From: an uncultured bacterium
GTDB lineage: Bacteria > Babelota > Babeliae > Babelales > Vermiphilaceae
Length of the DNA stretch: 64,000 bases
NCBI GenBank assembly: GCA_963702025.1
Contig: OY969699.1
Coordinates: forward strand, 512,001-576,000
Reading direction: 5' to 3'
Shown piece by piece: positions 1 to 64,000 of the stretch. A program made the translations under genes and the position numbers. Every line of letters starts with the position of its first letter. The stretch's first letter is position 1. The notes beneath the pieces were generated by a model. That model was not told the origin of the DNA, did no database searches, and saw only the letters and a program-made list of their open reading frames with translations.

Positions 1-2
1 GC

Positions 3-737
3 GCTGCACGTATTATAAAATTTTCTGAAGCAATTGTGCCAATCAAAGTTGGCCTCTTTTTTCTTTCGGCATTGGCAATTTTAGGTTGGCATTATCAGGC
101 AATTATCCCTGCGTTAAAACTCATAGTGAGCAGCGGATTGAGCCTCAAAGCATTTGGCGGCGCAGCGCTTGGCTATACGATTCAACAAGCAATGAGATAT
201 GGCATTTTGCGCTCGATCAACGCAACTGAATCGGGGCTCGGGACGGCGGCAATTCTTTTCGGTTCCACCGGTAGCAAACATCCGGTGCGTGATGGCATTA
301 TGGCGATGGCAACCACATTGGTGAGCGCATTGGTCTGTTTTATTGTGGCACTGTGCATTGTGGCTAGCGGCGTATGGAATTCCGGGTTGACCAGTACGCC
401 ATTAACCATCGCAGCATATACTACGGTTTTTGGTGCTGTGGGCGGCTGGATTGTCACGCTGTTATCCATCGCATTTGGCATTGGTGTTCTTGTCTCTTAT
501 GCCTACATTACCAAGGCTGCGTGGGATTCTATTTTTGGTGCGCACACCGGCGTATTGTTTATTTTAGTGTATTGCGGATGTGCTTTTTTTGGCGCATGGA
601 CCGAGCAGGTAACTTCCCTTTGGGCATTGGTTGATATCTCTTTGGCATGTATGGTAATTCTTAATTTATTAGGAATTGTTTATTTGCTTCCGGTATTGCG
701 GCACGGTTTGCAATCATATAAAAATCTTCAAAAATAA
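3..737 (+). CDS. Alanine/glycine:cation symporter (AGCS family), 5' truncated by window edge
   Basis: Hydrophobic helices; 'AMRYGILRSINATESGLGTAAI' resembles the AGCS RG.FSNEAG.G motif; frame open to window start. Confidence 0.85.
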   Translation, partial: AARIIKFSEAIVPIKVGLFFLSALAILGWHYQAIIPALKLIVSSGLSLKAFGGAALGYTIQQAMRYGILRSINATESGLGTAAILFGSTGSKHPVRDGIMAMATTLVSALVCFIVALCIVASGVWNSGLTSTPLTIAAYTTVFGAVGGWIVTLLSIAFGIGVLVSYAYITKAAWDSIFGAHTGVLFILVYCGCAFFGAWTEQVTSLWALVDISLACMVILNLLGIVYLLPVLRHGLQSYKNLQK

Positions 738-754
738 ATGATAAGGAGTTTGTA

Positions 755-1567
755 ATGAAGATGCCATGCAAAGCGCATATCAAATACGGTATCTATGTGA
801 TAGGACTTTTATTGGTTTATGCTCACGCGAGTTCAGTATCGACAATAGAAAGAAAATCTTTTTTGTGCTCCTACACCGGCAAAAAAATTTTTTTGCTTTC
901 ATATCCGCGCTCCGGCAACACTTTAATGCGTTATTGTCTTGAGTTTTTAACTCAACGGGCAAGCTTTTACCGCTGGAGCTCACTGAACATGGATCGTCCT
1001 ATCGCTGATACGACTGGGTTCCCTATTGATACTACAAAACGTCCCATTGAAAAAGTTCATCGTAAGAGAGAAATGGTAGGATTCACAAATGAAGATTGCC
1101 TTATTTTTCTTCTCCGTGATCCTATAGAGACACTGGTAAGGGAAATAGGGAGCGATAACTTTCTGATGCTAATAAAAGGAGTGAAGCCGCCTGCGCCTAT
1201 ATTTTCTCATTATAGTCTCTATTTTGATAATTTAAAAATTTTTTCCGAATGGAAGGAGGAAAACAAGATATTAGTCTATTATGAAGATTTTTTACGGGAA
1301 CCGCGCAAAACTTTACAACGAGTTTTAACATTTCTGGGAGATTCAGATGAAAAGTTAGATGAGCTTATGGAACGATTTGACGAACACAAAAAAAGAGCTC
1401 TTGAGGTGTACAACATGTCTGAAAGCCAGGGGAAAGATTTACATTACCATGCTAAAAAATTAACGTTGGAAGAAAGAGAAGAAATACAAGGGTTTATACA
1501 GGAAAAATACAAGGATTTATGGCATTTATTTTTAGAAAGATATGATATAAGCAATAACGTTATATAG
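755..1567 (+). CDS. Sulfotransferase-domain protein with N-terminal signal/anchor
   Basis: SYPRSGNT PAPS-binding loop, LLRDP, VYYEDF motifs. Confidence 0.85.
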   Translation: MKMPCKAHIKYGIYVIGLLLVYAHASSVSTIERKSFLCSYTGKKIFLLSYPRSGNTLMRYCLEFLTQRASFYRWSSLNMDRPIADTTGFPIDTTKRPIEKVHRKREMVGFTNEDCLIFLLRDPIETLVREIGSDNFLMLIKGVKPPAPIFSHYSLYFDNLKIFSEWKEENKILVYYEDFLREPRKTLQRVLTFLGDSDEKLDELMERFDEHKKRALEVYNMSESQGKDLHYHAKKLTLEEREEIQGFIQEKYKDLWHLFLERYDISNNVI

Positions 1568-1605
1568 GTGGAAATCATGCCTGTTTTAATTCCCTAATAA
1601 AAAGG

Positions 1606-2142
1606 ATGACGATGATGAAAAAATATTGTTTATTAATGCTTATTTTATCTGCTTCCCCCTTGATTAGCATGGAGCCGGATGAACTGGCAATAAAAAAGAG
1701 AGAAGCTTTCAACTGTAGAAAGGAAATTTATCCGAGCGTTGCTCAAGCTGATACTAATGATGACAATGCGCTAATTGCCTATGATTACTTTCTAAAACTT
1801 TATCATAATGATGAGTCTAAGTTTCCTTTTAAAAGTTCTTATTTTTATCTCTATGATTGGGGTTCTTCCGATCCTGAAAGTGCCGTGATTATTCGACGGG
1901 CATATAGCACCGTGATTTCTAAAGCATTCTCGTTGCGCTCCAGCACTTTATCTGCCGGACAAATCGGTGATGAATGTCAACAAGCTCAATCAACCATTCT
2001 CACTGATCAGAAAGAAATGTCAGCAATCTTATTGGGCAATCAGGAAAAAATTTTATCGGTTGAGGATATAAAAACTAAGATTGCCGATCTTACCAACAAA
2101 ATAAAAAGTAAGAAGTTTGTGGCAATTAATTGGGATGAGTAA
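1606..2142 (+). CDS. Secreted hypothetical protein (paralog family A)
   Basis: Signal peptide ..PLISMEP; AFSLRS..L...IG.E motif shared with 2972 and 3730. Confidence 0.7.
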   Translation: MTMMKKYCLLMLILSASPLISMEPDELAIKKREAFNCRKEIYPSVAQADTNDDNALIAYDYFLKLYHNDESKFPFKSSYFYLYDWGSSDPESAVIIRRAYSTVISKAFSLRSSTLSAGQIGDECQQAQSTILTDQKEMSAILLGNQEKILSVEDIKTKIADLTNKIKSKKFVAINWDE

Positions 2143-2176
2143 GAAATTTTTCAAAATCGTTGATAATGAAGACATT

Positions 2177-2446
2177 TTATTTGAAAAGGTCCGAATGGGT
2201 TCCCATTGCATAGAGCAGTAGATGGGTATCTGACTTTTTATAAACTAGAAGCCAATTAGGCTCAATGTGACACTCCCAATATTCACTATATTTCCCCTTA
2301 AGCTTATGATTGCAATACTTGGCAGGAAGTGACTTCCCTTCGCGCAACAATTTAATAACAGTTTTGAGTTTATCCATATCCTTGCCGCGTTTGGCCATTT
2401 TTTTTGATTCACGATCAAAGCGGCCTGTTGTAGAGAAATCTATCAT
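2177..2446 (-). CDS. yafQ: Type II toxin, YafQ/RelE family mRNA interferase
   Basis: NHKLKG, WECHIEPNWLLVY, GTHSDLF motifs. Confidence 0.92.
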   Translation of the reverse strand: MIDFSTTGRFDRESKKMAKRGKDMDKLKTVIKLLREGKSLPAKYCNHKLKGKYSEYWECHIEPNWLLVYKKSDTHLLLYAMGTHSDLFK

Positions 2447-2716
2447 TTAAATGCCCAATTTTTTAAAAAGATCGTCAACATCTTTATATTTTTTAACGTC
2501 TTTTCCCGCATCGGCATCTTTAATTGTTTTTAACAGTTTTTTATTGGGAACATGGCTATACGGGCACTTTTCTTCCGGTTGCGATTTAAGTTGCTTATCA
2601 ATGTAATTAGCAAGCATTTCGCGCATGCTCATTCCTTTGCTTGCAGCAAGCGCCTTAAATTTTTTATGGATACTTTTCGGTACATCCAAAGTTATTCGAG
2701 ATACTTCAGTTTTCAT
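2447..2716 (-). CDS. Cognate antitoxin (RHH N-terminus, DinJ/RelB-like C-terminus)
   Basis: RITLDVPKSIHKKFK RHH-like segment; C-terminal PN....I.DA..GK.....VDDLFKKLG; abuts the toxin. Confidence 0.85.
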   Translation of the reverse strand: MKTEVSRITLDVPKSIHKKFKALAASKGMSMREMLANYIDKQLKSQPEEKCPYSHVPNKKLLKTIKDADAGKDVKKYKDVDDLFKKLGI

Positions 2717-2971
2717 ATTGTTCCTTATATTTAATCTTTATAGATAAATACATTATAAACACAGAAATGTGTAAATGTATATATATTAATAGAACTACTT
2801 GGCAGTATATATATTGTAATTTAAATAAGCATTGGCATAATAAGAATTACTTCTTTCGTTGGTAAAATGAATCTGCTATTTTCACTTTAGACGTTTTTTG
2901 AAAATAAGAAGATTTGTTATTATCGCCGATGAAAATAAGAGAAATTGTCATTAACGTGGTTGCAAATTATT

Positions 2972-3628
2972 ATGAAAAAAATGAAAAATGTTCTCATGAT
3001 GCTCGTAGGCGTCTCTCTTTTTGCGTCAGGTATGGAAAAGACAGCGAGCAATAAAAAGAGAAAAATACACCATGCTGTAGAACGTGAGGAAAATAATAAT
3101 GCGCAGGAAAAAGCTCCTGGCGCTTTGGTTACAAGTAGCATGCTCGTAGTGCCCCATGAGGTAGCGCAATATTATTTTGAAGAATTAAAAAATGCTGAGG
3201 TTGATTTACGCACTATTGTGGTGCCCTTTGAGTGTTATAAAAAAAAGGAGAATCGCGATAAAGTTAACTATCAATTTAGTATGGATACATTAAAATTCGA
3301 CTACTTTTTAACCTATGCGCGTCGGCATAGCTATGATCCGTCTAGTTGTGATGAAAATTTTTATGCGCAGCTAATTACACGGTATAGTGAAGAAATTGTA
3401 AAAAAAGCATTTTCTTTGCGCAGTCCGCGATTGCCATTATCAGCTATTGGTGTGGAGCTTAATAAAGCGATTGCCCATGTAAACAAAGATCTTTCTTTGC
3501 TTGCCTTTATTGCGACTGGCCAACCCGAGAACACTCTAACCAAGGGCGGATGGAAAAAACACTGGACTAATGCATGTGCTGCTGTTTTTAACAGTTTTGT
3601 GACGGATCATATTGCGCCGGAACTATAA
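2972..3628 (+). CDS. Secreted hypothetical protein (paralog family A)
   Basis: Signal peptide ..ASGMEK, KKRK basic patch, AFSLRSPRL..IG.E motif. Confidence 0.7.
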   Translation: MKKMKNVLMMLVGVSLFASGMEKTASNKKRKIHHAVEREENNNAQEKAPGALVTSSMLVVPHEVAQYYFEELKNAEVDLRTIVVPFECYKKKENRDKVNYQFSMDTLKFDYFLTYARRHSYDPSSCDENFYAQLITRYSEEIVKKAFSLRSPRLPLSAIGVELNKAIAHVNKDLSLLAFIATGQPENTLTKGGWKKHWTNACAAVFNSFVTDHIAPEL

Positions 3629-3729
3629 AAAATCTGTCTCCTCAAACTGCTAAATTCCTTTATACTAAAAAACAAATTATTTAGATTATAACCGAGTATA
3701 CAATCTGTGCATAACAAAACGGAGCATGT

Positions 3730-4194
3730 ATGAAATTATATATTGCAAGTGTGCTGTTATCTTTTACTTTCTTTGCGCAGAGCATGCAGTTGAATGTTTC
3801 TGCTGCGCAAGCCAATCCGCATGGCCTCTCATTACAAATCAAATATTTTAATGCACTCATTAGAAATAATATAGGCCATAAAGTTTTCAGCTATGCTTCT
3901 TTTCATCATGAAGATAAGCATTCACAATTGGTGAAAAAATATATGGAAGTGGTGACCAACCAAGCTTTTCTACAACGGTCCGCAACTTTGCGTTGCGATG
4001 AGATTGGCGATGAGTTGGAGCATGCGGTTGGCACGGTCGAGGCGAATCCTGAGCAATTTTTTCTTGAAGAACAGATAACTGCTAATCAATGGAAAGAACG
4101 ATGGGCCGCCGTTAAAGAAGATTTAACTGCGCGCTACAACCAACAACAAGGAAATAGTGTTGAATTGGGTTTGGCGGATCATGCGATACAATGA
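3730..4194 (+). CDS. Secreted hypothetical protein (paralog family A)
   Basis: GGAG RBS, signal peptide ..AQSMQ, AFLQRSATL..EIGDE motif. Confidence 0.7.
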   Translation: MKLYIASVLLSFTFFAQSMQLNVSAAQANPHGLSLQIKYFNALIRNNIGHKVFSYASFHHEDKHSQLVKKYMEVVTNQAFLQRSATLRCDEIGDELEHAVGTVEANPEQFFLEEQITANQWKERWAAVKEDLTARYNQQQGNSVELGLADHAIQ

Positions 4195-4243
4195 AGAAAT
4201 TTAGTGAGATTTACTACAAATTATAAAACCGTGTAATAGGATT

Positions 4244-5683
4244 ATGAGTACATTATCATTACCCAAAATTTGGCCGGTTACCTGCCATACCGATTATGTT
4301 GGCAAGAATTCTACCTTTGTAGCCATTAAGGGCCAAAAGTATAACGGTGCAGATTTTATACCGCTTTCACTCAAAAAGGGTGCAACCACCATAATTGCTG
4401 AATATGATACGGATATTAGTCAAGAAATCATTGACGTGATTAAAACTGCTGACGCAAAGCTAGAATTTGTTCCCAATGCGCGCCGAACGCTAGCATTACG
4501 TGCGGCAGATGCCTGGCATAATCCGGCTGATAAGCTTAAAATTATTGGTATAACGGGCACCAAAGGCAAGACCACCACCTCATGGCTTTTGCATCATTTG
4601 TTGCAGAGTGGCGGGCATAAAACAGCACTGCTGAGCACTGCGGGCAATAAAATAGGCAATCAAGAATTTGCTACCGAATTAACTACGCAACATCCTGATT
4701 ATTTGCATGCATTTTTTCATGCATGTACCATTACGGGAATGGAATATGTGGTGATGGAAGTTGCCGCGCAAGCAGTCTCATTGCACCGAACTGCCGGTTT
4801 GCACTTTGATGGTATAATTTTTACCAATTTTGCCCAAGCCCACGGGGAATTTTATGCAACGGTGCAGGATTATTTTAATGCTAAGTGTGCACTTTTTAGC
4901 CAGGCGAAATTAAATGTTCCCTTTGTTATTAACGCGGATGATGAAACAGGGCGCAATTTGCTTGAGCAATTTAAAGATGCAACCGCATGCAGTACCAAAA
5001 ATCCGTTTGCCCATGTTTACTTTATGCCGCATCAAATAACCACTCATGGCATTACCGGATTAATGCAAGGCATTGGGGAAAGTATTACCATTAATTGCCC
5101 CGCGCTTATTGGTACTTTTAATGCGGCCAATATTGTGGCGGCCGTAAGTATGGCATGGCGACTTGGCATTGAACAAAATGCGATTGCCGGTGCATTACAG
5201 AGTTTTGCTGGTGTGCCCGGTCGGCTTGAAAAGCATAGTGCGCCTAATGGAGCGGTGGTATTTATTGATTATGCGCACAACCCACTTTCATTCCAATCGG
5301 TGTTGCCATTATTGCGTTCGTTAACTGATCATTTAATTGTAGTTGCCGGTGCGGGAGGCGATCGTGATAAAGCTATGCGGCCGATCATGGGGCAGTTGAT
5401 GAGTGAGTATGCGGATCAGGTTTTTATCACCTCAGATAATCCGCGCTCAGAAAATCCTGCCGATATTATTGCCGCCATGTATGCGGGAATAGCCCCGGAA
5501 AAAAAGGGCGCGATGGTTTGCGAACTTGATCGCGAAAAAGCTATTCAAAAAGCATATGCATGCTCGCACAAAGGGACAGTGATTGCCCTGCTTGGCAAAG
5601 GGCCGGATGAATACCAGATTGTCGGCGCCACAAAATTTCCCTTTAGTGAACGGCAGATTGTGCAAAGGTTGCCCAACCCCTAA
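4244..5683 (+). CDS. murE: UDP-MurNAc-Ala-Glu:meso-DAP ligase
   Basis: GITGTKGKTT P-loop, DYAHNP, GAGGDRD, DNPR (DAP-specific motif), GKG. Confidence 0.93.
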   Translation: MSTLSLPKIWPVTCHTDYVGKNSTFVAIKGQKYNGADFIPLSLKKGATTIIAEYDTDISQEIIDVIKTADAKLEFVPNARRTLALRAADAWHNPADKLKIIGITGTKGKTTTSWLLHHLLQSGGHKTALLSTAGNKIGNQEFATELTTQHPDYLHAFFHACTITGMEYVVMEVAAQAVSLHRTAGLHFDGIIFTNFAQAHGEFYATVQDYFNAKCALFSQAKLNVPFVINADDETGRNLLEQFKDATACSTKNPFAHVYFMPHQITTHGITGLMQGIGESITINCPALIGTFNAANIVAAVSMAWRLGIEQNAIAGALQSFAGVPGRLEKHSAPNGAVVFIDYAHNPLSFQSVLPLLRSLTDHLIVVAGAGGDRDKAMRPIMGQLMSEYADQVFITSDNPRSENPADIIAAMYAGIAPEKKGAMVCELDREKAIQKAYACSHKGTVIALLGKGPDEYQIVGATKFPFSERQIVQRLPNP

Positions 5684-5737
5684 TTTTTTTCTAGCCTCAA
5701 AACAGGAATTACTATTCTTTTAAATAAAGGAGTACCC

Positions 5738-6238
5738 ATGAAGGTAGTAGGAATTCTTGGTTTGATTTTTGCCGTGGTGCCCATTGAGGCTATGCAGAAA
5801 TCAGTATCAGCACCGCTCGTTGTTGTAGCGCAAAAAGTGGAAAATGAATCCCATTTATATAGCTGTAAATGTTTTTGCAGGATGTGCGTGAAAACGGCAA
5901 CCCAAAGACTGCAAGACTTAATTGAGCAGGTAAACTATATTAGTCATTCGCAAAAATTAAGAAAGCAGAGCGTTGAAGTAAACGTGCCTACGTATGAAGC
6001 TCTTATTTTGCTCCAATCGATGAGAAAGGATGTGAAAACGCTTAAGGGCTCTCTTAAAGAAATTAAAATGCCAAAGACAAAAAGATTTCCTTCTTATGTG
6101 ACAAAAAACCCGAATAATATACTTGCTGATCGCAAAACGCCCCCTTTGGCTCAAAGCACTAATGAGGAGGAGGAGTTTGCCACCCTCACCAATCCGGACC
6201 AGATTCAGTTACGTTACTTCGACCCATTTGCTTCTTAA
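5738..6238 (+). CDS. Secreted hypothetical protein
   Basis: AAGGAG RBS, signal peptide ..IEAMQK, CxCxCxxC cluster. Confidence 0.65.
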   Translation: MKVVGILGLIFAVVPIEAMQKSVSAPLVVVAQKVENESHLYSCKCFCRMCVKTATQRLQDLIEQVNYISHSQKLRKQSVEVNVPTYEALILLQSMRKDVKTLKGSLKEIKMPKTKRFPSYVTKNPNNILADRKTPPLAQSTNEEEEFATLTNPDQIQLRYFDPFAS

Positions 6239-6343
6239 TTGGAAAAAGGCTCCATTTTTGACAAAAAACAGAGGAATAGTAGACTAAAAATCTGTTCTAC
6301 TATTGTTAATAATTGTTTTTAACCTGTTTTTTGGGGTTTATTA

Positions 6344-8317
6344 ATGGATATATTCCAGTTTTTTATTATTTGTTTGGCAACTTCATTGCTTGGATTGGCT
6401 GTTGTAGCTATCTTGCTGTTTAAAATACGCAGCATTAGTGTTGATAATCTCAAAGCGCAAGAGATAGCCGCTGCCATTAGGGGCGGGGCAATGACCTTTT
6501 TGCGCGAAGAATATCAGATTATCGCACTCGTTGTGGCAGTTGTGGCCTTGGCGTTGGGCCTTTTGGTGAGCGTTACCAGCGCATGCTGCTTTATTTTCGG
6601 TGCATTTCTTTCTATGGCCTGTGGCTATATTGGTATGAATGCAGCGACTGATGCGAACGTGAGAACTACGATGGCAGCTAAAAATGATGGCGAGCAAGCC
6701 GCTTTTTCTATCGCTTTCTTTGGGGGTGGTGTTATGGGTTTTGCTGTTGCGGCATTTGGACTCATTGGTCTTGGCCTTTTATTTTATCTGTTTGTTGATC
6801 GCCCTGATTTTATGATCTTAATTACGAGCTTTGGTATCGGGGCCAGCTTGGTGGCCTTCTTTGCTCGCGTGGGCGGTGGTATTTATACCAAATCTGCCGA
6901 CGTTGGTGCTGACCTGGTAGGAAAAATTGAAGCAGGAATTCCTGAAGATGATCCTCGTAATCCGGCCGTTATTGCCGATAACGTGGGTGATTGTGTGGGT
7001 GATACTGCTGGCATGGGCGCTGACATCTATGAATCATATGTTGGCGCGATGATTGCCTCAATCATTTTAGGAATTGAAACTTATGGCATGAACCTGGCAT
7101 ATATTACCTTTCCCGTGGCGCTTGCTGCCCTTGGTATGATCGGTTCTGTTATTGGTTTAGCATCTAACTTGATACTTCGTCTTGAACCGGCCGCAATGTT
7201 ACGTGTTGCAAATTATATCGCAATAGGATTTTTATTAGTCTCTTCGTATGCTTACCTTATGGTTACGGGTATTGAGCAAAACTTATTTATTGCCGTGGCT
7301 TTAGGATGCCTTGCTGGGATAATCGTGGGGTTGATTACCGAGTATTACACCGGTGGCTCGCCGGTAGTTAAAACTGCTGAAAGTGCGCGTTCGGGTGCCG
7401 CAACCAATATTATCTATGGGTTATCGGTAGGAATGGAATCTGTTGTAGCGCCGGTAATTTTGCTTTCATTTATCGTCTTACTTGCCAGTTATTACGGTGG
7501 CGGATTATTTGGTGTTTCTTTATCCGGTGTTGCGATGTTGGCAACAGTTGGTATTAGTATGACCGTTGATGCCTACGGCCCGATTGCCGATAATGCCGGC
7601 GGTATTTCTGAAATGGCAGGTTTTGGCGAATCAGTAAGAAGAATTACCGATAAACTTGATGCGCTTGGCAATACAACAGCGGCGATGGGCAAAGGCTTTG
7701 CTATCGGCTCAGCATTGCTAACCGCATTGGCAATGTTTGCGGCCTATTCTAAGGCGGCTCATTTAGATGGCCTTAATGTGGTGGATCCGCTCATTTTGGT
7801 AGGCGTATTTATCGGTGCAACCTTACCATTTTTAATTAGCGCACTTACCATGCGTTCAGTTGGTGATGCGGCATTGAAGATGGTGATGGAAGTGCGCAGA
7901 CAATTTAAAGAAATTCCGGGCCTTATGGAAGGTACGGCAAAGCCTGATTATAATCGCTGTATTGCTATAAGCACTAAAGCGGCATTGCAGCAAATGATTG
8001 TGCCGGGATTAATCACTGTTATTACGCCGATTGTGGTACGTTTTTGCTTAGGCAAGGCGGCCCTTGGCGGGCTCCTTGTTGGTGCCACCGTGGTTGGCGT
8101 ATTGCTTGCCTTGATGATGGCAAACGGCGGCGGAGCATGGGATAATGCAAAAAAATATATTGAAGCGGGCCATTTTGGTGGCAAAGGCTCCCCAACTCAT
8201 AAAGCTGCGGTTGTTGGCGATACGGTGGGCGACCCATTCAAAGATACTTCCGGTCCAACCTTAAATATTTTGATCAAATTAATGTCGGTGATTTCATTGT
8301 TGTTAGTGTTGATTTAA
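6344..8317 (+). CDS. hppA: Membrane-bound pyrophosphatase, K+-dependent, probably Na+-pumping
   Basis: [38 protein letters not shown] motifs. Confidence 0.95.
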
Positions 8318-8338
8318 TACTAAAGTATGAATATAATT

Positions 8339-8363
8339 AGGCGACTTTCGGGTCGCCTTTTTC
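8339..8363 (+). terminator. Rho-independent terminator after hppA
   Basis: aggcgac-tttcgg-gtcgcct followed by T-run. Confidence 0.8.
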
Positions 8364-8392
8364 TTTAACTTCTTTTTACAATAAGGATCATT

Positions 8393-8818
8393 ATGAAGAT
8401 AAAACCATTTTATTTGGTCTGCCTCTTTTCTCCAACGTTATTGGTAAGCATGCATATTCAGTTGCTCTTTCCATTAAAAAATGGCGCAAAAATTGCAGAG
8501 GGTCCTTTTTTTACTACCTGCTATAACCTCGACAAGCTTCGCAAAGAAAAATATTCACATTTTGAAGAATTAGTTGCAAAGGCGCGTAATGATCAGTATG
8601 AAATAAAAAACAATGAAGTAAAATCGAACTTACTTACGCAAAAGTTTCTGGTGGATGAAAAGGGAAACATAGACGAAGGTTGTCGCAATATTATTCTATC
8701 TGGTGTTAAAGACAAAGATAATCGGTTAATGCTGTATGATCCAACAACAATGTGTGATCCGAGTGTGGGGGATTCACGGGGGATGTTTGATGGCGAATCC
8801 GTTCCTGCTGACAAATAA
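8393..8818 (+). CDS. Secreted hypothetical protein
   Basis: AAGGA RBS, signal-like N-terminus ..LVSMH. Confidence 0.6.
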   Translation: MKIKPFYLVCLFSPTLLVSMHIQLLFPLKNGAKIAEGPFFTTCYNLDKLRKEKYSHFEELVAKARNDQYEIKNNEVKSNLLTQKFLVDEKGNIDEGCRNIILSGVKDKDNRLMLYDPTTMCDPSVGDSRGMFDGESVPADK

Positions 8819-8844
8819 TAATATTCATTGTTCGAATATTTTTG

Positions 8845-8870
8845 AGGCGACTTGCGGGTCGCCTTATTTT
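8845..8870 (+). terminator. Terminator hairpin, near-identical copy of the hppA terminator
   Basis: aggcgac-ttgcgg-gtcgcct-tatttt. Confidence 0.75.
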
Positions 8871-9009
8871 ATTATTTCTTAATAAGTGAAAAAAATACAT
8901 ATTTAATTTTGTTTTTAAATTTTTATTAGAAATTACTTGCGAAATAAATTTTGCTCATGTTATCCTACTAATGACTAAAAAAGAGGGGTAGTAAATTAGG
9001 GGAAGCAGA

Positions 9010-10308
9010 ATGAACAAAGGGACACAAAGCAACAAAAAGTATATTTTTACGTTGGCCAGAGTAATTTTTCTTATCTTTGTTGCCTTGGTCTTGCCCCGCT
9101 TTTTCTTAGTTGAGCAAAATGCAACAATTGCACCACTTAATCATGAAATTTTCAAACTCGGTATTGAATCATTAACCGATGAGTTTCTCTCAAGCCTTAG
9201 CCCACAAAGTAGCGCTGATTATACGGTTGGCCTGGTCACCAACCATACCGCTCTGGATCAAAAAGGTAATCGCACCGCAGAAATACTGTTATCCAAAGGC
9301 TTACGGGTTCAAAAGATCTTTATTCCCGAAGATGACTTTTTTGCCTATAAAAAAAATTTTAATGCCGATTTAACCGATGACAAAACAGAAATTCCTCTGG
9401 CGATGCTTGCGCATATCGATTCATTAAAAAAGTCTCGGGAGTATAATTTTAATGATGTTGACGTTCTGTTTTTTGATATGCAAGATTCGGGAATCAATCC
9501 GAGTGTGGCGATGACAACCTTGTTGAAAACATTACAAAGTGCGGCAAAACAAAATAAAACAATGGTGGTTTTGGATCGCCCAAATCTTTTAGGGTGTTCC
9601 ATGGAAGGTATCATTAATGACGGTGCCAATGATAGAGACGAACAGATTCCGGTGCCCATGCGGCATGGTATGACCTGCGGTGAACTTGCCCGCTATTTTA
9701 ATACAACATTATTAGCCAGTCCGGCTCGCCTGTTTGTGGTGCCTATGCAAAATTATACCCGTGATCTTTTTAGCCACGCCTCCACCGCTGCCCATGCATC
9801 ATTATTAACCAATATTGACGCGTATTATGGTGCCAGCTTTTTACCGGTATTGGGCGCGGTAAAACCATTTGATATTGGCCTGGGGACTGATTTAGCATTT
9901 TCCTGTTTGTTTTTACCCGAATCCGAAGGCGTTTCAAAGCAAAAATGGTTTGAACTACGAGCATTGCTCAAAGAACAGGGGATCGAAACATCATGGCACC
10001 GGTATTATAACCCAAAAAAGAGATGCTACTATTCTGGGTTGCGATTTTTGGTGAGAAATGTTGACCAATTTTCTCCTTTTAATACTGTGGTGACCGTTGT
10101 GCATTTTTTTAAAGATGCCGGTGTCCCATTATCCTTCTTGCCAGAATTTGATCATATATTTGGGGGAAAGAAAATGAGAAGTTTCTTGGAAGGTAAATGT
10201 GCGCGGCATGATTTAGAATATGCGGTGAATAAAGGGTTAAAAACATTCTTTAATAAGGCTCATTCTTCCCTTATTTATAAGCCGGCGCCAAAAGTGGTTC
10301 TGTTATGA
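9010..10308 (+). CDS. NamZ/DUF1343-like protein, divergent copy with N-terminal TM helix
   Basis: GLVTNHT, DMQDSG, DRPN, RHGMT.GELA motifs present; PEHG replaced by PEDD. Confidence 0.8.
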   Translation: MNKGTQSNKKYIFTLARVIFLIFVALVLPRFFLVEQNATIAPLNHEIFKLGIESLTDEFLSSLSPQSSADYTVGLVTNHTALDQKGNRTAEILLSKGLRVQKIFIPEDDFFAYKKNFNADLTDDKTEIPLAMLAHIDSLKKSREYNFNDVDVLFFDMQDSGINPSVAMTTLLKTLQSAAKQNKTMVVLDRPNLLGCSMEGIINDGANDRDEQIPVPMRHGMTCGELARYFNTTLLASPARLFVVPMQNYTRDLFSHASTAAHASLLTNIDAYYGASFLPVLGAVKPFDIGLGTDLAFSCLFLPESEGVSKQKWFELRALLKEQGIETSWHRYYNPKKRCYYSGLRFLVRNVDQFSPFNTVVTVVHFFKDAGVPLSFLPEFDHIFGGKKMRSFLEGKCARHDLEYAVNKGLKTFFNKAHSSLIYKPAPKVVLL

Positions 10309-11513
10309 TGATTTTTTATTGTCTTCTCATCATTTTTCCATTAATGATTAACGCTGAATTTAAACTTGGCATTGAAAATATTCCTGATTCACTCATTAAA
10401 GAATATAAAGATAAGAAATTACGAGTAGGGCTCGTTACCAATCAAACCGGTTTAGATCAACAGGGAAATCGCAGCGTTGATATCCTATTAAAAAAGGGAT
10501 TTGAAGTAATTTATATTTTTGCTCCCGAACATGGTTTTAATGGAAAACTAGAAGCAGCAAAACCGGTAAATGATGAGCGGGATGCTAAAATACAGATCCC
10601 GATTATTAGTTTGTATGCGGGTGGTGACAAATCAAAAAAAATTGATCCCAATCTTCTTAAAGATTTGGATGCCATATTTGTTGATATTCAAGATTCGGGA
10701 ATGCGCCATTATACCTATATTGGATCATTATATGAAGTGCTCAAAGCTGCGGGTCTTGAAGGTAAAAGGGTGGTGGTCTTTGATAGGCAAAATCCACTGG
10801 GTAAAACTATGGAAGGTCCATTGGTTGATCCGCATCTAATTTCATTTATATCTATTGCGCCAATTCCGTTGCGGCATGGCATGACAATGGGAGAGTTGGC
10901 TGAATATTTTAATGAGTACGTGTTAGATAAAAAAGCATCACTTAAAGTGGTGCATATGAAAGATTATGATCGGAGTATTGGCCTTACCACCTTTAATGCG
11001 CCACTTTCTCCCAATATTGCATGCAAAGATTCTTGCTTGGGCTACTCATTTTTGGGTTTATTGGGCGAAGTGAAGCCGTTTGACGTTGGTGTTGGCACCT
11101 CTCATGCTTTTCAAGTGATCACTGTGCCCGAATCTTTACCTATTTTGCCAACAGTTTGGCAAAAGCTCTCTGCTGAACTTCAAAAATTGGGCATCGCTTC
11201 AACGCCTCATCGGTATTTTAATGAGCGAAAAAAGGAACATTATCACGGGTTACGATTAAATATTACCGATATTAATCAAGTGAATGCGTTTCATGCATTT
11301 TTAGTGACCGTTGCATTGCTCAAAAAAGTGGGAGTGAGTTTAGATTTTGCCGTTAATTTTGATAAAGCGGCCGGAAGCAATAAGGTGCGGCTATTTTTGC
11401 TGGGGCTAGTGAATTATCATGAACTGATAGAAGAAATAAAACACGGCCTGCAGACTTTTGTGCAAAAGGCGCAGACCGTGTTTAAATATTTCCCGCATCC
11501 GGAAATTATGTGA
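10305..11513 (+). CDS. Exo-beta-N-acetylmuramidase NamZ/DUF1343 family
   Basis: GLVTNQTG, FAPEHG, DIQDSGMRHYTY, RHGMTMGELA, SPNI motifs. Confidence 0.88.
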   Translation: MMIFYCLLIIFPLMINAEFKLGIENIPDSLIKEYKDKKLRVGLVTNQTGLDQQGNRSVDILLKKGFEVIYIFAPEHGFNGKLEAAKPVNDERDAKIQIPIISLYAGGDKSKKIDPNLLKDLDAIFVDIQDSGMRHYTYIGSLYEVLKAAGLEGKRVVVFDRQNPLGKTMEGPLVDPHLISFISIAPIPLRHGMTMGELAEYFNEYVLDKKASLKVVHMKDYDRSIGLTTFNAPLSPNIACKDSCLGYSFLGLLGEVKPFDVGVGTSHAFQVITVPESLPILPTVWQKLSAELQKLGIASTPHRYFNERKKEHYHGLRLNITDINQVNAFHAFLVTVALLKKVGVSLDFAVNFDKAAGSNKVRLFLLGLVNYHELIEEIKHGLQTFVQKAQTVFKYFPHPEIM

Positions 11514-12125
11514 TCATTGTATAATAAGCGGCTCCAAATCTTTTCCGGTTACTTCACGTTCAAATTGCCTCGCTCTATAGTGTATAACTGAACCGGCAAT
11601 AATATATTCCACCTCCGCTTCACTTATCTCTTTATTTTCAAGCAGAGTTTGCTTAACGCTTGTATTGCCGACTGAAATTTGTTTTTTTTCAATCAAATAA
11701 TTAAGCATTAAATTAATATATTTAGCGCCATAACAATTCCACGCAACCGGCTCATGAGTGTTTTCTTTTAAATTAGCCAAAGCATCCTTAAAATCAGGTT
11801 GCTGCCAAACGTAATCTTGTAGCTCTTCGATTTTTTTCATGATTTCTTCTTTTTCCAATTCTTTTTTTACCAGGTCTTTTTCATATTCAGCACAAAAGCG
11901 ATAGGCGGCAAGTAAATTATTATCGTGATGATTTTCTAATTGTTCGCCAATTTTTACTATCTTTTTTTTGTTCGCAATGAACTCATCCAATGCTTTTCCA
12001 TCAAGTTGTATGCGCACTTTGCGTGCTTGGTGAAACTCATTAATAGTCATTTCATGGCCACTATTTTGCGCCATTGAGATGATGGCCAATGGCAGTAAAG
12101 AAATTAATCCAAGTGCTAATTTCAT
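11514..12125 (-). CDS. Secreted hypothetical protein
   Basis: AAGGAG RBS, signal peptide ..IISMAQ, coiled-coil-like region. Confidence 0.65.
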   Translation of the reverse strand: MKLALGLISLLPLAIISMAQNSGHEMTINEFHQARKVRIQLDGKALDEFIANKKKIVKIGEQLENHHDNNLLAAYRFCAEYEKDLVKKELEKEEIMKKIEELQDYVWQQPDFKDALANLKENTHEPVAWNCYGAKYINLMLNYLIEKKQISVGNTSVKQTLLENKEISEAEVEYIIAGSVIHYRARQFEREVTGKDLEPLIIQ

Positions 12126-12135
12126 TTTTTGCTCC

Positions 12136-12768
12136 TTACTTAAACCACGCGCGAACGGTGTCCACTGCATCCGTTAGAAAATCTTTTACCGATTGGTATG
12201 CTCTGCTAAAAAAATCTTGCACTTGGCTGTTACAGGCGACTGGTTTTTCTTCCGCTTTTTCAACTTGTTGAGTTGCTTGGGCCGATTCTTTTGATGGTTG
12301 CACTGTTTCTTGAGCTGATTCTTTTGCCGCTATGGCTGTCGTGGCCTCTTTTGAAACTTGTGGTGGTGCTTGGGCGGGTTCGCCTGCCATTTTTACAATA
12401 TCACTGCGCAGTGTTTCGGAATACCCTACTTGTTTATCGATTAATTTGCCATTTTTGAAAAACAAGATTGTGGGTAATTGGTTTGCGCCGTATCGTTGGG
12501 CAAGCGTTGGATTCATATCAACATCAAGTGTTGCAAAAGTAATATTGTTTAATGATGCATCGTTTGATAACGATCTAAAAGGGCCTTCAGATTGAACACA
12601 GTAAATGCACCATTTTGCCCCCGCTTTAACTACCGCTAAATTAGGTTTTTTTAAGATTTCTGATTCAAATTGACCCTCATTGGTGATGGTTATGGTGCTG
12701 CATTGGGTGGCGGCATAAAAAGAGAGGGCAAGCATAAGTGTATTTTTGGTTATGCTTATATTTTTCAT
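12136..12768 (-). CDS. Exported thioredoxin with low-complexity tail
   Basis: WCIYC active site, LPT cis-Pro, signal peptide. Confidence 0.85.
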   Translation of the reverse strand: MKNISITKNTLMLALSFYAATQCSTITITNEGQFESEILKKPNLAVVKAGAKWCIYCVQSEGPFRSLSNDASLNNITFATLDVDMNPTLAQRYGANQLPTILFFKNGKLIDKQVGYSETLRSDIVKMAGEPAQAPPQVSKEATTAIAAKESAQETVQPSKESAQATQQVEKAEEKPVACNSQVQDFFSRAYQSVKDFLTDAVDTVRAWFK

Positions 12769-12810
12769 AGGATTTCCTTTTTTTTGAAATGGTTGAAATC
12801 GACTTTTCAA

Positions 12811-12895
12811 AATGCTTCGACTCAGCCTTCGCTAAAGCTTCGGCGGGCAGGCTGGGCGTTTACTCCTGAGTTCTCCGAAGGCTCAGCACGAACGG
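12811..12895 (-). repeat. Palindromic element, composite type (near-twin of the tkt insert)
   Basis: Reverse complement ccgttcgtgctgagccttcgg..ctcaggagtaaacgcccagcctgcccgccgaagctttagcgaaggctgagtcgaagca. Confidence 0.85.
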
Positions 12896-13308
12896 AACTA
12901 AATCTGTGAGTGAGGAGAATCAAGTCGAATTATATGGGCGTCATCATCAAAATAAATTATTAAGTATCCTAACATAATAAATGGACATCCTGTCAATAGG
13001 CATAAAATTGCTGATAGTTTTTTTTGATGGTTAAAAAATAGGTAGAGGATATACCGATAAAAATCATGTGTGTCAAAAATTTTTGATTTTTTTTGTTGTA
13101 ACCGGATGACTAACAAGAAGTTCCCTTTTTATTTGCAATATGAAAATAATAGTTTGCTTTCTCAAATAAAAAATGAAGAATATATAGATTCAAAAAAAAA
13201 TAAAAAAATGATTGATTCTACAAGATCAAACCGTTACATTATGAGATAAGTATTTATAATAGCTTTTTCATATAGAAATCATTTTTATATTTTAAGAAGT
13301 CAATTTGT

Positions 13309-13380
13309 GTGCGCATGGACGGTATAACCACCGTGAGCTCTTCAAGAGCTAGCCAACATTCGTAAAGGCCATTCGCACCA
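13309..13380 (+). ncRNA. Putative structured leader RNA (cloverleaf) upstream of nrdA
   Basis: GC-rich island: closing stem gtgcgcatgg/ccattcgcac enclosing three hairpins, followed by T7. Confidence 0.5.
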
Positions 13381-13417
13381 TTTTTTTCCGCAAAATAAGA
13401 ATGATTGAGAATCTCGG

Positions 13418-16009
13418 GTGGAAAACGAAAGGGTTGCCATGGAAGCTCAAAGGAACACTATGCGTCAAATGTACGGTACGTTTGATCAAATTAATAGCAA
13501 AGAGTTTAACGAAAAGGTTGATCGTATATCGCGGGTAAAATCGCCTGACGGTACATTTTTATCATTTAATATTAATAAATTGCGCGCTGCTATTGAGTGG
13601 GCCATTACTGGACACGAAAAAGATGCATCGGCCGATGTTATTTTGCACGAAGTTATTAATACTATATTTGATGGCGTATCAGCAGTAGAAATTGCCGATG
13701 CGTTGATCATGGCATCCTCATCTTATATTGAATTTGATCCGGCATATAATTATGTTGCCGCTCAATTATCACTTAAAAAATTGTTCAAAGAAGTAACTGG
13801 TGTGAGTATACGGTCCCACGCATACGAGCATTTATACCGAAAATCATTTATTGCCAGCATCAAAGATGGTGTTGAGGCCGGTGTTCTTGATAAGAGATTG
13901 CTGGAATTTGATCTTGAGCAACTGGCAGCACATTTGCATTTGGAGCGTGATGCATTATTTGAGTATATGGGTCTTAAAACGCTCAATGAACGTTATTTTA
14001 ATAAAATTGAAACACGTCGCATGGAGCTGCCGCAAGCATTTTGGATGCGAGTGGCTATGGGCATTTCATTAAACGAACCAAATAAAAATGAGGCGGCAGT
14101 ATCTTTCTATAATCTTATTTCTACCATGCGCTATGTGCCCAGCACGCCGACTCTTTTCCATTCAGGTTTGCTCAGACCGCAATTAAGCTCTTGCTTTTTA
14201 TCAACCGTTGAAGATGATTTGAAGCATATTTTTAAAGTCTATCTTGATAATGCGCTTCTTTCTAAATTCTCCGGCGGCGTTGCCAATGATTGGAGCAATT
14301 TGCGTGCCACTGGCGCCATGATTAAAACAATCAATACCGAAAGTCTTGGTGTTATTCCATTTTTAAAAATTGCTAATGATGTAACAGCGGCAATCAACCG
14401 CAGTGGCAGACGTCGCGGCGCCACCTGTGTCTATTTAGAAATCTGGCATATGGATTATGAAGACTTTTTAGACTTACGACGCAATACCGGTGATGAACGT
14501 CGCCGTGCGCATGAAATCAATACCGCAAGCTGGATACCTGATCTTTTTATGAAACGGTTGCTGAATGATGAAAAATGGACATTCTTTTCGCCCGAAGAGG
14601 CGCCTGATCTGCATCATTTATATGGAAAAAAGTTTGAAGAACGGTATGTGCACTATGAACAAATGGCAGCACGAGGTGAAATTAAACTGTTCAAAGTGAT
14701 ACAAGCAAGCGTGCTTTGGCGAAAAATGCTCAGTCGTCTTTTTGAAACGGGTCATCCATGGATCACTTTTAAAGACGCAGGCAATATTCGATCGCCACAA
14801 GATCATGCGGGCGTGGTTCACTCTTCTAATCTGTGCACCGAAATTTTCCTAAATACTTCAGCTGATGAAACAGCGGTATGTAATTTAGGATCAGTTAATT
14901 TAGCAGAACATATTACCGCTGATGGCAAGTTGGACGAGGAAAAAATCGGGCAGACGGTATCTCTTGCAGTTCGCATGCTTGATAACGTTATTGATATTAA
15001 CTACTATCCAACCGTTGAAGCAAAAAATTCAAATTTGCGCCATCGCCCTATTGGGCTTGGTATTATGGGATTGCAGGATGCATTATATAAGCTCAATGTT
15101 CATTTTGCCACGTCGCAAGCGCTTGAAGTTTCCGATTATATTATGGAAACGGTTGCTTATTATGCAATTCTTGCCTCATCACAATTGGCAAAAGAGCGTG
15201 GGGCCTACCAATCATTCAAAGGTTCAAAGTGGGATAGAAATATTTTCCCTCAAGATACCATTGCTTTGCTTGAGCAAGAACGGGGTATGGAGATTCCTAT
15301 CTATAAATTAGGAAAGCTCGATTGGTCCCCGGTACGCCGCAGTGTGCAAGAATATGGCATGAGAAATTCTAATTGCATGGCGATTGCGCCAACGGCAACC
15401 ATTTCTAATATTGTCGGTTGTTTTCCGTGCATAGAGCCGATTTACAAAAACTTATATGTCAAAGCAAATATGAGCGGTGAATTTACCATCGTTAATAAAT
15501 ATTTGATTGAAGATCTTAAATCTCTGGGTCTTTGGAATCATGAAATGCTTCAGCTGCTTAAATATTATGATGGCAGTGTTCAGATGATTGAACAGGTTCC
15601 GGCACATTTGCGTGAAAAATATAAAGAAGTCTTTGAAATTGACGCTGAATGGCTTATTGAGATGACTGCTGCTCGCGGTAAATGGATAGACCAGAGCCAA
15701 TCACACAATGTCTTTATGCGCGGCGTTTCGGGTAAAAAACTGAATGATATTTATATTAAAGCGTGGCGCTTGGGGCTCAAGAGCACCTATTATTTAAGAT
15801 CGTTGGGCGCATCACAGATTGAGAAATCAACACTTGATGCCAAAAAGTTCGGCTATACTCAAAAACGTGAATATGGCACCATTGATTCGAATGCATCCGA
15901 AGTGGCGCAAGAGATGAGCGTTGTTGCCGATACGGCAGATGAAATAGAGTTGATGCCGGCTACTGCTTGTAGTATTTCATCCGATCCGGATTGTGAAGTG
16001 TGTCAATAG
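13418..16009 (+). CDS. nrdA: Ribonucleotide reductase alpha subunit with ATP cone
   Basis: PSTPTLF, QLSSCF, SNLCTEI, CNLGS, IAPTATIS, KSTYYLR motifs and C-terminal CxxC; start may be ATG at 13439. Confidence 0.96.
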   Translation: MENERVAMEAQRNTMRQMYGTFDQINSKEFNEKVDRISRVKSPDGTFLSFNINKLRAAIEWAITGHEKDASADVILHEVINTIFDGVSAVEIADALIMASSSYIEFDPAYNYVAAQLSLKKLFKEVTGVSIRSHAYEHLYRKSFIASIKDGVEAGVLDKRLLEFDLEQLAAHLHLERDALFEYMGLKTLNERYFNKIETRRMELPQAFWMRVAMGISLNEPNKNEAAVSFYNLISTMRYVPSTPTLFHSGLLRPQLSSCFLSTVEDDLKHIFKVYLDNALLSKFSGGVANDWSNLRATGAMIKTINTESLGVIPFLKIANDVTAAINRSGRRRGATCVYLEIWHMDYEDFLDLRRNTGDERRRAHEINTASWIPDLFMKRLLNDEKWTFFSPEEAPDLHHLYGKKFEERYVHYEQMAARGEIKLFKVIQASVLWRKMLSRLFETGHPWITFKDAGNIRSPQDHAGVVHSSNLCTEIFLNTSADETAVCNLGSVNLAEHITADGKLDEEKIGQTVSLAVRMLDNVIDINYYPTVEAKNSNLRHRPIGLGIMGLQDALYKLNVHFATSQALEVSDYIMETVAYYAILASSQLAKERGAYQSFKGSKWDRNIFPQDTIALLEQERGMEIPIYKLGKLDWSPVRRSVQEYGMRNSNCMAIAPTATISNIVGCFPCIEPIYKNLYVKANMSGEFTIVNKYLIEDLKSLGLWNHEMLQLLKYYDGSVQMIEQVPAHLREKYKEVFEIDAEWLIEMTAARGKWIDQSQSHNVFMRGVSGKKLNDIYIKAWRLGLKSTYYLRSLGASQIEKSTLDAKKFGYTQKREYGTIDSNASEVAQEMSVVADTADEIELMPATACSISSDPDCEVCQ

Positions 16010-16139
16010 TTCGAGACGCCACTGCGTGCTCCTCACTATGAAATGGAAAGAATTAATATTATTTAAATAAATATTCGATAAATCAGGATGATGGATTTCC
16101 ATCTCATCCTGAGGAGCGCTAAAAGCGCGTCTCGAAGGA
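16007..16139. repeat. Palindromic element pair between nrdA and nrdB
   Basis: ttcgagacg..ctcctcactatgaaatggaaa is inverted against tttccatctcatcctgaggag..cgtctcgaagga. Confidence 0.75.
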
Positions 16140-16152
16140 TAAAGGAACAATT

Positions 16153-17157
16153 ATGGCAAAAAAAGGCCTCTTAAATAATTCAACCGTAGATCCTAATAAA
16201 ATTCTTCCTATGACCTATTTATGGGCGCGCCAACATTATAAAGATGGCGTTGCCAATAATTGGACCCCGGAAGAAGTTTCCATGCAACGTGACGTTGAGC
16301 ATTGGAAATCGCCGACGGTGTTAAGCGAAACCGAACGGCGTATGATTATTTATAATTTAGGGTTCTTTTCTACCGCAGAATCATTAACGGCAAATAATCT
16401 GGTATTGGCTGTTTACAAACATGTCACCAATCCTGAATGTCGCCAATATCTATTGCGCCAGGCTTTTGAGGAGGCAATACATACCGATACATTTATTTAT
16501 TGTTGTGATTCATTGGGCCTCAACCCTGATGATATTTATAATATGTATCAGACCATTCCTTCAATTAAGGAAAAAGATGATTTTGTTATTCAATTAACCA
16601 CTTCATTATTTGATCCATCATTTGCGCCCATTGGTGTTCCTAATATTCAGCAATTCTTGCATGATTTAATTGGTTATTATGTGATCATGGAAGGAATTTT
16701 CTTTTATGCCGGTTTTGCTATGATGCTCGCATTAAAACGGCAAGGTAAAATGATTGGCATTGGTGAGCAGTTTGAATATATTATGCGCGATGAGAGCCTT
16801 CATTTGGCTTTTGGGTGCGATTTAATCAACACCATTAAGGCTGAAAATCCGCAGGTATGGACACCGGAATTTCAAGAAGATATTGTTGAGCTGATTAAGC
16901 ACGCGGTAACGCTTGAAAAGAAATACGCTATTGATGCGTGCCCGCAGGGCGTTCTTGGCATTAATCCGGAACAGTTTTGTGAGTATGTTGAGTATATTGC
17001 CGATCGACGCTTGGAGCGGATCGATTTACCAAAAGTATACGGCACCATAAATCCATTCCCTTGGATGTCACAAGCGGTGGATTTGAATAAAGAGAAGAAT
17101 TTCTTTGAAACACGGGTAACCGAATACCAATCGGCCGGTTCATTGGAATGGGAATAA
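16153..17157 (+). CDS. nrdB: Ribonucleotide reductase beta subunit, class Ic (Mn/Fe) type
   Basis: FFSTAESL, EEAIHTDTF, EGIFFY, RDESLH, NFFETRVTEY motifs. Confidence 0.95.
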   Translation: MAKKGLLNNSTVDPNKILPMTYLWARQHYKDGVANNWTPEEVSMQRDVEHWKSPTVLSETERRMIIYNLGFFSTAESLTANNLVLAVYKHVTNPECRQYLLRQAFEEAIHTDTFIYCCDSLGLNPDDIYNMYQTIPSIKEKDDFVIQLTTSLFDPSFAPIGVPNIQQFLHDLIGYYVIMEGIFFYAGFAMMLALKRQGKMIGIGEQFEYIMRDESLHLAFGCDLINTIKAENPQVWTPEFQEDIVELIKHAVTLEKKYAIDACPQGVLGINPEQFCEYVEYIADRRLERIDLPKVYGTINPFPWMSQAVDLNKEKNFFETRVTEYQSAGSLEWE

Positions 17158-17179
17158 TTATTCTATTCTTCGATGGAAT

Positions 17180-17211
17180 AAAAAAAGGGCAGCTTCTAAT
17201 GGCTGCCCTTT
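17180..17211. terminator. Terminator between convergent genes
   Basis: aaaaaaa-gggcagc-ttctaatg-gctgccc-ttt. Confidence 0.8.
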
Positions 17212-17228
17212 AGTCTTGTTTAAAAAAT

Positions 17229-17513
17229 TTACTTTTTATTATACCATTCCACGAGTGGGTTGATTACGGCATCTTTATATTGCCGTGCTGCAATGATGGA
17301 AACTGCTAAGCCTGCGATGGCTACATGTGGTCTATGTTTACAAAAATCAATAACAGTTTTACTATTTTGAATTGCCTGAATTATTAGTTCGCCGCCAATT
17401 AATGTAGTTACGGCACCAATTATGAGAGCTTTATCTTTTTGATCAAATGCTTTTGCCGGATTGATAGGGCAGAGTAAAAAAGCGCCGGTAAGTAGTAGAG
17501 TAATTTTTTTCAT
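17229..17513 (-). CDS. Small secreted/membrane hypothetical protein
   Basis: AAGGA RBS, AKA signal cleavage site, two hydrophobic segments. Confidence 0.6.
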   Translation of the reverse strand: MKKITLLLTGAFLLCPINPAKAFDQKDKALIIGAVTTLIGGELIIQAIQNSKTVIDFCKHRPHVAIAGLAVSIIAARQYKDAVINPLVEWYNKK

Positions 17514-17592
17514 AAAATTCCTTATATAAATGTAAATAGTTAGTTTATCGTTATTATGATACCGTTATTTATAAAAAGATAAACCAACTATT

Positions 17593-18357
17593 TTACTTAC
17601 CGCACACCGCTGGGCTTTCAAAAGCGACACCTAGCGAAATGAGATCCTGCTCAAGTTGTGCGGGATTTTTAAAATGAATACTGATAATCCCGGGAACTTT
17701 TTTTGCTCCTTCAGCATTTTCTAATTTATCATCGGTAAAGATGATATGGGTAAATTTGCCCGGAAATTGTTTGTTAATATAGGTAATTAAATTCTGATAA
17801 TATTCTGGTGATGGTTTTTGAAAAAAGGTGCCATCAGCTTTTTTATTGAGTTCATTTGTTGCAACAAAAAAGAAATTTCTAGAAAATTGCCCGGGCAAGG
17901 TTTTATTATCGACCAACCCCAAATAGGTGCTGGTGGTCATATTTGATGCCGCAACTATGCTATACCCATTTTTAGTTAATTTATTAATAATCAGCTTCGT
18001 GCCCTCAATTTGTGGTGCAGAGATTACTGCTTTCTGGAAGGCGAGCGCCTTCTCTTTTAACGCGGGGTATTCTTCAATTGTTTTAGTAATAATGGGAGAA
18101 GCATCGGAAAGATGGTATTTTTTCGCTGTTTCATCAATTGCTTGTGCCAATTCAGGATTCTCTTTAAGAATTTTTTTATATCCCGGTTCTCTGCCGGTCA
18201 GAACTACCTCATCAATATCAAAGGCAAAAATTGTTTTGGCCGGATCAAGATGAGCAATCGATGGGGTGAATATAATCGGTTGAAATTGCGGCTGTTCCAT
18301 GCCCATAACTGGCAGTGCGATGGCAAAAAGCAGACTTAATAATACTTTTCTAAACAT
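17593..18357 (-). CDS. Secreted HAD-superfamily hydrolase
   Basis: FDIDEV motif I, ASN, KP, FTDD..EN; signal peptide ..VMGMEQ. Confidence 0.8.
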   Translation of the reverse strand: MFRKVLLSLLFAIALPVMGMEQPQFQPIIFTPSIAHLDPAKTIFAFDIDEVVLTGREPGYKKILKENPELAQAIDETAKKYHLSDASPIITKTIEEYPALKEKALAFQKAVISAPQIEGTKLIINKLTKNGYSIVAASNMTTSTYLGLVDNKTLPGQFSRNFFFVATNELNKKADGTFFQKPSPEYYQNLITYINKQFPGKFTHIIFTDDKLENAEGAKKVPGIISIHFKNPAQLEQDLISLGVAFESPAVCGK

Positions 18358-18585
18358 ACATTACTCCACATAACATTATAAAAAATATATTAATTTCATA
18401 ATATCAAATAGTAAAATAATTTGTCAAGTTTCGCTGATTGCATTTTAACAATTAGTAGAAAGTTTCGATCATATTTTAGTCGTTAAAAAGCATGAGGAAT
18501 TAACCAAAAAATGCAGTTTATTGATTTTCATGTTTGTAATTTTTTAAAGTAACGATAGGGTTAGGAATTTTAAAAAGGGATACGT

Positions 18586-19527
18586 ATGAAAAAATTGATA
18601 TTGTTTGTTGCGGTATTCACTCTTTCTTCATTACAGGGTATGGAATTACAGCCAGCCGCATTTAAATCAAGTGTGTCAAGTCCAAACGCCTTAGAAAGTG
18701 GTAATGCGCAGAAAGAAAAAAATCGTGAGTCGATACAAAGTAATAATCCGCCGCTTAAACAAGAGCAGATTGCACTGGTAGAACAACAAAGTGGCAATAA
18801 GCACGAGTTTATTATTGTGCATTCTATAAAAGAGCTTGAAGAATTAGAAAAAGAGAATGAACAAAATAATAAATTGGCAGTAAATGATTCGCAAAAAAAA
18901 CGTTTGTCGGTTATTGTAATGTCGAATCTTGATATGGATCAAATTGCAAAATCTGAACAAAAATTGGATGCAATTTCTGAAAACCCCAGCGAAGAAGAAT
19001 TCATTGCATTTGCAGATTTTTTTCAACAATTTACCCATCGCAATGTGGCTCGAGTGCAAAAACCATTTGCTCAAAAAATAAAGGAGATACACCAAACGCC
19101 ACCCGATTCGCCAAAAATGTCTTCCGCGGAGTTAAGGAAATTAAAAGACGCGTATCTTGTATTTCAGCAAGTCTATAAGCAACAGCAGTCGACCAGTCGC
19201 GAGATAGAAACAGCACGGAATGATCAAGAAGTAAAAAGAAATAATCCTATTAATAACGATAATAAAAAAGCTCTCATTAACAAAGCGCGTACACCCAACA
19301 AACCCGATGAATGGCTTACCAATCATCCGCAGCTCAGGGAATGCGTTTCAGTATTAGAAGATGTTGCTGGCCAATTAATAGATCAGGAGCTTGAGACCAC
19401 TACTAATGATCTTGCCGCATCGAAAACAACGCAAAAAAAGACAGTTTGGGGTGGCATTGGCGCTACGTTACTCACCAGTGGCGTTACCGCATTAATTACT
19501 TGGTTAGGCACCAAAAAGAGCTGTTAA
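18586..19527 (+). CDS. Secreted hypothetical protein with C-terminal TM helix
   Basis: Signal peptide ..LQGMEL; C-terminal hydrophobic helix then KKSC. Confidence 0.7.
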   Translation: MKKLILFVAVFTLSSLQGMELQPAAFKSSVSSPNALESGNAQKEKNRESIQSNNPPLKQEQIALVEQQSGNKHEFIIVHSIKELEELEKENEQNNKLAVNDSQKKRLSVIVMSNLDMDQIAKSEQKLDAISENPSEEEFIAFADFFQQFTHRNVARVQKPFAQKIKEIHQTPPDSPKMSSAELRKLKDAYLVFQQVYKQQQSTSREIETARNDQEVKRNNPINNDNKKALINKARTPNKPDEWLTNHPQLRECVSVLEDVAGQLIDQELETTTNDLAASKTTQKKTVWGGIGATLLTSGVTALITWLGTKKSC

Positions 19528-19941
19528 TTACAGATCAAAAGTTTCAATAATGATCTGCTTAAGTTGGTGCTTATTGTGATGGCCGGGAAAGCGGGCAATA
19601 GGTTGTCCATCAACAAATAATATGATGGTGGGAAGACTGCGAATATTAAATTCATGAGAAAGATCCCAATGCTTTTCAGTATCCACCTTCACAAATAAAA
19701 TGTCGGCCAATTCTCTGTCTTGCGCCAGGGCATCAAACACTTTATGCATCGCAAGGCAGGGATGGCACCAATCAGCGTAAAAATCAACTACGGCAAGATC
19801 ATACCGCGTTACCATTTCGTGGAAGTTTTTGGCGTTGCCGGGCGTGTAAAGTTGACCTCTGGTGATGATCTGACCGGTAGAAAATGCCAAAGTGGTAGCG
19901 GTAAGTACAAGAATAAAAAAAAGATTTCGTAGAGCGCTCAT
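19528..19941 (-). CDS. Exported thioredoxin
   Basis: DFYADWCHPC, SLPT motifs, signal peptide. Confidence 0.88.
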   Translation of the reverse strand: MSALRNLFFILVLTATTLAFSTGQIITRGQLYTPGNAKNFHEMVTRYDLAVVDFYADWCHPCLAMHKVFDALAQDRELADILFVKVDTEKHWDLSHEFNIRSLPTIILFVDGQPIARFPGHHNKHQLKQIIIETFDL

Positions 19942-20038
19942 TACGTTCTCCTCGATTAACGATTCTTGTAGATACTAACTATTTATTAGTATGAAGGGGA
20001 AGAAAATTTCATTTGATTTAGCATGAACTGAGAAAAAG

Positions 20039-20992
20039 TTATCTTTTTATATAACTTTTTTTATTCTTAATTGCTTCAGCAAGAATAGCCGACGATGGTT
20101 GACATTGCGCGAGAATTGCGCGCCCTTTGGCAGCGAGCGCTTTGTTGTAGGGCAGATTATATTTTTCATAAAAAGCATGAACCGTATTTAAATAGATATC
20201 AGCGTCAATATCTTCTAATAAATAAGCATGTTCGCCATGATCCAATAAAATAAGATAGACATGCTCATGCCCGGTTTCAATAAGTTTTTGATAAATAGAG
20301 GCACTATTGGCAGCCGGGATCAATGCATCTTTGAATGAAGCAATGATTAAAATTGGTAAATCTTTGGCAATTTTATCTACTACCATAATGGGGCTGATGC
20401 CATTCGGATCGAATCTTCCAAAGAGTACATTTGGTGATGTATAAACTAATGATGGCACAAATCGGAGCCAGAACTGATTGCAATGCGTATCCAATGTGTT
20501 GATAACCGAATCAAATGGTGACTCAACAACTGCGGCAACCACGTTTGTTGGTTGTTTGGTACCCAAGAAGGTCAAGATGGTGGATGCGCCGCGTGACATA
20601 CCCATTAATATTGTTTTATAATTCGTAATTTTTCCATTGGCATAAGCAAGTGTTGCTATCTCATTTTCCTGCCCCAAACTCGTCTTGCTGGGATCAAAGC
20701 CATATTGGGCATCCGGATAATTAAAGGTATGTAGCGGTTGTTGTATGATCCATAAGCGTGCATCATTCTCATCTTCAAAGGTCCAAAAATGGTGGAGGCC
20801 AGCCGTTTTTTTGCCTGCCAATCTTAAGGTGTCATCACTAATTAATTCAGATGGCTTGCGAATATTTTCATAATAATAGGCCAATGAGGAATTTGCATAC
20901 AGCCCATGGGAAAACAAATAGACTATATCATTACAATATACTGGAGAGCCAAAATAGCCAAGGATGCACCAAATGAGAATGCTTTTTTTCAT
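20039..20992 (-). CDS. Secreted alpha/beta hydrolase
   Basis: GMSRG nucleophile elbow, ESPFD, D and H of triad; paralog of 46388. Confidence 0.8.
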   Translation of the reverse strand: MKKSILIWCILGYFGSPVYCNDIVYLFSHGLYANSSLAYYYENIRKPSELISDDTLRLAGKKTAGLHHFWTFEDENDARLWIIQQPLHTFNYPDAQYGFDPSKTSLGQENEIATLAYANGKITNYKTILMGMSRGASTILTFLGTKQPTNVVAAVVESPFDSVINTLDTHCNQFWLRFVPSLVYTSPNVLFGRFDPNGISPIMVVDKIAKDLPILIIASFKDALIPAANSASIYQKLIETGHEHVYLILLDHGEHAYLLEDIDADIYLNTVHAFYEKYNLPYNKALAAKGRAILAQCQPSSAILAEAIKNKKSYIKR

Positions 20993-21753
20993 AGAATCAT
21001 TTCCTTTTTCAAATCAATGGTAAATGATACAGTTTTGCCGCTTTCTATTTCAAGTAAATCAAGTTCAAAAATTGGTTGATACGATTTATAACTCACAAAG
21101 ATAAGCTTTTGCGCAATGCTGCCCGGCTTGATTGTTATCGGTGCCGTAAGCGATTTTTCCAAAAGATCTTTATCGATGAGTTGGTTAGTGGAGCGCGCGC
21201 TTGTTCCTTGATGGTAGCTGAGTGCCGGTGATCCTATTGCAAGAAATCCTGCAAGCCCTAGAGATGCATAACCGGCTTTAACTGCAGCGGGTATTGCGCC
21301 GATAGCGCCGAGAATAGTTAAATAGGCTGCGCCCAGAAATGCTACGGTAGTGCCAAGGGCGCCCAATACTAAAGGCGTTAAAATGCGGCGCGCAGTATGG
21401 GAATATAATCGCGAGGCAACAACGCCGGGATTCAATATTTTTAAAGAGATATGGGCAGGATCAAGAATAACCGCCCCTTTGCCATTATTTTCTATTTGAA
21501 TATATATAGGGCAAATTGCTTTGCGTTTACGCACAAGGCGCCCGCCACGACCATCAAAAAACTGATCAGCTTCTTTTTTTGTTATTTGTTTGACACTGAG
21601 GTTGATGCCATTTTTGTTTGAGTTAAGACTTTTATTGGGCTGGGTTTCATAGAGACTTTTTGGGGCGTAACTTGGTTGTTTACAACCTGGCAGCACTGCT
21701 AAGAGGCAGATTGCCGGCAGCAGAAATATGGTGGAAACAGATGAATAACGCAT
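20989..21753 (-). CDS. Lipoprotein, unknown function
   Basis: LPGC lipobox, internal hydrophobic hairpin. Confidence 0.65.
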   Translation of the reverse strand: MRYSSVSTIFLLPAICLLAVLPGCKQPSYAPKSLYETQPNKSLNSNKNGINLSVKQITKKEADQFFDGRGGRLVRKRKAICPIYIQIENNGKGAVILDPAHISLKILNPGVVASRLYSHTARRILTPLVLGALGTTVAFLGAAYLTILGAIGAIPAAVKAGYASLGLAGFLAIGSPALSYHQGTSARSTNQLIDKDLLEKSLTAPITIKPGSIAQKLIFVSYKSYQPIFELDLLEIESGKTVSFTIDLKKEMIL

Positions 21754-21976
21754 AACCCCTCCCTGCAAATAGCAAAACGATCAGCAGGTTTTTAGACAAC
21801 TTTATGATACATTTTATTTTACTTTACCTGATACGATTGTCAATTTAAAATATTAAAATCTAATCAATTAGAAAATTTATATTCTTGCAAAATAGTATTC
21901 AAATAGTAACGTTTAATGAAACTATGGTATTCTCTGTAGTATCATTATATGTTCTGTAAATAAAAAAGAGTTTTCT

Positions 21977-23290
21977 ATGGATTTTCTATCTTTTTCATTT
22001 GAGCATGCAATTGTTTCTAATCAAGACCTCCAAAAGATGGCAGGTGTCTTGTTACCGGCAATAAAAAAATTAAAGGCGGCTCGTACTCAAAAAGATTTTA
22101 AACATTCGGACGAATCTATAAATCTTCCTTTTGATGTGCAGGGGCTACAAAGAGTGCGTCAATTGGCCGAGGAAAAAAAGGGCTTAAACATCACCGCATT
22201 GTTTGTAGTGGGAATTGGCGGATCAAATTTGGGCTCGCAAGCAGTCTATCAAGCACTTTTTGGCAGGGAGTGTTATGTTCAGTATCCGCTTTATTTTGCT
22301 GACACCGTTGATGCGGATCTAATTGCCCGTTTGCTCGAGCTCATGCGCACATTGCTGGACAATAAAAAACGGGTGTTGGTGTGCGTTATTACCAAGTCAG
22401 GAACCACCACTGAAACGATTGCCAACTACGAATGTTTTTTAAGCGTGTTACAACACTATTATCCTGAACGCTGGCAAGACTTTGTTGTTGCCATCACTGA
22501 TGAAAATTCCAAGTTGTGGCATCTTGCGCTAAAAGAAAAAATAAGTGTGCTTGCTGTGCCGGCTCTTGTTGGCGGGCGCTATAGCGTGTTGAGTGCTGTT
22601 GGTCTTTTTCCACTTGCGTGTGCCGGAATAGATATAGAAAAATTTTTTGCCGGAGCACGCGAAGCGGTGCAAAATTGCCTTGGCGAGGATATTATGACTA
22701 ATCCCGCAGCACACAGTGCTACAATTATTGCGCATTTTTATAAAAAGGGCATTGCGATACATGATCTGTTTCTTTTTAGTGTTGATCTGGAAGGAATAGG
22801 AAAATGGTATCGGCAATTGATGGGAGAAAGTATTGGCAAGGAGTTTGATATCCATGGGAATAAAAAATATATTGGCATAACCCCAACCGTATCACTGGGA
22901 AGTACTGATTTGCATTCGGTAGGGCAACTGTATCTTGGTGGCCCTAAAGACAAATTGACAACTATGGTACAGGTAAAAAAATTGAATCGCACCGTCACCG
23001 TTCCGCACATGCAAGCGTATGAGTCTCTTGTGCCGCATATTCAAGGCAAACAGTTGCAAACCATAATGGAAGCTATAATTGTTGGTGTGCAACGGGCCTA
23101 TCAAAAGGCAGACAGACCGTTTATGATGGTAACGTTACCGGAAAAAAATGCTTTTTATATTGGACAGTTTTTGCAATGTAAAATGATAGAAATGATGTAT
23201 ATTGGCGCACTGCTCGAAGTGAATCCCTTCGACCAGCCGCAGGTTGAATTATATAAACAAGAGACACGAGAGATTTTGGCTTATGAATGA
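21977..23290 (+). CDS. pgi: Glucose-6-phosphate isomerase
   Basis: GIGGSNLG, KSGTTTET, GGRYSV, QLMGESIGK, DLHSVGQ, NPFDQP.VE.YK motifs. Confidence 0.93.
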   Translation: MDFLSFSFEHAIVSNQDLQKMAGVLLPAIKKLKAARTQKDFKHSDESINLPFDVQGLQRVRQLAEEKKGLNITALFVVGIGGSNLGSQAVYQALFGRECYVQYPLYFADTVDADLIARLLELMRTLLDNKKRVLVCVITKSGTTTETIANYECFLSVLQHYYPERWQDFVVAITDENSKLWHLALKEKISVLAVPALVGGRYSVLSAVGLFPLACAGIDIEKFFAGAREAVQNCLGEDIMTNPAAHSATIIAHFYKKGIAIHDLFLFSVDLEGIGKWYRQLMGESIGKEFDIHGNKKYIGITPTVSLGSTDLHSVGQLYLGGPKDKLTTMVQVKKLNRTVTVPHMQAYESLVPHIQGKQLQTIMEAIIVGVQRAYQKADRPFMMVTLPEKNAFYIGQFLQCKMIEMMYIGALLEVNPFDQPQVELYKQETREILAYE

Positions 23291-24671
23291 TTGTGCAATT
23301 ATTGTTTTGGGAGCAAGTGGTGATCTAAGCAAACGTAAAATTATGCCGGCGCTGTATCACCTGTTTGCGCAGAATAAATTAGGAAATTCTGTTATCATTG
23401 GTGCGGCACTGGATGATATTACCGCGCAGCAATTACTTGAACGCGCAAAGCCGTTTATAAAAAAAATTGATCAAAGTGTATGGCAGCAGTTTGCGCAGCG
23501 GGTGAGTTATCGTCCAATAGATTTTCACCATGAATCTGATTTTAGTGCACTTGCAAAAGAATTGGAAAAAATAGAAAAGAAAGCGGGATTGGCGGGCAAT
23601 AGGATTGTGTATTGCGCTACGGCTCCTTATTTTTACTGTATGATTACGCAATATGTGGCAACTTCTGGGTTAATTCAAAAAGGTAAGCAACAAAAAATTG
23701 TGTATGAAAAACCGTTTGGCCATGATCTGCAATCTGCACATGAGATTAACCAATGCATAGCGCGGCACTTTGATGAATCTCAAATTTTTCGTATTGACCA
23801 TTATCTCACCAAAGAACTCGTTGGCAATATTGCCTTGGTGCGATTCACTAATATCGTTTTTGAGCCATTATGGAACAATCGGTATATTGATCAAGTGCAA
23901 ATTGTGTTTGATGAAGAGCTGTGCTTGGATGGACGCGGAGCATTTTATGATAAATATGGTGCGCTTGCTGATGTGGTCCAAAATCATATGATGCAGTTGG
24001 TAGCACTAATTGGTATGGAAGCACCCGAAAGATTGACCGGTGATTTTATTCGCGCCGAGCGTGCAAAAGTGTTGCAGAAAGTGAAGGTGATAGATGCCGT
24101 GTTGGGGCAATACCAAGGGTATACCAAAGAAAAAGATGTTGGTTCGCATTCAAAAACAGAAACATTTGCGCAGGTATATTTGCGCATTGATAATCCGCGC
24201 TGGTCCGGTGTGCCATTTTATTTAAAAACGGGTAAATGTCTTGATAAAAAAGAGACTGCTATTTATATCAAATTTAAAAAAGTTGATTGTTTGCTTACTA
24301 ATGCATGCCCGAGCGAACCCAATTATTTAATGATTGCGATCAGTCCCACTCCGCTATTTGCGCTCATGCTCAATGAAAAAAAACCGGGCAAATCGGATGA
24401 GGTGATGCCGGTTCAAATGAGATTCGCGCATCAAGCCACGCAAGAAAATCCCGAAGCATACGAAACACTTTTTGAAGAAATTATTAAAGGCGAACAATCA
24501 GTTTCGGTGCGTTTTGATGAGATCGAATACGCATGGAAAATTGTTGATGCAATTCGCGCGCTCAAACCCGATCTTTTTATCTATGAAAAACGCTCAACGG
24601 GGCCAAAAGAAGCGGAACAAAAATTTGATAAAAAACATGGCATGCGGTGGACAAATTTGCCAAAGATGTAA
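23283..24671 (+). CDS. zwf: Glucose-6-phosphate dehydrogenase
   Basis: GASGDLSKRK, EKPFG, RIDHYL.KE, DVVQNH motifs. Confidence 0.95.
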   Translation: MNDCAIIVLGASGDLSKRKIMPALYHLFAQNKLGNSVIIGAALDDITAQQLLERAKPFIKKIDQSVWQQFAQRVSYRPIDFHHESDFSALAKELEKIEKKAGLAGNRIVYCATAPYFYCMITQYVATSGLIQKGKQQKIVYEKPFGHDLQSAHEINQCIARHFDESQIFRIDHYLTKELVGNIALVRFTNIVFEPLWNNRYIDQVQIVFDEELCLDGRGAFYDKYGALADVVQNHMMQLVALIGMEAPERLTGDFIRAERAKVLQKVKVIDAVLGQYQGYTKEKDVGSHSKTETFAQVYLRIDNPRWSGVPFYLKTGKCLDKKETAIYIKFKKVDCLLTNACPSEPNYLMIAISPTPLFALMLNEKKPGKSDEVMPVQMRFAHQATQENPEAYETLFEEIIKGEQSVSVRFDEIEYAWKIVDAIRALKPDLFIYEKRSTGPKEAEQKFDKKHGMRWTNLPKM

Positions 24672-24685
24672 TGCAAGGAGAGATT

Positions 24686-25594
24686 ATGAAATTAGCGGTT
24701 ATTGGTTTGGGCCGCATGGGCGCAGCAATTGCACATCGGGTGAGAAATGCTGGCTACTGTGTGCTCGGATATGATCCGGATCTTCATGCGCAAAAAGAGG
24801 TGGCGCAGTTTGGCGTAGAGATTTATCAGACGGTTGATGAACTTGCCAAAGAAGCGGATGTGGTGTGGCTCATGGTGCCTGCAGGAAAAATTGTTGATCA
24901 AGCTATTGCGCATCTTACCACCACTTTAAAACGGGGTAGCATAATCATTGATGGTGGCAATTGTCTTTTTACCGATTCTATACGCCGCGCCAAAGAATTA
25001 AGTGTGCGCGGATTTTCTTATCTTGATTGCGGCACATCCGGTGGCATTCATGGCCAAAAAAATGGCTTTTGTTTGATGGTTGGCGGCGAGTTTGCCGCCT
25101 ATCAAAAAGTTGAACCGTTGTTGAAAGTTATCGCAGCACCGCATGGCTATGGCTATATGGGCCCATCGGGCGCGGGGCATTATGTCAAGATGATTCACAA
25201 TGGTATTGAATACGGATTGCTTGAAGCATATGCGGAAGGATTTCATCTCCTGCGCGATGGCACATATAAAGAATTGGATTTAGAAAAAATTGCAAATGTG
25301 TGGTTGCATGGCAGCGTGATCCGTTCCTGGCTGCTAGAACTGGCCTATGATGTTTTTAAACAGGACCAACATTTGGGCAGCATTGATGGTAAAATACAAG
25401 AGGGCGGCACCGGATTGTGGACGGTAGAAAATGCACATAAAAACAATGTTCCGGTTCCAGTGATAGAAAAATCTCTTGAAGTGCGCAAAGAATCACGCGA
25501 GACCGGTGGCAATTTTGCTACCAAACTTATCCAGATGCTGCGCAATCAATTTGGCGGGCATAAAGTTGAGATTAAAAGAGAAAATGAATTATGA
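24686..25594 (+). CDS. gnd: 6-phosphogluconate dehydrogenase (short type)
   Basis: GLGRMG, DGGN, SGG, KMIHNGIEY, RNQFGGH motifs. Confidence 0.95.
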   Translation: MKLAVIGLGRMGAAIAHRVRNAGYCVLGYDPDLHAQKEVAQFGVEIYQTVDELAKEADVVWLMVPAGKIVDQAIAHLTTTLKRGSIIIDGGNCLFTDSIRRAKELSVRGFSYLDCGTSGGIHGQKNGFCLMVGGEFAAYQKVEPLLKVIAAPHGYGYMGPSGAGHYVKMIHNGIEYGLLEAYAEGFHLLRDGTYKELDLEKIANVWLHGSVIRSWLLELAYDVFKQDQHLGSIDGKIQEGGTGLWTVENAHKNNVPVPVIEKSLEVRKESRETGGNFATKLIQMLRNQFGGHKVEIKRENEL

Positions 25595-25650
25595 AAATTT
25601 ATGATATTAGTTGCTCCATTATAATAAATACGAGGACTCAAAATGATTAA
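25591..25650 (+). pseudogene. Relic duplicate of the cyclase gene 5' end (MKIYDISCSI...)
   Basis: 26/31 nt identical to 26204-26234; ATGA overlap with the gnd stop codon. Confidence 0.7.
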
Positions 25651-26194
25651 ACATACTTTTTTGATCTTTATTTGTTCTATTAATACAGTAACTGCTGCTA
25701 TTTCTATTCAGAAGCCTGAGGTTGCAGATCTTGCAAAAGTAAAAGAATTAATGCGAATTGTTTGGTTTGAGACCTATACCAAATTTTATTCTCCAAAAGT
25801 CGTTGAGCAAGTTACTGAGGCTCAGACTATTGAATATTTACAATATCAATTGGAAGATGAAAGCCATCATTTTTTAGTAGCAAAAAAGAATGACCAAATT
25901 GTTGGTGTAATTACCAGTCAGCGGCAATCGCCTGAAGTTGCCAAAGTTATTCGATTATATATTCATCCTGATCATCGATCATTAGGTATAGGAGCAATGC
26001 TTTTAAAAGCCACTATGGAATATTTTGAAGATGTAAAAGAAATCAATATTCCTGTGAAAGAAAAAAATGAACGGGCGATTGCCTTTTACTCGCGGCATGG
26101 ATTCCAGCAGGTAGCCAAAGAAAATCATGACCTTTTTGATGAAACAGCAGTAAATGTAATTTTGCAAAAAAAAATTAGAACCGAAAATCATTAG
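25643..26194 (+). CDS. GNAT N-acetyltransferase with signal peptide
   Basis: LYIHPDHRSLGIG motif A, NERAIAFYSRHGF motif B. Confidence 0.88.
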   Translation: MIKHTFLIFICSINTVTAAISIQKPEVADLAKVKELMRIVWFETYTKFYSPKVVEQVTEAQTIEYLQYQLEDESHHFLVAKKNDQIVGVITSQRQSPEVAKVIRLYIHPDHRSLGIGAMLLKATMEYFEDVKEINIPVKEKNERAIAFYSRHGFQQVAKENHDLFDETAVNVILQKKIRTENH

Positions 26195-26203
26195 GATTCT
26201 ACC

Positions 26204-26830
26204 TTGAAAATTTATGATATCAGTTGGCCGATTAGCACAGCAACAACCGGCTATAAAGATAGAAAAGTGCTGAGTTTAGAATCAACAAGATCATTTGAGA
26301 AAGATGGTTTTCGTGAAACAAAAATAACTATTGATTCCCATACTGGCACGCATATTGATGCGCCTGCCCATTTTTTACGTGATGGCAAAACCATTGATCA
26401 GCTTGATTTATCTTCAGTTGTTGGGCCCTGTATTGTTATTGATATGTCGGTGGTATCTGATGGCATCACTCGTGATCATTTAGAAAATCTACAAATCAAT
26501 CCCGGCGATATTGTGCTGTTCAAAACGGTTAATAGCGTTACGCAAGCGACCGATAAATTTACGCCCCATTTTATTTATTTGCAATTTTCCGGGGCGCAGT
26601 ATTTGGTTGAACGCAAGGTGCGGGCCGTTGGGATTGATTATTTGGGCATTGAGCGGAGCCAGCCGGATCATTTGACGCATCATGAATTATTTACCCATAA
26701 TATTACCATTATTGAAGGTCTGCGTTTGCAAGCAGTAAAACCGGGAAAATACTTTCTGTGCTGTTTGCCGCTCAATATCCTTGGCATTGATGCAGCGCCG
26801 GCCCGAGCAGTGCTCATTGAGGGTATTTAG
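26204..26830 (+). CDS. Cyclase-family (KynB-like) metal-dependent hydrolase
   Basis: HTGTHIDAPAH, VGIDY, IIEGL, DAAPARAV motifs; TTG start. Confidence 0.9.
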   Translation: MKIYDISWPISTATTGYKDRKVLSLESTRSFEKDGFRETKITIDSHTGTHIDAPAHFLRDGKTIDQLDLSSVVGPCIVIDMSVVSDGITRDHLENLQINPGDIVLFKTVNSVTQATDKFTPHFIYLQFSGAQYLVERKVRAVGIDYLGIERSQPDHLTHHELFTHNITIIEGLRLQAVKPGKYFLCCLPLNILGIDAAPARAVLIEGI

Positions 26831-26848
26831 CACTCTGTGAAGATTGCA

Positions 26849-27976
26849 TCAGCCAAGATCCATTTCTAAGAGTTGAATATAGGAGCGGAACTGAAATAGT
26901 TTGTTGCGCTTTCTTTGTCCCATTTCATGTAAGATGCCTTTATTTACCAAATACATGATCATGGCATTTGCGGCGTTGTAACTTTTGTTTAACTGTGCCA
27001 GTTCTTTGGCATTAATAACGGGATATTGAAAGACTATTGATAGTGCATTTACGCGTTGTTCGTAAAGACGGGGAGATGGCTGATCTGCCAAGAGCTCTTC
27101 CTTTATTTGTTTTTCTAGCATTTCTATTGAATGGGCACGTTGATAGGCATCTTTGCTGCTCGCAATTATTCCTTCCAGGTAATAATGAATCCATCCCTCA
27201 AAGTCTTCCACTGTGCGCACTGCATCTAGCCGCCGGTAGTATTCTTGATGGTGCTTTTTAAAGAAATACGATGGATAGAGAATTGGTGAATATAATAATG
27301 TACTGTCAATTAACATCAAGATGATTAAAAGGCGACCAATTCGTCCATTACCGTCAAGAAATGGATGAATGGTTTCAAATTGAACATGGGCGAGGCCGGC
27401 TTTAATTAGCAGTGGCAATGAGTCATCCGTATTAATGTATTTTTCTAGATCTGCAATAAGATCGGGAACTAAATTTGCCGGTGGCGGCACTAAATTCTCT
27501 ACCCGTACCGGTTGCTTGCGATAATTACCGGGATTGGCCCGTTCTCCTTCCCCACCACTCATAAGCGCTTCATGTGCACTCATAATAATGCGAGCAGTAA
27601 GAGGTACTCCTTGTTTTTGCATAAGCGTTAAGGCAGTTTCTAGCGCTTTAGTATAATTGAGTACTAACTGAGTTTCTTTACTGGGCTTGGCGCCTTCTTC
27701 CATTGGCTGGGTAAACACTTCAATAATAGTGGTATGTATTCCTTCAATGGCCGATGAAAGAAGAGCTTCTTTAATTACATAGGCCTTTAGAAATCTTTGC
27801 GTATTAGGAATTCGTCGTGACATTTCATTCAGTTTTGCCAATTCTTGCATTGCATGACCGTATAAAGCGGTGAGTTCTGGGCTAAATTGGAATAGGGGAT
27901 TATGAGGGGGTAAGGGATCAGGGATAAAAAAATCTAAATGACCCAATTTTTGATAATGACCTGTTACGCGTTTCAT
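26849..27976 (-). CDS. Fic-domain protein with C-terminal HTH
   Basis: HPFLDGNGRIGR catalytic motif; SSAIEG inhibitory motif. Confidence 0.92.
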   Translation of the reverse strand: MKRVTGHYQKLGHLDFFIPDPLPPHNPLFQFSPELTALYGHAMQELAKLNEMSRRIPNTQRFLKAYVIKEALLSSAIEGIHTTIIEVFTQPMEEGAKPSKETQLVLNYTKALETALTLMQKQGVPLTARIIMSAHEALMSGGEGERANPGNYRKQPVRVENLVPPPANLVPDLIADLEKYINTDDSLPLLIKAGLAHVQFETIHPFLDGNGRIGRLLIILMLIDSTLLYSPILYPSYFFKKHHQEYYRRLDAVRTVEDFEGWIHYYLEGIIASSKDAYQRAHSIEMLEKQIKEELLADQPSPRLYEQRVNALSIVFQYPVINAKELAQLNKSYNAANAMIMYLVNKGILHEMGQRKRNKLFQFRSYIQLLEMDLG

Positions 27977-27982
27977 ATGTTC

Positions 27983-28067
27983 CTTATTTCAAAAATAGTA
28001 ATAAATATGAAATAAGAATAGCGAAAGTATATTCTTATTTCATGAATAGTCTGAAATATGAAATAAG
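27983..28067. promoter_or_regulatory. Operator-like array upstream of fic
   Basis: cttatttca-N16-tgaaataag repeated twice with a 51-bp period. Confidence 0.6.
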
Positions 28068-28280
28068 AAGATTTGCTCGGAATAAGGTGGAATTTCACAT
28101 CAGGAGTTGCTTTCGGCTATTTTTACTGAATTTTCCTCACATAATCTCACATGATCTCACATTGGCGATTAGGAGAAAAATGGATCTCGTTTGAAGCAGG
28201 GTGATGAAAGGGCTAAGTTCGAGGAAGGCAAAGCAACACGTTATAAGCTTATTAAATAATGCATTAGCTTCTCAATATCA

Positions 28281-29662
28281 TTATGGCAGTAGTTCATCGT
28301 CAGATGAATGTTTTTCTACTCGTTGTTTTTTATTCGAGATTTTTAAATCTGTTTTTTTGTTGTTTTGCATAGCTATATGTTTTTTTATGCACGCCGAAAT
28401 ATTAAAATTATTGTGTTCGAGAGCAATTTCCAAAGCGGTTTTACCGCGATAATTGCGTACCGTATAATCGCCTCCCGCTTCAAGAATTTTTCTGGTAATA
28501 GTTGAGTTATCGGCTAATGCTTGGCAGCCAGCATTAAGACGGTTGTTGTTTCTTTATCCATTTCATTGACTGTGGCTCCATGCTTTAAAAGAGCTTCGAC
28601 AATTCCTGAAGATCCAACTTCTACGGCACAATGTAATGCAGGCATTCCCCATTCATTTTTTATGGTGCTGCTCATGCCATGGGCAAGCAGTTCATTAACT
28701 ATCTTTAGATTGAAATTTCTTATTGCGTTAAAAAGCAACGTTCGGGCATATCCTTCTGCCATAGTTGCATCTTTAGGCATGCCATTAAGGCCTTCATTAT
28801 ATATTCTAAATAACAACAATAATGCTTTTTCATTATATTTGTTGTGTTCAGTTAATTTTTCTAAATAGATTAATGCTTGCGAAGAATTCTTGTAATCAAA
28901 AAGATATATCTGAGCCATTAAGCAATCACTGTTATCGGATGTATTAAAATCAGGGTTAGTATTTTTCCACCAGTTTTTGGCATTTGGTGTATCGAGGAGA
29001 CGTGCGGCGCCTAAAAGAGTTGCCTGCCTATCTTCCTGATATAATGGAAAATGAGCGGCAAGATAATGAATTGTTTTAAAATTGTCTTCAAGATTGCCTT
29101 GATCAATTTCTTTTTGCAACCACTGTACTATTTCCGGTATGGTGGTTGGTTTATGTGTAATAGCGGTGGGTCGCCCCAAAAGAATTAGTTTTGCACGGTT
29201 GAGTGATGTTTTTCTTTGGGTGAGCTCAATAATAAGTTTATAAACATCCAACGGTAAAAGTGTAAAATAGGTAGATCCGAAATCTAATGATTCTATCTCT
29301 TTTGGAATCGATAGGCATTTGCTGCTCTGCAATAACCAATCCAACGCTCCTCGTGTGGCAAGAATTTCTGCAACTTTTGCTCTGTCATCGCCGTTAGTTT
29401 GGTTGTAGAGTTTTTGTGTAAGAATTGTTATGAGGGTTTCGGTAGTGCCTGGATGATTAATTGATCTATTGAGTTTCTTATTAGTAAGTGCAAGTGAACG
29501 TATATCTTTACACACTTTATGAAGACCGGAATCTTGCGACATAAGATCTAAAGAGTGCTCATTAGTGATAAAATTTTTTAGTTGTTCTTCTATGCTCATG
29601 CCAAAAGCCATAGTATTTGCCAAAGCAAAGATAAGTAAACTATATTTTATGACAATTTTCAT
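28281..29662 (-). pseudogene. Secreted F-box-like/Sel1/ankyrin protein, frameshifted near 28520
   Basis: ORF stops at MLAAKH*; ankyrin sequence continues in the shifted frame (ADNSTITRKILEAGGDYTVRNYRGKTALEIA...) to TAA at 28281-28283. Confidence 0.75.
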
Positions 29663-29675
29663 GTATTTCTCTTTT

Positions 29676-30548
29676 TTATAATTTGCTCATTGGTTTTTGT
29701 TGAGCAAGAAATGGCGCGAAGAGCTCGGGTAGATCAAGAATATTTTGTTCCGCATATTCCCGCACATTTAGTTCACTTGCGCCGATAGTATTCACCGTTG
29801 AAAATGTATAGATATCTTCTAATACATTAGCTTTAAAATTGGTGCTTTTATGAACTTCCGTAAAATTTAGAACTGTTTTAATTATTTCTGAAATTCCCTC
29901 TAAATGGCCAGCTCCCGCGCAAAAAATAAAAACCTTATTTTTGCTATTAATTAATGCAGAATAAAAATCACAAAACATATTAACATCAAACAAATTGATT
30001 TCGGGAAGTATTTGATTTAAAGGATATGGAACAGATTCATATTTTTTACTGTAATAGCGGTTAATTGCTTCATTTGCGTAGTGAGCAAAGGTTTTATTTT
30101 TTTTATACAGAGGGCATGATTTTATTTTTTTTATGATTTCATTGCAAATACCATTATGGTAAAGATTGTTACTTTTTGAAAATTGCCGAAACTCGCTATT
30201 TGTTACTCCAACGTTGTTTATAAATAAAATGCCATATAAATTTGTTAGTGGACTTTTATCATTAGTATTTGCCGCTTTTATTTGAGTTGAAATGGGAGAA
30301 TCGAATTGCCCCGGATTATCGATATCCTCAACAAAACAATGTGCCTGTAATCGTTGTGCGATTTGCACAACCTCTGATTGTTGGGTTTGAGCTTGTTGGA
30401 TGGTTCCTGCATAATGTGCATCGCCCACCAAAATAGCGGCAACATCTTTTTTTAACAATATTTTATTATGGAAAAATACCGCATCCATGGTGCTGCAGGC
30501 AAATAATGAAATTGCTATGGTAAAAAATAGTGATAATTTTTTAAACAT
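29676..30548 (-). CDS. Secreted hypothetical protein (possible TraB/Tiki-like metal motifs)
   Basis: Signal peptide; LVGDAH, FVE, AGAGH motifs. Confidence 0.6.
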   Translation of the reverse strand: MFKKLSLFFTIAISLFACSTMDAVFFHNKILLKKDVAAILVGDAHYAGTIQQAQTQQSEVVQIAQRLQAHCFVEDIDNPGQFDSPISTQIKAANTNDKSPLTNLYGILFINNVGVTNSEFRQFSKSNNLYHNGICNEIIKKIKSCPLYKKNKTFAHYANEAINRYYSKKYESVPYPLNQILPEINLFDVNMFCDFYSALINSKNKVFIFCAGAGHLEGISEIIKTVLNFTEVHKSTNFKANVLEDIYTFSTVNTIGASELNVREYAEQNILDLPELFAPFLAQQKPMSKL

Positions 30549-30571
30549 TATGCCCTCCAATCAAGAAAGAT

Positions 30572-30597
30572 AAAGCGGGTATGTTACTACCCGCCTT
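30572..30597 (-). terminator. Probable terminator
   Basis: aaa-gcgggta-tgttac-tacccgc. Confidence 0.55.
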
Positions 30598-30610
30598 AGT
30601 TAAAAGTGAA

Positions 30611-30820
30611 TTACGCTTGGTTAAATACGCGGTCCATAATTTTAACCGGGAATTGCGCTACTTGCGACATTCCTTTAAATGTAGCTGATGCTGCATCGAA
30701 AGGGAAAGAAGCTGCTTGCAAGAGCAATGGCTTTTGAGCCGGTTTGCTTTGCTTTGCATCAACTAATGTGCAAACTACCGCAATTACTGCTGCGCTGAGT
30801 AAAAGTGATTTAAAATTCAT
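30611..30820 (-). CDS. Small secreted protein
   Basis: GGAGG RBS, VDA signal cleavage site. Confidence 0.65.
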   Translation of the reverse strand: MNFKSLLLSAAVIAVVCTLVDAKQSKPAQKPLLLQAASFPFDAASATFKGMSQVAQFPVKIMDRVFNQA

Positions 30821-30988
30821 AGAGTAAACCTCCATTATTGGTTATTAGTACTACAACTGTCTTTAATATAGCTTCAAATTTGACATGATCAGGTTCAAAA
30901 TTCAAGCTATAATTTCATAATAGCAAATATTTATTAAATGTAAAGGGGCCAATTTTAAACCTGAAAAAGGCTAAATACCCCTCTTAAG

Positions 30989-31572
30989 TCAAAAATTACG
31001 CAATATATAGCTGGCCCTCGCCTCATATTCAGCCTGGGCTTTTGCTACTGTCTCAGGTTTGGTGTGTGGCTTTAAACAGCGAGCAATGTTCAGGTTGTCA
31101 TGCTCACAGGCAACTTCATAGGGTGTTTTGCCATTCTTATTGCGGGAATTGGCATTAGCGCCGGCTGCCAGAAGCTTTTTAGTACGTTGGGATCATCAAA
31201 GCTTCTTGAAGCAGCCAATGTTAAAGGCGTTTCATATTTAATATCATAGTAAAGCTGTTCGGGATTCTGCCAATAATTAGGACTGACCCTTGCTTTTAAA
31301 AGTTCCTCAACAATGCTTGCATATCCTTTCTCTATGGCTATGGCCAAGGGGGTTTTGGCAAGGAAGTTGACATCAGGATCAATCTTTGCCTCAATACACT
31401 CCTTGATTTTTTTTAAATCTGCATTTTCTGCTGCGCGCCAGACATCAACCGGATCAAGAGGTTTTATTACGGCATTGCGCTTTTCTTTATCCTTATTTCC
31501 ATCGAAATTTTTTGATATCTCCATACCAAAAGCGGGCGTGCAGAGCAGTAATAATAGATATTTTCTGTTCAT
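30989..31572 (-). pseudogene. Secreted ankyrin protein, frameshifted in an A5 run near 31178
   Basis: After ..DPNVLK the -1 frame gives KLLAAGANANSRNKNGKTPYEVACEHDNLNIARCL... to TGA at 30989. Confidence 0.78.
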
Positions 31573-31581
31573 ATTTATTCC

Positions 31582-31884
31582 TTATACGCTAAAACCAAAT
31601 CCAGCTCCGCCTGTTCCGAATGAAAATCCAAAACGAGGTCGTTCTACCGGTACCTCATACACAACCGGAGCAACGGGTGCGCAACAATAGCTGCACGGCG
31701 CCGCATAATAGTAGGGCCGATACACAACAGGCGCATATGCCGGTCTGCCAACGCTAAAGCCGAAGCTTACGCGCGGGCCACCATGATGGTGTCGGCGAAA
31801 ATGCGGTCGTGCGCTCATTACTGAGCCGGTTAATCCAAGAGCCATAAGGCCGGTCACAAGATATTTAACACAAATAGTATTCAT
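31582..31884 (-). CDS. Secreted Gly/Tyr/Pro-rich small protein
   Basis: GGAGG RBS, signal peptide, HHHGG..SFGFSVG and C-terminal FGFSFG..FGFSV. Confidence 0.7.
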   Translation of the reverse strand: MNTICVKYLVTGLMALGLTGSVMSARPHFRRHHHGGPRVSFGFSVGRPAYAPVVYRPYYYAAPCSYCCAPVAPVVYEVPVERPRFGFSFGTGGAGFGFSV

Positions 31885-31912
31885 AAGATTTCCTCCAAAT
31901 AATTAATTAACA

Positions 31913-32800
31913 TTAAACTAATTTTTCTTTTTTAAATGTTTTTTTATACGTTTCAATAAATTTTACGCAATTTCTCGCCTTATTAAAAAGAGCATGAGAA
32001 AGAGCGGTTCGGCGTACTAGCGGCATTCCTGGTCTATAACGAATTGAACCACCAACCGCATCCAAATCCGCACCATAGCCTAAAAGGATTTCCGCGGCTT
32101 CAACGTTATCGTCTGCACATGCATACATTAAAGGGGTAGTTTTAGATTCACCAATGCCATTCTGGCTCGCCTTATGATCCAGCAAAAGTGATAGCATCCT
32201 TTGATCATCATTATCGATCGCTATAAATAATGCATTTTGACTAATTTTATTTACCTCGTTGATATCCGCAACAGAACGATCAAGCATATCTTTTACTAAT
32301 GCATATTCTTTGTTTTTTATCAGATTCATCAATAATGTGTTGCCTTTGTCATCCCGTACACTGCGAATTTGAGGTACCTTTTTAAGAAAATCTACGATCT
32401 CTGATTTTTTACCTTTGCGTGCTTTTTTAACTAACCATGAAATGGTTGAATCGCAATCGGACTGTTTAGCAAAAAAGTTTTCAAACCATTCTTTTGCGCC
32501 TTTGGTACTTACTTGGTAAGCAACCTCTTCTATGCAATCAGCGGGGCAATATTTAAAAAGATAATTGATGAGAGCGCGCGTAGATTCCGTGTCATTGTAA
32601 AGTGCATTAGTATCTTTAGACACGCAAGCAAGTGCTCTAAAATCTTTACCTATGGATTTTAGATCTCTACCTTTGACAAGATAATGCTCAATACTTGGGC
32701 CTTCCAGTCTCTTTTTAAATTCTTCGTATTTTTTTTCCATGCCATGTGCAAATGGTATTAACACTGAGCAGGCAATTAAACTAATTCGTTTCAAATTCAT
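31913..32800 (-). CDS. Secreted ankyrin-repeat protein
   Basis: GNTLLM, NALFIAI, TPLMYAC repeats; signal peptide ..AHGMEK. Confidence 0.85.
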   Translation of the reverse strand: MNLKRISLIACSVLIPFAHGMEKKYEEFKKRLEGPSIEHYLVKGRDLKSIGKDFRALACVSKDTNALYNDTESTRALINYLFKYCPADCIEEVAYQVSTKGAKEWFENFFAKQSDCDSTISWLVKKARKGKKSEIVDFLKKVPQIRSVRDDKGNTLLMNLIKNKEYALVKDMLDRSVADINEVNKISQNALFIAIDNDDQRMLSLLLDHKASQNGIGESKTTPLMYACADDNVEAAEILLGYGADLDAVGGSIRYRPGMPLVRRTALSHALFNKARNCVKFIETYKKTFKKEKLV

Positions 32801-32814
32801 TATATTTTCCTCCA

Positions 32815-34560
32815 TTATTCATTAATTAATTCTTCCAAAGTTACGTGCCATGCTTCATTATTCAGATACTCGTTAAGCAATTGCTCGGGAGATCTTTCTT
32901 CAATGCAACGGTGGTAACATACCTTGTTTTCCGGATCGATTGCATAGCCGTAAATTACAAAAGTTTTTTGTCCATTTTTTTCAATATGGCCGGGCAATGC
33001 GATAAACCAGGTATCTTTGCCATTTTTATCTTTTATAATTTGGCATGATCCATATTCACGAGCGAATTTATCAATATCGATGCTAAAGCCATGATACGCG
33101 GCTGCTGTATCATGAAACTTATATTTTGGATTATTCGGATCATTATATCCTTGATTTTGTAATGCCAGTTTTGCATCTTTAAACCATGCAAAATTACGAG
33201 CATGATAGGCAAAATCAGGAATTTTATTTTTTTGTTTTACTGATAAATAAGCATACAAGTTTATATTATGCATGGGATCGTGGATGCATTGAATGTTTGT
33301 TTGAACAATCTTCTTTTTAGGTTCTTTTAGTTGCCCAATTTTTATTGGTTCAGTTACTGTCTGCACAGCTGGTGCAGTGAAGGATTGTTGTTGTTTTTTT
33401 TCTGGTTTTTTTCGACTATTTTTTTTCTTGCCTTTTGATTTTTTGATAGACGTAGCACTCCCACTTTCTTCTTTTTGTATTATTGAAGTAACTTTTTCTT
33501 TATTTTCTTCAAGAGATTCTAAAGGTGAAAAGTTGTTTGGCAGATTTTGCTGTCCATTGAGCGAAGGATAAATTTTTTTGTTAAGCTCCAATAGAAGTCT
33601 CATGCCATCCTTTGCTAATTTTATATTCCCTATCTTTTGATGCAATTTTGTATTTAATTCTTCTTTCATCGCGCGATATAAATTGGCTATTTTGGGTCTT
33701 TCTTTTACATATTCATCATAAAATTCACTTACCCTCTGTTTGCTTTCTTCATCCCATTTTTCTTGATCTGTTATAATGGGAACCTTATTGAACGTTGTCA
33801 AAAACTTGGATGAAGAAATATTTTTAAGCCTATTTTTTTCCGTTTCTGGGATGGAAAAAGGCACAGGCGAATTAGTGATTTTTACATAGTGATTAATTAA
33901 TGGGTTAAGTCCATCATGTTCCATATTGTTTTTTTTGTTTTCAATAATGGACACAAATGATTTATCAGAGAATAAAGCCCCGGCGAAATGACTATAATTT
34001 TCTTGAAGTCTATTTAATTCTTCATAATTATTGAAATAGTCTTGATAAGTAGTAAAAGCTGTTGCTATTTTTTTTGCCGCTGGAGTATTAACAATATCTA
34101 AATGAGCTATTATGCTACTTAATGATGAGGGATTTTTAATAAAGCTACTAATTGATTCCAAAGCCAATGAAATATATTCGGGTTCCTGCAGTGATTCCTT
34201 GTCTTGGCAAAAGTATCCGAATATATATTTTTCATATCTTTTCTCAGTACTAATCGATTGATTTGCATATGTTTCATTAATCGCTTTAATATGATTTGGT
34301 GCAATATCATTGATTTGAGATTTCATCTTATCACCTAATGATGTAGTTTTCTTAGAAAAAAAATAATATTCATCTTGTGCCGCAAGAAAATTTGTCTGCG
34401 TAACAAGATGAGCTATATATGTATCTAAATCATTTTTTTTGTATCCAATTATTTCCTGAATATCTTTTTGGGAATATGTTTTGGCCTCTGGCTTTTCCAT
34501 GCCAAAAGCTGGTGCGCCTAAAAGGGCGCCTAAAATAAGGGTATATTTGATACTTTTCAT
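32815..34560 (-). CDS. Large secreted hypothetical protein with basic patch
   Basis: GGAGG RBS, signal peptide ..AFGMEK, KKSKGKKKNSRKK, C-terminal CYHR. Confidence 0.75.
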   Translation of the reverse strand: MKSIKYTLILGALLGAPAFGMEKPEAKTYSQKDIQEIIGYKKNDLDTYIAHLVTQTNFLAAQDEYYFFSKKTTSLGDKMKSQINDIAPNHIKAINETYANQSISTEKRYEKYIFGYFCQDKESLQEPEYISLALESISSFIKNPSSLSSIIAHLDIVNTPAAKKIATAFTTYQDYFNNYEELNRLQENYSHFAGALFSDKSFVSIIENKKNNMEHDGLNPLINHYVKITNSPVPFSIPETEKNRLKNISSSKFLTTFNKVPIITDQEKWDEESKQRVSEFYDEYVKERPKIANLYRAMKEELNTKLHQKIGNIKLAKDGMRLLLELNKKIYPSLNGQQNLPNNFSPLESLEENKEKVTSIIQKEESGSATSIKKSKGKKKNSRKKPEKKQQQSFTAPAVQTVTEPIKIGQLKEPKKKIVQTNIQCIHDPMHNINLYAYLSVKQKNKIPDFAYHARNFAWFKDAKLALQNQGYNDPNNPKYKFHDTAAAYHGFSIDIDKFAREYGSCQIIKDKNGKDTWFIALPGHIEKNGQKTFVIYGYAIDPENKVCYHRCIEERSPEQLLNEYLNNEAWHVTLEELINE

Positions 34561-34652
34561 AAAATCCTCCATTTTCGTCAAAAACAGTATTTATTATTTA
34601 ATAATAGCAAATATTTTCTAATTGTAAAGTGGGGATTTTATAGGTAAATCAG

Positions 34653-34678
34653 AAAAAAAGGGGTCATTTTAGGACCCC
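34653..34678 (-). terminator. Terminator
   Basis: aaaaaaa-ggggtc-attttag-gacccc. Confidence 0.65.
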
Positions 34679-34698
34679 TCCATATGATAAGTTATTGA

Positions 34699-35331
34699 TT
34701 AGAATTTCGGCAAAATAGGCTGGTTTTCGCCCTTATTATAGCCCTTAGGCTGGAATTTTACTGGTTTAGGTTCAACACGATAACGAATATCGCCCTGAAT
34801 ATTGATAAATACCTCGATACTATGCTCATCGCTGTTAAAAAGCTCGAATCTACGTGCAGGGGCCTGAACCCTGAAGGTATAGCTTTCCCCACGCCCTATA
34901 TTAACAACGTCTCCGGCAGGAATATCCTTGCTTTCGCCACCTTCTAGGCCTTGAACAGTGATAGTATTATTTGTTTTATTGCGAATTGCCCAATATCGAA
35001 CTCCTTTGGTGTCCCACCACATACCTTTATAGAGATATCCCCTAAATTGAGAATCATTGCGGGGTCCACAAGGGGGCAGGTACCAGAAATCTATTTTCGT
35101 GTTGTCTTTAAATGAGTCATAATCGCCGGGCAAAGGGCGAGGAAATGGGCCACAATAAGGATAGCTATTACAAAAACAGGGAGCGCATGCTGATACGCAC
35201 GGGGTGCATTTTGAGATGCAGGTTCTATTATTGCAGACTGTATTACGATAACGGGTTGCATGAATCATTGATGAGGTACCAATTATACTGATTAGTATCA
35301 TAAATCGGATTATGTTTTTTTTCATCCTCAT
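34699..35331 (-). CDS. Secreted Cys-rich hypothetical protein
   Basis: IHA signal cleavage site, Cys-rich N-terminal region. Confidence 0.65.
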   Translation of the reverse strand: MRMKKNIIRFMILISIIGTSSMIHATRYRNTVCNNRTCISKCTPCVSACAPCFCNSYPYCGPFPRPLPGDYDSFKDNTKIDFWYLPPCGPRNDSQFRGYLYKGMWWDTKGVRYWAIRNKTNNTITVQGLEGGESKDIPAGDVVNIGRGESYTFRVQAPARRFELFNSDEHSIEVFINIQGDIRYRVEPKPVKFQPKGYNKGENQPILPKF

Positions 35332-35335
35332 TCCT

Positions 35336-35361
35336 TAGGGTGGCTCTTTATAGCCACCCTA
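35336..35361. terminator. Intergenic hairpin
   Basis: tagggtggct-cttt-atagccacccta. Confidence 0.55.
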
Positions 35362-35374
35362 TTTAACTATTTTT

Positions 35375-35650
35375 TTATCGTGGCGAGTTGTATACCTCTC
35401 GCTCAAATCCTGAAGTGTTTGGTTGTTCAGAGATTTCGGTTAAATTCGGCTTAACTCGGTAATCGGCGCCCATATCATATCGTATCCAAGCGCCCGGATC
35501 CACTTTGTTTGACCAGTAGAATTCCGGCATTGTATCACTTGATCGCTCAAAGCATTCACCATTAGGGCAATTTTCATATTCCATAGCGTTGCTTAGGAGC
35601 GATACCGACAGGAAGGCCAATAAGAGCGTTAAAGATATGCCCTTATTCAT
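35375..35650 (-). CDS. Small secreted protein
   Basis: Signal peptide ..SNAMEY; overlaps the stop of the upstream gene. Confidence 0.65.
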   Translation of the reverse strand: MNKGISLTLLLAFLSVSLLSNAMEYENCPNGECFERSSDTMPEFYWSNKVDPGAWIRYDMGADYRVKPNLTEISEQPNTSGFEREVYNSPR

Positions 35651-35984
35651 TGATAACTCTTACAGCTGGTTGGTTATCATCGTAGTAGTCATCGTAGCCA
35701 TCATCTATTATTTCGTCAGCAATTATGCCGCCGGCCAATGCGCCACCATAGTAGCCACCGTAGCCACCACCGCGATAGTAGCCGCCACGTCCATAACCAC
35801 CATAGCCGCCGCGATTAAAGCCACCGCCATGACCAAAACCGCCATGCCCGCCACCAAAACCGCCATGTCCGCCGCCAAAATGTCCACCGCCGCCGTGTCC
35901 ACCGCCACCACGTGCAACAACCATACTGCTCATGCCCGCAACAAGTGCAAGCATCACTATCATTAATACTTTATTATTCTTCAT
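35643..35984 (-). CDS. Secreted glycine-rich protein (GGH/RGGY repeats, acidic tail)
   Basis: AGGAG RBS, signal peptide, low-complexity repeats. Confidence 0.75.
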   Translation of the reverse strand: MKNNKVLMIVMLALVAGMSSMVVARGGGGHGGGGHFGGGHGGFGGGHGGFGHGGGFNRGGYGGYGRGGYYRGGGYGGYYGGALAGGIIADEIIDDGYDDYYDDNQPAVRVINE

Positions 35985-36018
35985 TTTAGTTCTCCTTTTT
36001 CTTTTTTTTATTTAACAA

Positions 36019-36558
36019 TTAATCACTTATTCCGTCCGTGGTACCTTCTTCTGCGAGAATTTCTTGGTACTCAGGCGCTCCATATTGGTAGTAATAATCA
36101 GGGTAATTAGTTAACCACCATGAAACCGGGTAACCTGCTAATAGCCAAGCGCCGCCAAGGAAAGCCCATCCCCATCCATATCCCCAACCTGCAGGGAATC
36201 CACCCCATCCAGCTGGACCACGACCTGCGTGATTAAAGCGCCCGTTACGAGCTCTGTTGCCACGATTTCCGCGATTTCCTCTGTTGCCACGATTGGCACG
36301 ATTTTTACCCGCATTACTTCTACGGCTTTGTGTTCTGCCACCCGTTCTTCTGCTGCCTCGTGCTGAATGGCTTCCCATACGTCGTGCGCCGCCTCTGCGA
36401 GCGCCACCTCGGCCGCCGGCACGCATGCCGCCTCGGCCGCCACCACGACCTCCACCTCTACCGCCGCCGCCATGTCCACCGCCACCTCGTGCATCAAGCA
36501 AGCTGCATGATGCGATGAACATCATAAATGCTATAATTTTTCTCATTCTTGGATTCAT
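36019..36558 (-). CDS. Secreted RGG/NRG-repeat protein with Trp/Tyr-rich C-terminal domain
   Basis: AGGAG RBS, LDA signal cleavage site, RGG repeats. Confidence 0.75.
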   Translation of the reverse strand: MNPRMRKIIAFMMFIASCSLLDARGGGGHGGGGRGGGRGGGRGGMRAGGRGGARRGGARRMGSHSARGSRRTGGRTQSRRSNAGKNRANRGNRGNRGNRGNRARNGRFNHAGRGPAGWGGFPAGWGYGWGWAFLGGAWLLAGYPVSWWLTNYPDYYYQYGAPEYQEILAEEGTTDGISD

Positions 36559-36736
36559 GAATTTTTCTCCTTTTTTCAAATAAACACTTTATGAAATCGA
36601 TTACTCCTCATTAAATTTATAATAGCAATTATTAAGCCTGAAATTCAAGGGTTTTGACATCTTTTATTTAAGGGTAAAATATGGTAGTTTTTAGGGGTCT
36701 TTTCAGGTAAAAAGCAACATTTTTAAGGAGATTTTT

Positions 36737-37408
36737 ATGAATCCTAAGGTAAAGTTATTTTTGTTTGGAGCATGCATAGGCCTAGGTAGCTTGATTTACG
36801 CCCAAATTCCGGTCAAAAAGGCCCTTAAAACTGGCAGAAACACTAGTATTAACGGGGTAGATTCAGTTTTTATTGAACGCTGGTCGCCAAGAGCGATGGC
36901 GGGCAAAGCTATCTGTGATCAGGATTTGATGGCTCTTTTTGAGGCTGCGCGCTGGGCTCCCTCTTCATATAACGAGCAGCCTTGGCGATTTATTTATGCA
37001 AAACGAGGAACTCCTGCTTGGGATAGGCTGTTTAATTTATTGGTCCCTTTTAACCAAGAATGGTGTAAAAATGGTGCAGCATTAGTAGTCATGATATCCA
37101 AAAAAACAGCTTCGCGAGGCGGGCTCAACCAGTTGCATTCATTCGACACCGGATCTGCGTGGGAAAATCTTGCATTGCAAGGATCATTCAAGGGTTTAGT
37201 GGTTCATGGCATGGGCGGATTTGATTATGAAAAGGCGCGCGCCGTTCTTGGAATTCCCAGCGATTACGCTGTTGAGGCGATGTGTGTGATTGGCCATCCG
37301 GCACCCGCAGATGTTTTGCCCGATTATTTGCGCGAAATGGAAAAGCCATCGGATAGAAAATCACTTGATCAGATTGTGGCTGAAGGCAGTTTTGCTTTTA
37401 AGGAATAA
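36737..37408 (+). CDS. Nitroreductase family protein
   Basis: RWSPRA, AARWAPSSYNEQPW, DTGSAW, HGMGGF motifs. Confidence 0.9.
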   Translation: MNPKVKLFLFGACIGLGSLIYAQIPVKKALKTGRNTSINGVDSVFIERWSPRAMAGKAICDQDLMALFEAARWAPSSYNEQPWRFIYAKRGTPAWDRLFNLLVPFNQEWCKNGAALVVMISKKTASRGGLNQLHSFDTGSAWENLALQGSFKGLVVHGMGGFDYEKARAVLGIPSDYAVEAMCVIGHPAPADVLPDYLREMEKPSDRKSLDQIVAEGSFAFKE

Positions 37409-37467
37409 AAGGTTCCTAAATGCTAATTCGAGCTAAAAACTAAGAAAAAAACGCAAATTGAAAAAGG

Positions 37468-37652
37468 CCGCTCGTGGTGAGTGCGAGCCCTTCGACCTTG
37501 CTCAGGACAGGCTCCGCGAGCGTACCCGTCCGCCGAAGCTTTAGCGTAGGCTGGATCGAACCATGCGGCCTTAAAAAGAAATTTTGTTGATGAATATTTA
37601 TTAAACCCGCATGGTTCGATACGCAGCCTGCGGCTGCACTCACCACGAGCGG
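37468..37652. repeat. Palindromic element pair with nested sub-elements
   Basis: ccgctcgtggtgagtgc..tcgaaccatgcgg inverted against ccgcatggttcgatac..gcactcaccacgagcgg. Confidence 0.88.
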
Positions 37653-37692
37653 GTTTTATGATTAACTTTTCAATTCTTAAGTTCGAAGTAAC

Positions 37693-38220
37693 TTACTTAC
37701 TCTGCAATTCCCGCACAATTGCATCAGCAAAATCATTGGCAGCACTTGGATCGGTCGCGGTAATAAAACCTTGATCTATCACCACCGGCGCGCTCTCATA
37801 GATCACGCCGTATTCATCATAGATTTCACCCAGTTCATCGTCGCCGTTCCAACCGGTTGCCGCAATGCCATCCAAAACACTTGCGTGTGCCAAAATTCGT
37901 GTCGCTATGCAAATAGCAGCAACCAGTTTGCCAAGATCAACTGCTTCGGTTATCAATTGATAGCTTATTTGGTTGTCTAAATTATCGAGAGTGCCTGGTC
38001 CGCCGACAAAAATTATTGCATCATAATCGCCGGCAATTACTTGTTCCACGGTGAGATCAACTTTTGTGGTGCTTTTATCTTTTGCAGTTGCCGTGCCGGG
38101 TTTATTGCTGGCAGTCACCACGAGAAAGCCGGCCTGCGTTAATGCTTTTTTGGGAATCTGATATTCGATTTGTTGATATCCGTCATGGGCTACTACTATC
38201 AAAACTTTGCGATGAGCCAT
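37693..38220 (-). CDS. DJ-1/PfpI family protein
   Basis: IE, VGGPG, AAIC motifs. Confidence 0.88.
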   Translation of the reverse strand: MAHRKVLIVVAHDGYQQIEYQIPKKALTQAGFLVVTASNKPGTATAKDKSTTKVDLTVEQVIAGDYDAIIFVGGPGTLDNLDNQISYQLITEAVDLGKLVAAICIATRILAHASVLDGIAATGWNGDDELGEIYDEYGVIYESAPVVIDQGFITATDPSAANDFADAIVRELQSK

Positions 38221-38291
38221 AGTTATCCTTTTTTGTGAGTTCCTCGAATTATATTCTGCATAATAATCGCATAGAATTTACTGTCAACCAT

Positions 38292-38320
38292 AAAAAAGGG
38301 CCGATTAATATCAGCCCTTT
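38292..38320 (-). terminator. Terminator
   Basis: aaaaaa-gggccgat-taat-atcagccc-ttt. Confidence 0.65.
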
Positions 38321-38338
38321 CTTTCTTTAGGTTTTCAA

Positions 38339-38917
38339 CTATCTCTTCTTAATGAGCTTAGTAACTTCGTGAACTGGAACGCCTGCTTTAGTTGCTTCAG
38401 GACGAACTACGTCTCTATAATAAGCCGGATAATTTTCTTTCCACCAATTGAGATCATAACCGGCAAAGAGCCATTGACCATTTACCCATTTACCTACCCA
38501 ACCGTATGTCCAGTTTGCAGGGAAGTTATGTTTTTCAAAGAATTCTGCAGGTCCACGGTGATGCACTTCTCCAGCTACCGCTTTTGTAGTCACTGCGCTT
38601 GCTGCTGTCGCGCCACCAAGTCCGAGCCATTTTGACCAGCCAGCTTTAGTGGTTCCCGTTTGGGCTACCGGGGTGGCCTGTGTTCTTGGTGTATATTGTT
38701 TTACTGTTGTCGGTGCTTGTTTTGCATGAGATTTTGTGTAGTGATGTTTTTTGTCTTTTGCATTGTGTTCGTGATCTTTTTTGTGCGCATGCTTTTTATG
38801 TTCATGCATTTTATCTTTTGCATGTTTTTTATGTTTTACCGGTTCCTCTTGCCCTTGCGTAGGCAAAACTGCGCCACCTGCGATTGCTAGAGCGCTTATT
38901 AATAATAACTTCTTCAT
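38339..38917 (-). CDS. Secreted His/Lys-rich protein with Trp/Tyr-rich C-terminal domain
   Basis: AAGGAG RBS, signal peptide, HKKHA repeats. Confidence 0.75.
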   Translation of the reverse strand: MKKLLLISALAIAGGAVLPTQGQEEPVKHKKHAKDKMHEHKKHAHKKDHEHNAKDKKHHYTKSHAKQAPTTVKQYTPRTQATPVAQTGTTKAGWSKWLGLGGATAASAVTTKAVAGEVHHRGPAEFFEKHNFPANWTYGWVGKWVNGQWLFAGYDLNWWKENYPAYYRDVVRPEATKAGVPVHEVTKLIKKR

Positions 38918-39109
38918 TTGTTCTCCTTTAGTTCTCTTATCTTTTGGGTTTATGATACTTATACTACAATTTCACAATAGCAATAAGTAGCAATAAAAAT
39001 CAATAGAATAATTGATTTTTATATCTTATTAATTGTTGACAGATAGAATCAGGATTCCTTATGCTTAAGATGTAGTAATTACCAAAAGTTGACCACAGGG
39101 GAAATAAAG

Positions 39110-39274
39110 ATGGCAAAAGCAAAAAAGCAGCGTAAAAAGACTGAGAAAAGAATTAAAAAAGTTTTATTTGATGAAGCACATCCAGTTGATGCAAAAACAG
39201 ACGCTCAAAAGAAAAAATATGCACGAGCTCTTCGGCGCAAGCGAGAAGAAGGATTTCCTCGCCGTTCGTCCTGA
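39110..39274 (+). CDS. Small very basic protein
   Basis: TTGACA-18-TATGCT promoter at 39036-39065, K/R-rich; stop codon lies inside a repeat. Confidence 0.55.
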   Translation: MAKAKKQRKKTEKRIKKVLFDEAHPVDAKTDAQKKKYARALRRKREEGFPRRSS

Positions 39275-39317
39275 GTAGCCCGTCGAAGTTTTAACGAAGG
39301 CTGGGCGTATCGAAGGA
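39262..39317 (+). repeat. Single palindromic element unit
   Basis: ccgttcgtcctgagtagcccgtcgaagttttaacgaaggctgggcgtatcgaagga. Confidence 0.8.
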
Positions 39318-40322
39318 TCAAAATTTACCGTTTTCAGGTTTTTTATAGCGCGCCGAATAGACTGTTACTGATTCATTGCCTAAGCTCGCAGTTACACAAA
39401 TTGCAGGGAAAGTAAAAGTGTCTTTACTAATAACCGTTTCTAAGGGTGTAAGTTGAATTGTAGCACTTTTTCCTAAAGAAATGGTTCGCTCATTCGCATA
39501 AATTCGAATCAGTTTGCATCCGGTGCGATTACACTGCTCCAGTAATTTTCTATAGCTGAACCACCAATAGCGGGGCAATGTGCCTTCCCACCAGACTAAA
39601 TAAATATTTTTTATCGTTATTTTTTCAAGCAGGCTAGTCAATGCATCAAAAATAATGCGATTCGGTTGAGCAATGATAAAATGATCAATGATGCTACAGC
39701 CATACTGTTTTGCCAAATGTGGCAATAATGTATATTCGCACCATGATGGCCCGGAAAGTCTTCTACCAATAACTCCTGGATCAATAATGCAGGTTTGCTT
39801 ATCCGTGTGTAGGATAGTTACTGCGCCATTATTGCAATCGAGTGTAGTAATAGCATCAGGTTGCTTATTGCACCAAGTGCCATAGGCAAAAATAATAGTT
39901 AAAAAGAGACCGTAACAAAGTATCGCAACAATGCGATGCTTGATAATTTTTGCATGCAATATTGCGAGCGCGCCCAGAGGGATAATAATGGCAACAAGGA
40001 GTGGTGGCATGGGAAGTGCCCACAACATGTGTGGCGTGCCCCAACTCATTGTTTTGAGCCAAAGATCGGTAACCCATTCAAGACACATAATTAAAATACC
40101 GTTAGGAACATGGAGTATTTCGAAGAAAAAAATAAGCGATGAGAAAAGTAAAAAAACAGATAAAAGCGGGCCAAAAAAGAAATTACCTGCAAAGGTGAGC
40201 AAAGAGATGGGCATGCCCCACGAGACCAAAATGGGCAGAGAAATCAGGGTAATAAAAAGTTGAATATGGACAAATTTGATGATATTTGTGCCGATTTTAT
40301 GCAGGTATTTTGCGAGTTTCAT
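39318..40322 (-). CDS. ComEC-like membrane protein fragment with degenerate MBL domain
   Basis: Q...TL..LP....WG..S......N....P TM pattern; LDCNNG / IIDPG / IDHFII remnants without HxHxDH. Confidence 0.6.
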   Translation of the reverse strand: MKLAKYLHKIGTNIIKFVHIQLFITLISLPILVSWGMPISLLTFAGNFFFGPLLSVFLLFSSLIFFFEILHVPNGILIMCLEWVTDLWLKTMSWGTPHMLWALPMPPLLVAIIIPLGALAILHAKIIKHRIVAILCYGLFLTIIFAYGTWCNKQPDAITTLDCNNGAVTILHTDKQTCIIDPGVIGRRLSGPSWCEYTLLPHLAKQYGCSIIDHFIIAQPNRIIFDALTSLLEKITIKNIYLVWWEGTLPRYWWFSYRKLLEQCNRTGCKLIRIYANERTISLGKSATIQLTPLETVISKDTFTFPAICVTASLGNESVTVYSARYKKPENGKF

Positions 40323-40435
40323 GAATCAATTTTACCTTTCTTTTAGGCTATTGTCTTGTTTTTATTAAAATCATTGAATAAAAAGGAGTAACTCATCTAT
40401 AATTACAAGTAGAGTTAAACAATTGAGGAATAATA

Positions 40436-42049
40436 ATGTGGTATCTTAGACTGTTTTTTGTCGCGATAAGCATTTTTGCCGGTGGCCATCTTGGTGCCAT
40501 GAAAAGGGTTGCTGAGCAAGAGACTGCCGTGGAAAAAAAGCAGAAAATAGATATAAATGCTATTAAAAATCAGCTTGAAAAAGTAATCTTTGAAAAATAC
40601 TCTGATTACTTCTTACCCGAAATTGAACAGCATTTTACGCAAATCAAAGAAACTATTTTAGCGGATATACCAGCTTTACAAAATCCAATTATTATTAAAC
40701 AATTGTTATCATTGCCTTTAAATCCCTTGATAAAAAAATTCTTAGAACTCCTTCAAATATGCATTGGTTCTAGTGTTGAGAGCCAGTTTATTATTATTAT
40801 CGATGCAAATGGCAAAGAACAATTTTTACCAAAAAATATTGCATTGCAAGCAAACACCATAAAGGATCTCTATGAGGCAGCACTAAAAGGAGAGTGTGAA
40901 ATTGGGTTTGAAGGGACTCCCAATATTCCCATAAAAGCAATTTCACCGGGACTCCTTGGATTTATTGCAAATTTTATGACAGCTAGAGCAGGAAATGAAC
41001 ATCAATTTCGACGAGAATTTTTTGACAACTATTTGAACGATATAAAAGCATCTAAGCCTGGATTTTTACCTTTTATTAATGAAAAATTCTTGATCAATCT
41101 CTTGGAAGCAGGAAATTTTTTAGATTTTAGATTATTAATGGAATTTGCTTCATATCTTTTGGTTGATACTTTTCTTAAAAATTTGAAGCATCCTTCCCAA
41201 TATCCTGCGATTCCGGGCTTTGTAGATGAAGAAGATGAAGAGGAATTAAAAAATCAATATGAATCAATTGCATTAGAAAAATTTTCAGAAAACTTACCGG
41301 CACATGCGCGGGAAGTATTTTTATTTGTTGCTCAAATGGTTGGCTTGGAATATCTAAATTACTTTGTTCTGGATAAATATTCATTCAAGGTGGATATTCC
41401 AGTATCACTCAAAGATATTTTTGAGTATCTTCCACAATATTGGGAGCAGCTAGCTATTGAATCCAGGCGCAATGAGGGGCGTGAATATCTGTATTTAGAC
41501 CTGCAAGGCTTATTTATTTCAAGTTTAGATGGCATTAATTTAAAATTTACCGATGCGCAGTTAAAGCAAGTTACCTGGCTTGATTTGCATGTTAATTCAT
41601 TTGTGTTGGATGCTCATCTCCTTCAAAAATTTCCCCAACTACAAATATTGGATCTTTCAGCAAATCGCCTTGAAAAAATAGATGCCGATAGTTTTAGTAA
41701 TACGCATGAGTTAACGGATCTCTTGTTATCGGGTAATGATAATCTCCGTTATATAGATCCTAAAGCCTTTTTAAATACACCACGTTTAGCGGTTCTTAAT
41801 ATTACTAACTTGGCGATAACTGCTGAAAATATTCAAGAAATTAAAGATGCGGTGACGCAAGCATGGATTTTGCTGCAATGGGGCCAACCGCATTTAAAGT
41901 CGAAACCAAAGTTTGTTGAGATCGTAAAAAAGCGGGCGCCGGAATTATTGGTGATAACAGAACCGATAGTGCCGGCTCAGGCACCCGGAGAGGAAGCGGA
42001 AGAGCAAGAAGATATAGAAATATTTGAAGGCTTTGAAGCGCAATTATGA
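40436..42049 (+). CDS. Secreted Skp1/BTB-like + leucine-rich-repeat protein
   Basis: IALQANTIKDL, LLEAGNFLDF Skp1-like segments; LxxLDLSxN LRRs; KR..KKQK. Confidence 0.78.
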   Translation: MWYLRLFFVAISIFAGGHLGAMKRVAEQETAVEKKQKIDINAIKNQLEKVIFEKYSDYFLPEIEQHFTQIKETILADIPALQNPIIIKQLLSLPLNPLIKKFLELLQICIGSSVESQFIIIIDANGKEQFLPKNIALQANTIKDLYEAALKGECEIGFEGTPNIPIKAISPGLLGFIANFMTARAGNEHQFRREFFDNYLNDIKASKPGFLPFINEKFLINLLEAGNFLDFRLLMEFASYLLVDTFLKNLKHPSQYPAIPGFVDEEDEEELKNQYESIALEKFSENLPAHAREVFLFVAQMVGLEYLNYFVLDKYSFKVDIPVSLKDIFEYLPQYWEQLAIESRRNEGREYLYLDLQGLFISSLDGINLKFTDAQLKQVTWLDLHVNSFVLDAHLLQKFPQLQILDLSANRLEKIDADSFSNTHELTDLLLSGNDNLRYIDPKAFLNTPRLAVLNITNLAITAENIQEIKDAVTQAWILLQWGQPHLKSKPKFVEIVKKRAPELLVITEPIVPAQAPGEEAEEQEDIEIFEGFEAQL

Positions 42050-42068
42050 AAAATGCAAAAGGGGAAAA

Positions 42069-43514
42069 ATGATGAAAAATTATTTTAAAAGGTTCGGTAA
42101 AAAAATCGGTACAATGTTAGTTCTGATAAATTTTCTTACCGCCAACGATCTTCTGGCAATGAAAAGATCGGCTGAAGAAGTTGCGCGTGCAAAGAAACAA
42201 AAAATTGCTGCCGTTGAAGCCGCGGGAGAAACGATTACCATCGTTGATGAGAATTGCAAAGAGATCTTGCTGCCAAAAAAAATTGCTTTGCAAGCCATAA
42301 CCATCAAAAATCTTTATGAAACAGCAAGGGAGGAAGGGTGCAATGAAATTACTCTCCCATCAATTTCTGCCGAGCAACTTGCTTTGATTGCTGATTTTAT
42401 GTGGCATAGATCAAACTATGAGCATAAATTTCGATTGCCGCTGTTTGAAGATTATATCAAACAAAGCGAGAGGAATGCTTCTTTCCAAAAATTATTAAAC
42501 GATAAAGATTCACTCGTCAGCTTGTTAAAAGTAGGTAATTTTTTACAGTTTCGGTTATTTATGGAATTTGTGGCCTATCAAATTGTTAAAAAGTTTTTGC
42601 CGACTATTATTGAGGAAGATGAGAATATACTTGCGGTAATTGTTCAGATAAAAAAGATAGTAGAAGAGATGGCAGAAAATTTGCCGCCACGAGCAGCAGA
42701 AGTACTTCGTTTTGTGAGTGAAATGATTGAAATGAAGTATATTGATTATAAAGACGGTAAATTAATGGTGGCTCCAGTCATATTTTCCCAGTATGAAATT
42801 CCCGTATCCCTGCAAGATATATTCGAATATCATCCCAATTACTTTGATGAGTTAAAAGTGACTGTTGATAAAAAGACTAACTTGGAATTGGAATTAGAAT
42901 ATCAGTGGTTAACTAGTCTCGAAGGTATTACTACGAAATTTAATGCCAAACAGAGAGCCTCAGTTGCAATTCTGTATTTGGATGGGAATGCTATTCACAT
43001 ACTTACTCGGTATATTTTAAAAGATTTTCCAAATCTTAAAGGGATTGGTATTCGAAAAAACGGTTTAAGAGAGATTGCTCCCGATGCGTTTGCCAGTACA
43101 CCTTCCTTGAAGACTATTGATCTGTCAGAAAATCCTGATCTCACCTTTATTGATCCGGCCGTCTTTTTATACACACCAAACTTGATTCGCCTCTATATTG
43201 ACGCCTTAAAACTAAAGCCGGCTAATATACAGGCAATAAAAGATGCAGTGCAAACAGCGTGGAAAGATGTAACGGTAAAAAAAGCGTGGATAGCAAATGG
43301 AAAACCACCCTATATAAAACCTTCACAAGAATTTAGAAAAAAAATTCTTGAAAAATATCAAGGGAGAATATCTGAATTGCAGATATTCGAGAAATATCCT
43401 CAAGAAGAATTGCAAGAGATGGAATCTTCGCAAGAAGAAATAACTTCTGAGTCGCAAGAATTAGGTTCTGAAGAAATTAGCTCCGAGACAGAAACCTCAG
43501 AATCGGAAGAATGA
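42069..43514 (+). CDS. Secreted Skp1/BTB-like + LRR protein (paralog of 40436)
   Basis: IALQAITIKNL, LPSISAEQL, LLKVGNFLQF; LRRs; acidic S/E tail. Confidence 0.78.
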   Translation: MMKNYFKRFGKKIGTMLVLINFLTANDLLAMKRSAEEVARAKKQKIAAVEAAGETITIVDENCKEILLPKKIALQAITIKNLYETAREEGCNEITLPSISAEQLALIADFMWHRSNYEHKFRLPLFEDYIKQSERNASFQKLLNDKDSLVSLLKVGNFLQFRLFMEFVAYQIVKKFLPTIIEEDENILAVIVQIKKIVEEMAENLPPRAAEVLRFVSEMIEMKYIDYKDGKLMVAPVIFSQYEIPVSLQDIFEYHPNYFDELKVTVDKKTNLELELEYQWLTSLEGITTKFNAKQRASVAILYLDGNAIHILTRYILKDFPNLKGIGIRKNGLREIAPDAFASTPSLKTIDLSENPDLTFIDPAVFLYTPNLIRLYIDALKLKPANIQAIKDAVQTAWKDVTVKKAWIANGKPPYIKPSQEFRKKILEKYQGRISELQIFEKYPQEELQEMESSQEEITSESQELGSEEISSETETSESEE

Positions 43515-43563
43515 GGATTTTAGTGGATTTTAGAATTTTAAAAAATAAAAAAAGGAGAAACTC

Positions 43564-43749
43564 ATGAAGAGTTATTTTAAAAGAGCAGGAAAAAAAATCG
43601 GTGAGGCGCATGAGCGTATGCAAGATTATTGGAAACGGCTTATGAATCACTCAAAAACGGTAAAAATGTCTGAGGGCTCACAAGAAGTTAATAAAATTAT
43701 TACGTCGGCCCATGGCGACCAATGGCGGCGTGGTAACAAGAAAAAATAA
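43564..43749 (+). CDS. Small hypothetical protein sharing its first 13 codons with 42072
   Basis: AAGGAG RBS; MKSYFKRAGKKIG vs MKNYFKRFGKKIG. Confidence 0.5.
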   Translation: MKSYFKRAGKKIGEAHERMQDYWKRLMNHSKTVKMSEGSQEVNKIITSAHGDQWRRGNKKK

Positions 43750-43750
43750 T

Positions 43751-45208
43751 TTATTTTTTCAACGGAATGCCAATCTTTGCGCGCGTTGAGAAACTGTTAT
43801 TCGAAGAATTTTTGATTCGCTTAAGAGCATGCAGCGTTCTTTCGCGAATTATTTTTTCTAGCTTTTCTTTTTCTTTCAATTTTTGCAATATCGGATCAGT
43901 TCTTTTATCGTCCTTATTGTATTCCATATCAAATGTAATAGTTGTTTTTTGCTGATGATCTTTTAATAACTTCGCGCATGAAGCAATAGTCTGAACGGTA
44001 AATTTGTTCTTGCAAAGATTAAGGCATGCTAAATTATGAGGTAATAAGGTTAAATTTGATAAATCAGTATCTTGTAGATTTAAATTACTCAAATTTATAT
44101 TAGTGATTGTATCAAAATCATATGTTTTATTGCCAAATGCATACGTGCGATGGAGTGCATTGAGCGCTGTATCCTTTTTTGTTTCTTCATAACTTGGTTG
44201 TGTGTATTTTATTGATGACCGAGTAATGATTATATCCCCTTCATTGGTGGTATTGTAAACCGGTGTTTGGGTGAGGCCCACGGCATAACCGTCGTTGTAC
44301 TTTATGATTGGCTTAAAAACTTTTTTGTCCGCCGTGGTAATTTCTTCCTTCTTTCCGTCGAAATAATTCACCATGTGGGGCTTCATGAGAATAGTCTTTC
44401 TCTTCAGGTGATCCACTGAATGGATAATGGGAAGTGCGCGAGGATGATGAAGTTTGCCTCCATACATTCCTGCGCTCACCACAATATAACTAGGGTTAAT
44501 TTTTTCAAGAAGTTCAGCGGTGGTGCATCCATGAGTCTCTGCGCCGTGATGGCTTAATACAACCACTTCAGATGCTAAATCTTCTGCTTTTAAATTCTCA
44601 GTAATTTTTTTTGTTGCATCGCCAAGCAAAAGACAGGAAAAAGTACCATCAGCTACCCGAACCACAATGCTATTATCATTTGATTCTTTATTTTTCGTTT
44701 CGGCTGCAAGAATCGAACAATAATCGGGTAAATGTGTTTTGCAAAATTCTTTAAATTCTTTGATTCCCTTACGATATTCAAATGATGAACAGTTTTCTTC
44801 AAGTTCTTTAAATGATTGTCCAAAGTCTTTATTTTCATAATGTGCTCGGCGGCCGCCCAATATTACTTTGAGTTCATATTTTTTCTGCAAACATCTTTGG
44901 GCGAATTCAGTTATCAGATTACAATGATCTTGATCCGAATGGCTTGCAATAATGATCAACTCTTTAGAGTCTGCTTTTTCCAGTGCCTGTAATGCGCGCT
45001 TAATAATATTTTCTTTATTTTTTTTGGGGCTTTCTTCTCCTGCCGATTGAGAAGTGCCCAAATCAATAAGCATAGAGGGCTTATTGGGGAAAGTAATCAA
45101 TGTTCCGTTTCCTTGGCCCACGTTAAATAAGGTGACTGTCATGCCAAAAAGAGGCAAATAGCCGGTTAAAAGAAAGGTATAAAAAAGAAATTTTCTTAAG
45201 AAACTCAT
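43751..45208 (-). CDS. Secreted ComEC/Rec2-type MBL-fold hydrolase with C-terminal LRR-like tail
   Basis: NVGQGN, IDLG, SHSDQDH, NDNS, LGDA, SHHG, HP motifs; LSNLNL/LNLCKN repeats. Confidence 0.82.
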   Translation of the reverse strand: MSFLRKFLFYTFLLTGYLPLFGMTVTLFNVGQGNGTLITFPNKPSMLIDLGTSQSAGEESPKKNKENIIKRALQALEKADSKELIIIASHSDQDHCNLITEFAQRCLQKKYELKVILGGRRAHYENKDFGQSFKELEENCSSFEYRKGIKEFKEFCKTHLPDYCSILAAETKNKESNDNSIVVRVADGTFSCLLLGDATKKITENLKAEDLASEVVVLSHHGAETHGCTTAELLEKINPSYIVVSAGMYGGKLHHPRALPIIHSVDHLKRKTILMKPHMVNYFDGKKEEITTADKKVFKPIIKYNDGYAVGLTQTPVYNTTNEGDIIITRSSIKYTQPSYEETKKDTALNALHRTYAFGNKTYDFDTITNINLSNLNLQDTDLSNLTLLPHNLACLNLCKNKFTVQTIASCAKLLKDHQQKTTITFDMEYNKDDKRTDPILQKLKEKEKLEKIIRERTLHALKRIKNSSNNSFSTRAKIGIPLKK

Positions 45209-45452
45209 AATTCTCCATTTAATTTGAATTTATAGGTTCATTCACACTATTTAATATAAATAATATCACAAATTTAAATAAATTCAATTAGAAAAGGTAT
45301 GGGTTTAAAAATAGATAAAATGAGGCATTCTTAGCTTCGTTGAACCCATTTCAGGCTCGAAAAATTTAAAAAATAGCCAAAAACCTTAAAATTGTAGTGA
45401 AATTTAGCATCATTATGGGTATTCGAATAGTTAAATCAAAAAGGGTTTAGTT

Positions 45453-46118
45453 ATGAAAAAGTTATTGCTTCTTTTTCCCCAATATATTGGTTTCACGATT
45501 ATTATATCTCTTTCAACACCTTCAGTTTTTTCTACAACACCCGAGCAGAACTTGATAAAAATAGCCAAAATAAATCCAGCAATTAAGACGCAGATCTATT
45601 ATGCTACTGACCAAAATTTTACCGGCCAGGTTATTTATACATCATCAAAATGTTACGTGCGCAAAGGGGTTGCGCAAGCGCTCGATGCGGTACAAAAAGA
45701 GTTGGCAGCAAAAAAATTGGGCTTAAAAATTTGGGATGGTTACCGGCCCGTTGTGGCACAACAAAAATTGTGGGATGTTTGCGCCAAGCAATATCCGAAT
45801 GAAAAAGAACGTGAAAATTATGTGGGCAATCCAAAGAAGGGCGGACGCCATACGCGGGGCACCGCCGTTGACGTTACTTTGATTGATTTGGAAACGGGCA
45901 AAGAATTACCGATGCCAACCAAATTTGATCACTTTGGCCCCGAAGCATGGCGCAGTTATGATAAATTGCCACAAGAAGTTAAGAATAATCGCACATTGTT
46001 AGAAGAAGTGATGACCAAGCATGGATTTAAGGGCTTGGAAAGTGAATGGTGGCATTTTGATTTTAATGGATGGGAAAAATGTCCAGTACTCAACATTGAT
46101 TTTGAAGAACTGGATTAA
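45453..46118 (+). CDS. ddpX: D-Ala-D-Ala dipeptidase (M15, VanX/DdpX)
   Basis: WDGYRP, H.RGTAVD, EWWHF motifs. Confidence 0.9.
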   Translation: MKKLLLLFPQYIGFTIIISLSTPSVFSTTPEQNLIKIAKINPAIKTQIYYATDQNFTGQVIYTSSKCYVRKGVAQALDAVQKELAAKKLGLKIWDGYRPVVAQQKLWDVCAKQYPNEKERENYVGNPKKGGRHTRGTAVDVTLIDLETGKELPMPTKFDHFGPEAWRSYDKLPQEVKNNRTLLEEVMTKHGFKGLESEWWHFDFNGWEKCPVLNIDFEELD

Positions 46119-46268
46119 GAGCAACAAGCAACAGCTGTAATATTTCCATTTGAATAATTTGCAATTAATAAAGTTATTTTACCTTGTAAATTGTCTTTTT
46201 TGCCAAAGTAAGTATACTAGATCTTAACTGTGTAATAGGCAGTGCATAAAGTTAAATTAGCTAAAAAT

Positions 46269-46375
46269 CTGTTCGAGTGATTTCGAAGAAATCGTATCGA
46301 ACCATGTTCCTTAGAAAAAATAATCAAATTACCCTTCGATACGCCGCTCTCCGAGCGGCACTCAGGGCGAACGGG
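46269..46375. repeat. Palindromic element pair (left flank of hydrolase gene)
   Basis: gagtgatttcgaagaaatcgtatcgaacca..cccttcgatacgc..actcagggcgaacggg. Confidence 0.85.
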
Positions 46376-46387
46376 CTAGGTATTTAA

Positions 46388-47551
46388 ATGGAGAAAATCA
46401 AGATGTCTTACATATTTTCTATTAGGCATATCTTAATCGTAACATTACTGTGTGGCGTAGCAACTTTTTTTGGTTACTCAATTTTGCAAAATCTATCAAA
46501 CCAAGAAAAGAGTTTGTCGGATCAAGATTTTTTTAATGTTAAATCTACTAATAATGCTTCGTATATTTATGCGCCCGGCATGATGGGTACTGAAATCTTG
46601 ATGGGACGCTATTGTCCAAATTATGTGGCATCCACGGGCGAAAAAATTTCTTGGAAATCCGGCGGGCATGTGATAGGGCATCCTCATACCGGTGTTATTT
46701 TTGCCGAAATAGATTTAAGAAAGCCAAATGATTTTACCTTAAATCCAATACGGGCAATCATTAATAATTTACGCTGCGATCTTATGCCATTTATTCAACG
46801 AATGTTTCAAGATCTCTGTGATTTTACCGTTGAAGATAATCCACATTCAGATAAATCGGTTGTTGGCTATAGTTTTGATTTTAGCAAAGCTAATTTAGGA
46901 CAACGTAAGGATATTCAAGCATTATGCAAAACCTACAAGGAGCATATTAAAAAATATCCTCAAACTGATGTTGTTTTATTTGGCGATTCCAGAGGCGCGG
47001 CAACTATTTTTAATTTCCTTGCTTGTCATAAGCCGAAACAAGTAAAGGCTGCTGTGCTTGATGGTATTTTTGATAGTGTTCCCCATTGCATTAAGCATTT
47101 TATCTACAATGATAAAGAAAAGCGAACCGAACAAAGATTGCATGATATTGTCAGTTTTGTGATGGGAAGTTATAGCAAGAATGGGCCGTTCCCCCGTGAT
47201 TATGCTGAAAAAATAGCCGATGATGTCCCATTGCTCTTTGTTACATCATTAAAAGATGGGCTTGTTTGCCCGCAATGCACAATGTATTTGTATAATCGGC
47301 TCAAAGAGCGAGGATTCAAAAAAATCCATATATTGGTGCTTAAAAAGTCACTTCATCCATGCTATATGATAGGTGATCCGGAAGATAGAAAGACTTATGA
47401 GGCAGTTGTTCACGCATTTTATAAACAGTATGGATTGCCGCATAATGCTCTGAAAGCTGCCGAAGGCCATCAAGCATTTCTTGCAACACAACCTTCAATC
47501 GAAGAATTGCGGCAGACATATCAGCTATCAACATGCGAATTATGTAAATAG
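46388..47551 (+). CDS. Alpha/beta hydrolase with N-terminal anchor
   Basis: GDSRG elbow, LDGIFD, KD..V, H; VHAFYKQYGLPHN tail shared with 20039. Confidence 0.8.
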   Translation: MEKIKMSYIFSIRHILIVTLLCGVATFFGYSILQNLSNQEKSLSDQDFFNVKSTNNASYIYAPGMMGTEILMGRYCPNYVASTGEKISWKSGGHVIGHPHTGVIFAEIDLRKPNDFTLNPIRAIINNLRCDLMPFIQRMFQDLCDFTVEDNPHSDKSVVGYSFDFSKANLGQRKDIQALCKTYKEHIKKYPQTDVVLFGDSRGAATIFNFLACHKPKQVKAAVLDGIFDSVPHCIKHFIYNDKEKRTEQRLHDIVSFVMGSYSKNGPFPRDYAEKIADDVPLLFVTSLKDGLVCPQCTMYLYNRLKERGFKKIHILVLKKSLHPCYMIGDPEDRKTYEAVVHAFYKQYGLPHNALKAAEGHQAFLATQPSIEELRQTYQLSTCELCK

Positions 47552-47579
47552 ACCTTATGCATAATGAATTCGTCAGAAA

Positions 47580-47688
47580 CCGTTCGTGGTGAGTGATTTC
47601 GAAGAAATCGTATCGAACCATAATTTGAAAAATTTAAATTATAAATACCCTTCGATACGCTCTTCGAGCGGCACTCAGGGCGAACGGG
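47580..47688. repeat. Palindromic element pair (right flank of hydrolase gene)
   Basis: ccgttcgtggtgagtgatttcgaagaaatcgtatcgaacca..cccttcgatacgc..actcagggcgaacggg. Confidence 0.88.
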
Positions 47689-47700
47689 TAATGGTTTTTT

Positions 47701-48288
47701 TTACTTAAGCTCTTTTATCAGTGCAAGCTTATCGCTGTTGTAACCAAGATTCCAGTAAAAACGATCAACTTCACTGCGGCTATGTTGAACATGAATTCTG
47801 CGGCAGCCACTTATTTTAAGTGAGCATTCAATTTTATCCATGACTAATTTATGTGCTGGCAAAATGATTGCCTGTTGCTCTTTAGTGGAACTTTGCGCTA
47901 TCGCAGCTAACCCTGATGCATCAATAAATCCTTCTTTTTGATTGTTTTTAGGATTTATATTATGACTAAAAGCTGTTGAGGCTAAAAGAAAACCACCATC
48001 ATTAATAAATCCGGCCAAATATTTTTTTGCTGACAAATGAGTGAACAGATAGATCTTGCCTTTTTGCTTGTTTCCTGAAACTTCAAAAGTAACGTCCTCA
48101 TCTTGGCTGGATGCATTGCGCCATTCTTCGGGAACAATAAAACCTTTAGCCATAATGGTATGGAAGTAATTTGATAGAATTGTTTTAAGAGCAAGTTCCT
48201 GGGTGATTGGCGCATTTTCCATGGCATGAATTGTTTGATAGCAGGTGGCCATAAATATTATTGTGTAATAAAAATTGTTACGTTTCAT
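47701..48288 (-). CDS. Secreted protein, degenerate GNAT-like (paralog pair)
   Basis: Signal peptide ..IHAMEN; NPKNNQKEGFI, KIECSL..GC, FY..LGY. Confidence 0.6.
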   Translation of the reverse strand: MKRNNFYYTIIFMATCYQTIHAMENAPITQELALKTILSNYFHTIMAKGFIVPEEWRNASSQDEDVTFEVSGNKQKGKIYLFTHLSAKKYLAGFINDGGFLLASTAFSHNINPKNNQKEGFIDASGLAAIAQSSTKEQQAIILPAHKLVMDKIECSLKISGCRRIHVQHSRSEVDRFYWNLGYNSDKLALIKELK

Positions 48289-48941
48289 ATTTTTTCATCC
48301 GTAAGTTCTTTTATATTATTTTTATATCCACAGTATTTATAGAACGAGTCTGTTTCTATACGGCTGCAGGCAATACGCACATTCTTACAGCCATTTTTTT
48401 GTAATGAATTTTCAATTTTATTAAGTAAAGTAATATTCGCACCTTCGATATCTTTGCGTGTTTCTTGCGATGCGTATTGCATGGCTTCTCTTAAGTAGGC
48501 AATGCGGGTGATAAATCCTTCTTTTTGATCAGTTTTGGGATTGTGGTAATGGCAATAACGAATATATGCAAAGATCCGTCCATCCTTTCCTACGAGACTA
48601 CTTATATATTTTGTACGTACTGCTTTTGAACTGCCCAATGTGTCACTTTCGCTATCGGAATCTGATTCATTTTGATTTGGCGCAGAGTAAATATATATTT
48701 TTCCATTTACAGTATTTTCTTCTTCCACTTGTGCGGTTTGCCATTTTTTCATATGAGGAATTTCAGGAAATTCTTCATTTTCGGCCCACTGCACCCAAGG
48801 ATGTTTTCTCAGTGATGCCTTAAGAACTAATTCAGCAGTAAATTCAATTTTTTCTTTGACCTCATCCTTATTCATTGCACCATTTGAACAACTCATAATA
48901 ATAAGAATGAGCGCACAAAAAAAATGTGCATGCTTCATCAC
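48285..48941 (-). CDS. Secreted protein, degenerate GNAT-like (paralog pair)
   Basis: Signal peptide ..NGAMNK; NPKTDQKEGFI, KIENSL..GC, FY..CGY. Confidence 0.6.
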   Translation of the reverse strand: MMKHAHFFCALILIIMSCSNGAMNKDEVKEKIEFTAELVLKASLRKHPWVQWAENEEFPEIPHMKKWQTAQVEEENTVNGKIYIYSAPNQNESDSDSESDTLGSSKAVRTKYISSLVGKDGRIFAYIRYCHYHNPKTDQKEGFITRIAYLREAMQYASQETRKDIEGANITLLNKIENSLQKNGCKNVRIACSRIETDSFYKYCGYKNNIKELTDEKI

Positions 48942-49042
48942 GGTCCCCTTGTTTTAAAAATCAATGTTTTCATCATGATAAGATGCATACACCTTTTTTT
49001 GCAAATATGGTATGCATAAAGTAACAAAAAAAGGAGTAGCGC

Positions 49043-51046
49043 ATGTTACATGGATTAAAAAAATTTCTTGAATATAAAGCATATAAAATGCGGCTTGAAT
49101 CATTGCAAATGACCACCAAGGCCGGATCGGGGCATCCAACATCGGCGCTTTCATGTGCTGATATCGTTGCGGCGCTCTTTTTTTATGCGATGCGATTTGA
49201 TCCGGATAATTTTAACAATCCCAATAATGACCATTTTATTCTTTCAAAAGGGCATGCATCGCCCGTTTTATATGCTGCATGGAAAGAGTTGGGTAAAATC
49301 ACCGAACAAGAATTGATGACATACCGGCAGTTTGGTTCTCGGCTTGAAGGACACGCAACATTGCGCTTTGCGTATGCGGAGGCGGCAACCGGCTCATTGG
49401 GGATGGGACTTTCTATCGGCGCAGGCATGGCGCTTGCCGGACGGCTAGATGAGCGGGATTTTTATACGTATGTTTTGATGGGCGATAGTGAAATTACCGA
49501 AGGATCTATTTGGGAAGCTGCTGAAATCGCTGCCTATTATAAAATGTCACGGTTGGTTGGCATTGTTGATTGCAATCGCCTGGGACAAAGCACACAGACT
49601 ATTCATGGCTATCACGCGCAACGGTATGCACAAAAATTTGAAGCATTTGGTTGGAAAGCATTGGTGATAGATGGCCATGATATGCAGCAAATTGTGGGCG
49701 CATTGGATAAAGCGCGCAATAGCCAGGAGCATCCTACGGTGATTATTGCCAAAACAATAAAAGGATATGGCGTTGATCGTGTTGAAAATAAAGAAGGATT
49801 TCATGGCAAAGCATTTAGCCCAAAAGAATTAGAGGAAATTTTGCCCGCTTTTGAGCAACGCTTTGCGGCAGTTGCCAATAATGGGCTCTCCTACCAATGG
49901 GCGCCGAATTTGCCACCTTATGATAATAACCGTTCGAATCCTTCGACGAGCTCAGGACGAACGGTGAGGGGAAGTGACAATAAGTCCGCTCGTGGTGACC
50001 CTTCGGCTTTCGCCTCAGGAGTAAACGCCCAGCCTGGCCGCCGAAGCCTTGGCGAAGGCTGGCTCGAACCATTCGAGCACATATTATCCATTAAGGAATC
50101 GCACTACAAAAAAGGTGAAGAAATTCCCACGCGCAAAGCATACGGCCAATCACTCACACAACTAGGAGCGGCCAGCAAAGAAGTGGTAAGTTTGGATGCG
50201 GAAGTAAAAAATTCTACGTTCGCCGATATATTTGAAGCAAAATACCCTGAACGATTTTTTCAGTGTTTTGTTGCTGAGCAAAATATGGTGGGCATGGGAA
50301 TTGGCTTTGCGCGGCGCCATAAAATACCATTTATTTCTACCTTTGCTTGTTTTTTTTCACGCGCACATGACCAAATTCGTATGGGTGCGATCGGCATGAG
50401 CCCGTTGCGGTTGGTGGGTTCCCATGCAGGAGTATCAATTGGCCAAGATGGGCCATCACAAATGGGATTGGAAGATATTGCCATTATGCGCGCATTGCCC
50501 GAATCGATTGTGCTCTATCCCAGTGATGCGGCTAGCACTCACGCATTGGTTGAACAAATGGCAAATTATCATCAAGGAATTTCATATTTGCGCACCACAC
50601 GAGGCCCAACGCCGGTTATTTATAATAATGATGAGAAATTTCCTGTCGGCGGATGCAAAGTACTAAAATCAAGCGGTGCGGATAAAGCACTCATTGTTGC
50701 TGCCGGCATCACGTTGCATGAAGCACTCAAAGCATACGATATGTTACTTGCAGATGGAATCACCGTCGCCGTGATTGATTTATATAGCATTAAACCGCTT
50801 GATGCCAAAACGCTTGAACAAGTTGCCACGCAATCGGGCGATCGCATTATTACCGCTGAAGATCATTATATTCAAGGAGGATTGGGCGAATCGGTTGTTT
50901 ATGCTTTGCGTAATACTGCCATCGAGATTCATTGCCTTGCCGTGACACAATTGCCCATGTCCGGAAAACCTGATGAGTTGCTTGCGTGGGCAGGCATAGA
51001 TGCGGCTGCGATGGTGAAAAAAGTAAAAAGTTTGATCAAAAAATAA
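49043..51046 (+). CDS. tkt: Transketolase with in-frame repeat-derived insertion
   Basis: SGHP, SKGH, GSLGMG, GDSE..EG, AEQNM, GQDGPSQ motifs; ~47-aa extra segment in the linker. Confidence 0.95.
   Translation: MLHGLKKFLEYKAYKMRLESLQMTTKAGSGHPTSALSCADIVAALFFYAMRFDPDNFNNPNNDHFILSKGHASPVLYAAWKELGKITEQELMTYRQFGSRLEGHATLRFAYAEAATGSLGMGLSIGAGMALAGRLDERDFYTYVLMGDSEITEGSIWEAAEIAAYYKMSRLVGIVDCNRLGQSTQTIHGYHAQRYAQKFEAFGWKALVIDGHDMQQIVGALDKARNSQEHPTVIIAKTIKGYGVDRVENKEGFHGKAFSPKELEEILPAFEQRFAAVANNGLSYQWAPNLPPYDNNRSNPSTSSGRTVRGSDNKSARGDPSAFASGVNAQPGRRSLGEGWLEPFEHILSIKESHYKKGEEIPTRKAYGQSLTQLGAASKEVVSLDAEVKNSTFADIFEAKYPERFFQCFVAEQNMVGMGIGFARRHKIPFISTFACFFSRAHDQIRMGAIGMSPLRLVGSHAGVSIGQDGPSQMGLEDIAIMRALPESIVLYPSDAASTHALVEQMANYHQGISYLRTTRGPTPVIYNNDEKFPVGGCKVLKSSGADKALIVAAGITLHEALKAYDMLLADGITVAVIDLYSIKPLDAKTLEQVATQSGDRIITAEDHYIQGGLGESVVYALRNTAIEIHCLAVTQLPMSGKPDELLAWAGIDAAAMVKKVKSLIKK
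49930..50071 (+). repeat. Composite palindromic element inside the tkt coding sequence
   Basis: ccgttcgaatccttcgacgagctcaggacgaacgg..ccgctcgtggtgaccc..ctcaggagtaaacgcccagcctggccgccgaagccttggcgaaggctggctcgaacca. Confidence 0.9.
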
Positions 51047-51111
51047 TTTACTGCAGTTCACATTAATGATACGATTGGCTCAATTAATGGAACTTTTTCC
51101 AAAGGAGTATT

Positions 51112-51432
51112 ATGCAAATAAAAAAGTTATTTTTAGGACTTGGATTAATAGCAGCGTCTGCATTTGCTATGCAAGATGAAAAAATGAGAGAAATTGTTGA
51201 AATACACTACTTGACCCTGTGTCATGAACATCCGAGCCGTGTGCCAGGCAATGATGAAGAGGTTCATGATATTATTAAGCGATTTAAAGGTGAAGCGGGG
51301 CAAAAATATGTCTGGGGATTATCTGCTACGTTTAAGACACTTCAAGATGCCAAAGATGCGGTGCGCGAATTGAATGCACTGGAACATATCCTTGCGCGGG
51401 CCCATTGGCTCTATCCAAATTTATTTGAATAA
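51112..51432 (+). CDS. Small secreted protein
   Basis: AAGGAG RBS, signal peptide ..AFAMQD. Confidence 0.65.
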   Translation: MQIKKLFLGLGLIAASAFAMQDEKMREIVEIHYLTLCHEHPSRVPGNDEEVHDIIKRFKGEAGQKYVWGLSATFKTLQDAKDAVRELNALEHILARAHWLYPNLFE

Positions 51433-51484
51433 TGGAACAAGCACAAAGCTTTTTTTGTAAAATAACAGTGCTGTTTTGGTGATA

Positions 51485-52432
51485 TTAGTTTTTAACGGAA
51501 GTACATTTATTAGTGTTTTTTGTATTAATGCACAAACATTTGTTGCGGCAATCCCAATCAGTCGCTTTTGCAGATGAATGCCATGATTCAATCTCGGCAA
51601 GAATCTGAGGAATTTGTGCAAGAAACTCAAGTTGCACAAATTCAATATGCATCAATGAGCGATCATTCTTCTTGATTGCAACTTGTTCTATTTTTTTATC
51701 ATGTGGAAAAAAGCGTTCTGAAAAAAGTGGCACATGCTGCGTGCTATCTTCTTTTTGTAAGCCTTGCGGATCAACCACTTGCATTACATCAAGGATGGAA
51801 TAGAGCGAATAGACTTTACCAAATAATGGTGCGCTCGCGTATTCCATCGTTTGTGTTTGCACCGGGCAGGCGAGTAAAATAAGATCTTTGATAAAAAAAG
51901 ATGTATCGGCGGGATCTTTCACTTTTTCAAGCAAGAGCGCAATGTTGCCGCCATGGCTATGTGAGATTATGCGAATTTCCGGTTCATGGCCATAGGATGC
52001 TACATATTCGAGACGCAGCAGTTTTAATTCATCGTAAAACTTACGTGCGGCAATCTCTCGTTCTTTAAAAGAGAGCATTCCCGACCAACCAAATAAATAA
52101 AATGTTTGCGCTGGAAATAAATAAGGATCATTGGTGCTTAACGTGGCAGCAATTTTATGAAGGTGAAATTTTGGATCTATCGTTGCGTAGTGATGGAGGC
52201 CCGGCTTGCTATAGAAGAATTTTTGAAACATGCCTTTTGGCAGCAGGCGAGTACCATGGATCCAGACGGTAATTGGTGGGTCTTTTGCAAGAGGGCGTGC
52301 AGTGTCGATTGAGGTTGTGATAGGCACAGTTTTTTTAAGGGTGACTCGTTTTATCAAAGGTTTTTGGGATATTTGCATACACCCGGGTATAAACGATAGA
52401 ATAAGCCCAACAAAAGCGATCTTTTTAGTCAT
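51485..52432 (-). CDS. Lipoprotein, alpha/beta hydrolase-like
   Basis: IPGC lipobox, IHG, WSG, SHSHGG motifs. Confidence 0.75.
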   Translation of the reverse strand: MTKKIAFVGLILSFIPGCMQISQKPLIKRVTLKKTVPITTSIDTARPLAKDPPITVWIHGTRLLPKGMFQKFFYSKPGLHHYATIDPKFHLHKIAATLSTNDPYLFPAQTFYLFGWSGMLSFKEREIAARKFYDELKLLRLEYVASYGHEPEIRIISHSHGGNIALLLEKVKDPADTSFFIKDLILLACPVQTQTMEYASAPLFGKVYSLYSILDVMQVVDPQGLQKEDSTQHVPLFSERFFPHDKKIEQVAIKKNDRSLMHIEFVQLEFLAQIPQILAEIESWHSSAKATDWDCRNKCLCINTKNTNKCTSVKN

Positions 52433-52499
52433 GATTGTAGTCCCCCTGCTATTATTTTAAGTCTAGCAAGGAAACGTGGTAATGCAAAGATATGGACAT

Positions 52500-52593
52500 T
52501 ACACATCCTGAGTAAAAAATCGAAGATTTTTGTATCGAAGGATATTTGAACATGGTTCGATATAGCCCCTTCGGGGCTTACTCACCATGTGTA
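52500..52593. repeat. Palindromic element pair (diverged)
   Basis: tacacatcctgagt..gtatcgaagga inverted against tggttcgatat..actcaccatgtgta. Confidence 0.75.
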
Positions 52594-52597
52594 CCCT

Positions 52598-53065
52598 TTA
52601 ACTGTCTAGCTCTGCTCTGCTAAAAATATCGCCGACCTGGCGAATAAATCCGCCATTATCAACATAGCCTTCAAAGCGATCACTTTGTTCCTCTTTGCCA
52701 CTGTGCATGTGGTAAACGGGAACTTTCTTTTTGTCTCTAAAATAGATAAAGGTTGGGTAACTAGTTATATTAAATTCTTTATGAAGGCCTTTTCCTTGCA
52801 CCACGCTCACCTTTATAAATTTTACATGAGGTAGTGCCTTGGCCGCATCTTCAAAAATATGTTTATTTTTGAATGCCCGGCACACAGGGCAGTCAGGATT
52901 ATAGAATTGAGCTACCACTAATTTATTGCCGGATAAGACAGTATCAAGCTCGGCAGGAGTAGCAACCTCTAGAATTGGGCTTTCAACAGCGGCATAGAGT
53001 AAGGTAGCAACTATTAGCGCTGCCGCTCCAATGCCGGTGCCGCGTAAAATTCGTATAATATTCAT
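52598..53065 (-). CDS. Exported/anchored thioredoxin
   Basis: DCPVC, YPT motifs; N-terminal hydrophobic helix; ATGA-coupled to ahpC. Confidence 0.82.
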   Translation of the reverse strand: MNIIRILRGTGIGAAALIVATLLYAAVESPILEVATPAELDTVLSGNKLVVAQFYNPDCPVCRAFKNKHIFEDAAKALPHVKFIKVSVVQGKGLHKEFNITSYPTFIYFRDKKKVPVYHMHSGKEEQSDRFEGYVDNGGFIRQVGDIFSRAELDS

Positions 53066-53730
53066 TTGATTTCCTTTTCTTTAAGATACAACTGTAAGCC
53101 TTCTTGGGTTGGCGTAATGCCTTTTTGACCTTTTTCCCAATTGGCCGGGCACACTTGGCCATGTTCTTGTGTGAAAATTAGTGCATCAAGAGCACGCAAT
53201 ACTTCATTAATATCGCGGCCAATACTCGTATTGTAGACTGAAAGTGCTTGCACAATGTTATTGGCGTCAACGATAAATATGCCTCGTAGATCGATTCCTT
53301 TTTGCTCGTCCAGGGTAATATAAGAGCGAGCGATATTTTTAGTAACATCCGAGGCTATAGGATAAGTAATTCCTTTGATTCCTCCTTGATCGCGTGGCTT
53401 TTCTAGCCACGCAACGTGGGAATATATTTGGTCAACAGAAAACGCTATTAAAACAGTATTGCGTTTTTCAAATTCAGGTAGTTTTTCTTGGAATGCAAAA
53501 AGTTCTGTGGGGCAGATAAATGAGAAATCGGCAGGGTAGAAAATAAGTATTTTGTTTTTACCCTCAAAATCAGCTAAAGAAATCTCTTTAATTTCCCCAT
53601 TTACCACTGCTTCTGCTTTAAAATCAGGTGCCTTCTTGCCTACCAAACTGGTACATTCAACTGCATTAATAAAAGCAGTAGAAAACCCTAGACATAGCAC
53701 AATGAGCATGATTTTTGAGTAATGCTTCAT
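53062..53730 (-). CDS. ahpC: 2-Cys peroxiredoxin with signal peptide
   Basis: FYPADFSFICPTE, RGIF, GR, VCPANW motifs. Confidence 0.92.
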   Translation of the reverse strand: MKHYSKIMLIVLCLGFSTAFINAVECTSLVGKKAPDFKAEAVVNGEIKEISLADFEGKNKILIFYPADFSFICPTELFAFQEKLPEFEKRNTVLIAFSVDQIYSHVAWLEKPRDQGGIKGITYPIASDVTKNIARSYITLDEQKGIDLRGIFIVDANNIVQALSVYNTSIGRDINEVLRALDALIFTQEHGQVCPANWEKGQKGITPTQEGLQLYLKEKEIK

Positions 53731-53930
53731 TACTCTCTCCTTCGTTTTAAAAAAGACCTTTAAAAGGGTCTTTTATACTTATTAATAGTTTACTATTTGT
53801 AATGTTATTAAGGCAATAGATTGAAAAAATGGCGTATTTATAAGGTTTTTTAAGCAATCGAAGCTGTTTTATTTTATTTACAAGCTGAAATGTAATATGA
53901 TAGGCTAAAGATAAATAAGGAGAGATTCTC

Positions 53931-54779
53931 ATGAAATCAATTTGGAAGGGCACTATTTCATTCGGTTTGGTTAGCATCCCTGTTCGTATCTATTCGGCAA
54001 TTCAAGAGCATGTGATTGGATTTAAACTGCTCTGTAAAAAATGTCATACGCCGATAGTTTATGAACGGTGGTGCAAAAAGTGTAACAAAGAAGTTGCCTG
54101 GGCCGATATTGTTAAGGGCCTTAAGCTTGAAGATGGTTCATATTTTATTCTTACCCAAGAAAAATTAAAAGAATTAAAACCGGAAACCACGGATCGTATT
54201 GATATTGTTGAGTTTGTGCAAGCGGATCAAATTAAGCCGATTTACTTAGAGCATCACTATTATCTTGGGCCCGAAGATGAAAATGAGAAAGCCTTTTTCT
54301 TGTTCAAGCAGGCGTTGGCACAATCGAATAAAGTAGCGATTGGCAATTTTGTGATGCGTGATAAAGAATATGTCTGTGTGATTAATCCGTATGAAAACAC
54401 CATGTTGCTCACCACGCTTAATTATGCCTATGAAATTCGACCGCTTGAAGAAGTTCCACAATTGCCCAAAAAAGCAATGGAACTCAATGCGTCTGAGTTA
54501 AAACTTGCTGATCAATTAATTGACCGGTTAACTGTAAAAAAATTTAATCTTGCTCAATTTAAAGATACCTTTGCCGAACAATTAAAAGCAGCAATCAAAA
54601 AAGGCAAAAAGGAAAAAATCAAAGAGAAACCCAAAGAAAGAGCTGTTGCAGCCAAGAAAAAGAAGGGTGAAAGCTCTATTATGACTGCATTGCGTGCGAG
54701 CTTGCAGGCGCCAGGCAAGAAAAGCGAAGTTGCTCATGCCAAGGGTTCGACACGTAAAAAACTGCCAAAAAGAGCTTAA
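53931..54779 (+). CDS. ku: Ku NHEJ DNA end-binding protein
   Basis: WKGTISFGLVSIPV, YYLGP, basic C-tail, IMTALRASL. Confidence 0.95.
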   Translation: MKSIWKGTISFGLVSIPVRIYSAIQEHVIGFKLLCKKCHTPIVYERWCKKCNKEVAWADIVKGLKLEDGSYFILTQEKLKELKPETTDRIDIVEFVQADQIKPIYLEHHYYLGPEDENEKAFFLFKQALAQSNKVAIGNFVMRDKEYVCVINPYENTMLLTTLNYAYEIRPLEEVPQLPKKAMELNASELKLADQLIDRLTVKKFNLAQFKDTFAEQLKAAIKKGKKEKIKEKPKERAVAAKKKKGESSIMTALRASLQAPGKKSEVAHAKGSTRKKLPKRA

Positions 54780-54876
54780 AACAGCTTAATTCTTATAAAC
54801 GCCTCCTTGACAAATAAATTCCTACCTGTAATATATTGTTTATAAGCATTTCAGGTTCAAGGTCATGAGGAGGTTT

Positions 54877-56217
54877 ATGAATATTATATTAAAGCGAGTG
54901 CAAAAGGGGCTATTTATAGCTCTTTTAGCTATTTTTCCAGCTTTTGCTATGCACCAATTGCCTCAGAAGCTGGAGGCCTATTTTGACCTCTTGCCTGTTG
55001 ATCTGCGAATAGAGTTGTGCTCGTATCTTGCTCAAACACCCACAAATCCTAGAGAAAATCAATCATTTCAGCTTGCATCGGCGGCATCAACATTGAGTGA
55101 TTTTTTAAAACTTCCAAGTAATGCCAATCTCTTGAATAACAAAGAATTAACCAAAAAACTTATACAAGAACTTGCTGATCGCTATACCAAAGATCCTATC
55201 GAGGCGGCATTATTTTTAAATACTCCTGAATCAACGCTTTTTTTAGTAAACCGTCTCGGTTTTAATTGGAACGTATCAAGCAAAATTTTAGATATAGTAC
55301 CTCATCTAGAAGGAACTACCCTTAAAAAAGCAGTTGGATTAGCTAAGCATTGCAAGAAAATGCTTGATTTGCCGATAGCATTGAACTACGGGTGGCATGG
55401 TGCACATGATATAAATTATACTATAGATTATTTGGCAGCAGGTTTAGCAGTGGATTTTGATCAAAAAGAAATGATAGGCTATTTAAAATCGTATTATTAC
55501 TCTAATGTGATGAAATACCCAGATGATTGGGGAAGAAAATTTAAATACGAGCTCCAGGCCGCGGCATTACTTGGCGAATACGGGATCGGATGGCTGAAAA
55601 GAAAATTGGAACTGTTTAAAAAAGAAATCGAACTAGATCCCAAGGCACATTCTTATTTTGGTGAAAGGCTTGTCGATCCAATTATTTGTTTGCTAGTAGA
55701 TAATCCACATGACATATCAAAATTTTTAATTGAATCGATTGATACAAAATATTGGCGAATATTATTAGAAGTCGATGCTCGATATTCGAAAGGAAAACTT
55801 GCACAAGCAAGCTTAAAAGCGATGGTATTATATCAGAATAATCCTGAATTGCTTAAAGCAATTATTGATATGCTTCCTGATAAGCATAACGTTAATTGCG
55901 CTGAAATATTTTTAAACTATGTAAAAAAACATTCTATTATTGATTTGGCTTTATGGAAGGTCTTAGTAGCTGCTCCTAACATAGATTGCAATATTCAAGG
56001 TGAAGGAAAGACTCTTTTAATGCTTGCAATAGAACGTGGTAATAAAGATTTAGTAAAAATTATTCTGAGTAATCCATCACTAAATTTAGCTCGGTGTGAT
56101 GACAAAGGCCATAATGCGCTGTGGTATGCGCAGCAATTAACTATCAATAAATTTGAGATTATGGAAATCTTGAAAAAAGCTGGTGCGCATGAGAGGGAAG
56201 CATGCGACATCCAATAA
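54877..56217 (+). CDS. Secreted F-box-like + ankyrin protein ending in a CaaX-like motif
   Basis: Signal peptide ..AFAMHQ, YFDLLPVDL, GKTLLMLAI, GHNALWYA, terminal CDIQ. Confidence 0.8.
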   Translation: MNIILKRVQKGLFIALLAIFPAFAMHQLPQKLEAYFDLLPVDLRIELCSYLAQTPTNPRENQSFQLASAASTLSDFLKLPSNANLLNNKELTKKLIQELADRYTKDPIEAALFLNTPESTLFLVNRLGFNWNVSSKILDIVPHLEGTTLKKAVGLAKHCKKMLDLPIALNYGWHGAHDINYTIDYLAAGLAVDFDQKEMIGYLKSYYYSNVMKYPDDWGRKFKYELQAAALLGEYGIGWLKRKLELFKKEIELDPKAHSYFGERLVDPIICLLVDNPHDISKFLIESIDTKYWRILLEVDARYSKGKLAQASLKAMVLYQNNPELLKAIIDMLPDKHNVNCAEIFLNYVKKHSIIDLALWKVLVAAPNIDCNIQGEGKTLLMLAIERGNKDLVKIILSNPSLNLARCDDKGHNALWYAQQLTINKFEIMEILKKAGAHEREACDIQ

Positions 56218-56324
56218 CAATAGGATTTCTTACACTTATTTTTTATTTGTCACCAACGCTAGAATCAAATAGTATTAAATTACCTGCCAGCAATTTTGAG
56301 ATAAAAAAAGAAACCGGAGAAATA

Positions 56325-57227
56325 ATGAAGTTAAAACCAATGCTTGCCAAGTTCGGTACTCTTGCCGATCTTGAAAAGGAAGGGTATTTGTATGAACCTA
56401 AGCTCGATGGCATTCGTGCATTGTGCCATGTTGATAAAGGAATGAAATTTATCACGCGCAATGGATTGGATATAACCCATCAATTTCCTGAATTTGATTT
56501 TCGTAAACTTATTAATGCGCAAACATGCATATTAGATGGCGAAATTATTGCCCTTAATAAAAAGGGAAACCCGGATTTTAATCTTTTACAAAACCGCGCC
56601 AGCAACGATGTGGATGCAACCTTTGTAGTCTTTGATATTCTTTGGAAAAATGGTGTTTCATTGGTAAATAAGCCATTACATGAACGGAAAAAAATTCTTG
56701 ATACAACAATAAAACCAAAAGGGACGCTTGAAAAAATTGTCTCAGTTGATGATGGCAAAAAGTTGTGGAAACTTGTTCGCAAACATCAGCTTGAAGGGGT
56801 TGTTGCCAAGGAGATTAAAGGTATCTATCATCCGGGCAAGCGTACTAACTCTTGGATCAAAATTAAAGCAATTCATTCAGTTGATTGTGTTATTATTGGA
56901 TTTACGCAAGAAAAACGGCACGTTTCATCGTTGGCGCTCGGTCTTTATAAAGATCATCATCTGTATTATGTGGGCAAAGTGGGCACAGGATTTACTTCTG
57001 ATGACATTCACATGCTCTATCAAAAATTGCAAAAAATAACGGTAAAAACTCCTCATGTGATTAATGCTGGTGATGCTGCCAAAGATATTATTTGGGCCAA
57101 GCCAAAAATGGTCGCTGAAATTGAGTATCTTATGCTGACCAAAGATAAACGTTTGCGCGCACCGGTATATCTTCACTTGCGGCTTGATAAAGAGCCCGCG
57201 CAATGCACATTCACACAAATTAGCTGA
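56325..57227 (+). CDS. ligD: ATP-dependent DNA ligase (LigD ligase domain only)
   Basis: EPKLDGIR, DGEI, FDIL, EGVVAK, WIKIK, VGKVGTGF, LRAP...LR.DK motifs; GGAG RBS before ATG 56325. Confidence 0.9.
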   Translation: MKLKPMLAKFGTLADLEKEGYLYEPKLDGIRALCHVDKGMKFITRNGLDITHQFPEFDFRKLINAQTCILDGEIIALNKKGNPDFNLLQNRASNDVDATFVVFDILWKNGVSLVNKPLHERKKILDTTIKPKGTLEKIVSVDDGKKLWKLVRKHQLEGVVAKEIKGIYHPGKRTNSWIKIKAIHSVDCVIIGFTQEKRHVSSLALGLYKDHHLYYVGKVGTGFTSDDIHMLYQKLQKITVKTPHVINAGDAAKDIIWAKPKMVAEIEYLMLTKDKRLRAPVYLHLRLDKEPAQCTFTQIS

Positions 57228-57229
57228 AT

Positions 57230-58567
57230 TTACGGGGTCTTTAATTCTTGATTGACCATCTGCTTAATGGCATCAAGCAAATCCCGTTCGGATGCCGGAA
57301 CGGCAGTTTCTAATTGATCCTTAACTCTTTGCCACGTACTCTTTTTGGATCCGTCTTGCTGCAAGAGCCAATTAAGAAGCATTGTTATTGCATTTTTAGA
57401 TTTACCTGTGAGATTTCCCTGCAAAACTTGAAGGAAATCAATAATCGTTTGCTGATTCGATGTCCATTCCGGGTATGCGGTTACTGCTGGCGGTTGTGCG
57501 GCAGGATTTGAGGGTTGTACAGTTGTTTTTTTTCCGGTTAATTCATCTCGAATCACCATCAATGTTTTTCCTAGGTTGTTGCCGCCATTATAATCTGCCC
57601 CGGCTCCCCAATCAGCGTCATTTGCGCCCGCATCTTCAACCAATATTTTATCACCGGTTCCAATAAGCAGTTTCTTTAAGTTATCATCTTGGGTGAATTT
57701 TGCCCGCACCGCTTTTTTCATCACATCATATTTATTAACGTCCCAGTTGCGATCCTTATATTGCGCATTCTGGTTATCTCTGCCAATATCAAACGCTTCT
57801 CGGGGCGTTTGCGCTGCACGTATTTTATCTTGCAGCCACGGTGTGTTGGGATATTTTTGGGCCTGGAAATAATGTTCAGTGGTTGCCCATTTTTTGCCAT
57901 CAATTTCTACCGGCTTTGGCAGGGCATAATAATTAGTAAATTCATAGTAAGGAGCACCTTTTTGATAAAAATAAAGATGGTTTGCATAATTTGGCCCCCA
58001 TGTGCCACCCGTTTTGGTGGTTGACGGCGTGCTTGCTTGACGCGTTTTATTGAGTTGGGCAACTATATCGGGCAAATTGTGTCGTAAAAAATTATACAGG
58101 CCACCGGAAATACTAATTTCTTGGCCCCTATGCATTATTGGATTTTGATTAATGATATCGGAAGCTGGCACCCATATAAAATCATCTTTGATGCGATTCT
58201 TTGCTTGGCTGTACAGTTCTGATCCGGGCTTAAAGTGAACTTGCACAAAATGAAAGAAATCACCCGCATCACTTTTTTTAAATGGCACGCCAATAAAGCT
58301 GACGTCATAGACATTATTTGTTTGTTCAGCCAATGCCTTTTGCGCAACGTCATTAGCTTTCTGGCCGCTTGCAGCGTCTTGTGCAAAATCGCTCCAATAA
58401 CTGGTGCCCTTATTATGTGCCAGTAAAATGTTCCATTGATTGGAATTTCTATCAAATGCCATCGGAATGGCGCGACCTTGCCAACGGCGCTCCATACAAT
58501 TATTCGCGGTGATCAGTGCCAGAAAATTAAGAAAAATGAGAATATGAGATATCCGTTTTGAAATCAT
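57230..58567 (-). CDS. Secreted protein with NADAR (YbiA/DUF1768) domain and Nudix-like N-terminal domain
   Basis: FTNYY, WATTEHYFQAQK, AKFTQ, LVE...D..WG, GGNNLG..LM.IR motifs. Confidence 0.85.
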   Translation of the reverse strand: MISKRISHILIFLNFLALITANNCMERRWQGRAIPMAFDRNSNQWNILLAHNKGTSYWSDFAQDAASGQKANDVAQKALAEQTNNVYDVSFIGVPFKKSDAGDFFHFVQVHFKPGSELYSQAKNRIKDDFIWVPASDIINQNPIMHRGQEISISGGLYNFLRHNLPDIVAQLNKTRQASTPSTTKTGGTWGPNYANHLYFYQKGAPYYEFTNYYALPKPVEIDGKKWATTEHYFQAQKYPNTPWLQDKIRAAQTPREAFDIGRDNQNAQYKDRNWDVNKYDVMKKAVRAKFTQDDNLKKLLIGTGDKILVEDAGANDADWGAGADYNGGNNLGKTLMVIRDELTGKKTTVQPSNPAAQPPAVTAYPEWTSNQQTIIDFLQVLQGNLTGKSKNAITMLLNWLLQQDGSKKSTWQRVKDQLETAVPASERDLLDAIKQMVNQELKTP

Positions 58568-59991
58568 GGTTTCTCCTTAATAAGTTCTTCCATAGTTTTT
58601 GCGCCATATTTTTTGAGTAATGTTACTGCAAGGTCTCTGTTCGCTTGCGGGATAGCAAGCTCGCCACCATCACGAACGCCAATCGCTTGGTCGAGCAATG
58701 TGCCCTGGCCCCAATCCCAGGTGTGATATTTTTTATTTATATCTCTTCCTTGGGCAAGAAGCAATTTTATTACCTCTTCATCTCCCATGCTAGCAGCAAT
58801 ATAAAGCGGGTCAAAATATGGTTGCGTGCCGCCTTCAATTTCCTCGGGATTAGCTTGCGCAAGAGCAATTAAATTATTGGCAATATCTTGTGCGGTTATT
58901 TTTTTTGCTTTTCTAAGTTCATCGAGCGTCTTAGCACCGTATTTTTTAAGAAGTTCCACGGCTTTTTGTTTCTTTTCAGGAAAACCGTAACTTTGATCTT
59001 TCAATATTGCTTGAGCAAAATCAAGAAGAGTGCCGTAGCCAAACTCATGTGTATAATAAAATTTATTACTATTGGCACCAGCTGCCAGTAAGATTTTTAG
59101 TGTGTCTTCATGATTGTCAAATGCTGCCTGATACAATGGATCATAGGATGGCCTTGTCCCCGGTTGCAGGCGTGCTCCATGGGCAATGAGATCTTGTACC
59201 AAGGTATTGAATCCGCCGCCTGCCGCACTGGCGAGCGCGCTCAATTCCCCCGGATTGCTTCGATTGGGATCAGCCCCGCTTTCTAATAAAAAATGAATTA
59301 CGGTGGTGTTATTAAACCCTCTATGGCGCATTTCATAAATTGCTTGTTGTAATATTGAGAGAGCCGGTTCACCGCCTTGCATAGGCTCATTGATCAGATT
59401 AATTCCTTGAGTATAGAGTCTTTGTGGATGATACGTAAGAAAATCTTCATTACGCAGTAAGTATCGGGCAAAGAATAGGCTTAAGTCTGTATCTGCTCGG
59501 TTTTTATAAAGATTGCCAGAATTTATGAGAGCTTCCTTTTCATTCATCGAAAGTTTTTTATTTTTAAAGATAATTGCAAAAGTGATGAGTGGACTGTCCG
59601 GGAGTGGAAAATCTTTTATTTCTATCGCTTGTTTCGCATCTATTTGACTGGATGTTCCATCTAATGCTGTTATCAAATAAGAAAGAAAAATATCTTCTCC
59701 TCCCGGCATTTTGTTGATCATTGCCTTTATAATGGTGATAATATCCTGATTTGTTATTTTTTTATTTTTAATAATAATTGCGTTAATTAAATCGTAATAT
59801 ACATCAACTGGTAGTAAAGGAAGTTTTTGTAAGATTTGATCGGCCGGGAGTTGCGCTATTGCTTGTAATGCTTGTGATCTCAGTGATGCGGGTTCATTGA
59901 CGATTTTTTCGCATACCGGTGGTTTTTCCATGCTAGTAACTAGTTGGCCGTATGCTACTGTTATTAGAACAATAATTGTTACTTTTTTCAT
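58564..59991 (-). CDS. Secreted ankyrin-repeat protein
   Basis: Signal peptide ..VTSMEK; LLESGADPN, PLYQAA, PLYIAA repeats. Confidence 0.85.
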   Translation of the reverse strand: MKKVTIIVLITVAYGQLVTSMEKPPVCEKIVNEPASLRSQALQAIAQLPADQILQKLPLLPVDVYYDLINAIIIKNKKITNQDIITIIKAMINKMPGGEDIFLSYLITALDGTSSQIDAKQAIEIKDFPLPDSPLITFAIIFKNKKLSMNEKEALINSGNLYKNRADTDLSLFFARYLLRNEDFLTYHPQRLYTQGINLINEPMQGGEPALSILQQAIYEMRHRGFNNTTVIHFLLESGADPNRSNPGELSALASAAGGGFNTLVQDLIAHGARLQPGTRPSYDPLYQAAFDNHEDTLKILLAAGANSNKFYYTHEFGYGTLLDFAQAILKDQSYGFPEKKQKAVELLKKYGAKTLDELRKAKKITAQDIANNLIALAQANPEEIEGGTQPYFDPLYIAASMGDEEVIKLLLAQGRDINKKYHTWDWGQGTLLDQAIGVRDGGELAIPQANRDLAVTLLKKYGAKTMEELIKEKP

Positions 59992-61004
59992 TATCGTGCT
60001 CCATTAGATTCAGGTGTTGGTAAGTTTGGATATTCATCAGTGGGTGTTATGCTATGAATGAATACTGTTGCTCCCTGATTAATAACAAATTCAGTGGCCC
60101 CGAATTTTTTATCCGTAGTGCTTCCCCAATCATAGGTGTACCCAAGCCGCGTCCAGGGAAATGGCCGATTGCCAGTATAAGTAGTTGCTCGGCGTTCGCG
60201 GAACCATTTTTTGTACTCCGGTTTTACCGGAACGTAGGTGAAAAGATCTTTATACGATTCGGGTAAAGTCGCCGGATTAGGGTTGGGCACGCAGCTTTTG
60301 CTCACAATATCAGTATTTATGCACGGTCTAAAGATATCTTGTGGCCGCACCCACATTTCCACAAAGGCATATTCATCTTTACTTTCTGGTAATCCTAAAT
60401 ATTGTTTTAAGCGTTCGCTCAGACTAATGCCCGGTGTTGGTTTTTTTAGATAGTTTTGCGCAAAGCTCTTTAATTGTGGCACCGCGGTGACCCAGATATA
60501 GACGTTTTCCATGATTGGTGTTTTAAATTCTTTGCCGACATATGCTTTATAGAACATGTTAACGGCCCACAGTGGCATCCAGGAAACCATTAAGACATGG
60601 GATTTTTGTGCATCTTTCCAAATGAGATTCTTGTTCCATGGCGAGATATCAATTAAGGCATGATCCACCTGGTCTGGGACTCCTCCTTGCTGAGTGGCAT
60701 AAACGGCGCGTAAATAGTTTTCATTGGGAATTGGGTTTAGGGGTTGGCCCTCAAAAGCCCGGCGTACATTATCAACAGTAATACGAATTTTTTCTGTGGT
60801 AATTGCTGCTTGTTCACTTACTTTTTGTTCCGATGTCTTAGCAGCTTGTTCCACTTTTTGCGCGGCTTCTTCTCCCGCTTTTTCAGCACCTTTTCTTGCT
60901 TGTTCCGCTGATTGCTTAAGGCGCTCTTCAAAAGATTGCTTTTCTAGGGCTAAAGTGCCAAAAGAGAATGCTAAACAAAATAAAAATAGTGCTTTTTTCA
61001 TCAC
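59991..61004 (-). CDS. Secreted hypothetical protein
   Basis: Signal peptide, coiled coil, conserved-looking WVT, RL.Q.LGLP, FRPC, PWTRLGYTYDW, GATEF motifs. Confidence 0.7.
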   Translation of the reverse strand: MMKKALFLFCLAFSFGTLALEKQSFEERLKQSAEQARKGAEKAGEEAAQKVEQAAKTSEQKVSEQAAITTEKIRITVDNVRRAFEGQPLNPIPNENYLRAVYATQQGGVPDQVDHALIDISPWNKNLIWKDAQKSHVLMVSWMPLWAVNMFYKAYVGKEFKTPIMENVYIWVTAVPQLKSFAQNYLKKPTPGISLSERLKQYLGLPESKDEYAFVEMWVRPQDIFRPCINTDIVSKSCVPNPNPATLPESYKDLFTYVPVKPEYKKWFRERRATTYTGNRPFPWTRLGYTYDWGSTTDKKFGATEFVINQGATVFIHSITPTDEYPNLPTPESNGAR

Positions 61005-61105
61005 GGTACCTTAAATAATAATTTCCTATTTGAAATTATAGCAGGGAGACGTAGAAAAAAGCAAAAAAATACTTTTTTGGTGGTAAAAGGAGCTAGAATA
61101 AAGGG

Positions 61106-61540
61106 TTAAAACGGGCTACTTTTTTTCAATGTCTGGGCATACGCAGTCAAAAGCCTAATCATTTCGATCTTGGTAGAATCGGGTAAATTGTTAAACCAGT
61201 CTTCTACTTGTTTATGAGTCACCTGACCGCGAATCTCTATGCCTTTGAATGCCTGGACAATAATATTAACCACATTGGCTGCTGCTTGAAAAAGTGCCGG
61301 ACCGGCAACGGCCGGATTATGGGGATCAGTAGTAAAAGTGCCCAGTGCGGCAAGCATGCCGCCAAAATTAGTCAGAATTACTGCCTCATCTTCATCATAG
61401 TCATCATCATCTTCTTCTTCATCGTGGGCTTGGACAACAACAGGCTTTTCTTGAGGTTTTGGTTTTTTGCGGTATGGTGTGGTCGGTGGTATCGCAATGG
61501 CAGCAGCAGTTATAAGTGATAATAAAAGATAGAGCTTCAT
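61106..61540 (-). CDS. Secreted hypothetical protein with acidic tract
   Basis: AAGGAG RBS, signal peptide, DEEEDDDDYDEDE. Confidence 0.65.
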   Translation of the reverse strand: MKLYLLLSLITAAAIAIPPTTPYRKKPKPQEKPVVVQAHDEEEDDDDYDEDEAVILTNFGGMLAALGTFTTDPHNPAVAGPALFQAAANVVNIIVQAFKGIEIRGQVTHKQVEDWFNNLPDSTKIEMIRLLTAYAQTLKKSSPF

Positions 61541-61550
61541 TTTTTCTCCT

Positions 61551-61967
61551 TTATAGTTGTATTCGATCAATTATCTTTTGCATTAACTGGCAATAACTTG
61601 GTAAATGTGTAGAAATTTCTTGCGCGAGTGGTTCATTGTAGGTATGGGATGTTAGATTCCGATCAGCAACCATTTTATTAATTTTTTCAAGTTCTTCCTT
61701 GGAAACAAGATTTACTGCTAAAGCCTCTCTAAAAACTGACCGTGGCGTTGGCGTTTGAACTATAATCCCGTGCTTGTACTCTAAATAATCTTTTACGAGT
61801 TTCCACAGGGTGTCAATAGAAAATTCAAAAGACTGAATTGCTGAATTTCGAAACTGACAATGGTATTTTTTATGTTCAGGATCATTTGATGCTAGAAGAA
61901 TAATATCTTCTTTTAATCTTTTAAGTGCATTACTCGCAGCCAAATATCGTGCCTTTATTGCTTCCAT
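61551..61967 (-). CDS. HEPN (HI0074-type nucleotidyltransferase substrate-binding) protein
   Basis: IQSFEFS...WK, PR..FR, RNLTSHTY (Rx4H). Confidence 0.9.
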   Translation of the reverse strand: MEAIKARYLAASNALKRLKEDIILLASNDPEHKKYHCQFRNSAIQSFEFSIDTLWKLVKDYLEYKHGIIVQTPTPRSVFREALAVNLVSKEELEKINKMVADRNLTSHTYNEPLAQEISTHLPSYCQLMQKIIDRIQL

Positions 61968-62263
61968 ACTATTTTTTCTTTTTTTATTATTTCTTGCATA
62001 GTGTCAGATACATGATGAAAATCAACAATATCAACCTTATAGGGAATATTTAAAGAGGACATCACCGCATTGGCCTCATCTATATTTTCTATGGGAAGCT
62101 GTTTGTCGGCATCGATTGCAATATCAATATCTGAAAAGGGACTATTTTTACCGGTTGCTCGAGATCCAAAAAGATATATTTTTGCCGTTGGGAAAAGAAC
62201 AATCAATAATGCAATAATCTTATTTTTTATTGATTGTTCAAGTTGTTTGTCATTGTTATTCAT
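61955..62263 (-). CDS. Minimal nucleotidyltransferase (MNT antitoxin)
   Basis: LFGSRA.G.....SDIDIA, KVDIV motifs. Confidence 0.9.
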   Translation of the reverse strand: MNNNDKQLEQSIKNKIIALLIVLFPTAKIYLFGSRATGKNSPFSDIDIAIDADKQLPIENIDEANAVMSSLNIPYKVDIVDFHHVSDTMQEIIKKEKIVWKQ

Positions 62264-62314
62264 AGTCTATTTCCTTTTTTATTGAAAAATAGTGCTTTAG
62301 TTTTTGCGCGACAT

Positions 62315-63652
62315 TTATTCATCAATTAAAGGGGCTTGATCATCTTTACTTTCGGCATTTTTTTCTTCAAAAATCAATACCTGCAATACTCGTTTGTTGC
62401 TCGCCTTTTGCACTTGGAAATAATATTTTTTATATAAAAAGCGCTCACCTTTTTTAGGCAAGTGTTGCAACTGTTCGGTTATAAAACCGCCTAAGGTAAC
62501 TGAATCTTCCGTTTCAAAGGTGATGTGTAATAGATCAGTAATATCTTCAAGGGGTGTGCTTGCGTCAACCAACCAGCCACCTTGCTTGAGTTGTACAATA
62601 TGTTCAGTTTTTGGTTCAAGCTCGTCGCGCAATTCGCCCACAATTTCTTCGAGCACGTCTTCAAGGGTAATCAGGCCGGTGATGCTGCCATGCTCGTTGA
62701 TCACAATAGCAATATGCATATGCTTATTCTTAAATTCACGCAACATTTGGCTCACTTTGATGCTTTCGGGAATAAATAAAATCGGCCGCAAAATATCTTG
62801 CAGCGGTTTATGTTCACTTTTTTCATCTTTGGTGAGCAGCATAAAGACATCTTTTAAGTGGACCATACCGATGATATTATCAGTCTTTTTTTCATAGACC
62901 GGTAACCGGGTAAATGGATGATCGGCAAAAACGGCCAATGCATCTTTAATGGTTGAATCCGAGGTGATCATAACAATATCAGTGGCTGGCACCATAATCT
63001 CTTTAACCGGCGTTTTGCCTAATTCAAAAATGTTTTGGAGCATCTCATTTTTTTCTTCTTCAATAAGACCTTTACCATAAATATAGTCGATCAAAAATTG
63101 AATTTCGCGCTCGGATGACACCCATTCGCTGGCAGCCTCCATATCCTTTTGTCCACCAATTTTTGCAACTACAAATGAGGTGAAGCGATTGAGGAAAGTG
63201 ACCAAGGGATAAAAGAGATAAAAAATTATATTAATGAGCCATAGCGTTGATTTAAATAAGCGTTCACTGCGTCCTTTTGCCAGATTTTTGGGAATTATTT
63301 CACCGAATATTAAAATGGCGATGGTTGCCACCGCAATACCAAAGGTAAATCCGAGCCCACCCGCAAGATTAAATCGTTTGAAAATGGTTTCCATAATCAT
63401 GGTGGCAAGTGCGGCAGTAGTTACATCGGCAAGACTATTGCAGATTAAAATAGTAATGAGTACGCGATGAGGGCTTGTTTCTAATGATTTGAATAGATCC
63501 GAATAGCGTCCGTAAGTATTGGCAAGCTCTTTCAGTTTAAAAAGCCTTAGTGCGGTTATGCTTGTCTCTAAAAATGAAAAGAGGGCGCGCAAACTCAACG
63601 CAATAAAAAAACAGATTATCGGTAATGTTAAAGAGGTACTCAGACTATCCAT
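62315..63652 (-). CDS. HlyC/CorC (CNNM-CBS-CorC) family transporter
   Basis: FS.LETS, FGEIIPK, CBS pair, GLITLEDVLEEIVGE motifs. Confidence 0.92.
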   Translation of the reverse strand: MDSLSTSLTLPIICFFIALSLRALFSFLETSITALRLFKLKELANTYGRYSDLFKSLETSPHRVLITILICNSLADVTTAALATMIMETIFKRFNLAGGLGFTFGIAVATIAILIFGEIIPKNLAKGRSERLFKSTLWLINIIFYLFYPLVTFLNRFTSFVVAKIGGQKDMEAASEWVSSEREIQFLIDYIYGKGLIEEEKNEMLQNIFELGKTPVKEIMVPATDIVMITSDSTIKDALAVFADHPFTRLPVYEKKTDNIIGMVHLKDVFMLLTKDEKSEHKPLQDILRPILFIPESIKVSQMLREFKNKHMHIAIVINEHGSITGLITLEDVLEEIVGELRDELEPKTEHIVQLKQGGWLVDASTPLEDITDLLHITFETEDSVTLGGFITEQLQHLPKKGERFLYKKYYFQVQKASNKRVLQVLIFEEKNAESKDDQAPLIDE

Positions 63653-63684
63653 ATAATTATTTTTTTCCTTTTAAAAATGCTTCA

Positions 63685-64000
63685 TTATTCTTTATCTAAT
63701 GATGAGTCATCATCACTTGTTTCAGGTTCATTATCGTCAAAAAATTCTTGATCAAACTCTTTCTCAAAGAATGTCTTGAGTTTTTTGCTGCGTGAAGGGT
63801 GACGAAGTTTGCGTAATGCTTTAACTTCTATCTGGCGAATGCGTTCACGAGTAACAGAAAAATCCTTACCCACTTCTTCCAAAGTATGCTCGGAAGCAAC
63901 ATCTATGCCAAAACGCATTTTCAATACTTTTTCTTCGCGCGGTGTTAATGATTTTAACACTTCCCGCACACGTTCTTTAAGATCATTATTAGCTACTGTA
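63685..64000 (-). CDS. rpoD: Primary sigma-70 factor, C-terminal region 4 (runs off window)
   Basis: [43 protein letters not shown]. Confidence 0.93.

Follow-up and report, generated by a model that had tools for sequence, protein, structure and literature searches.

How does a dispersed hairpin repeat come to lie within the reading frame of a housekeeping enzyme, and by which means could such repeats spread? This question is raised by the transketolase gene tkt of an uncultured bacterium assigned to the Vermiphilaceae. The window, i.e. the whole stretch of 64,000 nucleotides that was analysed, represents G000:C1:512001-576000, where G000 stands for the 1.60-Mb genome of this bacterium, present as one contig with 39% GC. 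Among named records, those with the nearest relatives of one of its genes belong mostly to Candidatus Babeliales/Dependentiae. The original prediction had claimed that positions 49930-50071 are a palindromic mobile repeat, which is translated in frame and adds about 47 amino acids to transketolase. The features around this segment are as follows.

49043-51046, plus strand: transketolase gene (tkt), 667 aa, human-TKT-like type, intact
49930-50078, no strand assigned: whole in-frame insert, a head-to-head hairpin-repeat doublet plus nested module, approximately residues 297-345
49930-49964, minus strand: left hairpin unit of type A with head CCGYTCRYSSTGAG, close to the consensus and sharing 27 identical nt with two further copies in the genome
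49965-49985, no strand assigned: spacer between the two heads, 21 nt, unique in the genome (self match only)
49986-50078, plus strand: right hairpin unit of type A, with the nested module in place of its inner loop
49999-50063, no strand assigned: nested module of 65 nt, combining an inverted type A fragment with a type C hairpin
12811-12896, minus strand: non-coding counterpart of the right unit, likewise containing the nested module, recognised by its BLASTN match to the insert

The claimed origin from an intergenic repeat family was borne out, and the element extends further than predicted, to approximately position 50078 (149 nt in total). A type A unit is an oriented hairpin of approximately 35 nt with the head CCGYTCRYSSTGAG and the tail TCGAASS. 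BLASTN searches with the insert against G000 gave 38 matches at E<=0.01, the insert itself among them, and the match of its right part to the non-coding copy, which had been predicted for 12811-12895, was found as reverse complement with 82% identity over 89 nt (E 8e-19). The nested module has 13 other genomic matches, the best of them with 92-94% identity over 48-49 nt. The insert also differs in base composition, with 61% GC vs 45% in the rest of tkt. The term palindromic stood for the hairpin units but not for the segment as one palindrome. Folding of the whole insert is modest (z -1.74, 7 of 200 shuffles equally good), hence "palindromic element" suits the parts better than the whole, and one long palindrome was ruled out as its structure; the insert is a composite of two hairpin units and a nested module. 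No target-site duplication was recognisable at the insert, the empty orthologues being too diverged to reveal one. The flanks contain an AT-rich inverted match of 7 bp (49922-49928 / 50082-50088), which the related metagenome locus L126 does not share on the right side and which was discounted.

The enzyme that carries the insert looks intact by sequence and fold model. Its product matches NCBIfam NF004559 with 834 bits (cut-off 488), represents the sole Transketolase_N match in G000 (Pfam, genome-wide) and has human TKT as the nearest solved structure. The insert is situated between the domains Transketolase_N (residues 15-265) and Transket_pyr (residues 360-521), as predicted, and the frame is open through it without any stop codon, so that the peptide quoted in the original prediction is indeed present. 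Outside the linker, dN/dS amounts to 0.042 in comparison to L126 and to 0.07-0.10 in comparison to five genus orthologues, i.e. the gene is under purifying selection (0.04-0.10). The AlphaFold model (pTM 0.87) superposes on human TKT with a TM score of 0.94, and its pLDDT falls below 50 at residues 298-343 and 463-472. A low-confidence coil is thus predicted at residues 298-343, and the insert loop is probably unstructured; since positions without alignment coverage are expected to score low in pLDDT anyway, we infer this disorder rather than read it off the model. The N-terminal chain of the naturally split transketolase 6yak stops near the insert region, which fits a tolerant linker. Judged at the DNA level, it is nearly certain that the insert represents a repeat-derived, in-frame and tolerated segment, and it is likely translated as part of transketolase. 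As a side observation, the product is 42% identical to the human TKT type in the structure alignment and 20-24% to typical bacterial enzymes.

The comparison with orthologues reveals how changeable this site is. A tkt match was found in 38 of 41 genomes, and full proteins were obtained from 27 of 30 fetched loci. Measured from FHGK to TRKAYG, the linker comprises 116 aa in G000, and 73 and 71 aa in G002 and G004 from the same genus; the 21 rows that represent other genera range from 69 to 88 aa. The predicted insertion is therefore real, but it lengthens the linker by a net 43-45 aa relative to the two same-genus orthologues with an empty site, instead of by about 47. Neither an equally long linker unrelated to the repeat in close orthologues nor an insignificant DNA match was found; other relatives carry different repeat-derived segments. 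The linker of G007 harbours a plain type A doublet oriented as in G000, the linker of G001 a composite doublet in the opposite orientation (82% identity over 142 nt to the G000 insert), and the linker of G005 a sister repeat of type B. The locus L126, which is 88.7% identical to the window over 3.6 kb, has the left junction in common with G000, and its insert shows a longer spacer and a different right unit and is devoid of the nested module. The differing arrangements in such close relatives indicate that the insert keeps being remodelled.

A tree calculated without the linker places the four insert-bearing genus members in one clade with moderate support (80/83). Hence, the pattern within the genus is accounted for equally well by repeated insertion and by a single old event after which units were nested, swapped and inverted, and an independent insertion in each genus member is not established. 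The linker of L016, a member of another genus that is placed outside the insert clade on the 27-row tree (quick search), contains repeat-derived pieces too. Furthermore, 51 distinct linkers were collected from 80 metagenome loci, and nine long or motif-positive ones were compared with G000. Five of these nine hold repeat-derived pieces; in the other four (L134, L139, L168, L176) no repeat match to G000 was found. The sequences of L016 and of the five metagenome linkers suggest that independent insertions happen as well. What this locus adds is a series of alleles at one site: empty, simple, nested, reversed and swapped.

Transketolase is one of seven housekeeping genes of G000 with in-frame repeat inserts, an insert being counted when it is missing from at least two same-genus orthologues. 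At the DNA level, the claim that the element family makes new peptide segments in housekeeping enzymes is thus well founded. The six other genes are:

G000:C1:308768-310297 (L063): MnmE, two insert sites, the first with two informative orthologues
G000:C1:384641-386122 (L064): UvrC, insert of 71 aa
G000:C1:931906-933651 (L067): ArgS, insert of 31 aa
G000:C1:946868-947491 (L068): GrpE, insert in frame
G000:C1:666101-666988 (L065): HolB, insert in frame
G000:C1:268769-269602 (L062): PgeF, insert of 37 aa

Sister genomes possess other repeat-derived inserts at the second MnmE site (G001, G004, G005) and at the GrpE site (G001, G006, G007), so by sequence comparison both sites display the turnover pattern of the transketolase linker. 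The intragenic inserts use different strands and frames and do not encode one common peptide. Four further ORF-internal repeats were not accepted as insert cases. The repeats in a prepilin ORF (L061) and a TPR ORF (L066) precede the recognisable domain and are probably upstream of the real start, a hypothetical ORF (L069) was not counted as it has no family match, and the repeat of UvrD (L070) is in a variable C-terminal linker without net length gain over the orthologues. We also noticed that UvrC is short across the genus, approximately 425-440 aa without inserts, and has no C-terminal HhH Pfam match, and that apparent frameshifts, maybe sequencing errors, split MnmE (G005, G007), ArgS (G006) and UvrD (G007) (L084-L086, L085-L088, L100-L102, L236).

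Genome-wide, the repeat is abundant and mostly situated outside of genes. The head reads CCGYTCR in G000, and the exact type A head occurs 137 times vs 0-3 times in three shuffles. Only 15 of the 158 repeat regions are wholly inside mechanically called ORFs of at least 120 aa, though such ORFs cover 86% of G000; this is expected if selection purges most insertions into genes. Outward-facing pairs with short spacers were found 18 times, the spacers of the other pairs being similarly short to the 21 nt in the transketolase insert. More type A copies were observed in the window (37469-37664, 47581-47700, 39263 and 46373), among them a cassette derivative without the gene and, between convergent genes, two copies that face inward.

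Three features go beyond the original prediction: the composite build of the element, its remodelling among close relatives and a candidate nuclease as its partner. Eight GIY-YIG matches were found in G000, one of them UvrC. Type A units that face inward enclose the 89-aa gene at G000 1201845, and type B units enclose the gene at G000 490411. At 17 of 26 homologue loci (genome contigs), heads point inward from both flanks, vs 8 of 1464 ORFs of G000, and two of these eight ORFs are the nuclease genes themselves. The tree of small GIY-YIG proteins (50 rows; 55 given, 5 skipped, one duplicate) splits into three branches, which differ in the repeats beside the genes. In the UPF0213-like branch, 35 of 36 rows have two or more type A/B heads nearby, vs 0 of 14 rows outside of it. 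The G000 nuclease has its best PDB matches among UPF0213 proteins, and its Tyr-Tyr spacing of 10 goes with a branch separate from the spacing-11 Ssn-like proteins of the same order. These latter belong to a four-row branch with the tyrosine spacing of SsnA; three rows (L042, L043, L047) showed canonical GTC-headed hairpins by eye, which implies that three nuclease-repeat pairs coexist in the lineage. The third branch is often found beside tRNA genes and goes with the type C hairpin, the same piece that is nested in the transketolase insert. Its genes include G000:C1:1567658-1567912 and 1019370-1019612 (L073, L074) as well as L039, L041, L044, L045, L048, L053 and L055, several of them apparently just downstream of tRNA genes.

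Short cassettes that share the ends of the nuclease cassettes and retain a remnant of the gene's 3' end, but lack the gene itself, are present at several unrelated loci, one of them in the window:

37469-37664, no strand assigned: gene-less repeat-GIY-YIG-repeat derivative, inward-facing repeats around the remnant of the 3' end of the nuclease gene

Two decayed nuclease cassettes were also seen (G000:C1:164698-165163 and 1332233-1332655): nested repeats take the place of the 5' part in one of them, and the other is frameshifted. Across the 41 genomes, at least one exact head was found in 14 of 15 genomes with a strong nuclease match vs 12 of 26 others, bearing in mind that kin are not independent and many genomes are drafts. 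The nuclease gene is present in six of the seven genomes with more than 50 heads. Nevertheless, the co-occurrence is imperfect: G035 (63 heads) and G021 (42 heads) are repeat-rich without a match to the UPF0213-like nuclease, and G029 has the nuclease gene and no exact head.

Several known systems share parts of this picture. Rickettsia palindromic elements (RPE) of approximately 100-150 bp reportedly occur intergenically and in frame in unrelated housekeeping genes, where they are apparently tolerated (work of Ogata et al. 2000 and 2002, as described in PMC10969869, PMC2229807, PMC3733652). The repeat of G000 is alike in being palindromic, intergenic as well as in frame in unrelated housekeeping genes, and in its small-genome host-associated bacterium; it forms a dispersed family with non-coding copies, and the in-frame insertions in Tkt and the six other genes are missing from orthologues. 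However, it comes from a different phylum and has a different sequence, its copies are modular (doublets, nested units) and use several frames and strands, so that no single conserved peptide results, a candidate mobilising nuclease is linked to it, and the same site is refilled differently in relatives. The CGTC-tagged REPs are described as short oriented hairpins, often head-to-head dimers and mostly intergenic, with neither a dedicated transposase nor a RAYT; some of them interrupt genes without breaking the frame, e.g. uvr, helicase and tRNA synthetase genes (Di Nocera et al. 2013, PMC3733652). Oriented hairpins, head-to-head dimers, a mostly intergenic location and the lack of RAYT are common to both. 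In contrast to these REPs, the G000 head contains CGYTC, which is one base longer than CGTC; two hairpins, with an inner stem that can be exchanged, make up the unit, and the repeats are accompanied by a partner nuclease gene. A terminal CGTC, TGTC or CCTC tetranucleotide was not found in the G000 repeat. Since the tag differs by one base and a common peptide is lacking, we keep the repeat out of the RPE and CGTC families; GTCATCC heads at the homologue loci L217 and L221 indicate that the repeat types may grade into each other.

The closest precedent for the nuclease is the Ssn family (cd10448), in which a single-domain GIY-YIG gene is bracketed by inverted oriented NTS/SRM hairpins that are also dispersed genome-wide; SsnA cuts ssDNA beside the NTS and affects transformation, mobility is only proposed, and NTS are rarely found in genes (2%) (Chenal et al. 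2025, PMC11893778). The G000 nuclease is likewise a single-domain gene of approximately 90 aa flanked on both sides by its own hairpin, and its catalytic Glu follows 47 residues after the second Tyr. It differs by its separate branch and its Tyr-Tyr spacing (10 vs 11), which together with the UPF0213 matches serve as proxies and point away from the cd10448 clade, and seven housekeeping genes of G000 hold inserts, compared with the rare genic NTS. The published SRM pattern gave two matches in G000, neither in a repeat region, vs 3-4 in shuffles, in a test of low sensitivity, as the loosened pattern caught one of four Ssn-like flanks. In REP/RAYT systems (REPtron, REPIN), an enzyme gene is flanked by its palindromes and accompanied by many non-autonomous doublets carrying a GTAG tag. 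The nuclease gene flanked by palindromes and the many gene-less doublets of G000 resemble this arrangement, but the GTAG tag is absent, and the HUH Y1 transposase (Y1_Tnp/RAYT, PF01797) gave no match in G000 (95% complete; the control was found in 6 of 14), and RAYT was set aside as mobiliser. A literature search, with subscription papers mostly outside its scope, found no description of these repeats in Dependentiae or of repeat-flanked UPF0213-type genes; the supplements or Fig. 5a of PMC11893778 may already mark the nuclease clade.

The explanation that we favour, with moderate confidence, is that the insert represents a non-autonomous hairpin-repeat pair, in frame and likely translated as a tolerated loop, and that the repeats likely spread by the UPF0213-like GIY-YIG nucleases which they bracket. 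Its starting points are observations, i.e. repeat origin, frame, selection on tkt, nuclease linkage, gene-less derivatives and allele turnover; the nuclease-driven mobilisation is argued by analogy. A hairpin-repeat pair would have landed in frame in the inter-domain linker of transketolase. By analogy to SsnA, the UPF0213-like nuclease would recognise its hairpin in single-stranded DNA and nick beside it, and repair or recombination with other copies would then insert, nest, swap or invert units. A repeat already present in a loop would be a substrate attracting further such events, which would explain the turnover at the linker, while selection would purge gene-breaking copies and leave in-frame copies in loops and linkers. 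The explanation is weakest where it passes from cutting to spreading, because PMC11893778 demonstrates cleavage and an influence on transformation but puts mobility forward only as a proposal. More tentatively, and possible rather than probable, proteins of the UPF0213 branch could be the transposases of undescribed hairpin-ended mobile elements, whose gene-less units favour re-insertion into, swap with or inversion of earlier copies; loops once seeded (transketolase linker, MnmE, GrpE) would become hypervariable, and the same enzyme class could be the missing mobiliser of Rickettsia-type coding palindromes.

The most serious competitor for nuclease-driven spreading, though doubtful, is that the repeats serve as nuclease recognition sites and spread by host recombination or by replication slippage at hairpins, the nuclease being a passenger that restricts incoming ssDNA like SsnA. 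It is consistent with the modulation of transformation by SsnA, for which no transposition was demonstrated (PMC11893778), with the ability of inverted-repeat recombination to give nesting, inversion and arm swapping, and with the repeat-rich genomes that lack the nuclease gene. However, genomes harbour several nuclease paralogues, situated at unrelated loci and each paired with a repeat type of its own, and these together with the dispersed gene-less derivatives look like a mobile unit; the head motif is also strictly conserved. It is very unlikely that the repeats represent MITEs on which an ordinary host IS transposase acts in trans. At least two multi-copy IS-like elements do exist in G000 (G000:C1:313080-314204 with a 374-aa ORF and 152766-153395 with a 209-aa ORF, each with several further copies), but the repeats bracket GIY-YIG genes in many genomes, the Y1 transposase match is absent in G000 and a target duplication was not seen.

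It is also unlikely that the inserted peptide or mRNA hairpin was recruited for a function, such as the regulation of transketolase or its transcript. An insert of some kind persists at the site in L126 and in each of the four genomes sampled from one clade, but the peptide is unconserved, differing in strand, frame, family and length among relatives, and two genus members and most other genera are without it. Highly improbable, finally, is a removal of the insert from RNA or protein in the manner of an intron or intein, or an assembly artefact. Rfam searches across the window gave nothing at the gathering threshold and at the insert only chance matches (E 1.2 and 7.6), the frame is kept in every validated intragenic copy, and L126 carries an insert independently. 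Contigs from public runs cover the left junction with most of the insert (49811-50072 with 1 difference, 49806-50001 with 0 differences) and the right junction (49993-50243, 0 differences), and no joint skipping the insert was found among them (4 runs, one study); as the runs belong to one study and maybe to the source sample, they argue only modestly against mis-assembly.

The transketolase insert alone is a good example rather than a discovery, and a single insert of this kind is probably neutral. To our knowledge, no mobiliser has been identified for the coding palindromes of Rickettsia, which have been known since 2000. Here, one genus unites genes with in-frame inserts, a nuclease cassette that is intact, derivatives of it without the gene, and alleles of one site that are empty, inverted or swapped, which makes the question of the mover testable with a 90-aa protein and a 35-nt hairpin. 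If our preferred explanation is true, the idea of a site-specific ssDNA nuclease would extend to a second GIY-YIG branch. The alleles also show a route by which loops of core enzymes quickly gain and exchange sequence. Hairpin repeats are also embedded in longer GC-rich multi-copy non-coding elements of G000 (G000:C1:480311-480703, 482083-482511, 684238-684511 and 1216133-1216549), some of which presumably resemble group II intron ends.
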